Source of the DNA: Bacteroidales bacterium
GTDB taxonomy: Bacteria > Bacteroidota > Bacteroidia > Bacteroidales > UBA12077
Assembly: GCA_028282585.1 (NCBI GenBank)
Contig: JANQHR010000044.1
Coordinates: 1 to 38,328 of the forward strand
Reading direction: 5' to 3'
DNA length: 38,328 nucleotides
Shown: positions 1 to 38,328 of the stretch, in pieces
Layout of the letters: each line of letters begins with the position of its first letter
How positions within the stretch are numbered: the first letter of the stretch is position 1
Notes under the pieces: generated by a model
What the model was told of the DNA's origin: nothing
Database searches by the model: none
What the model saw: the letters and a program-made list of their open reading frames with translations, nothing else
Position numbers and translations under genes: made by a program

Positions 1-99
1 CTCCTCGATTGATTCTAAAACTTCTCGTACTGCCTGAAGATACTCCGATTCTCCCGGATGCTTTTGCTCCAATTGAAGCATTAATTTATCTACATTCAT
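1..99 (-). CDS. gdhA: Glutamate dehydrogenase (NAD(P)-specific, Glu/Leu/Phe/Val family), 5' fragment running off the window edge
   Basis: Not in the ORF track. The reverse complement from ATG at 99 reads MNVDKLMLQLEQKHPGESEYLQAVREVLESIEE, matching the GDH N-terminal 'HPGExEylQAVxEVLxSI' signature. Confidence 0.88.
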   Translation of the reverse strand, partial: MNVDKLMLQLEQKHPGESEYLQAVREVLESIEE

Positions 100-124
100 A
101 ATATTAATATTTTAAATAAGTCGT

Positions 125-156
125 AAAAAAAAGTACTGTTAATTAAATAACAGTAC
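125..156 (-). terminator. Intrinsic terminator downstream of the dikinase-like operon
   Basis: Minus strand: GTACTGTTA-tttaat-TAACAGTAC (perfect 9-bp stem) followed by T8. Confidence 0.65.
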
Positions 157-163
157 AAAAGTA
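156..163 (-). promoter_or_regulatory. Bacteroidota sigma-A -7 box for gdhA
   Basis: Minus strand TACTTTTG matches TAnnTTTG, 56 nt upstream of the gdhA ATG. Confidence 0.55.
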
Positions 164-262
164 TATTTTACGATCACTTGTTTTTAATAAAACATTATAT
201 TATATAACACAGATTCACATGATTTTTATCAGTTATTGAAAAATCTGCATAAATTGCTTTGA

Positions 263-3232
263 TCATTTTGATTTTAAGACAACTCCCTTATTATTTTTAC
301 CATCAATTTGCACTTCAATAGGCTTTTCAAAACGAACATGTCGTATGTATTTGTTTTCAAAATGTGCTTTATGTTTACCTAAATAATCTAAATCATAGAA
401 ACCATCATTTATGTAAGGATTAATTGTAAAGTACCCTACTCTAAACGATGTTAGGTTTTGAAAAAAATGAGTTCCCTGACTAGGATCTATTCTAAAATTT
501 TCTAATCCGGATTCAACTATTACTCTTGCCTGAGAGATATGCGCCCATTTCACCGGGATTCCCAAACTTGGATCACTCGAACCCCATCTTCCAGGACCTA
601 CTAATACATAATTTTTTCGTTCTTTAATGAATTTTTCATTTAACGAATTCATTTCAGCTGCAATTGTCTTACTTTCTAGCGAACTAAACGCATCAGGTTT
701 AATGTAAACAAAATCATATATGTCATCAACGACTCCATTACCCAAAGCTGATTCACAATATATTATTGTTTCTTCTTTAGCAATATCATCCATATCAAAA
801 TCAGCGGTTTGATCATTATCAACAATAGGACGAATTTGAAGGAAGTTAAATACGAATGGTTCACCTTTTTCAACATTGAGATCAACCGCAAATTCAATCT
901 CTATTGGATTATTCATTTCTTTTTGACCAACTTCCAATAATGTTTGAAGAATTTCAGATAATGGAAAGGCATCATATTTCAGTACATTAGCAAAAGTTAC
1001 TATTCTTTTTCCATCATGCATAGTACCATCACGGATAACATTATTTTGATAGTCGTATGTTGAAGCGGCAAAACGAAATGAAGAATCTTTTTCTGCCGAT
1101 TGAATTTCATTTTTTACAAGGTTTATGCCATCATCGGAAGAAGGAGCAAATTTGGTAGGACACATATCCAATGCATAGAAGTATTTTTGCGTATCTTTTA
1201 AAGCCATATCCGGCGAAGATAATTGCAATATCTTTTTTGGGTGTCGAGGAGAAAATCTTAATGATATACCTCCATCAACAATTTGTTTACCTAAACCATA
1301 AGCAATATTTACAATTCCATCTTCCGATTTCTCTGGTTCAATCGGATAGAAATTTATGGACCTTGCAACACCGGAAATTGTTGGATAGAATTTATTACCA
1401 TATTGTTTCCCACAAACTTCTTGTAATACTATCCCCATTTTTTCTTCATCAATAACATTTGATGTTGCAGCCATATAAGCTTTACTGGCTTTAAAATAAA
1501 CAGATGCATATACACATTTAATAGCATCGGACAACATCTTTATCATTAAAGTACTATTGCTTGTCTTCGGAATCATATAGGTTGAGTAGATTCCGGCAAA
1601 GGGTTGATAATGCGAATCCTCTAACTTAGAAGAAGAGCGAATTGCTATTGGATTTTTTATTACGGAAATAAGTGCGTATAAATCCTGATAAATTCTACTT
1701 GGTAATTTAGCATTAATGAATTGTTCAACAATTTCTTCATCACTACTATCAGAAAGCCCAACTTTATACAAGTTATTTTCTTCCATAAAGTCATCAAAAA
1801 CATCCGTACTTAAAACAACTGTCCTTGGAATGGTAACAATTACTCCCGGAAATTTATTAAAAATATTATTCTTCTTTATAATTGAATTAATAAACGCCAA
1901 TCCCCTTGCTTTACCCCCAATGGACCCATCTCCAATTCTAGAAAAAATAAGGTATTCATCAAAACTATTCTTATCAAATTGAGCAATTACTCCTCGTCCT
2001 TTACTCATTCTATAACTACTAATCGCCCGGAAGATATAGTTTCTCACCTCCTTCAAATCATTAAAGTCACTTAAGGTAAGATATTTAAACAATTGCGCTA
2101 TTGGAAAAACTGCCCTCGCATTTAACCACTTCGATAAATCATTTCTCCCGGCGTGATATTCCAAACAATTATCCGGTATGGTTAAAATCATATGCTGTAA
2201 CGTTTGTAAATCAGAAGCTCTTCCAATTTCTTTTAATGTCACCGGATCTCGAAACACAAATTCACCAAATGCAAATTGCCTTATAATATAATTCCTTAAC
2301 TCAATAGATAACGTTTTTGAGTATTTATGAATAAACCCAACACCTAATTCATCAGCATATTTTTTATTATTCATATCCGATGATTGTAAAAGAAGTGGCA
2401 TAAATTCGTCATCTTCCTTTACTTTCTTACATAATTTAATTCCTGCCAATTTATCCTTTACTCCCCCTCTAGGATAAGTAATATCCGAAATTATTCCAAG
2501 CATATTGTATTTATATTTTTCATACAATTCAATAGCTTGTTCATAATTTGTGGCTAACAATATTTTAGGTCTTCCACGCATTCTAAGCATCTTTTGATGC
2601 TCATTTAATGCTTCTCGCATATATTCTTTTGACTGTTTGAATATTATTTTATAAATATTAGGTAAATATGTTGATATGTAACGAATCGAATCTTCAACTA
2701 AAAGTATAGTTTGGACTCCAACCACCTCCACATCATACTGCACATTCATTCTATCTTCAATTAGTTTAATAATTGCTAAAAGAATATCTGCATTTCCAAG
2801 CCAGCAAAAAACATAATCGATTGCACTCAAATCTTCCTTTTCCAAGCGAATGGTAATTTCCCTCGAAAAATGAGTCAGTACAACTATTGGAATTTTAGGA
2901 TATGATGTTTTAACTTGCTTTGCAAACCGGAAGGTATCTGTATCACCTATCCTAAGCATACTAATCACCAGATCAATATTGTCATCTCTTAAGATTTCGT
3001 ATGCTTCTTCTGCCGAATTTGCCATTACAAAAATTGGTGGGTATCTTAAATTTAACGAAACGTATTCATTAAAAATCTGTTCATCTATTCGTCCGTCTTC
3101 TTCTAACATAAAAGAATCGTAGTTACTAGAAACTAGTAATACTTTGTGAATTCTTCGTTGCATTAACAAATTAAACGAAGTATCGTTAAAATCGATCTTT
3201 AAATTATCTTGTTGATTTGTGTAAAAGCTCAT
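263..3232 (-). CDS. Receiver-domain / PEP-pyruvate-binding (PPDK_N ATP-grasp) protein, 'PEP synthase-like', paralog 1
   Basis: Pseudo-REC (DLVISMLR); REC (LLVED..IISD..QSS..FIHK); ATP-grasp motifs IGGKARGL, AIRSSSKLEDS, FAGIY, IEFAV, LQIRP; C-terminal SQGTHFF His motif; no pyruvate-binding barrel. Confidence 0.8.
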   Translation of the reverse strand: MSFYTNQQDNLKIDFNDTSFNLLMQRRIHKVLLVSSNYDSFMLEEDGRIDEQIFNEYVSLNLRYPPIFVMANSAEEAYEILRDDNIDLVISMLRIGDTDTFRFAKQVKTSYPKIPIVVLTHFSREITIRLEKEDLSAIDYVFCWLGNADILLAIIKLIEDRMNVQYDVEVVGVQTILLVEDSIRYISTYLPNIYKIIFKQSKEYMREALNEHQKMLRMRGRPKILLATNYEQAIELYEKYKYNMLGIISDITYPRGGVKDKLAGIKLCKKVKEDDEFMPLLLQSSDMNNKKYADELGVGFIHKYSKTLSIELRNYIIRQFAFGEFVFRDPVTLKEIGRASDLQTLQHMILTIPDNCLEYHAGRNDLSKWLNARAVFPIAQLFKYLTLSDFNDLKEVRNYIFRAISSYRMSKGRGVIAQFDKNSFDEYLIFSRIGDGSIGGKARGLAFINSIIKKNNIFNKFPGVIVTIPRTVVLSTDVFDDFMEENNLYKVGLSDSSDEEIVEQFINAKLPSRIYQDLYALISVIKNPIAIRSSSKLEDSHYQPFAGIYSTYMIPKTSNSTLMIKMLSDAIKCVYASVYFKASKAYMAATSNVIDEEKMGIVLQEVCGKQYGNKFYPTISGVARSINFYPIEPEKSEDGIVNIAYGLGKQIVDGGISLRFSPRHPKKILQLSSPDMALKDTQKYFYALDMCPTKFAPSSDDGINLVKNEIQSAEKDSSFRFAASTYDYQNNVIRDGTMHDGKRIVTFANVLKYDAFPLSEILQTLLEVGQKEMNNPIEIEFAVDLNVEKGEPFVFNFLQIRPIVDNDQTADFDMDDIAKEETIIYCESALGNGVVDDIYDFVYIKPDAFSSLESKTIAAEMNSLNEKFIKERKNYVLVGPGRWGSSDPSLGIPVKWAHISQARVIVESGLENFRIDPSQGTHFFQNLTSFRVGYFTINPYINDGFYDLDYLGKHKAHFENKYIRHVRFEKPIEVQIDGKNNKGVVLKSK

Positions 3233-3237
3233 ACTTT

Positions 3238-6200
3238 TTAATTATCGTTTGTCCATGTTATAGCAGAAAATCTTTTTCGACCGTCCATTGTTATGGTTAA
3301 TGGTTTGTCAAATTCCACATGCTTAAAGAATTTGGTTTCATTTACTACTTTTTGCTTATTCAAAATATCCCAGTTTATTCTGTCCTTTATCGATTTATGG
3401 TTCACCGAAAAATACCCAACGTTCATTGATGTTACGTTATGAAAAAAATGCGATCCCAACGACGCGTCTAAGGCAAAATCCTCTAAACTTATCTCAACAA
3501 TTATTTTTGCATTAGAAATTTGAGGCCATGCTACGGGGATCCCAATAAACCTATCTCTTGTTCCCCAACGGCCAGGACCTATTAAAACATACTTTTTACC
3601 CTGATCCTGCATTTTCTGATTTAATGCATCAATTTCCTCTTTCATTTCCATGGTTCTGGTATTATTAAACTTCTCCGGCATAATGTAAATTACATCTTTA
3701 ATATGTTGTAATCTTCCATTTCCCATTGTTTTCTCAGAATATAAAACTAAGTGTTCTATATCAATTTTGTTTACATCAACCGTATAATCTTCTTCCAGAC
3801 TAACAAGTGGTTTAATTTGTAATAAATAAAATGATGCCAAACCATTGTTGTCCTTTGATAAGTCTACCGCAAATTCAATCTCTACCGGTGAACCTAAGGC
3901 TTCTTTCACAACATCGAGAATAACATTAATTGTTTTTGCCAATGGAATATATTCGTATTTTAAAATATTTGCAAAATTAATAACTCGAGGGCCATACGAA
4001 TCTAACCCAGGGCTTATTCTATCATTTTCCGGATCATAGACCGATGCGAGATGCTTTAATGTGCCATGCTTTTCTGATTCACTAATATCTAATTTTATTA
4101 ATCCGGCATCTTCACCTTCTAATAAATTAATATTTTGCTCACCCAGATTTACTGCATAAAAATAAACCTGAGATCCTTTATATAAATCTTTCGTTGAAAT
4201 AATATCGAGATTCGGATAGGTAGGTGAAAACCGAAATGCTTTTTCTCCTTCAACGACATATTGTCCTAATCCAAGTGCAGCAACAGCAAAGCCTTCATCA
4301 GGTTTCATATGTGCAACCGGATAAAAATTATGAGATTGAGCCGTACCACTAATATGCGGATAATAGTAATCATCAAATTTTTGACCAACTACTTCTTGTA
4401 AAATTACTGCCATTTTCTCTTCTTCCACCTTATAACCAATGGCCTTAAAATAGGTTCTTGCATTTTTCGAATATATTGATGCATATACCAATTTAATAGC
4501 ATTCATTATCTGCTTTAATCTTTGATCAAAGTTCTCATGATTATTTGGTAAAATATATGTCTCAAAAATACCTGAAAATGGTTGAGTAATGCTATCCTCA
4601 AATAAACTCGACGATCTTACCGCAATTGGCTTGGTTATAAGTTTCAGGAATGTCCTAAGTCTCTTCTTTAATGTATAAGAAAGATCTCCTGCAAGGAATT
4701 CTTTTCTCAAAGCACCATAGTCTGTAATATCATGAATCTTTTCAACTAAATGATTACTCTCAATAAAAATATCAAATTCTTCAGTGCCTATTATGCTTGT
4801 CTTTGGTGTTCTTACATTTATAAGAGGAAGTAATTCCTTAAACTTAAAATTGTAAATTAAGGTATTAATAAAAGCTAATCCACGTCCTTTACCTCCTAAT
4901 GCTCCCGGCGCAAGGCTAACAATATTATTCTCTTCCTGTACAGCTTCTTCCGTAAAATTGACAATCTTACCTTTTTCCTGTTCATTCCTGTATAACCTAA
5001 GAATATTGATTAGAAAATCTCTTAATTGTTTTGGGTTCTCAAAATCAGTAATTCTAAGCGGATTAATGATTTTTGCAATTTGAATCTCGCCTCTTGCCAT
5101 TAACCAAAGTGAAAATTGATTTTTTACTGCATGATAAATCAGGGAATCTTCAGGAACAGTTTTAAGGTAAGATTCAAACTCAGCCATTGATTTTGCTACT
5201 GCTATTTGTCTCCCTTGATTATCACGATATACAAAATGCCCAAATCCAAGATGATAATTAATAAAACTCTTTAGGTCTTGTAGTAAGGTTTCCGAATTCT
5301 TATTTATAAAATTAGATTTAATTTCATATGCTTTTTTTGCATTGTCAGGATTTGATGATTGAAGTACTGTTGGAAGGTTTAAAACATTTGATTTTACATA
5401 TTTAATAAACTCAAAACCAGCAGAATCAAATAATTCATTTTCCTTTGGAAAGCTAACATCGGAAATAACACAAAGGAAATAATCATTATACTTATTGAAA
5501 GTATCCATAGCCTCTTCATAGTTATGAGCAAGAAGGATTTTAGGACGAGCACGCATTTTTAATACTTTATAAAGATCATCAGTATTTACATCTTCAATCA
5601 AGCGCTGCGTTTGTTCCATAATGATTTTATAAAGCATTGGAAGATATCTTGAATAATATTTGGGTGAATCTTCAACTAATAATATCACTCTTGTAAGCCC
5701 CAATTTAGTATCATTATCAGCATTTACTTTATCTTCTATAAGCTTAACCATTGCAAAAAACACTTTAGAATCACCGTTCCAAATAAATATTTTATCAATA
5801 CTTGATAAATCTCGTTTTTCTTCTTCAAGGATTGCCAAGTCACTATTATTATTAAGAAGTAGAAAAGTCGGAATGTATGGATATCTTTTTTTAAGACTGG
5901 CGGATATTTTTAACGGGGTTTTCTTGTCAACACCCATCATTAATATAACCAAATCGAAGTGCATATTTTCAAGTGCTTCCATTGCTTCCTTTTCGTTTGA
6001 TACACCTGTCACTCGAGGTAAAGAAGTTAAGTTTAACTGATGATATTCTCCAAGTATGTGATCAGAAAATCTTCCTTCCTTTTCTATGCTGTATGCATCA
6101 TATAAATTAGCAATTAGCAAAATCTCTTTTACCTTAAATGGCATTAGATCATGCAACAAATCACGATCAGCATTATGTTTATTTAAGAATTTTTGAAGTA

Positions 6201-6699
6201 ATTGTCTGCTGTTTAAAACTTTTGGGGAAGGTTTTGAGGCTACTTTTTGTTCTTTCTTTTTATCCTGTTTCCAGATAATTTCCTTGGCCTTGATACTATT
6301 TATAAAACCAAGAATTAAATTAGAAAGATTAAGAATCAAATCACGTTCTTCCTTTAAAAAAGGTCCTTCAACTAGTTTTGGAAACTCTTTTGTATAATAA
6401 ATTTCGATGCTCCCTTCTTCGCCATCAATTGTTTGAAATGATTGTTTTTGTGTCCATTGTGTTTCCTGAAAACCCGGACTTCTAAACTCATGTCCGCCAA
6501 AAACAATTCTAGCTACTGTATAATCCGGATATTGCCAAGCTTTTGGCAATCTGAGCGTAACCTTTTGTAAAGTTTCCTCAATTGATTTTCCCTCTTTAAT
6601 AATTTTTGTTGTTTCATTTATACAAGCTAACTCCTTTAACCGTTCTTTATTTTCTGCCAGAAGCTTATTAAAATCGTTATTTTTGATTTGATCAGACAT
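3238..6699 (-). CDS. GAF-like + receiver-domain + PPDK_N ATP-grasp protein, 'PEP synthase-like', paralog 2
   Basis: Same architecture as 263..3232 (LGGKGRGL, AVRSSSLFEDS, IEFAV, LQIKP, SLGSHFF; REC LLVED/VISD/QSS/FINK), plus an N-terminal ERLKEL..WQYP..GPFLxEER module. Confidence 0.8.
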   Translation of the reverse strand: MSDQIKNNDFNKLLAENKERLKELACINETTKIIKEGKSIEETLQKVTLRLPKAWQYPDYTVARIVFGGHEFRSPGFQETQWTQKQSFQTIDGEEGSIEIYYTKEFPKLVEGPFLKEERDLILNLSNLILGFINSIKAKEIIWKQDKKKEQKVASKPSPKVLNSRQLLQKFLNKHNADRDLLHDLMPFKVKEILLIANLYDAYSIEKEGRFSDHILGEYHQLNLTSLPRVTGVSNEKEAMEALENMHFDLVILMMGVDKKTPLKISASLKKRYPYIPTFLLLNNNSDLAILEEEKRDLSSIDKIFIWNGDSKVFFAMVKLIEDKVNADNDTKLGLTRVILLVEDSPKYYSRYLPMLYKIIMEQTQRLIEDVNTDDLYKVLKMRARPKILLAHNYEEAMDTFNKYNDYFLCVISDVSFPKENELFDSAGFEFIKYVKSNVLNLPTVLQSSNPDNAKKAYEIKSNFINKNSETLLQDLKSFINYHLGFGHFVYRDNQGRQIAVAKSMAEFESYLKTVPEDSLIYHAVKNQFSLWLMARGEIQIAKIINPLRITDFENPKQLRDFLINILRLYRNEQEKGKIVNFTEEAVQEENNIVSLAPGALGGKGRGLAFINTLIYNFKFKELLPLINVRTPKTSIIGTEEFDIFIESNHLVEKIHDITDYGALRKEFLAGDLSYTLKKRLRTFLKLITKPIAVRSSSLFEDSITQPFSGIFETYILPNNHENFDQRLKQIMNAIKLVYASIYSKNARTYFKAIGYKVEEEKMAVILQEVVGQKFDDYYYPHISGTAQSHNFYPVAHMKPDEGFAVAALGLGQYVVEGEKAFRFSPTYPNLDIISTKDLYKGSQVYFYAVNLGEQNINLLEGEDAGLIKLDISESEKHGTLKHLASVYDPENDRISPGLDSYGPRVINFANILKYEYIPLAKTINVILDVVKEALGSPVEIEFAVDLSKDNNGLASFYLLQIKPLVSLEEDYTVDVNKIDIEHLVLYSEKTMGNGRLQHIKDVIYIMPEKFNNTRTMEMKEEIDALNQKMQDQGKKYVLIGPGRWGTRDRFIGIPVAWPQISNAKIIVEISLEDFALDASLGSHFFHNVTSMNVGYFSVNHKSIKDRINWDILNKQKVVNETKFFKHVEFDKPLTITMDGRKRFSAITWTNDN

Positions 6700-6848
6700 G
6701 GAAAATATTTTTTTAGAATTTTTATAGCCAAAGATTAAACATAGCTTATATTTAGATGTTCAACTTTTAAATGCCAATTATAAACTATAAGCTGTATAAA
6801 TATAGCTGATTTTTAGTGTAGATAAAAGTAATTATACTAAAATAGAAA

Positions 6849-7214
6849 ATGAAAACGGTTGATAAATATATTGATCAAATTAATCCTGATTTTATTCCTG
6901 TTTTTTTTAAAATAAGGTCGATTTTAATTAACACTTTGCCCGGTATCAAAGAAAAAATAAGTTATGGCATTCCGTTTTATTATTACTGCGGTCCTTTATG
7001 TTATATAAATGTAAGAAAAAACTTTATTGACCTTGGATTCACCAAAGGGTACGCGCTAATTAAAAGGCTAAATACTCTCGATATGAAAAACAGGAAACAG
7101 GTCGCTTCTATGAAGTTTTATCGGGAAAAAGAAATAAATGAAAACTTAATTAAAGAAGTCCTAATTGAGGCTGCTTCGATAAATGAATTTCAATCGTTAA
7201 CAAAAAAGAGATGA
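6849..7214 (+). CDS. DUF1801 (YdhG-like) domain protein
   Basis: 121 aa; VDKYI..., EKISYGIPFY, LGFTKG, and L..LIEA pattern typical of DUF1801. Confidence 0.75.
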   Translation: MKTVDKYIDQINPDFIPVFFKIRSILINTLPGIKEKISYGIPFYYYCGPLCYINVRKNFIDLGFTKGYALIKRLNTLDMKNRKQVASMKFYREKEINENLIKEVLIEAASINEFQSLTKKR

Positions 7215-7234
7215 AACAAAAGTTCCATCTCTTT
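7205..7234. terminator. Probable bidirectional intrinsic terminator between convergent DUF1801 and korB
   Basis: AAAGAGATGAAAC-aaaa-GTTCCATCTCTTT, 13-bp stem with one mismatch, A/T-flanked, overlapping the DUF1801 stop codon. Confidence 0.65.
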
Positions 7235-7254
7235 AACATATTTAGTTTTAAGAT

Positions 7255-8274
7255 TTATACCTCCCAAGTAGTTCCACTATTTAACAGATCATCCATAGTC
7301 TTAAATTTTGATTCTCCTCTAACATACTCAACTTGAGCTTGCACCGCGCCATCATATGTAGGAAGATCAACACTTCTGATTATTCCAAATGCAACTGGGT
7401 ATTCAGGATAAGACATATTTGCAAGCATCAAATGCATACCGGGATTTTCTTCTTTAGCATTATGAACCAAAATATCCTTTTCTGTATATTTATCACCTAA
7501 TTCAACAACCTTAAGCTTTAAGTTTTCTGCATCCAATATTAACCCTTTGTCTCTATCTTTGCCGAAAATCATTGGTTCTCCATGACGTAAAACAATTGAT
7601 CTGTCTTCCTTATGTTGTTTATCTGTTAAAGCTGCGTGAGTCTTGTCATTATAGATCACACAGTTTTGAAGAACTTCAACAACGGTTGCACCATGATGCT
7701 TACCTGCTTCAACAAAAATCTCTTGACAAAGCTTTAAATTACTGTCAATTGAACGAGCAAAGAATTTACCTTGCGCTCCAATAACTAATTCTCCAGGATG
7801 AAAAGGATGCTCAACCGTTCCGTATGGAGATGTCTTTGTTACAGCTCCAAACTTAGATGTTGGTGAATATTGTCCTTTTGTTAATCCATAAATCTCATTA
7901 TTAAATAATATGATATTTATGTCAATATTTCTTCGGATAGCATGTATAAAATGATTTCCTCCAATCGCCATAGCATCACCATCACCAGTAATTTGCCAAA
8001 CACTTAATTTTGGGTTTGCTACTTTAGTTCCTGATGCAATAGCTGATGCTCTACCATGTATTCCATGAAATCCGTACGTATTCATGTAATAAGGAAATCT
8101 TGAAGAACAGCCTATACCCGATATAAATGCGAAGTCTTCCTTTGCAGTCCCTAATTCAGGTAAAGCTCTCTGAATAGCGTTCATAATTGCATGGTCGCCA
8201 CACCCCGGACACCATCTAACTTCTTGATCGCTTTTATAATCTTTTGGAGTAATTACTTCTTGTATTTGTGTCAT
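7255..8274 (-). CDS. korB: 2-oxoacid (probably 2-oxoglutarate):ferredoxin oxidoreductase beta subunit
   Basis: WCPGCG, GIGCS, HGR, and the TPP-binding GDGD...NNxxYGxTKGQxSPT motifs. Confidence 0.9.
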   Translation of the reverse strand: MTQIQEVITPKDYKSDQEVRWCPGCGDHAIMNAIQRALPELGTAKEDFAFISGIGCSSRFPYYMNTYGFHGIHGRASAIASGTKVANPKLSVWQITGDGDAMAIGGNHFIHAIRRNIDINIILFNNEIYGLTKGQYSPTSKFGAVTKTSPYGTVEHPFHPGELVIGAQGKFFARSIDSNLKLCQEIFVEAGKHHGATVVEVLQNCVIYNDKTHAALTDKQHKEDRSIVLRHGEPMIFGKDRDKGLILDAENLKLKVVELGDKYTEKDILVHNAKEENPGMHLMLANMSYPEYPVAFGIIRSVDLPTYDGAVQAQVEYVRGESKFKTMDDLLNSGTTWEV

Positions 8275-8276
8275 GA

Positions 8277-10124
8277 TTATTCCTCCAATAATTTTTCAAA
8301 ATGGTTTTCTAATTCGATAGTTGTAAATGGTAACCCCTGAACTTTATTATATTGCAAGTATTCAAAACCAGGAGTCGTCATTCTCAAATAATCTGCAAAT
8401 TGTCCCATATTATTTTCACAAACAACTATCTTATCATATTTCTCGAATACTTCTCTTACATTGGTTGGTAATGGTTTAATGTAATTAAAGTGAGCAAGGC
8501 TTATGCTATGCCCATTATCCTGCATCTGTTTAACCGCTGTTGCAAGGTGTCCGTAAGTACCTCCCCAACCAACGACTAGAAGCTTAGCACTTTCTTCACC
8601 TTCAACAGTAAGCTTAGGAATTACACGATCAACGCGTTGTACTTTCTCCTCGCGTATATTAACCATTTTCTGGTGATTAACCGGATCGTGAGAAACAGAG
8701 CCTTTTAATTCATCTTTTTCAAGACCTCCAATTCTATGCTCTAAACCTTTTGTTCCCGGAATAGCCCAAGTTCTAGCTAATCTTTCTGCATCACGAGCAT
8801 AAGGTTGCCAGTCTTTTACTCCTTCTTTAACTATCGGAGCTTTAATTTCCGGATACTCTGACATTTTTGGTATTCTCCAAGGTTCAGATCCATTTGCAAT
8901 AAATCCATCTGTAAGAAGAATAACCGGTGTCATATGTTCCAATGCAATTTTTGCTGCTTCAAATGCGTAGTGAAAACAATTAGACGGTGAGCTTGCCGCA
9001 ATCACTACAACAGGACTTTCTCCATTTCTTCCATACAATGCTTGCATTAAATCTGATTGCTCTGGTTTTGTTGGTAAACCTGTTGAAGGTCCACCGCGCT
9101 GAACATTTACGATTACCAAAGGAAGTTCTGTCATAACCGCCAGTCCTATAGCTTCTCCTTTTAAAGCTAAACCAGGTCCAGATGTTGTTGTTACTGCTAA
9201 ATCTCCAGCAAAACTTGCTCCAATTGATGTACAAATACCTGCAATTTCATCCTCTGCCTGGAAAGTTTTCACTCCCATATCCTTTCTTTCCGATAATTCC
9301 TGAAGAATTTCAGTTGCAGGTGTAATGGGATAAGACCCACAAAATAGTTCTAGTCCAGCTTTCTCAGCTGCAGCTATTACACCCCATGCTGTAGCAACAT
9401 TTCCACTAATATTTCTATATGTACCTTTCTCAATTTTAGCAGGGCTTACTTTATAAGAAGGAGCCATGTGCTCCATAGTCTCGGCATAATTATAACCCGC
9501 TCTAAGTACTGTTTTATTAGCATCAATAACTAATGGTTTATTTTTAAATTTCTTTTCAAAAAAATCTTCCGTATAATTTAAAGGACGATCGAAAATCCAA
9601 TATACCATTCCAAGAGCAAACATATTTTTACTTCTTAAAATACTTTTGGGATCTAAACCTTTGTCCTTTAAAGCTTCCTTAGTTAAGGAACTTATAGGAG
9701 CCATTATAATATTGAACTTGTCCAATTTATCTTCCGCTATAGGATCGTCGGTTTTAAATCCTGCTTTTTTTAATCCTCTTTCGTCTAAACTATCTTCATC
9801 GATAATTATTGTTCCACCTTCTTTTACCCATTTTGATGTTGCTCTAAGTGCTGCCGGATTCATAGCAACTAAGATATCAGCATAATCACCAGGAGTTTTT
9901 ATGGAAGTTTGTCCAAAGTGAACTTGAAAACCTGAAACTCCGCCGATCGTTCCCTGTGGAGCTCTAATTTCTGAAGGATAATCCGGAAATGTTGATAAAT
10001 CATTCCCTATAAACGCGGACGTGTCAGAAAACAACGTACCTGTAAGTTGCATACCATCACCAGAGTCTCCCGAAAATCGGACCACGACCTCTTCACGTTC
10101 AATGGTATCTGCTTTTTTACCCAT
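8277..10124 (-). CDS. korA: 2-oxoacid:ferredoxin oxidoreductase alpha subunit (gamma-alpha fusion)
   Basis: N-terminal GDSGDGMQL gamma domain, YPITP, QAEDE, TTSGPG, QRGGPSTGLPT. Confidence 0.9.
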   Translation of the reverse strand: MGKKADTIEREEVVVRFSGDSGDGMQLTGTLFSDTSAFIGNDLSTFPDYPSEIRAPQGTIGGVSGFQVHFGQTSIKTPGDYADILVAMNPAALRATSKWVKEGGTIIIDEDSLDERGLKKAGFKTDDPIAEDKLDKFNIIMAPISSLTKEALKDKGLDPKSILRSKNMFALGMVYWIFDRPLNYTEDFFEKKFKNKPLVIDANKTVLRAGYNYAETMEHMAPSYKVSPAKIEKGTYRNISGNVATAWGVIAAAEKAGLELFCGSYPITPATEILQELSERKDMGVKTFQAEDEIAGICTSIGASFAGDLAVTTTSGPGLALKGEAIGLAVMTELPLVIVNVQRGGPSTGLPTKPEQSDLMQALYGRNGESPVVVIAASSPSNCFHYAFEAAKIALEHMTPVILLTDGFIANGSEPWRIPKMSEYPEIKAPIVKEGVKDWQPYARDAERLARTWAIPGTKGLEHRIGGLEKDELKGSVSHDPVNHQKMVNIREEKVQRVDRVIPKLTVEGEESAKLLVVGWGGTYGHLATAVKQMQDNGHSISLAHFNYIKPLPTNVREVFEKYDKIVVCENNMGQFADYLRMTTPGFEYLQYNKVQGLPFTTIELENHFEKLLEE

Positions 10125-10273
10125 AGTATTTTTTAATTTTGTAGATTAAATTAACAGATGTTTAAAATTATAAATGCACATGGCATAGGTATCCCTATTT
10201 CATATGCATTCTTATACTTTTATTCTTTATTCTGTAATGTTTCTATAACAAAACAATTGAATTATTTCCTTGA

Positions 10274-10281
10274 CAAAATTA
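10274..10281 (-). promoter_or_regulatory. -7 box for korAB
   Basis: Minus strand TAATTTTG (TAnnTTTG) about 150 nt upstream of korA. Confidence 0.5.
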
Positions 10282-10415
10282 AGCAATGTTAATTAATTAT
10301 TAATTAAAAAAAGCATTAATTTTTACTAGAATTTATATGATTTTTCTCACTTTTTTAGTTCTTTCGATCATGCAATTTTGTAATTTGCAATAAACACAAA
10401 TTCAGACAATTAATT

Positions 10416-10928
10416 ATGGCATTAATAAAATCAGTTAGAGGATTTACACCCCAGTTTGGTAAAGATTGTTATCTAGCGGAAAACTCAACTATTGCGGGCG
10501 ATGTTATTATTGGAGATAACTGTAGCTTTTGGTTTAATTCAGTAGTTAGAGGAGATGTTAATTCAATTCGAATTGGCAATAAGGTTAATTTACAAGATGG
10601 TTCAATTATTCATTGTACATATGAAAAAACAAAAACAATTATTGGAAATAATGTGTCCATTGGTCATAATGTTATTGTTCATGGAGCTAAAATCCATGAT
10701 AATGTTTTAATAGGAATGGGTTCGATTATAATGGATAATACAATAATAAAAGAAAACTCTATTATTGCGGCCGGTGCAATAGTTTTAGAAGATACAATTG
10801 TAGAATCGGGAACTATATATGGCGGCATACCTGCTAAAAAAATCAAAGAAATTGAAAAGAAACACACGCAAGAAATGATAGAGCGAATAGCAAATAATTA
10901 TATACTTTATTCAGACTGGTATAAATAA
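10416..10928 (+). CDS. Gamma-class carbonic anhydrase-like / hexapeptide-repeat protein (YrdA family)
   Basis: Left-handed beta-helix repeats; VRGDV, NLQDG, and three His ligands (IIHCT, IGHNVIVHG). Confidence 0.88.
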   Translation: MALIKSVRGFTPQFGKDCYLAENSTIAGDVIIGDNCSFWFNSVVRGDVNSIRIGNKVNLQDGSIIHCTYEKTKTIIGNNVSIGHNVIVHGAKIHDNVLIGMGSIIMDNTIIKENSIIAAGAIVLEDTIVESGTIYGGIPAKKIKEIEKKHTQEMIERIANNYILYSDWYK

Positions 10929-11717
10929 TTATAATTCAATTATTGTAGTTTTTTTGGTAGTAATTTCTTTCAATAGTTGCTTTAGTATTTTCGTTTTTCC
11001 TGAAGAATAGAACTCATATGAAGGACTTAAATTTTGCATATTTAATAAACCGAATTGTTCTAAAACTCGTCTCGTTTGTTTAATAACTGCAGGTGCCGGA
11101 TCTACTATTTCAACTTTATCGGGTAAAACTTTTTTGAGCTTTTCGGTTAAAAAAGGATAATGAGTACAACCAAGGACTAAATGATCTATATTTTTTTCAA
11201 TCAAAGATTTTACCAATTGAGATAAATGATTTTCTGTCTCCAAATCATCAACCAATCCTTTTTCTACTATATCAACAAGTCCATTACCGACCTTTACATT
11301 TAATTCAACATCCTTTGCATATTTTTGACTTGTTTCTATATATAGTTTACCATTAAAAGTTCCTTCAGTTGCAAGTACTGCAATACTTTTTGTTTTTGAA
11401 TTTAGGGCAGCAGGCTTTACTGCTGGCTCCATTCCTATAAATGGCGCAGAGTAATTCGATCTTAGATATTCAATTGCCGAAGCAGTTGCTGTATTACATG
11501 CTACTATTACTATTTTGCAGTTTTTTGAAAGCAAGAAATCAACCACTCTTGAGGATAATTCTATAATTTCTTTTTTTTTCTTTGGTCCATAAGGACAATT
11601 ATTGTTATCTGCATAATAAATGATAGATTCATTAGGTAATGAATTTACTAATTCTTTCCAAACTGTTAATCCTCCGACACCAGAGTCAAAAATTCCTATT
11701 GGTTGAGTATTATGCAT
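10929..11717 (-). CDS. murI: Glutamate racemase
   Basis: IGIFDSGVGGL, PYG, ACNTA and LGCTHYP catalytic motifs. Confidence 0.96.
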   Translation of the reverse strand: MHNTQPIGIFDSGVGGLTVWKELVNSLPNESIIYYADNNNCPYGPKKKKEIIELSSRVVDFLLSKNCKIVIVACNTATASAIEYLRSNYSAPFIGMEPAVKPAALNSKTKSIAVLATEGTFNGKLYIETSQKYAKDVELNVKVGNGLVDIVEKGLVDDLETENHLSQLVKSLIEKNIDHLVLGCTHYPFLTEKLKKVLPDKVEIVDPAPAVIKQTRRVLEQFGLLNMQNLSPSYEFYSSGKTKILKQLLKEITTKKTTIIEL

Positions 11718-11751
11718 AAAAAAAGACCATCTTTATTAATTAAAGATGGTC
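11718..11751 (-). terminator. Intrinsic terminator after skp, directly abutting the murI ATG
   Basis: Minus strand GACCATCTTTA-attaa-TAAAGATGGTC (perfect 11-bp stem) + T7, then ATG. Confidence 0.7.
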
Positions 11752-11758
11752 AAAAATA
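11751..11758 (-). promoter_or_regulatory. -7 box for murI overlapping the terminator base
   Basis: Minus strand TATTTTTG (TAnnTTTG); its final G is the first base of the stem. Confidence 0.5.
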
Positions 11759-11773
11759 TTTAAATAATTTTAA

Positions 11774-12286
11774 TTATTCTATTCCTAGTTCTGTTTTTAC
11801 CAAAGGTAAAATATCAATACTTTCGTCAGAAAAATAAACTAAACCACCAGCACTTAAATCAAAAACGTATGTAAACCCGTTTGCTTTAGATACTTTTTCA
11901 ATTGCCTCTTGTGCTTTATCCATAACCGGTTGAAATAATTCAGCTTCTTTTTGTTGGTAATCCTGTTGTGCTGTCATTTGAAATTCCTGCATTCTACCTT
12001 GCATTTCCTGGATTTCTTTTAATTTAGACTCACGTACTAAATCAGAATAGGTCTGTTCTTTTTCTTGATAAGCGGCTACCTTATTTTGATATTCCATTTG
12101 TAATGCTTCAATTTCCTGCTGCAACATTTGGCTATAATTTTGTAATTCTAACATAGCGCTATCTCTATCCGGCATCACAGAAAGCAGTTCGCTCGAATTA
12201 ATATGACCAAACTTATAATTTTGAGCAAAAGTACTTGATACTGAAACCATAACAGCAATCAATAATAATCCTAATGTTCTTTTCAT
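11774..12286 (-). CDS. skp: OmpH/Skp periplasmic chaperone
   Basis: Signal peptide, KFGHINS, coiled-coil body, GFTYVFD...DI..LV; located downstream of bamA. Confidence 0.9.
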   Translation of the reverse strand: MKRTLGLLLIAVMVSVSSTFAQNYKFGHINSSELLSVMPDRDSAMLELQNYSQMLQQEIEALQMEYQNKVAAYQEKEQTYSDLVRESKLKEIQEMQGRMQEFQMTAQQDYQQKEAELFQPVMDKAQEAIEKVSKANGFTYVFDLSAGGLVYFSDESIDILPLVKTELGIE

Positions 12287-12309
12287 ATGTTCTTTTTTTA
12301 ATTTATATG

Positions 12310-12317
12310 CAAATTTA
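12310..12317 (-). promoter_or_regulatory. Internal -7 box upstream of the distal skp
   Basis: Minus strand TAAATTTG in the 36-nt spacer between the two skp genes. Confidence 0.5.
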
Positions 12318-12322
12318 TAAAA

Positions 12323-12835
12323 TTAATTCTTATAGCCTAACTTTTCTAATACTTCATCACTTTTATCAAATTTAGGGTCTGTAAATAAAATAGTAGCCCC
12401 TGCTGCTGTGTCAAAAATGATGGCAAAATTACCTGATTCTGCAATATCTTTTATAACAGCGTAAACTTCATCTTGAATAGGTTTAATTAATTCTTGTCGT
12501 TTTTTAAACAACTCTCCTTCAGGTCCAAAAAATCTTCTCTGAAGATCTTTAACTGCTCTATCTTTTGCTGCAATCTCATCTTCGCGCTGTTTAATCATCT
12601 CCTTTGTTAAAAGTATCTTTTCTGATTGAAACTCCTTCCACATTTGACTTACAATTTCATATTCTGTCTCAATTTCTTTCTGCCAATCAACTGATAATTG
12701 ATTTAATTTATCTTGAGCCGCTTTGTATGCAGGTATATTAGTTAAAATATACTCCGTATCAACATATGCATATCTCTGCGCGAAATTTGCCGTAGCAATA
12801 CAGACAAACATTAAGCCAAAAAGAATCTTTTTCAT
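12323..12835 (-). CDS. skp: OmpH/Skp family chaperone (Omp17-like)
   Basis: AYVDTEYIL..IPAY, FGPEGELF..RQELIKPIQD, and D.SDEVL, typical of the first Bacteroidota Skp after bamA. Confidence 0.9.
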   Translation of the reverse strand: MKKILFGLMFVCIATANFAQRYAYVDTEYILTNIPAYKAAQDKLNQLSVDWQKEIETEYEIVSQMWKEFQSEKILLTKEMIKQREDEIAAKDRAVKDLQRRFFGPEGELFKKRQELIKPIQDEVYAVIKDIAESGNFAIIFDTAAGATILFTDPKFDKSDEVLEKLGYKN

Positions 12836-12846
12836 ATTATGATGTT

Positions 12847-15501
12847 TTAAAATTGCTGTCCAATTACAAAATGGAACTGGCCTCCGTTTGCATCTGGAAA
12901 TCCAGGGATTTCATCAAATCCATAACCCCAGTCAACACCTAATAAACCAAACATTGGTAAGAATGCTCTTAAGCCAAAACCTGCAGATCTCTTGACATTA
13001 AATGGGTTGAATTTATCAATATCTGACCAGGCATTACCTCCTTCAACGAATCCAAGCACATATATAGTCGCTTGTGGTTTTAAAGAGATCGGATAACGTA
13101 ATTCAAAATTAATTTTTTCATATACATTACCTTCTTTAACATTATTTACTCTTGGGGTTAATGAACCATTTTCGTAACCTCTTAATGCTATATTTTCAAC
13201 CCCGTACAAACTATATCCGGACATACCGTCACCTCCAAGATCAAATTTTCCGAATGGTGAATAACCAAGATCTTTATTATAATATCCTAAATAGCCAAAC
13301 TCTGTATTAACTGCTAAAACTAAATCCTTCCAGATCCTTAAATACCAAGCGCCTTTATACCTCCATTTATGATATTCAATCCAGTTATATTTTCTACGTA
13401 ATGACTCATCGCTTACAGCCATATCCTGAGCACCTTCGACAAAAGCTGTACGCCTATCAATATCTAAATAATCAATACTTCCTAATAAATTTAACCATTG
13501 ATTATCAGTGTATGCATTATATTCGTCCTGTACATCATTTTTGATGTTAGCTTGTTCTGGTTGAGACAATTCCCAAAACTTACTCTCCCTAAACAATGAA
13601 TAAGGCGGAGTTATTTGCAATGAAAGCATAAAGGAAGAACCCATTCTTGGGTAGATAATCTGGTCGGTAGAATTCCTTGCAAATGTCGTAGAAATACTAA
13701 AATTATTTGAGGTACCATTTTGGAATATAAAATAATTCCAATCATTAAGATCATATCTCTGGTAATTTACAGAATTTGATATAGTGAAATAATCATCTGG
13801 CCATTTCAGTCTTTGTCCCAATCCTATAGATCCACCAAATATTTTCATATATTCACTACCAAAATCTCCTGTAAAATAAAATGAATTACCTCTTCTTTGA
13901 ACATTATAATATGCCGAAACTGACAGCGAATTAGGTCTTTTGCCACCAAACCAAGGTTCTATAAAACTAATGCTATAAGCAGAATAATATTTCCCATTTG
14001 TTTGAGCTCTCAAACTAAGTGTTTGACCATCCCCAGAAGGAATAGGCTTCCAAGCATCTTTTTTAAACATACTTCGAGCAGAGAAATTGCTAAATCTTAA
14101 ACCTATTGTACCAACGAACATATTTGCTCCCCATCCACCAGAAACCTCCAATTGATCTGTTGATTTTTCAACTAATGTATATTCTAAATCCACTAAGCCT
14201 TCCGCTTGATTAATATTAGTAGGCTCTATACCAAACTGTTCCGGATCGAAATATCCTAATTGTGCAAGTTCTCTTTGAGATCGCATAATTTGGGCTTTAC
14301 TAAATAATTCTCCGGGTTTTGTTCTAAGCTCTCTTCTGACTATATGTTCGTTTGTTTTGGTATTTCCATGTATTATTACTTTATTCAACCTAACTCTTTT
14401 TCCTTCTGAAATTCTCATTTGAATATCAATAGAATCATTATCAATTTCCAAAATAGTTGGTGATACGTTAAAAAATAAGTGCCCGTTATCCAGATATAAA
14501 TTACTTACCGCATCTTCATCAATACTTAATCTGTTATCTAATAATTCTGTATCAAACGGATCTCCTTTTTTAATTTTTAACATTTGACTTAATCCTTCAC
14601 TGGTATATTTAGTATTACCTACCCAATCTATATCTCTAAAAAAATATTGCTTACCTTCATGAACTGTAATATCGATGGAAACTCTTTTTGAATTAACCTT
14701 ATATACAGAATCGATTACAATTTCTGCATCACGATAACCCTCTGAGTTATAGCCCTTTATTACCAGGGCTTTATCTTCCTTAAATTGTTCATCAATAAAT
14801 TTTGAAGGTTTAAAAAAGTTGAGATCAACTTGCTTGGTTTCTTTCATTTTTCTTCTCAACTTAGAGTCTTTGAATACGGTATTACCATAAAAGTTGATAT
14901 CCTTTATCTTTACTTTATTTCCTTTATTAATATAAATATCAAGTTTTACATTATTAAGTTTTTGAACTGTATCATCAGATTGAACAATATCTACTTTTGC
15001 ATTTAGGAATTTTTTATCAAATAGATACTCTAATATTATTCTTTCCGTATTATTAATCAGGTTTTCCGTTACCTGCATTCCCCTTTTTAATTCAAGTTTT
15101 TCTCTTAAATCGTTCTTTTTTCCTTTTTTTAATCCATGAATGTTTAATTCTGATAATCGATGGCGTTCCTGAAGAAAAATTTCTAAACTTACACTATCCC
15201 GATTAAAATCGGTAGTATATATCTTAACGTCAGAAAACAAACCTTGACCCCATAATCTGTTAATTGCGTTAGTTATATCATCTCCTGGTATTAAAATTTC
15301 ACTTCCTACCACAAGCCCTGATAAGTTAACCAGGATATTTTCATCAAGATATTTAATGCCTATTACATCAATATTTTTAATAATGTATTCTGTAGGTTTT
15401 TTATAATCTGACACAGGCATTGATTTGTAATCAATTTCCTGTGAGAAAACTGAGATAGCTAAAAATGTAATAATTACACTTAATAAGAATCTTCTTATCA
15501 T
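12847..15501 (-). CDS. bamA: Outer membrane protein assembly factor BamA
   Basis: Multiple POTRA repeats (GNTxF, GNTKT), lid-lock LRGY motif, C-terminal GQQF; conserved uppS-bamA-skp order. Confidence 0.95.
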   Translation of the reverse strand: MIRRFLLSVIITFLAISVFSQEIDYKSMPVSDYKKPTEYIIKNIDVIGIKYLDENILVNLSGLVVGSEILIPGDDITNAINRLWGQGLFSDVKIYTTDFNRDSVSLEIFLQERHRLSELNIHGLKKGKKNDLREKLELKRGMQVTENLINNTERIILEYLFDKKFLNAKVDIVQSDDTVQKLNNVKLDIYINKGNKVKIKDINFYGNTVFKDSKLRRKMKETKQVDLNFFKPSKFIDEQFKEDKALVIKGYNSEGYRDAEIVIDSVYKVNSKRVSIDITVHEGKQYFFRDIDWVGNTKYTSEGLSQMLKIKKGDPFDTELLDNRLSIDEDAVSNLYLDNGHLFFNVSPTILEIDNDSIDIQMRISEGKRVRLNKVIIHGNTKTNEHIVRRELRTKPGELFSKAQIMRSQRELAQLGYFDPEQFGIEPTNINQAEGLVDLEYTLVEKSTDQLEVSGGWGANMFVGTIGLRFSNFSARSMFKKDAWKPIPSGDGQTLSLRAQTNGKYYSAYSISFIEPWFGGKRPNSLSVSAYYNVQRRGNSFYFTGDFGSEYMKIFGGSIGLGQRLKWPDDYFTISNSVNYQRYDLNDWNYFIFQNGTSNNFSISTTFARNSTDQIIYPRMGSSFMLSLQITPPYSLFRESKFWELSQPEQANIKNDVQDEYNAYTDNQWLNLLGSIDYLDIDRRTAFVEGAQDMAVSDESLRRKYNWIEYHKWRYKGAWYLRIWKDLVLAVNTEFGYLGYYNKDLGYSPFGKFDLGGDGMSGYSLYGVENIALRGYENGSLTPRVNNVKEGNVYEKINFELRYPISLKPQATIYVLGFVEGGNAWSDIDKFNPFNVKRSAGFGLRAFLPMFGLLGVDWGYGFDEIPGFPDANGGQFHFVIGQQF

Positions 15502-15526
15502 TCTTCTAAAATCTATTTAAAATTTA

Positions 15527-16267
15527 CTAATTAACTTGTTCACTTGTTTTTCCGAAACGTCGTTCTCTTTGCTGATAGTTAATAATTGCTTCGTAAAGAT
15601 CGTTTCTTCTAAAATCGGGCCACAATACTTCTGTAAAATATAATTCAGTATACGCAATTTGCCAAACTAAAAAATTACTAATCCTATATTCCCCACTGGT
15701 TCTTACAAGCAAATCCGGATCTGGTATATCTTTTGTATGTAAATATCTTTCAAAAAACTCATTTGTTATTTTATTTATCTCTATAGGGTTATCCTGAAAA
15801 TCTGTAATAATATCCTTTACAGCATTTACTATTTCCCATCTAGAACTATAATTAAGCGCTAAAATAAGGGATAGACCAGTATTATTTGATGTCTTACTAA
15901 TTAGCTCCTTAAGGTTTTTACCTACACCTGATGGCAACCCATCGATATCACCAATAGTCAATAAACGTACGTTGTTTTTAATTAGTGTGTCGGTTTCAGA
16001 ATTAATTGTAGAAATTAATAAAGACATTAGTGCCTCTACTTCTTTTTTTGGTCTATTCCAGTTTTCGGTAGAAAAGGCATATAAAGTGAGATACTTAATA
16101 CCTAACTCTGCCGCCCCTTCAACGGTATCGCGGACAGCTTTTACACCATTCTTATGTCCAAAAATTCGCTGATTACCTTTCTTCTGCGCCCATCTGCCAT
16201 TTCCATCCATAATTACCGCCACATGTATCGGCAATGAGTTCTTATCAATCTTTTCCTTTAAATCCAT
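15527..16267 (-). CDS. uppS: Undecaprenyl diphosphate synthase (isoprenyl transferase)
   Basis: HVAVIMDGNGRWA, YAFSTENWNRP, RTSGEYRISNFL, RERRFG. Confidence 0.96.
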   Translation of the reverse strand: MDLKEKIDKNSLPIHVAVIMDGNGRWAQKKGNQRIFGHKNGVKAVRDTVEGAAELGIKYLTLYAFSTENWNRPKKEVEALMSLLISTINSETDTLIKNNVRLLTIGDIDGLPSGVGKNLKELISKTSNNTGLSLILALNYSSRWEIVNAVKDIITDFQDNPIEINKITNEFFERYLHTKDIPDPDLLVRTSGEYRISNFLVWQIAYTELYFTEVLWPDFRRNDLYEAIINYQQRERRFGKTSEQVN

Positions 16268-16270
16268 TTC

Positions 16271-16942
16271 CTATTCATTATAAGTAGGACAATCAATCTT
16301 ATCTTTAAACAATTTATATGTTATAAATATTTCTCCAAACGAATACCAATCATCATTATGAATAATTGGTGAATTCTGATCGTCCTGAAAGTTTATAACG
16401 CCATCAATCTGATCATTAAATGTTTTTCGATAGCTCCACTCTAATCCTAGAGTAAAGCGCTCAAAGATATTATATTTAATTCCTAATCCAAAAGGAATTG
16501 TGATTGGATTTTCAAATCCTCCTGCAGAAAAAATATAATTACCTCCAATCCCAATAAATATAAAAGGTGCGAACCTATGCCTATTCTTTTTTATATACCC
16601 AGAGCTTGTATAAGCAAGAAAGTTAAACTCAAATAATATTGCTAAATCTATTAATGAAGTTGAAAATGAAGCTCCTCTTAATTGGTTCTCAATATTACTA
16701 AAATCGGCATCATTCCCTTTTAACTTTGCATATTTTCCATTTAAACTTGCGCTTAAGTAATTGCTAAAATTATATTTCAGTATTAAACCATAAGCTGTTG
16801 AAGGCGAATAAAATAATTTTGAGTGATTTATATCACCATGATAATAAGAACTTCCAAAACTTATTCCAAGTTCTGTTTTGCCCTGACCATATATGAAGTT
16901 TGCTAAAAAAAATATTAGAAACAGTAATAAATTTCTTTTCAT
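16271..16942 (-). CDS. porG: PorG-like small outer-membrane beta-barrel (DUF6089)
   Basis: SYYxGDIN, IPFGLGIKY, F.D.IDG, NDDWY, C-terminal DCPxY; sits immediately upstream of uppS as porG does in other Bacteroidota. Confidence 0.65.
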   Translation of the reverse strand: MKRNLLLFLIFFLANFIYGQGKTELGISFGSSYYHGDINHSKLFYSPSTAYGLILKYNFSNYLSASLNGKYAKLKGNDADFSNIENQLRGASFSTSLIDLAILFEFNFLAYTSSGYIKKNRHRFAPFIFIGIGGNYIFSAGGFENPITIPFGLGIKYNIFERFTLGLEWSYRKTFNDQIDGVINFQDDQNSPIIHNDDWYSFGEIFITYKLFKDKIDCPTYNE

Positions 16943-16948
16943 GTTATA

Positions 16949-17704
16949 CTAAAAACGATATTCAGGTCTTCGACCAGGCCTCTTCTTTTTAATCTTATAG
17001 TTAACGTTTATTACTGTAAAATAGTATACATCTCTTGCCTCTGAGGCTTCCGGACTAAAACCGTCAACGTAATCGGAGGTAACAAATCTTCTTCCTAACT
17101 CAAGTCCAACGTAAGTATCAGTTGATAACGGGTATTTAAATCCTAATCCAAACGGAACAACCAATCCTAAATTTTTATTACTTACAAACCTCTCACTTGA
17201 GATAAAATCATCTGATGCTTTTGGTTTAAAGTAAGCTCCCCCAACACCAACAAATACATATAAGTTAATACCTGCATTGAATTTCCTTAATTTTCCTCTT
17301 AAAGACATACTTTTATATGAAACTACCGCTTTTTCTTCGGTTAAATGATACTCCACCTGTCCGGTTAGTTCAAATAAATTTGAAGAGAACGTATAATTCC
17401 GACCTTCATTTATAGATTTTACATCAGAACCATGAAATCTGGCATACATAAGTCCTCCTTTTAGAGAAATTCTTTCATACAACTTATACCTATATCCAAA
17501 AGATAAACCTAATCTGGTAGATCCAATATCAAGATCGGCAAATCCCGATGCTCCTACTGAATTTGCACCACCTATGTCTCCAAAGTAATTAGAAATACCA
17601 ACACCGTAAACATATTCAGATCTAGATAATTTCCATCTTTGAGAAAAAGCCAGCGTTGGAATTAAAACCAATCCTAGTATTAATATACTCTTTGATATTT
17701 TCAT
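16949..17704 (-). CDS. DUF6089-family outer-membrane beta-barrel protein (PorG paralog)
   Basis: NYFGDIGG, GRNYTFSS, VPFGLGFKY, SDYVDG. Start moved to ATG 17704 (MKISKSIL.. signal peptide) because the track's TTG start overlaps a -7 box. Confidence 0.65.
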   Translation of the reverse strand: MKISKSILILGLVLIPTLAFSQRWKLSRSEYVYGVGISNYFGDIGGANSVGASGFADLDIGSTRLGLSFGYRYKLYERISLKGGLMYARFHGSDVKSINEGRNYTFSSNLFELTGQVEYHLTEEKAVVSYKSMSLRGKLRKFNAGINLYVFVGVGGAYFKPKASDDFISSERFVSNKNLGLVVPFGLGFKYPLSTDTYVGLELGRRFVTSDYVDGFSPEASEARDVYYFTVINVNYKIKKKRPGRRPEYRF

Positions 17705-17722
17705 TCTTTTCTTTGAATAAGG

Positions 17723-17730
17723 CAAAGTTA
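17723..17730 (-). promoter_or_regulatory. -7 box for the DUF6089-porG-uppS-bamA unit
   Basis: Minus strand TAACTTTG, 18 nt upstream of ATG 17704. Confidence 0.55.
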
Positions 17731-17818
17731 TCTTTTTTTATTAAAATTAAACAATAACCAAATTATTTTCAAGTTTTTACCCAATTATAAAAACGTTAAG
17801 TTTTTTTATTGGTTACGT

Positions 17819-18697
17819 CTAATTTCTCTTATCCAGTCCCCACATTAATTTATTTCTTAGTGTTTTATAGTAACTTGTATTATTTAATTTTAATAGCTGT
17901 ATCTTAAAATCGGCTTTGCAAATTTTAATAACTTCTGTATTTTTTATCATTACCGAACGATGATCTAACGATGCAATATAATTTAAAGACCTATCTTCAA
18001 GTTTTAGTTCCAATTTACTGTTATCAGGTAATACTATAGGTCTTACGGTTAAATTGTGTGGCGAAATTGGGGAAATAATAAAATTACCAGACTGAGGAGT
18101 TATAATAGGTCCGCCTACACTTAAAGAATATGCTGTTGAACCGGTAGGTGTAGATACTAATAAGCCATCCGCCCAATAAGAATTTAAGAACTCATCATTA
18201 ATATAAACATGAACAGTAATCATTGTTGAATCCACTTTCTGTACTGAAATTTCATTTAAACTATACGGAAACTCCTTAAATAATCCTGAAGAAGATTCAA
18301 GTTTTAGTAAGGCTCGTTCATCAATAGTGTATTCTTTTAAAAATATTGCATTCAATGCAGATTCGATATCTTCTTTGGCAATACTTGCTAAGAAACCTAA
18401 CTTGCCCGTATTAATTCCAACAATTGGAATTTTAGCATTACGAACCATATTTACGGCATCCAGAATAGTCCCATCTCCACCAATACTAAATAACATGTTA
18501 ATATTAGATTTTATTTGTTCATGCTTATTGTAAACATCAATATTTTTTGTTTCAAGGTTAATTTCTTTTATAAGGAATTTATAAAACTTTTCATAAACGG
18601 TAATCTGAACTTTTTTCTCTTTTAAAATCTGAAAAAAACGTTCGATGTAATTCTTAAATCCTTTATCAAAATTTCTGCCAAATATTGCAACTTTCAT
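17819..18697 (-). CDS. nadK: NAD kinase
   Basis: GGDGT, GINTGKLGFL, LNE, ADGLLVSTPTGSTAYSLSVGGP. The likely start is ATG 18697 (MKVAIFG) rather than TTG 18709. Confidence 0.95.
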   Translation of the reverse strand: MKVAIFGRNFDKGFKNYIERFFQILKEKKVQITVYEKFYKFLIKEINLETKNIDVYNKHEQIKSNINMLFSIGGDGTILDAVNMVRNAKIPIVGINTGKLGFLASIAKEDIESALNAIFLKEYTIDERALLKLESSSGLFKEFPYSLNEISVQKVDSTMITVHVYINDEFLNSYWADGLLVSTPTGSTAYSLSVGGPIITPQSGNFIISPISPHNLTVRPIVLPDNSKLELKLEDRSLNYIASLDHRSVMIKNTEVIKICKADFKIQLLKLNNTSYYKTLRNKLMWGLDKRN

Positions 18698-18698
18698 A

Positions 18699-20111
18699 TC
18701 AATCTTCAATTATAGGTGCTCCAAGATGGAAAAATATTCCATGTTCACCAAATTTATTTAATGAATATTCAATACGCAAAACTTTATCATAATAAGTTAC
18801 CAAATCTATACCAATTCCACCACTATATAAAAATTCATTTGTTATTGAATTATTTAAAGTATAATCTGAATTTACATAACCTGTATCAAAAAATATATTC
18901 GAATATAAGGCAAAATGAACCTTACCAAACTTATCCGAGCGAATAAATTTTACGTTAAAATTCTTTTGAGGGATGATTTCAAATTTTAAATTTGTTTTCG
19001 ATATATAAAAAATATTACCATTTGAAACATAATATTCCATTCCACGCAAATAGTTGTCATAACCAATTGCTTCCGAGAAATAAAATGAACTTTTATCGTT
19101 CAAATTTACCTGTCCTTCCGCACTGGTGTTAATAAAGAGTCTTTTGGATATAGGATAGTTTTCTTCTATAATTGTTTTAATTTTAAAATTTCCACTGCTG
19201 GTTAAAATTCCAAATCCATTTCTATGGATGGTAAAATGAAAGCGAAATCCTTTCAGTGGATATATTTTTGAATCTCTGTTATCATAATTATAAATATACC
19301 CTAAAGTAAAAAAATCTATTTCACTGTTCTTGTCAAAAAAGTAGTTGCCATTTAATAATAATACTGAGTCTTCAATAGATATACTTGAATATTTAATATT
19401 AATTAAATGATAGGTATTTAATTGCGGTCTGAAAGTATAAAAGTTGGATATTTGAAGTTTCTCCCTTGCATACTGATCGGTTAGCTTTAAATATTTTAAT
19501 TCATCGTTATAAATTGTATAAGGAACCTCATGATTTCTTATATATCTTACATCTATACCAGCTCCGATTCTCTGGCTTTTATCAATATAAGGATTATAAT
19601 AATAAACATTAAATTCATTATTGTATCCAAATATTGTTTTTAATTTCAATACTTCTTTTCGTCCTCTGAAGTTATTTATCAGCAAAAATAAGCCATAATC
19701 TATGCGAGACCATTCCTGATTTTTTAAAAATGAACTAAAGTTTCTATCTGCGTGTTCCAATACCGGATATGGCCAAACATACCACCTTTCCTGCATTTCT
19801 ATGTAAACATTCAGTTTATTGGAATCAATTGAATAATCGATTGTTACAAAATTGAATAATGAAGTATTTAATAAGTTTTCTTTTGATCTTGATATTTTTT
19901 CAGTAAGTTCTGATTGTACGATCTCATCACCAAGTTTAAAAACTAATTCCCTTAAGATTATATCATTCTTTGTTAGCTTATTTCCTTTTAATGAAATACT
20001 ATTAATTATAACATTTTTATGTTCTGTATGAACTTGAGAATGTATACTAAATGGGATAAAAACCAATAAAAAAAGGATTAATCGCTTTTTAGGACAATTA
20101 AAACTTTGCAT
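18699..20111 (-). CDS. Omp85/BamA-TamA family protein with a single POTRA domain
   Basis: Signal peptide, POTRA (GNKLTKNDIILREL..G..LxNxxLF..V), NFRGR, YDNRD..YP..G, LRGMEYY, FFDTG.V, barrel-like C-terminus. Confidence 0.75.
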   Translation of the reverse strand: MQSFNCPKKRLILFLLVFIPFSIHSQVHTEHKNVIINSISLKGNKLTKNDIILRELVFKLGDEIVQSELTEKISRSKENLLNTSLFNFVTIDYSIDSNKLNVYIEMQERWYVWPYPVLEHADRNFSSFLKNQEWSRIDYGLFLLINNFRGRKEVLKLKTIFGYNNEFNVYYYNPYIDKSQRIGAGIDVRYIRNHEVPYTIYNDELKYLKLTDQYAREKLQISNFYTFRPQLNTYHLINIKYSSISIEDSVLLLNGNYFFDKNSEIDFFTLGYIYNYDNRDSKIYPLKGFRFHFTIHRNGFGILTSSGNFKIKTIIEENYPISKRLFINTSAEGQVNLNDKSSFYFSEAIGYDNYLRGMEYYVSNGNIFYISKTNLKFEIIPQKNFNVKFIRSDKFGKVHFALYSNIFFDTGYVNSDYTLNNSITNEFLYSGGIGIDLVTYYDKVLRIEYSLNKFGEHGIFFHLGAPIIED

Positions 20112-20112
20112 A

Positions 20113-20778
20113 TCAAGTGTTTAAATAACGCATGAATAAATCATACCGTTCATTATATAAATCATCTTGCTCATCATATTCCATGAAGGATGCTTTAATA
20201 ATGTATTCGTAACGATTAAATGTTTGGATAACTGACGTGATATCTGTAACATTTACTTTTATTGTTACCTCCAACTTATTAGATTCCGGTTGTGTATTAA
20301 TATACATACTTAGAATTTTCGCATTATTCGACTCTATAATCTGCGAAATTTCTGTCATTGAATAGTCACTTTGCGCTATTTCCAATACAATAATTCCTCC
20401 TGGTTTCTCAATTGCGGATAACTGTGAAAAATAATGTAAAAGTTCTCTCATTTGAACAACGCCTAAAAATTTGTTCTTTTCATCAAGTACAGGAATTATA
20501 GTTAGCTTCAAACGAGCTGCAACCTCCATTACCTCATAAATATGCTGATTGCACCTAACAGAAGGACGTAAAAGAGACAATTTGTGATTTCCTATTGCTT
20601 CATTCGGATTATTTAAATCAAAAATATCTGCATCTGATATTAATCCTAAAAACTCCTCATTATTAACTATTGGCAGGTGAGATATGCGAAAAACCTCCAT
20701 CCAATTCAATGCCTCAACTGCCGTATCGGATGTACGTAATGAAGGAATTTCATCTGATATTAAATCTTTTGCCAACAT
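20113..20778 (-). CDS. CBS domain protein with a C-terminal ACT-like domain (AcuB-like)
   Basis: Tandem CBS (HLPIV..FLGLI; IIPVLD..FLGVV) followed by EISQIIESNNAKILS..FNRYEY. Confidence 0.8.
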   Translation of the reverse strand: MLAKDLISDEIPSLRTSDTAVEALNWMEVFRISHLPIVNNEEFLGLISDADIFDLNNPNEAIGNHKLSLLRPSVRCNQHIYEVMEVAARLKLTIIPVLDEKNKFLGVVQMRELLHYFSQLSAIEKPGGIIVLEIAQSDYSMTEISQIIESNNAKILSMYINTQPESNKLEVTIKVNVTDITSVIQTFNRYEYIIKASFMEYDEQDDLYNERYDLFMRYLNT

Positions 20779-20792
20779 AGTTTAACAGTTCT

Positions 20793-20841
20793 CAAAAATA
20801 CTCGTATTTTTGTTGCTATAACAAGTATATCAGTACGTTTG
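20793..20841. promoter_or_regulatory. Divergent promoter region CBS / pdxJ
   Basis: Minus-strand -7 box TATTTTTG at 20793-20800; plus-strand TTTG (20809-12)-N21-TACGTTTG (20834-41), a full -33/-7 match. Confidence 0.6.
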
Positions 20842-20867
20842 TTTATTTAATTGTTAAATAGCAACAT

Positions 20868-21581
20868 ATGACCAGACTAAGTGTAAATATAAATAAAATT
20901 GCAACATTAAGAAATGCCAGAGGAGGAAATATTCCTAATGTTTTAGATGCTGCAATAAATTCTGAGCGATTCGGTGCAGAGGGAATTACAGTTCATCCAA
21001 GACCTGATGAAAGACATATTCGTTATCAGGACGTATTTGATTTAAGTCCTATTATAACCACAGAGTTCAATATTGAAGGATATCCCTCAGAGGAATTTAT
21101 AAATCTGGTATTAAAAGTAAAACCTAATCAGGTTACTTTAGTTCCCGATCCTCCGGATGCATTAACTTCAAATGCCGGTTGGAACACAATAAAAAATATG
21201 GGTTTCCTTAAAAAGGTTATTTCAATGTTCCAATCCAAAGGAATTAGAACTTCCATTTTTATAGAGACTGACCCGGAACTCATCAAAGCCGCAGCTGATA
21301 CCGGAACAAATCGAGTTGAATTATATACCGAGCCATATGCTGCTCAGTTCTATCAAAGTAAGGAAAAAGCAATAGAACCTTTTGTAAATGCTGCTGAAAC
21401 TGCAAATAGTGTTGGATTAGGATTAAATGCCGGACATGATCTTAACCTTGATAACTTGAAGTATTTTAATCAAAACATTACTGGTTTGTTGGAAGTTTCT
21501 ATTGGGCATGCTTTAATTTCTGATGCTTTATATTTAGGCCTTGAAAATACAATTCAAATGTATTTGCGCGAACTAAAATAA
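20868..21581 (+). CDS. pdxJ: Pyridoxine 5'-phosphate synthase
   Basis: [41 protein letters not shown]. Confidence 0.96.
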
Positions 21582-21586
21582 TTTCT

Positions 21587-22378
21587 ATGGAATTATTTTT
21601 CCGAAAATATGGGCAAGGCCCACCACTAATAATCATTCATGGGCTTTATGGATCGTCTGATAATTGGGTTTCTATCGGAAGAAAACTAGCCGAAAATTTT
21701 GAGGTTTACTTAGTCGACCAACGAAACCATGGCAGATCACCACATTCTCCACACCATAATTATCAGCTACTAAAAGAAGATTTACATGAATTTATGGATG
21801 TAAATTCCATCAAGAAAGCAATAATTATAGGCCATTCCATGGGAGGCAAAACAGCGATGTTTTTTGCAGTTGATTATCCGGAACGAGTGAGCCATTTGAT
21901 CGTAGCAGACATATCTCCAAGATCGTATAATGATACAAATTCTGAGCAACTTCTTTCCCATTCAAACATTATTAGGGCTATGTATAATCTGGATTTTTAC
22001 AGTATTCAAAGCCGAGATGAGGTTGGTGAAATTTTAGCTAAAGACATCCTTAATGCAAGAGTCAGACAATTTCTTTTAAAAAATGTGAAAAGATCAAAAA
22101 ACAATGAATATAACTGGATGCTAAACATAAAAGCTATTAGAAATGAGCTTCCAAATATTCTGGAAGGATTAAACGAAGATCAAGAACAAATTACAGGGTT
22201 CCCTGTACTGTTTCTGAAAGGAGAAAAATCCGAATATATTTCAGAAAAAGACCAAAAATTTATATCAAAGATTTTTCCATACGCTGATATTGAAACAATA
22301 CCCAATGCTGGGCATTGGTTACATGCTGAACAACCAGAGTTATTTCTTGAAAAAATTGAAGATTTTATTTTACAATAA
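21587..22378 (+). CDS. Alpha/beta-fold hydrolase (YbfF/ABHD11-like esterase)
   Basis: HGLYGS, DQRNHGRS, nucleophile GHSMGG, AGHWLHAE. Confidence 0.88.
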   Translation: MELFFRKYGQGPPLIIIHGLYGSSDNWVSIGRKLAENFEVYLVDQRNHGRSPHSPHHNYQLLKEDLHEFMDVNSIKKAIIIGHSMGGKTAMFFAVDYPERVSHLIVADISPRSYNDTNSEQLLSHSNIIRAMYNLDFYSIQSRDEVGEILAKDILNARVRQFLLKNVKRSKNNEYNWMLNIKAIRNELPNILEGLNEDQEQITGFPVLFLKGEKSEYISEKDQKFISKIFPYADIETIPNAGHWLHAEQPELFLEKIEDFILQ

Positions 22379-23107
22379 TCAATTCTCGGTTGTAGATTCA
22401 ACATTTTCTTCCTCAATCAACACTTCTCCCTTATATTTTAATAATAACTGAGCAATAGCAAGAACATCTTTTTCACAATATCTTACAATTCGAATTAAAT
22501 CTTTATCCTTCCAATAAACTTCAGCTACCATACTGCCATCAATATCATCTTTAGGTGTTGGAATGTTAAATACTTGAGTTAAAAGGTTAAGTGAAGTATA
22601 ATTTTTGTAATCACCAAATTTCCATAACTCCATAGTATCCAGAAACATTACTTCCCAAGGTTTCTTTCCTGCTATGTTAAGCAATTTTGGCAATTTAATA
22701 CCATTAATTAGCATCCTCCTGGCAATATATGGAAAGTCAAATTCTTTACCATTGTGAGCACAAAGCTGTAAATCCGAATTTGAGGCATTATATTTTTCAA
22801 GCATTTCGTAAAATTCACTTAAAACTCTCTTTTCATCATCGCCGTAAAAAGATTTTAACCTAAATGCCTTTTTTCCTTCTTTTTTTACTAAGATTCCAAC
22901 CGAAATACAAATAATCTTCCCAAACTCAGAATATATCCCTGCTCTCTGGTAAACATCCGATGCCGATTGATTTTCTTCCCTAAAAAATGATGATTTTTTC
23001 TCCCAAAATTCTTTAAAATTATCCGGAACTAAATCGAAATTTTCATACTGAGGAACTGTCTCAATATCAAGAAATAAAATATTCTCAATTTTAATATGGT
23101 TAAGCAT
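22379..23107 (-). CDS. Stand-alone DEDDy 3'-5' exonuclease (PolB-exonuclease-like)
   Basis: ExoI LDIET, ExoII HNGKEFDFP, ExoIII YCEKD. Confidence 0.85.
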   Translation of the reverse strand: MLNHIKIENILFLDIETVPQYENFDLVPDNFKEFWEKKSSFFREENQSASDVYQRAGIYSEFGKIICISVGILVKKEGKKAFRLKSFYGDDEKRVLSEFYEMLEKYNASNSDLQLCAHNGKEFDFPYIARRMLINGIKLPKLLNIAGKKPWEVMFLDTMELWKFGDYKNYTSLNLLTQVFNIPTPKDDIDGSMVAEVYWKDKDLIRIVRYCEKDVLAIAQLLLKYKGEVLIEEENVESTTEN

Positions 23108-23741
23108 ATGCTTTTTTATTTTTCTTTCCTAAATCCAAATTCTTTTCAATAATTGAAGATAGTAAATCTATTCCAACTTTATTCTCTCCACCTTGTGGAA
23201 TAACAACATCAGCATATCGTTTTGTTGGCTCAATGAATTGAAGGTGCATTGGTTTTACAGTTTTTTCGTATCGCTCTAAAACTTTATTTACTGATCTTCC
23301 GCGCTCAATGATATCTCTTTGAATAACTCTCATTAAACGATCATCCGCATCTGCATCGACAAAAACTTTTATATCCATCAAGTTACGCAGTTGTGCATTT
23401 TGAAGAATTAGTATTCCCTCAACAATAATTACTTTTTTTGATTCTACATGAATTGCTTCATCCGAACGTGTGCATGTTAAGTAAGAGTATATAGGCTGCT
23501 GTATTGGCTTACCTTGCTTTAATTTTTTTATATGGTCGATAAGCAATTTAAATTCCAATGACCTAGGATGGTCAAAATTTATTTCTTGCCGTTCCTCTAG
23601 CGGTAAATGGCCATTATCTTTATAATAGGAATCCTGAGGAATTATGGCAACTTCATCTTTTGGTAAAGTTTCAACTACTTTTCTTACAACCGTAGTTTTT
23701 CCAGATCCTGTGCCTCCCGCAATACCAATAATAAATGACAT
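23100..23741 (-). CDS. udk: Uridine kinase
   Basis: GGTGSGKTT P-loop, QDSYY, NFDHP, EGIL, RDIIERGR, FIEPTK. Confidence 0.95.
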   Translation of the reverse strand: MSFIIGIAGGTGSGKTTVVRKVVETLPKDEVAIIPQDSYYKDNGHLPLEERQEINFDHPRSLEFKLLIDHIKKLKQGKPIQQPIYSYLTCTRSDEAIHVESKKVIIVEGILILQNAQLRNLMDIKVFVDADADDRLMRVIQRDIIERGRSVNKVLERYEKTVKPMHLQFIEPTKRYADVVIPQGGENKVGIDLLSSIIEKNLDLGKKNKKAYA

Positions 23742-23814
23742 AACGATAAAAATTTAATACCTTTAAACTTATTTTGGTATGAAGATAATATAAATTTACA
23801 CAAAAAATTAAATC

Positions 23815-24117
23815 ATGATAAGGCATATTATTATGTTCAAGTTTCTTGAAGTAAAAGATGAAAATGATCGTTTACACAAAACAAACAGAATGAAAACAGC
23901 ATTTTCACCATTAAGAAATATCATTAATGTTGTTGAATCATATCAGGTAGTAACAAATGAGAAAAAAACAGATTTTTCTTACGATGTCGCTATAATTTCT
24001 GAGTACATGAACTGGGAACACCTGGAAATTTATATTAAACATCCTGAACACCAAAAAGCAATAGACGCTTGTAAAGACATTAAAAAAGACAAGGCAGTTA
24101 TAGATTACGAATTTTAA
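23815..24117 (+). CDS. Dabb / stress-responsive A/B barrel protein
   Basis: MIRHIIMFK, YIKHPEHQ, C-terminal VIDYE. Confidence 0.85.
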   Translation: MIRHIIMFKFLEVKDENDRLHKTNRMKTAFSPLRNIINVVESYQVVTNEKKTDFSYDVAIISEYMNWEHLEIYIKHPEHQKAIDACKDIKKDKAVIDYEF

Positions 24118-24127
24118 ATGTTAGAAG

Positions 24128-25132
24128 ATGAATCAATTATATCCATTAAAGTTTAAGGCAATTTTAAAAGAAAAGATTTGGGGAGGACAAAACCTAAAAT
24201 CAACTTTAAATAAAAATATTCCTGCTAATAAAAAAATTGGAGAAAGCTGGGAAATTTCAAGCGTTGAAGGAAATATTTCAATTGTAGAGAATGGATTTCT
24301 TGCAGATAACGAATTGAATGAACTCATCGAAATATACATGGGTGACCTTGTTGGAGACCGAATTTATGAGCAGTTTGGAACAGAATTTCCTCTACTGATT
24401 AAGTTTATTGATGCTAATGATGTTTTGTCAATTCAAGTTCATCCTGATGATGAGCTGGCAAAAAAAAGACATAACTCGTATGGAAAAACTGAAATGTGGT
24501 ATGTTGTTGATAATGAAAAAAATGCTGAATTAATTTCTGGATTTAATCATGAAATGGATAAAGAGCATTACTCACATCATCTAAAAAATAATGAACTGCC
24601 TCAAATCTTAAATACTGAAAAAGTAAATGCAGGTGATGTATTTTTTATTCCGGCCGGACGAGTTCATGCTATTGGAGCGGGAATTATTTTAGCTGAGATT
24701 CAACAAACATCTAATATTACCTACCGAATTTTTGATTGGAATAGAAAAGATGAAAAGGGGAATGAACGTGAACTTCACACTGAACAAGCTTTAGATGCCA
24801 TTGACTTTAGTGTATATGAAAATTATAAAACAGAGTATGGTAAAGAAAAAAATGTTACTTCTGAAATCATAAAAAACAAGTATTTTCAAACAAATATTTT
24901 AGAATTTGATCAAAGCATTGAAAAAAACTATAATCAACTGGATTCGTTTATAATTTATATGTGTTTGGATGGTAAGTTTGAAATTGAATATTATGAATCC
25001 GAAAAAATAGCTATAAAAAAAGGTGAAACAGTACTAATACCGGCGGTAATCGAACATTTAATTTTAAAACCCGTTGTTCAGAGTAAAATATTAGAAGTTT
25101 ATATTCCTAAGCAAGACAATGGAGAAGAATAA
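24128..25132 (+). CDS. manA: Mannose-6-phosphate isomerase, type I
   Basis: IWGG, GESWE, FPLLIKFIDA, LSIQVHP, GKTEMWY, GRVHA, EIQQTS. Confidence 0.92.
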   Translation: MNQLYPLKFKAILKEKIWGGQNLKSTLNKNIPANKKIGESWEISSVEGNISIVENGFLADNELNELIEIYMGDLVGDRIYEQFGTEFPLLIKFIDANDVLSIQVHPDDELAKKRHNSYGKTEMWYVVDNEKNAELISGFNHEMDKEHYSHHLKNNELPQILNTEKVNAGDVFFIPAGRVHAIGAGIILAEIQQTSNITYRIFDWNRKDEKGNERELHTEQALDAIDFSVYENYKTEYGKEKNVTSEIIKNKYFQTNILEFDQSIEKNYNQLDSFIIYMCLDGKFEIEYYESEKIAIKKGETVLIPAVIEHLILKPVVQSKILEVYIPKQDNGEE

Positions 25133-25550
25133 AAATTTATTAGAATTATATCAAAATAATGGAATTGTCCTTTTTGACGGATTCTGTAATTTATGCTCCT
25201 GGTCGGTTCAGTTCATCATAAAAAGAGACTCAAAAGATTATTTCAGGTTTGCATCGTTGCAGTCAGAAACTGCTATTGAAATATTAGATAGTTTTGGTAT
25301 TTCTGAAGGTTTTGATAAATCGGTAATATTAATCGAAAATCAAAAAGTTTATTTTAAATCGGATGCAGCTTTAAGAATAGCGAGAAGGTTAAAAAAATAT
25401 TGGAAATATTTATATTATTTAATCTACTTCCCAAAGTTTATCAGAAATTTTACTTATGATATAATTGCAAAAAACCGTTTCAGGTGGTTTGGAAAAAAGG
25501 AGATTTGTTATGTTCCGGAAGAAGATTATAGTCATAAATTCCTGGGTTAA
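25119..25550 (+). CDS. DCC1-like (YuxK) thiol-disulfide oxidoreductase family protein
   Basis: LFDGFCNLC (DxxCxxC), FASLQS, IAKNRFRWFG. Confidence 0.88.
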   Translation: MEKNKNLLELYQNNGIVLFDGFCNLCSWSVQFIIKRDSKDYFRFASLQSETAIEILDSFGISEGFDKSVILIENQKVYFKSDAALRIARRLKKYWKYLYYLIYFPKFIRNFTYDIIAKNRFRWFGKKEICYVPEEDYSHKFLG

Positions 25551-25571
25551 TCTGAATTCTTTTTGTCTCGG

Positions 25572-25595
25572 ATTTGCAATTCGCGAATTGCAAAT
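25572..25595. repeat. Perfect 24-bp palindrome in a convergent intergenic region
   Basis: ATTTGCAATTCG|CGAATTGCAAAT is its own reverse complement. Confidence 0.9.
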
Positions 25596-25777
25596 TATAA
25601 CTTTATAATTCTGAAACTAATATTCCAATTCTATTTTTGACGAATAAAATTCGACTGAGATCGTTTTATAATATGCCTCAAACTTGTTGATATTTTCAAA
25701 CCATTTGCATGATTATAAATATAATAACAAAATCCTAGTTTCAATGATTCCATCTTCTAAATAAATATATCCTAAAT

Positions 25778-26122
25778 TTATTTAGCAAAATACCTGTTTT
25801 TATCTTCGAAGAAATCCATTACCAGGGTTCTTTTCTTAAAATTCGCGGAATGTTTTACACCAGAAGGAATATAATAATGATCACCTTTTGTGTATGTTTT
25901 TGTTACTCCATCAATCGTTAAATCCATCTCACCTTCAAAAACAATTCCCCATTGTGCGCCATGAGAATGTTCCGCTACTACTCCAATGGCCTCGATAACA
26001 AAAAATACAGCCTGGTGGTTTTCTCCTTGTAATATTTTGCCATTTACTCCCTTAAAAGGAATGTCAGCATCAGGAAGATTCCTGATCATATCAGGATAAA
26101 TTGATTCATCAAATTCAGTCAT
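25778..26122 (-). CDS. Cupin domain protein
   Basis: HSH..QWG.VFEGE and GD...IPSGVKH metal-binding cupin motifs. Confidence 0.85.
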   Translation of the reverse strand: MTEFDESIYPDMIRNLPDADIPFKGVNGKILQGENHQAVFFVIEAIGVVAEHSHGAQWGIVFEGEMDLTIDGVTKTYTKGDHYYIPSGVKHSANFKKRTLVMDFFEDKNRYFAK

Positions 26123-26133
26123 AATAATATAAT

Positions 26134-26676
26134 TTATAGTTCTATTTTACCTTCCTCAAGTTGTTTATATTTTTTGCTAATCAATGCTATCAATTGGCTA
26201 ACCGATGTCATTGCCGTTGCGGTTTCCAAATTTATTGTTTTCTGCTGCAAACGAAGCATCAGAATTCCATATAAACCATTGAAACAAGCTTCAATTTCAT
26301 TTTCAACAGTTCCTTTCGATTTGTTCATCAACTCAACAATACCCTCCTTTGCCTTATTATAAATCTCAATATAATCTAAGTGTTCGGGAGATTTTAGCAA
26401 CTGTAAATGTAATTGATTTAAATCATTAATTGTATTCTGTATAAATTGAAAATGGCCAGTTTCCACTTTACCTTCCTCTTTCATCAGATCAATTAATCCC
26501 CGGTACCAATTTGAAATTTCCTTCTTTACATTTTCTGCCTGGTTGAATTTTTCTACTACATTTTTATTTATTTCATCGATGTCCATTTTATATGCTCGAA
26601 TCAAATCTTCGATTTGCCACATATAAAGAATATACTCTGCAATGTTTTCTTTCTTTTTTTGCTTTGCAATAATCAT
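26134..26676 (-). CDS. DUF4924 family protein
   Basis: ENIAEYILYMWQIEDLIRA and LYGILMLRL, conserved Bacteroidota motifs; usual position after pth-hslR. Confidence 0.75.
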   Translation of the reverse strand: MIIAKQKKKENIAEYILYMWQIEDLIRAYKMDIDEINKNVVEKFNQAENVKKEISNWYRGLIDLMKEEGKVETGHFQFIQNTINDLNQLHLQLLKSPEHLDYIEIYNKAKEGIVELMNKSKGTVENEIEACFNGLYGILMLRLQQKTINLETATAMTSVSQLIALISKKYKQLEEGKIEL

Positions 26677-26681
26677 AACAC

Positions 26682-27071
26682 TTAGTTTTTTCTTTTAAGT
26701 TGATCTATTAACCTTCTTTCCCTTTTTGTCGGTCGTCCTATACCCCTATCCCGTATCTCAAACCCGGTAAATCGCTTAATTTCTAATTTTACTTTTTCTT
26801 CTTCCGGTGTAATATCCTCAACATAATCAACAACTACTTTTGCAGATTGTCTATTTCCCAACAATCCAAGTACTCTATATTGATATATTACCGGAGGACT
26901 TTTAACAAACACAATCTCTCCTTTTTTTATAATCCTTGAAGGTTTAACAGCGATTTCTTCTATTAATATCTTTCCTTTTTTGCAAGCATCGGCCGCCTGG
27001 CTTCTGGTTTTAAAGATGCGGACAGCCCATAGCCATTTATCAATTCGTAAATTTTCTTCTTCGCGAATCAT
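26682..27071 (-). CDS. hslR: Ribosome-associated heat shock protein Hsp15 (S4 RNA-binding domain)
   Basis: RIDKWLWAVRIFKTRSQA, GRPTKRERR. Confidence 0.9.
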   Translation of the reverse strand: MIREEENLRIDKWLWAVRIFKTRSQAADACKKGKILIEEIAVKPSRIIKKGEIVFVKSPPVIYQYRVLGLLGNRQSAKVVVDYVEDITPEEEKVKLEIKRFTGFEIRDRGIGRPTKRERRLIDQLKRKN

Positions 27072-27094
27072 ATCTTCTAAATCTAAATTAATAA

Positions 27095-27102
27095 CAAAAT
27101 TA
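27095..27102 (-). promoter_or_regulatory. -7 box for hslR-DUF4924-cupin
   Basis: Minus strand TAATTTTG, 23 nt upstream of the hslR ATG. Confidence 0.5.
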
Positions 27103-27134
27103 GGAATTAAAAAGAAGTAAAAAAACAGGTTGTT

Positions 27135-27698
27135 CTACCGATTATTAAACTCACTCATCGTATTTGCAATACCTATGGTACCAAAACTTTTTATTGCTTC
27201 AATAGCTAAATCAATCCTTGGAGGTAATTGTTCTTTTTCTTCATCAGTCCAGGGACTAAGTACATAGTGTGCTTGAGCGCCTTTTGGATAATCATCCCCA
27301 ATACCAAAGCGCAATCGGGCATAATTTTGATGTCCCATTGTAAAATTAATATCTTTCAATCCGTTGTGTCCCGCATCGGAACCTTTAGCACGAACCCTAA
27401 TAGCCCCAAAAGGTAAAGCTACATCATCAACAATTACCAGTAATTTATCAACACTCAGTTTTTCTTTTTGTAACCAAAAATTTACTGCTTTTCCACTTAA
27501 GTTCATAAAAGTGGTTGGCTTAATAAGAACAAACGTACGCCCCTTGAATTTATATTCAGCGCGAAATGCTAAACGTCTATCCTGAAAAGTAATATTGGAT
27601 GCATCAGCCAATGCATCCAATATTTTAAATCCAATATTATGTCGAGTATTTACATACTCGTTACCCATATTTCCTAAACCGACAATAAGGTATTTCAT
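27135..27698 (-). CDS. pth: Peptidyl-tRNA hydrolase
   Basis: LIVGLGN, TRHNIGF, KPTTFMNLSG, AGHNGL. Confidence 0.96.
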   Translation of the reverse strand: MKYLIVGLGNMGNEYVNTRHNIGFKILDALADASNITFQDRRLAFRAEYKFKGRTFVLIKPTTFMNLSGKAVNFWLQKEKLSVDKLLVIVDDVALPFGAIRVRAKGSDAGHNGLKDINFTMGHQNYARLRFGIGDDYPKGAQAHYVLSPWTDEEKEQLPPRIDLAIEAIKSFGTIGIANTMSEFNNR

Positions 27699-27715
27699 CA
27701 GTTTAATTTAGTTCA

Positions 27716-28363
27716 CTATTCTGCAGCTTCTTCTTTTGGTGCTTCTCCTCCTTCAGCAGGCGCTTCTCCTTCAGCTCCTTCTTCGCCTTCTTCACCTTCT
27801 TCTTCAGCAGCAAGAACAGCAGCACGTGCAGTTTTAATAAGAACCACAACAGCATTTGCAGGTTCCATAAATTCTATGCCATCAAAAGTAAGGTTTGCAA
27901 TTTTAATAGATTTACCAATAGCTAAATCAGTAATATCTATTGTAATTTCATCAGGCAACTGGCTAGCAAGTCCTTTTACCTTTACTTTTCGCATTTTTTG
28001 TACTAATCTACCACCATTTAGTACACCAATTGCATTACCGGTAAGTACAACAGGCATTCTCATCCATACAGGTTCTTTTTCATGTACCTGATAAAAGTCG
28101 GCGTGAATAATTTTATCAGATACAGGGTGAAACTGAATATCTCTTAATACTGCATCAAATGCTTTTCCATCAATGTCTAATTTCACAAGGTATGCATTTG
28201 GCGTATAAACAACTTCCTTAAACGAATTCTCATGAGTATGAAAATGAACATTCTCACCATTCCCATATAACACGCAAGGAATTTGATCTTGCTTTCTTAA
28301 ATTTTTCGAATTCGTTTTTCCGACAGATTCTCTTAAACTTCCTTTTACTTCAACAGTTTTCAT
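27716..28363 (-). CDS. rplY: 50S ribosomal protein bL25 / general stress protein Ctc
   Basis: LR..DQIPCVLYG, QFHPV...IIHADF, Ctc C-terminal domain and acidic tail; prs-rplY-pth order. Confidence 0.95.
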   Translation of the reverse strand: MKTVEVKGSLRESVGKTNSKNLRKQDQIPCVLYGNGENVHFHTHENSFKEVVYTPNAYLVKLDIDGKAFDAVLRDIQFHPVSDKIIHADFYQVHEKEPVWMRMPVVLTGNAIGVLNGGRLVQKMRKVKVKGLASQLPDEITIDITDLAIGKSIKIANLTFDGIEFMEPANAVVVLIKTARAAVLAAEEEGEEGEEGAEGEAPAEGGEAPKEEAAE

Positions 28364-28378
28364 TTCTTAATTATTTTT

Positions 28379-28431
28379 GTGCTACTCAGAACAATACTAA
28401 AAACCCTTAAGCTTCTCATTCCCCATCACAC
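28379..28431 (-). ncRNA. Candidate cis-regulatory rplY leader hairpin containing a 5S rRNA loop E mimic
   Basis: mRNA GUGU-GAUGG-GGAAUGA...UUGUUCU-GAGUA-GCAC folds with GAUGG opposite GAGUA between two helices and ends 15 nt before the ATG. Confidence 0.65.
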
Positions 28432-28464
28432 TTTTATACAATATGCTTTTTTAAATTGGGAGTG

Positions 28465-28472
28465 CAAATATA
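28465..28472 (-). promoter_or_regulatory. -7 box for rplY-pth
   Basis: Minus strand TATATTTG just after the prs stop, predicting a leader of roughly 95 nt. Confidence 0.65.
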
Positions 28473-28477
28473 TACTT

Positions 28478-29416
28478 TTATACTATAAAATTCGAACTTA
28501 TCGATTGATAATTATATACTTTCTTTATAACATCGGCAAAAATATCCGCTACGGATAGTACTTTTATTTTATCTGAAATAGGTTTGATCGGCAATGAATC
28601 GGATACAACAACCTCTGTAATTTTTGAATCGTTAATTCTTTCATAAGCAGGACCTGACAAAACAGCATGCGTTGCAATAGCTCTAACACTTTTTGCTCCT
28701 TTATCCATCATTAAATCGGCAGCTTTAGTGATTGTTCCTGCTGTATCTATCATATCATCTAAAATGATAATATTCTTATTAATAACATCTCCAATCACTG
28801 TTAATTCATCAATTACATTTGCTCTTTTTCTAGATTTATGACAAATCACCATTGGTGTTTCTAAAAATTTCGAATATGCATTGGCTCTTTTGGTTCCTCC
28901 CATATCGGGAGCTGCAATTACCAAATTATCAAGATTTAAGCTTTTAATATAAGGAACAAAGATTGATGATGCATACAAATGATCAACAGGAACATCGAAA
29001 AATCCTTGAATCTGGTCAGCATGTAAATCAAGTGTCATAACACGGTCAACTCCAGCCGCAGTTAATAAATTTGCTACCAATTTTGCTCCTATTGAAACAC
29101 GCGGCTTATCTTTTCTGTCTTGACGCGCAAAACCAAAATATGGCATTACTGCAACTACCTTGTAAGCTGAAGCTCTTTTTGCTGCATCGATCATTAACAA
29201 CAGTTCCATTAAGTTATCTGAAGGAGGAAATGTAGATTGAATTATAAATACATATGATCCACGGACTGTTTCTTCATAAGAACACTGGAACTCTCCATCA
29301 CTAAATTCTATAAAAGCAGTACTACCTAATTCAACACCATATTCTTTTGCAATTTTTTCTGCAATATAACGTGATTTTGTTCCTGAAAACAGTTTAATTG
29401 GAGGTTGAAGACTCAT
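28478..29416 (-). CDS. prs: Ribose-phosphate pyrophosphokinase
   Basis: FSDGE, PYFGFARQDRK, DLHADQIQGFF, APDMGG, DDMIDTAGT. Confidence 0.97.
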   Translation of the reverse strand: MSLQPPIKLFSGTKSRYIAEKIAKEYGVELGSTAFIEFSDGEFQCSYEETVRGSYVFIIQSTFPPSDNLMELLLMIDAAKRASAYKVVAVMPYFGFARQDRKDKPRVSIGAKLVANLLTAAGVDRVMTLDLHADQIQGFFDVPVDHLYASSIFVPYIKSLNLDNLVIAAPDMGGTKRANAYSKFLETPMVICHKSRKRANVIDELTVIGDVINKNIIILDDMIDTAGTITKAADLMMDKGAKSVRAIATHAVLSGPAYERINDSKITEVVVSDSLPIKPISDKIKVLSVADIFADVIKKVYNYQSISSNFIV

Positions 29417-29460
29417 TGTTTCTAATTTTCGGTAAAATTAAACTTTCGATTTTGGAGTTG

Positions 29461-29468
29461 CAAAGTTA
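29461..29468 (-). promoter_or_regulatory. -7 box for prs
   Basis: Minus strand TAACTTTG, 44 nt upstream of the ATG. Confidence 0.55.
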
Positions 29469-29520
29469 AAAATATCATTCTATTTTCCGCTGTATTTCAA
29501 CAGAAAATTATTCTTTAGAA

Positions 29521-30123
29521 TTAAATTTTTGCGGTCCGATTCAATTGATCAATGCAATTAAGAATTTCATTTCTCCCCATCTTTTTTTCTGACGAACTTA
29601 TAAAAATTTCAGGTAATGTTTCCCACTCTTTTAACATCTCTTTTTTATAGTTTTTTAGATTTTTATTTAGCGATGAACTTGATAGTTTATCAGCTTTTGT
29701 AAAAATCATACAGAATGGTACTTCATTTTCACCTAACCAACGCATAAATCCCAAATCACTTTTTTGAGGATCATGCCTTGAATCAATCAATACAAATACA
29801 CAAATCAGATTTTCTCTGTTTAAGATGTATTCATTAATCAATTTAGAAAAATCCTTTCGAACAGATTTGGCCACTTTAGCAAAACCATATCCCGGTAAAT
29901 CAACCAAATACCAATTATCATTAATGTTAAACTGATTTATTAACTGAGTTTTTCCTGGGCTTTGTGAGGTTTTAGCTAACTTTTTTCGTTCTAACAACAT
30001 ATTTATTAAAGAGGACTTACCAACATTCGATCTTCCAACAAATGCATATTCAGGAACTTTAGATTTTGGGCAATCTTTATATGTAGTAAAGCTCGAAACA
30101 AATTCTGCTGATCTGATTTCCAT
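29521..30123 (-). CDS. engB: Ribosome biogenesis GTPase EngB/YihA/YsxC
   Basis: [24 protein letters not shown]; likely start is ATG 30123 (MEIRSAEF). Confidence 0.95.
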
Positions 30124-30247
30124 GTTATCAAATTTAAATGGCAAAGTTCTAAATTAAATATAGAAAGTACAAATTGTTTAAATGGTCCATTGGTAAATTA
30201 GAAACCTAAAAGAGGACCTTGAACTGGAAACAAGGAAGTTGAAACTA

Positions 30248-30874
30248 TCAATCGATAAACACAGATAACATAGCTGCAATTCCAAAAACCATAATGACAA
30301 CTCCTGCAATTTTATTTATCCACCAAAGTTGTTTTAATCTAAACCGCTTTCTGAATAAATCGATAAAAAACGTAAGTACAGCCCACCAACTCATGGCTCC
30401 GGCAAATACTCCAGCAATTATTAATGATGATTTTAATGAACTATCCCTTGACGTTACCATTCCAATACCTGCAAAAGCTGCTACAAAAAGAAATACTGCC
30501 AACGGATTTGATAGTGTTAAAAATAAAACTGATAAATAATCCTCGATTAATTTATTCTTTTTTCTTCTATGTCTGCGAATTTGCTTTACAGGATTGGTGG
30601 TAAATATTTTTATTCCTAAAAAGATTAAAACTCCCCCTCCAATTAACTGAATAAAGAAATGTTGTTCTTCAATAAAATTGATAATATAAGTTAATCCAAG
30701 CGCTGCAACCAATGCAAAAAATGAATCGACTGTTGCCGCTCCCATCCCGGATACAATACCTGAAAAACGACCTTTGTTAATTGTTCTTTGTATACACAAA
30801 ACACCAACTGGTCCAAGTGGTATTGAAGCAAGAAAACCAACGATAAGTCCTTTTATGAAAAATCCTAATTCCAC
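30248..30874 (-). CDS. LysE family translocator
   Basis: GTG start; PLGPVG..C, G..SG.GAA..D, LTLSNP; about six hydrophobic segments. Confidence 0.85.
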   Translation of the reverse strand: MELGFFIKGLIVGFLASIPLGPVGVLCIQRTINKGRFSGIVSGMGAATVDSFFALVAALGLTYIINFIEEQHFFIQLIGGGVLIFLGIKIFTTNPVKQIRRHRRKKNKLIEDYLSVLFLTLSNPLAVFLFVAAFAGIGMVTSRDSSLKSSLIIAGVFAGAMSWWAVLTFFIDLFRKRFRLKQLWWINKIAGVVIMVFGIAAMLSVFID

Positions 30875-30889
30875 CTAATATATACCATG

Positions 30890-32311
30890 TTAATAATCCG
30901 CATTCTTTACTAATAACTTTGGCTCCAGCATTTCAAAGATGGAATATTTAATACCTTCTCTTCCAAAACCTGAGTTTTTTACTCCACCATAAGGCATGTG
31001 GTCTACTCTAAAAGTCGGAACATCATTCACAATAACACCTCCTACCTCTAGTTCATTATATGCCTGATTCATTTCATTAATCTTATTTGTAAATACTCCT
31101 GCTTGCAAACCATATTCCGAATCATTAACACTTTTAACTGCTTCATCAAAATCACTGAATTTTTCTATAATTACAACAGGTCCAAAAACCTCCAACGCAC
31201 ATACCTTCATCTCTCTTTTTGTATTTGTGATAATAGTAGGCTCAAAGTAGGTTCCTTTTCTATTACCTCCAAATAAAATTTTAGCTCCATCCTTTTCAGC
31301 ATCCTTTACCCATTCTTCGACCCGAATAGCATTTTGTTCATCAATCATCACAGAAACATCGGTTGACAGCTCATCAGGAGCACCAAATTTTAATTGTTTT
31401 GTACCTTCAGTAAATTGGTAAATAAAATTATCAAATACCGTTTCATGAACATAAATCCTTTGTACATGAATACAAACTTGTCCGGAATATGCGAAACCAC
31501 CAACTATACATTTTTTAACTACAAATTCTATATCAGAATCATCAGAAACAATAACTCCAGCATTACCTCCCAATTCCAGAGCAACTTTTTTTCTTCCTGC
31601 ATTTGTTTTCATTTTCCAACCAACAGATGGTGATCCGGTAAACGAAAGCATATTAATTCTATTATCTGTTACCAGTTGATTTCCAGCCTCTCGATCCATT
31701 GTTAAAACAGAGAATGCTCCTTTGGGCAGTTCCGTTTCATCAATTATTTTGGCTAATTCTAAAACAGATAAAGGTGTTGATCGCGCAGGTTTTAATATGA
31801 TCGGATTTCCGGAAGCTATTGCCGGAGCAATTTTATGAACTGCCAAATTTAAAGGAAAATTGAAAGGTGCAATTCCAGCAATTACTCCAACTGGAAAATA
31901 TTTTACCAACCCTTCCTTTCCATGACCTGCTGGAGTCCAATCAATCGAAAAATATTCTTTTGGTAATCTTTTTGATTCTTCAGCTGCAACCTTAAAAACC
32001 TGGATAGCTCTGTCAATTTCCCCTAACGCGTATTTCAATGGTTTTCCAGCCTCTTTTGCAAGTACTAAAGCTAGTTCTGATTTTTTATCCGCAATTCTAT
32101 CGGCTATACTCAATAATATTTCGAACTTTTTATAAGAAGGTAAATCACGCATTTCATTTTTAACACTTTCTGCTTTATCAATAGCTAAATCAAGCTCTTT
32201 ACTTCCCGCCAAAAAAGTTTCTCCTACAATTGAATCGTCATATGGATTTGAAACCGTTAGTTTTTGATCTGTTTTAACAAAATCCCCTGCTATATATAAT
32301 TTGTATTCCAT
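30890..32311 (-). CDS. Aldehyde dehydrogenase family protein (GapN/y4uC-like)
   Basis: PFNFP, FTGS, LELGGN (catalytic Glu), SGQVC (catalytic Cys), EVFGP, PYGGVKNSG. Substrate cannot be determined from sequence. Confidence 0.9.
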   Translation of the reverse strand: MEYKLYIAGDFVKTDQKLTVSNPYDDSIVGETFLAGSKELDLAIDKAESVKNEMRDLPSYKKFEILLSIADRIADKKSELALVLAKEAGKPLKYALGEIDRAIQVFKVAAEESKRLPKEYFSIDWTPAGHGKEGLVKYFPVGVIAGIAPFNFPLNLAVHKIAPAIASGNPIILKPARSTPLSVLELAKIIDETELPKGAFSVLTMDREAGNQLVTDNRINMLSFTGSPSVGWKMKTNAGRKKVALELGGNAGVIVSDDSDIEFVVKKCIVGGFAYSGQVCIHVQRIYVHETVFDNFIYQFTEGTKQLKFGAPDELSTDVSVMIDEQNAIRVEEWVKDAEKDGAKILFGGNRKGTYFEPTIITNTKREMKVCALEVFGPVVIIEKFSDFDEAVKSVNDSEYGLQAGVFTNKINEMNQAYNELEVGGVIVNDVPTFRVDHMPYGGVKNSGFGREGIKYSIFEMLEPKLLVKNADY

Positions 32312-32335
32312 TGTGCTTAATTTTCAAAATATCGG

Positions 32336-32343
32336 CAAAATTA
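32336..32343 (-). promoter_or_regulatory. -7 box for ALDH-lysE
   Basis: Minus strand TAATTTTG, 24 nt upstream of the ATG. Confidence 0.55.
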
Positions 32344-32456
32344 GTTTTTTATACTAAAGTTTCCTACCTAAATAAAATTTGTATTTACACAAAGATAAAC
32401 AAGACTTAAAACGAATTGTTATAATATACCTATCTTTACCGTTTCAAATTTAAAAG

Positions 32457-33353
32457 ATGTCTAAAATAAATTTAAACAACAAAACGTGGCAATGGATCAC
32501 GCTGATATTTCTTTCGTTTATTTGGGGAAGTAGTTTTATCTTAATGAAAAAAGGATTAAGATCATACAGTCACGACCAAGTGGCAGCATTTAGGATATTT
32601 ATATCATTTTTAGCTTTCTTACCTTTTAGTATTAAATATTTTAAGAAATTAACACGAGAAAATTTCTTAGCTTTATTTGTTGTTGGATTTATTGGTTCTA
32701 CGATACCTGCATTCTTATTTACAAAAGCACAGACTAATATTGACAGTGCACTTGCCGGAGTATTAAATTCTATAACACCTTTGTTTACATTGATCATAGG
32801 ATTATTGTTTTATAAAAGTTCGGCACGGCTGGTAAATGCTGTTGGAATTTTCCTTGGTTTAATCGGTGCGTTAGGATTAATCATTTACACAACAAACGGA
32901 ACACAAATTCTAGGCAATGTAAATTATTACGGTTTTTTTATAATAATTGCCACTATATGTTATGGAGTTAATGTAAATCATGTTAAATACATCATAAGAG
33001 ATTTAAATGGCCTTGAACTAACTTCGTTAGCTTTTATGCTTGTTGGCCCACTTGCAGGAGTTTACCTTTTATTTACTGATTTTTCTAAAACTTTAGCTTC
33101 TGAAGGATATTTATTGGATCTATTTTATATTGCTATTTTAGCAGTAATAGGAACCGTTTTAGCTTTAGTAATTTTCAATACATTAATTCAATACACATCT
33201 GCATTATTTGGGGCATCAGTTACATATATAATTCCAATTTTTGCAATCATGTGGGGATTATTCGATGGAGAAAAGTTATCAATTCTTCAATTTGTTTTTA
33301 TGGGATTAATATTTACCGGTGTATATTTGGTAAATAAGCGGAAGCTAAAATGA
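32457..33353 (+). CDS. EamA / DMT family transporter
   Basis: IWGSSF, about 10 TM segments, two EamA repeats (NSITPLFT; VTYIIPIFA..WG..DGE). Confidence 0.88.
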   Translation: MSKINLNNKTWQWITLIFLSFIWGSSFILMKKGLRSYSHDQVAAFRIFISFLAFLPFSIKYFKKLTRENFLALFVVGFIGSTIPAFLFTKAQTNIDSALAGVLNSITPLFTLIIGLLFYKSSARLVNAVGIFLGLIGALGLIIYTTNGTQILGNVNYYGFFIIIATICYGVNVNHVKYIIRDLNGLELTSLAFMLVGPLAGVYLLFTDFSKTLASEGYLLDLFYIAILAVIGTVLALVIFNTLIQYTSALFGASVTYIIPIFAIMWGLFDGEKLSILQFVFMGLIFTGVYLVNKRKLK

Positions 33354-34948
33354 CAAAAAACATCAAATTAGTATTTTCTTTTTTTACTGGTATTTTACTA
33401 GCACTCCCTTGGTATCAACAATTCTCAGGTTTAATAATTTTAGTTGCTTTCATTCCTTTGCTCTTTGTTGAAGATTTTTTTTATCAACATAAAAAGGTTT
33501 TCAAACCTTCAGATTTATTTGCTTATGCTATATTGACTTTCATAACCTGGAACATACTTACAACTTTTTGGATTAAAAACTCTGATATTTTTGCTGCTGC
33601 TGCCGTTATATTACTAAATACTTTTTTTATGTCTTTAACCTTTCTATTTTTTCACATAACAAAAAGAAAGTTTGGGTATAAAGTAGGTAATTTTTCATTA
33701 ATAGTCTATTGGATAAGCTTTGAGTATTTATTCCTGCACGCACACCTAACCTGGCCATGGTTAAATCTGGGGAATTCTTTTGCAAACAACATATCACTTA
33801 TCCAGTGGTATGAATACACCGGTGTTTTAGGTGGGACTTTATGGATATTACTTATAAACTTGTTACTCTTTAAAATCTTGAGGCTCTTTAAAAAAAAGAA
33901 AAAAAATAAAATTCAGATATTAAATATTACATTTTTTGTATTGTTATTAATAATTCCAATTTTAACCTCAAAAAAAATTTTCAAGTATTATAAAGAAACA
34001 GGTAAAGAAATAAAAGTCGCCTTAATTCAGCCAAATTTTGATCCTTATAATGAAAAATACCATATTCCTCAAAACGATCAATTATCAACAATATTAAATT
34101 TATCGGATAGCTTAGTTAGTAAAGATATAAACTATATAATTGCACCTGAAACTGCAATTAGCGATCCAATTTGGGAACACAATTTGAAATCTGATTCTTC
34201 AATAATAAGAATCAAAGACTTTGTTAAAGAACACCTTATGCTAAATTATATAATTGGAGCAAGTACTTATAAAAAACTGGATGATAACAAAAAAATGCCT
34301 GTTACAGCCAAATATGATGCAAAAGAAGGCTATTATCATAATGCCTACAATTCAGCTTTACAAATTGACACCTCTAATTATATTCCAATTTATTATAAAT
34401 CAAAATTAGTTTCAGGAGTTGAAACTATGCCATTTCTTTATCTTTTAAGGTTTTTGGAGAATTTTATTCTCGATTTTGGAGGTGTAACAGGAAGCCTGGG
34501 GACTCAAAAAGAAAGAGAAGTTTTTTTCAATCCTAATTTGAATATTTCTATCGCTCCTGTAATATGCTATGAATCAGCATTTGGAGAACACGTAAGTGAC
34601 TATATGAAAAAAGGAGCTAATTTCATTTTTATTCTAACAAATGATGGATGGTGGGGAGATACGCCTGTTTATAAACAACATCTTAATTATGCAAGACTAA
34701 GAGCTATAGAAACACGTCGAAGCATAGCAAGATCTGCTAATACGGGAATATCAGCATTTATAAACCAGAAAGGAGAAATTATTCTTTCTACCAAATGGTG
34801 GACTAAAGATGCTATAAAATCCTCTATTAGAGCCAATAATGATCTAACGTTTTACGCTAAGCATGGAGATTACATCGGAAGGTTAGCTGGTTTTCTTGCT
34901 GTTTTTATCTTTTTATATGCATTTGTAAGGCAATTGACACGAAAATAA
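33350..34948 (+). CDS. lnt: Apolipoprotein N-acyltransferase
   Basis: N-terminal TM region with WPWLNLG; nitrilase-fold triad PETA (E), YYKSKLV (K), ICYES (C); TNDGWWG, RAIETRR, ANTGIS. ATGA overlap with the EamA gene. Confidence 0.88.
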   Translation: MTKNIKLVFSFFTGILLALPWYQQFSGLIILVAFIPLLFVEDFFYQHKKVFKPSDLFAYAILTFITWNILTTFWIKNSDIFAAAAVILLNTFFMSLTFLFFHITKRKFGYKVGNFSLIVYWISFEYLFLHAHLTWPWLNLGNSFANNISLIQWYEYTGVLGGTLWILLINLLLFKILRLFKKKKKNKIQILNITFFVLLLIIPILTSKKIFKYYKETGKEIKVALIQPNFDPYNEKYHIPQNDQLSTILNLSDSLVSKDINYIIAPETAISDPIWEHNLKSDSSIIRIKDFVKEHLMLNYIIGASTYKKLDDNKKMPVTAKYDAKEGYYHNAYNSALQIDTSNYIPIYYKSKLVSGVETMPFLYLLRFLENFILDFGGVTGSLGTQKEREVFFNPNLNISIAPVICYESAFGEHVSDYMKKGANFIFILTNDGWWGDTPVYKQHLNYARLRAIETRRSIARSANTGISAFINQKGEIILSTKWWTKDAIKSSIRANNDLTFYAKHGDYIGRLAGFLAVFIFLYAFVRQLTRK

Positions 34949-34955
34949 TTAATTT

Positions 34956-34989
34956 AATGAAAAAATTGACTTTTGTTAATTTTTTCATT
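34956..34989. repeat. 15-bp inverted repeat between lnt and the TonB-dependent receptor gene
   Basis: AATGAAAAAATTGAC-tttt-GTTAATTTTTTCATT, with one G-T pair. Confidence 0.75.
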
Positions 34990-35061
34990 CTATTGTGGCA
35001 TTAATATTGTAAACAGAAAAGCGATTTTTAATAATTACGCTAACAATATTACTTATACTAA

Positions 35062-37386
35062 ATGAAACAATTACTACTATTGCTAACTGTACTTTCTTTA
35101 TCCTTATTATCGTGGTCACAAAATCGATATACTATTAGTGGTCACGTAAAAGATGAAGCAGGTGAAGATTTAATAGGGGCCACAATTTATGTAAAAGAAC
35201 TTAATACCGGAACGGTCACGAATGTATACGGGTTTTATTCTATCACATTAAAAGAAGGAAGCTATCAATTCGATTACTCATATGTTGGTTATGAAACTCA
35301 AACGAAGAAAATTGAGTTAAATCAAAATCAAAGCATAAATATTACTCTAAATGAAACTTCTAAAACAATCGAAGAAGTTGTTGTTACTGCTGAACGAAAG
35401 AATTCTAATGTAATTAAAGCAGAAATGAGCACCATGAAATTGCAGGCTAAAGAAATTAAAAAGATACCTGCTTTTATGGGTGAGGTTGATATTATTAAGG
35501 CTATACAAATGATGCCTGGTGTTCAAGCTAGCAGTGAAGGTTCTTCGGGATTTAATGTTCGGGGAGGTAGTGCCGATCAAAACCTAATTTTATTAGATGA
35601 GGCCACAGTATATAATGCATCACATCTTATGGGCTTTTTCTCGGTATTTAATAATGATGCAATTAAAGATGTAAAACTTTATAAAGGTGATATTCCTGCA
35701 GCATATGGAGGGAGGCTTTCTTCACTACTTGATATTCGGATGAAGGACGGTAACATGAATAAATTTCGCGCAAATGGAGGAATTGGAACGGTATCAAGTA
35801 GATTAACCCTAGAAAGTCCAATTGTAAAAGAAAAAGGATCTTTTATAATCTCAGGCCGCAGATCATATGCTGATTTGATGCTTTTATTATCAACCAATGA
35901 AGAAACAAAGAAAAACAAACTTTATTTCTACGATTTGAACCTTAAAGGGAATTACAAGATTAATGATAAAAACAGATTGTACATTTCCTGGTATCTTGGA
36001 AGAGACGTATTTGAGTATGATGATTTGTTTGGATTCAACTGGGGAAACAGGACATTTACATTAAGATGGAATCATTTATTTTCGGAACGGGTATTCTCAA
36101 ACTTTTCCTTCATTTTGAGCGATTATGATTATGAGTTAGGGCAATATTCCAGCGCTGCAGGATTTAAATGGACCTCAGATATGAGTGATATTAAAATTAA
36201 AGCTGATTTTACTTATTACCCAAATACAAAAAATATGGTACGTTTTGGTGTTAACGGTACCTTCCATCACTTCAATCCTGGTCTGGCAAAAGGTACAGGT
36301 GATGAAACAATTTATAATGAATTGAAAATGCCTGAATCAAATGCTTTAGAATGGGCAGGTTATATCTCAAACGAATGGAAACCTCTTGAAAACCTAACAA
36401 TAAATTATGGATTGAGAGGAACAATATTTCAGAATATGGGAAAATCAACTGTGTATAATTTTGATGAAAATTATGAAAAAATTGATTCAACAACTTATGG
36501 AAGCGGGGATATCTACAATACTTTTTACGGATTAGAACCCAGAGCCAACTTCATGTATGCACTTAATTCAAAATCTTCTATTAAAGGTAGTTATTCCAGA
36601 ACAAAACAACATATCCATTTAGCCTCTAACTCAACTGCCGGTTCTCCTCTGGATATTTGGGTCCCGGCAAGTCCAAATATCAACCCTCAGTTAGCAGACC
36701 AGTTTGCATTAGGGTATTTTAGAAATTTCTTTGAAGACACTTATGAAACCTCCATTGAAGCGTACTATAAAGACATGAAAAATCAAATTGATTTTCGTGA
36801 TCATGCTGAACTATTACTAAATCCTGAAATTGAGGGAGAATTCAGAGAAGGAAATGCCTGGTCGTATGGATTAGAACTTTTGGTTAGAAAACAAACCGGT
36901 GATTTTACTGGTTGGATAAGTTATACACTATCAAAAACAGAAAGAAAGTTTTCGGAAATTAATGACGGAAAAATATATCCGGCAAGTTATGATAAACCAC
37001 ATAATATTGCGATCGTAGCTAATTATGAACTTTCCAAAAGAATAATTGTTGCAGCGAATTGGGTATATTCTACCGGCGCTCCTGTTACTTTTCCAATAGG
37101 ACGATACGAATATGGAAATATGGTTGTACCAATTTATTCTGACAGGAACGATTACAGAATGCCTGATTATCACAGATTAGATTTTTCTTTAACTTATAAA
37201 TTTGGTGTTAACAAAGAAAAAGGATTTAAAAGCGAGTTAAATCTATCTATTTACAATGTATATAATCGTAAAAATGCTTGGATGATAAACTTCTATCAGG
37301 ATGATGAAGATCCTGAAGTTACAAAGGCAGAGAAAGTATACTTATTTCCAATATTACCGTCTTTAACATATAATTTCTATTTCTAA
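35062..37386 (+). CDS. TonB-dependent receptor with an N-terminal carboxypeptidase-regulatory-like domain
   Basis: Signal peptide, ISGHVKD..GE.LIGA, TNVYGFYSI, EEVVVTA TonB-box region, plug motifs PGV/VRGG..DQN/YGGRLSS, C-terminal YNFYF. Confidence 0.9.
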   Translation: MKQLLLLLTVLSLSLLSWSQNRYTISGHVKDEAGEDLIGATIYVKELNTGTVTNVYGFYSITLKEGSYQFDYSYVGYETQTKKIELNQNQSINITLNETSKTIEEVVVTAERKNSNVIKAEMSTMKLQAKEIKKIPAFMGEVDIIKAIQMMPGVQASSEGSSGFNVRGGSADQNLILLDEATVYNASHLMGFFSVFNNDAIKDVKLYKGDIPAAYGGRLSSLLDIRMKDGNMNKFRANGGIGTVSSRLTLESPIVKEKGSFIISGRRSYADLMLLLSTNEETKKNKLYFYDLNLKGNYKINDKNRLYISWYLGRDVFEYDDLFGFNWGNRTFTLRWNHLFSERVFSNFSFILSDYDYELGQYSSAAGFKWTSDMSDIKIKADFTYYPNTKNMVRFGVNGTFHHFNPGLAKGTGDETIYNELKMPESNALEWAGYISNEWKPLENLTINYGLRGTIFQNMGKSTVYNFDENYEKIDSTTYGSGDIYNTFYGLEPRANFMYALNSKSSIKGSYSRTKQHIHLASNSTAGSPLDIWVPASPNINPQLADQFALGYFRNFFEDTYETSIEAYYKDMKNQIDFRDHAELLLNPEIEGEFREGNAWSYGLELLVRKQTGDFTGWISYTLSKTERKFSEINDGKIYPASYDKPHNIAIVANYELSKRIIVAANWVYSTGAPVTFPIGRYEYGNMVVPIYSDRNDYRMPDYHRLDFSLTYKFGVNKEKGFKSELNLSIYNVYNRKNAWMINFYQDDEDPEVTKAEKVYLFPILPSLTYNFYF

Positions 37387-37406
37387 AGACTCAAAAGATT
37401 AAGATT

Positions 37407-38231
37407 ATGAAAAGATATATAGCTATAATATTAATTGCAATTCCGTTCATATTTAATGCTTGTACAGAAGAAATACATATTGATTTGGATAATACTTATG
37501 ATAGAATTGTTATTGAAGGATATTTTACTGATGAGTATAAAACTCATCAGGTGAAAATTACTAAAAGTGCAGATTATTTTTCTAATACGCCTGCACCTGC
37601 AATTACCGGAGCAACAGTAACTATAGGTGATGGGATCAATACTTTTAATTTAATAGAAATTGAGGACGGGGTATATGAAACTGATACGATGTCTGGAATA
37701 CCTGGAAATATATACACCTTAAATGCTGATATTGATGGAACGATTTATACAGCTACAAGTTACATGTTTTCTTGTCCTCCAATAGACTCAATTGGGTTTG
37801 CAAGGAATATCTGGGATGATAAATGGATAGATGTGTTAATATATGCACAGGAGCCAGGAGATGAGATAAATCATTATGCCTGGAAAGCATATAAAAACGA
37901 TACTCTTGTTACGGATACATTACGTGAAGTTCAGTTCTCTGACGATGTTTTTATTAATGGGAGTTACGTAAATGGTGTAGAAGTTCAATATGTACAAGCT
38001 GAAATTGGTGATACCATTATGTTAGAAATGCATTCTATAACAGAAGATTACTATGATTATATGTTAAAGGTAATGTTAGAAACCGATTGGAATGGAGGTC
38101 CCTTTGATGGGCCGCCCGCAAACTTCGGTGGTAATATATCAAATGAAGCTTTAGGATTTTTTGCAGTATATTCGGTTCAACAACAAACCGGTATAATTCC
38201 AATCGATATCCCCGATGCTTACGAAGATTAA
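37407..38231 (+). CDS. DUF4249 family lipoprotein
   Basis: Lipobox FNA-C, then TEEI; VIEG, GATV.I, GNI...ALGFF C-terminal motif; directly follows the TBDR. Confidence 0.78.
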   Translation: MKRYIAIILIAIPFIFNACTEEIHIDLDNTYDRIVIEGYFTDEYKTHQVKITKSADYFSNTPAPAITGATVTIGDGINTFNLIEIEDGVYETDTMSGIPGNIYTLNADIDGTIYTATSYMFSCPPIDSIGFARNIWDDKWIDVLIYAQEPGDEINHYAWKAYKNDTLVTDTLREVQFSDDVFINGSYVNGVEVQYVQAEIGDTIMLEMHSITEDYYDYMLKVMLETDWNGGPFDGPPANFGGNISNEALGFFAVYSVQQQTGIIPIDIPDAYED

Positions 38232-38233
38232 AT

Positions 38234-38269
38234 AAAAGAAGCTGTCTCAAAAGGGCAGCTTTCTTTTTT
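38234..38269 (+). terminator. Intrinsic terminator after the DUF4249 gene
   Basis: AAGCTGTCT-caaaa-GGGCAGCTT stem (two G-U pairs) followed by TCTTTTTT. Confidence 0.75.
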
Positions 38270-38328
38270 AAATAAATTGACATAATCTTTATTTTGTCTA
38301 ACAAATTGATTATCTTAGAGAAACACGA

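Follow-up and report, generated by a model that had tools for sequence, protein, structure and literature searches.

It is textbook knowledge that ribosomal proteins (r-proteins) can regulate their own synthesis by binding mRNA copies of their rRNA sites. The leaders of L1, S8, L20 and S15 imitate rRNA sites, and the element described here would follow the same logic, in which the mRNA holds a weaker copy of the rRNA site that is bound once the rRNA is saturated. To our knowledge, none of these mimicry leaders copies 5S rRNA; we know of no earlier leader that imitates 5S rRNA and of no clear prior case of rRNA mimicry for bL25, the r-protein whose ribosomal binding site is loop E of 5S rRNA. 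Leaders of this kind, which imitate rRNA, are cited as 'molecular mimicry' in PMC4408793.

The only studied bL25 operator is that of Escherichia coli, where L25 was shown in vivo to repress its own translation (Aseev, Bylinkina & Boni 2015, PMC4408793); a preliminary description of the present locus had pointed to bL25 autoregulation in Gammaproteobacteria. The same paper states that the E. coli operator hairpin 'does not resemble' loop E, so mimicry is no general rule for bL25, and that the leader also holds elements needed for high translation. In a 2024 review, operator features of the E. coli type are confined to species with a short, one-domain bL25, and Bacteroidota are said to use no Shine-Dalgarno (SD) pairing (PMC10931766).

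We analysed a 38,328-nt stretch of DNA (the window) from a Bacteroidales bacterium (assembly GCA_028282585.1, contig JANQHR010000044.1), in which the leader of rplY carries a hairpin with a partial copy of loop E. The family RF03131 (L25-Gammaproteobacteria leader) resembles this element in being a hairpin of the rplY 5' UTR just upstream of a weak or absent SD site, and it is proposed to let L25 compete with the 30S subunit; repression is likewise proposed for the element in the window. As an RNA, RF03131 is nevertheless unrelated: its hairpin is 26 nt long and closes with a GUCG loop, whereas the window element copies an rRNA site and serves a two-domain bL25. Neither the GUCG-loop 26-nt hairpin nor the GAGA SD-like element of RF03131 occurs in the window leader. 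The preliminary description had proposed an Rfam/Infernal scan as a check on novelty, and no existing family matched: Rfam 15 gave no hit in the whole window at the gathering score and none at E up to 10 in positions 28300-28520. As a positive control, the rplY leader of E. coli K-12 was searched with RF03131 (threshold 34.1 bits) and scored 46.9 bits.

Leader candidates for S4, S15, S16, L13 and L19 have been reported from Bacteroidia and Flavobacteria (Eckert & Weinberg 2020, PMC7247131). Like the window element, these candidates come from the same phylum, have covarying structures, and had their ligand deduced from the sole downstream r-protein gene; Table 1 of that paper lists no L25 leader outside Enterobacteria. 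L25, rplY and loop E are not mentioned in Weinberg 2010, Weinberg 2017 or a 2026 preprint on noncoding RNA discovery, the words L25 and ribosomal protein are absent from Ryan 2020, and the sole mention of rplY in Jha 2021 is in a table of SD frequencies. Our literature search, with supplements and subscription journals outside its scope, gave no prior description; the author of the preliminary description likewise knew of no Bacteroidota equivalent. Unlike the leaders of L1, S8, L20 and S15, the window element would operate in a lineage without SD pairing.

The locus lies on the minus strand, where open reading frames and Pfam matches within the window give the gene order prs, rplY, pth. The prs gene (29416-28478, identified by Pfam; stop codon 28480-28478) is separated by a 114-nt spacer from rplY (27716..28363), which encodes a two-domain (CTC-type) bL25 of 215 amino acids with an L25p domain (PF01386, 7.8e-24) and a TL5 C-terminal domain (PF14693, 1.6e-20). 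The solved structures nearest to this protein are bL25 chains 9i5t_Y and 7jil_V. Past the TL5 domain, the C-terminal tail consists of about 30 low-complexity acidic residues rich in E, G and A (27716-27810). The pth gene for peptidyl-tRNA hydrolase (27135..27698; PF01195, 6.3e-60) starts 18 nt after the rplY stop codon and probably shares its transcript; a terminator scan of the minus strand found no terminator-like site in the gap. A terminator-like hairpin with a T-run does occur at 28543-28557 on this strand, within the 3'-terminal part of the prs reading frame, and may be due to chance.

Directly after the prs stop codon is a Bacteroidota-type -7 box, TATATTTG, at 28465..28472, exactly as first reported. 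Between the presumed start of the rplY mRNA, which is placed from the -7 box, and the hairpin (28432..28464), the sequence is conserved only within the genus. The hairpin itself (28431-28379) is conserved in relatives. Its outer helix (P1) is formed by GUGU (28428..28431) and GCAC (28379..28382), and its inner helix (P2) by GGAAUGA (28416..28422) and UUGUUCU (28388..28394). Between the two helices, GAUGG (28423..28427) faces GAGUA (28383..28387) in an internal loop resembling loop E. The variable apical part (28395..28415) comprises a GAAGCU-UAAG-GGUUUU helix (28415-28400) and a UAGUA bulge (28399-28395). An A-rich, single-stranded linker of 15 nt with no SD sequence (28364..28378) leads to the AUG at 28363-28361. 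The leader sequence given in the preliminary description matches the minus-strand letters exactly in all segments and coordinates, and every pair listed there is a standard or G.U pair.

The minimum-energy structure of the leader computed with RNAfold has this same topology. The fold energy is ordinary (z = +0.55 relative to shuffled sequences) and the RNAfold centroid is unstructured; since the energy is no better than that of shuffles, we do not count thermodynamics as support. An inner GAA/AGUA pairing was considered as a second, sarcin-ricin-like module and ruled out, since three congeneric leaders (L004, L007, L021) have AAUA or UGUA at that place.

We equated GAUGG and GAGUA with positions G72-G76 and G100-A104 of 5S rRNA. 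Covariance searching found no 5S rRNA gene in the window's own assembly, and the RF00001 model found 5S genes in eight genomes of the window's order. Two congeners and five of the six other genomes of the order, which belong to other genera, have CCGAUGGUAC...GGGAGAGUAGG in their 5S genes, and hence GAUGGUA/GAGAGUA as the two strands of loop E. These strands recur in the E. coli RNA that was crystallised with L25 (PDB 1DFU; Table 1 of PMC1920249), so the ones quoted in the preliminary description are correct by both standards. Its further claim that five loop E pairs are reproduced also held: the leader has G.A, A.U, U.G, G.A and G.G, letter for letter and consecutively.

The copy extends to five of the seven loop E pairs and is bounded by two helices. 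The second submotif of a complete, seven-pair loop E (U.A, A.G) is not present in the leaders: of 88, 71 have G.U at the sixth loop position and 87 have a standard pair at the seventh. On the outer side the two RNAs agree, 5S loop E being flanked by C71-G105 and the leader copy likewise by a Y-R pair. They differ on the inner side, where loop E and helix IV of 5S rRNA have U77.A99, A78.G98 and a tandem G.U, and the leader has instead a G.U pair and a helix of free sequence. The RF00001 model, which does detect the 5S genes of relatives, has no match to the leader (28300-28520) at E up to 10.

RNA modules of this kind are distinguished as bacterial loop E type or sarcin-ricin type (AGUA/GAA), and the invariant U opposite G in the leaders fits the former and not the latter. 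In work of Stoldt and colleagues from 1999, an induced helix of L25 reportedly docks at the junction of loop E and helix IV. With the helix-IV-proximal pairs and the tandem G.U missing, the leader copy may bind bL25 weakly or in another register. For the pseudo-symmetric half site a flipped docking, in which the outer helix (GUGY/RCAC) would stand for helix IV of 5S rRNA (GYGG/CUGC in relatives), was also considered; it is disfavoured because variants with other outer-helix letters argue against a base-specific reading of that helix.

Two genomes of the order are worth recording with respect to the relation between leader and 5S rRNA. In G138, loop E of the 5S gene (L210) has changed to GAUGAUA/GAAAGUA, with an adjoining U-A pair in place of C-G, and the rplY leader of the same genome (L083) still has GAUGG/GAGUA despite this change, which counts against mimicry. 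In G109, rplY near a contig end (L241) is preceded, at about 70 nt, by the end of a 5S gene (…CCGAUGGUACUGC…GGGAGAGUAGG…); this rplY has no leader hairpin, and its upstream neighbour is the real loop E of the 5S gene.

Conservation was examined in 88 distinct leaders for the anatomy of the element and in a 61-leader alignment (A2) for covariation. Pair 1 of the loop is R.A in all 88 (G in 67, A in 21), pair 2 is A.U and pair 3 is U.G throughout, and pair 4 is G.A in 86 and G.G in two. Pair 5 is freer (G.G 63, G.A 14, G.U 6, A.U 4, U.U 1). Read by strand, the 5' side is GAUGG in 65 leaders, AAUGG in 18 and one of five others with a changed last base, so that AUG is invariant; the 3' side is GAGUA in 63, AAGUA in 12, UAGUA in 11 and AGGUA in two, so that GUA is invariant. 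The apparent invariance of the core is inflated, as the models and patterns used to gather the leaders were themselves derived from the motif.

The four positions of the outer helix are paired throughout the 88 leaders except for six C.A and one A.C. Its sequence is mostly GUGY/RCAC, with compensatory variants GCGU/GCGC (in two genomes), GGGU/GCCC and GCAC/GUGC, and GUU/AAC in another order. Its closing Y.R pair is U-A in 39 leaders, U.G in 38, C.A in six and C-G in five. The inner helix shows compensatory changes in six of its seven pairs among the 61 aligned leaders, pairs 2-6 varying freely in sequence while remaining paired. Its first pair (28422 with 28388 in the window) occupies the place that U77.A99 has in 5S rRNA; 71 of 88 leaders have G.U here, even though the helix could be closed by a pair of any kind.

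The covariation is far above expectation. In the 61-leader, model-fitted alignment, 96.9% of the cells are paired compared with 86.2 +/- 0.8 in shuffles, and 76 cells have changes on both sides compared with 21.8 +/- 3.8; none of 500 shuffles reached the observed value for either quantity. When the partner is slid by one column, pairing falls to 35-47%. Because this alignment leans towards the model, two further checks were made. An alignment-free tally of consecutive pairs counted inward from the loop gave 515 compared with 276 +/- 11 in shuffled sequences, and RNAalifold, applied to 29 diverse leaders aligned with MAFFT and not fitted to the model, returned the same two helices, with compensatory changes in seven of 12 pairs.

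These comparisons refine the hairpin as first drawn: conservation covers only the outer helix, the internal loop and five to seven pairs at the start of the inner helix, and the GAAGCU/GGUUUU helix and UAGUA bulge are specific to the genus. The suggestion that the structure works only on the mRNA strand is upheld by the first inner G.U pair (71 of 88) and the closing U.G pair (38 of 88), which become mismatches on the other strand; with so many conserved G.U pairs, the structure belongs to the mRNA strand. The two strands of the loop enclose 15 to 69 nt in the 61 aligned leaders, and the longest later match has a span of 122 nt. Atop the inner helix, 37 of 77 leaders have a GRAGY word, often the SD-like AAGGAGC (for example L052, L055, L060, L062, L067 and L081). 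Its counterpart in the window is GAGAAGC (28417-28411), too far from the AUG for an SD role.

The loop core is present in 22 of the 30 rplY loci obtained from a set of 38 relatives (17 of 23 in the same genus and five of seven in other genera), and the inner-helix sequences of the five other-genus loci are quite different. A covariance model (R1), built from the leaders of 21 relatives (alignment A1), has a single match in the window's own 4.9-Mb genome (E 5.6e-15) and none further up to E 1. Among 151 genomes of the same order, R1 has exactly one match in each of 54, a figure that is a lower bound and not a prevalence, since the strict filters missed 26 true instances in this sample. According to tblastn, 53 of the 54 sites lie directly upstream of an rplY start. 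The 54th is at a contig end, and the rplY of that genome, on another contig, is preceded by the 3' half of the motif, the rest being N. A protein search found rplY in 147 of the 151 genomes; the four in which it was not detected are not among the 54 with an R1 match.

Because strict filters lose weak matches, the rplY upstream regions of R1-negative genomes were read: 260 nt were taken in 80 genomes and rescored unfiltered with a second model (R2). This added 24 genomes, plus G068 and G030, and brought the tally for the order to 142 genomes examined, out of the 147 with rplY: the element is present in 80 and absent from 58, and four are unclear. In the genomes read, the element is always directly upstream of rplY.

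In the samples from beyond the order the element was almost never found. Searches with R2 of 151 genomes of the class and 151 of the phylum gave matches in four and five genomes, respectively, all of which belong to the window's own order. One of 28 rplY loci of other orders (L098) carries a variant with the loop intact and the outer helix changed (19.7 bits). A descriptor (RAUGN...NAGUA with at least three outer and at least four inner pairs), which matched one of 1440 shuffled 200-nt upstream regions, was applied to 72 named loci, including Flavobacteriaceae, Cytophagaceae, Cyclobacteriaceae, Saprospiraceae and Balneolales and 38 titled outside Bacteroidota; it matched only two, in records titled Bacteroidales and Bacteroidaceae. 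The nearest public relatives of the window bL25 (70-79% identity), in records titled 'Bacteroidales bacterium' or 'Bacteroidetes bacterium', carry the element.

The preliminary description had called this a candidate Bacteroidota leader. Conservation among relatives stands, with the GAUGG/GAGUA core almost unchanged and the flanking helices covarying in related leaders, as it had proposed to check; the range is narrower than the name implied, one order (80 of 142 genomes) and not the phylum at large. The element is also dispensable, being absent from 58 of the 142 genomes and from six of the 23 same-genus loci. In genomes without it, rplY mostly lies directly behind prs: 51 upstream regions without the element were taken from the 80 read, and a prs-like C-terminus immediately precedes rplY in 43 of them, whereas a -7 box occurs in 14. 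Gain and loss of the promoter seem to accompany those of the leader.

As an 8-mer, the -7 box means little in so AT-rich a sequence (72 occurrences of TAnnTTTG in the window compared with 64 expected), and only its conserved placement counts. TAnnTTTG is found upstream in 74 of 77 motif-bearing leaders and ends 17-37 nt before the hairpin in 72 of them. Given this conserved box upstream, the hairpin should lie within the mRNA, and from the same position we infer that rplY transcription starts upstream of the hairpin. Spacing on the other side is similarly tight, with 12-22 nt (median 15) from the end of the hairpin to the AUG in 72 of 77 leaders.

The element is a covarying structure immediately upstream of an r-protein gene, an arrangement typical of autoregulatory r-protein leaders. 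All the computational checks favoured the inference of the preliminary description that bL25 acts here on its own mRNA. The element is probably a cis-acting, autoregulatory rplY leader, in which surplus bL25 binds the loop E copy and represses its own synthesis, and would in that case likely found a new family of r-protein leaders that act by 5S rRNA mimicry. We are somewhat less confident, though still inclined to think, that it is the first leader to imitate 5S rRNA, and that a half loop E placed about 15 nt before the AUG lets free two-domain bL25 block SD-independent initiation across a large Bacteroidota order.

The sequence suggests the following course of events. Transcription would start a few bases past the -7 box (28472-28465), and the 5' UTR would fold into the hairpin at 28431-28379, whose 4-bp outer helix and covarying inner helix set GAUGG opposite GAGUA. 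When present in excess of free 5S rRNA, bL25 is predicted to bind the half loop E of the leader and to clamp the marginal 4-bp outer helix. The protein would then sit where the 30S footprint begins on its upstream side, some 15 nt ahead of the AUG. With the fixed spacing of about 15 nt and initiation without an SD sequence, bound protein and clamped helix could together keep the 30S subunit off the start site. Initiation on the unstructured A-rich linker would be hindered, and synthesis of bL25, perhaps of peptidyl-tRNA hydrolase too, would be lowered.

A structural 5' UTR element independent of bL25 would explain part of the data and is the least improbable of the alternatives, although we think it unlikely. 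The hairpin could stabilise the mRNA against RNases, or serve as a standby site or enhancer for SD-independent initiation, with the loop E as a rigid, Mg-binding block. Loop E submotifs are recurrent RNA modules, and a fixed spacing to the AUG suits any role in translation. High-translation elements are described for the E. coli rplY leader (PMC4408793). This explanation leaves unaccounted for the occurrence of the element once per genome and only at rplY, the letter identity of five pairs to the bL25 site in the lineage's own 5S rRNA, and the invariance of the loop letters amid drifting helices.

The loop might instead be the target of some other RNA-binding protein, or of a small RNA, that regulates rplY-pth. 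The GRAGY word, which 37 of 77 leaders contain, might serve such a factor as a second site, but rplY is the sole r-protein gene behind the element, and the copied rRNA site is that of bL25; uL5 and uL18 contact 5S rRNA elsewhere. We therefore consider a different ligand improbable. Still less credible is a transcription attenuator, or an element acting on the DNA or as part of the promoter, in place of a translational operator. The hairpin is indeed close to the promoter, but what follows it on the minus strand is an A-rich run and not a U-run, a terminator scan found no terminator-like site there, and the compensatory changes and conserved G.U pairs point to an RNA structure of the mRNA strand. 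A functionless relic, such as a 5S gene fragment, or conservation by shared descent alone is the most doubtful proposal. Such neighbourhoods do occur, as one genome of the order has a 5S gene as the immediate upstream neighbour of rplY (L241), but the leader in the window has no RF00001 match at E up to 10, its inner helix is unrelated to helix IV, and its core is kept, with covarying helices, across L25 proteins only 35-50% identical.

If bL25 does regulate itself through this leader, the operator would differ from the only one studied, that of E. coli, which is described as unlike loop E (PMC4408793). It would also offer a natural minimal loop E for asking what bL25 recognises, with the half site defining the minimal loop E determinant that the protein needs. 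For Bacteroidota, which initiate without SD pairing, it would provide a first handle on r-protein feedback, and a new Rfam-type family could be used for annotating many genomes of the order.

Congeners and sister genera that lack the hairpin would serve as natural 'knock-outs' for comparison. In six same-genus loci without it (L014-L018 and L020), the -7 box (TATATTTGCGG) is still present, about 60 nt upstream of rplY, and part of the short leader, AACACAUAAUAA, is similar to the element's 3' end; the loss of the hairpin looks like a natural deletion. In one genus of the order (L096, L097), the leader directly follows a sequence like the 3' end of a tRNA (GGTTCGA.TCC…) instead of prs, and L097 is without a -7 box; transcription at these loci may come from the upstream RNA gene. 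Lastly, L292 (genome G101) and L154 (Tangfeifania sp.) have in common a different rplY leader (…UUAUG CAUGC …GGACU GAGUAC CAUAA…), in which AUG opposite AGUA is kept between other flanks, and which may be a degenerate relative of the element.
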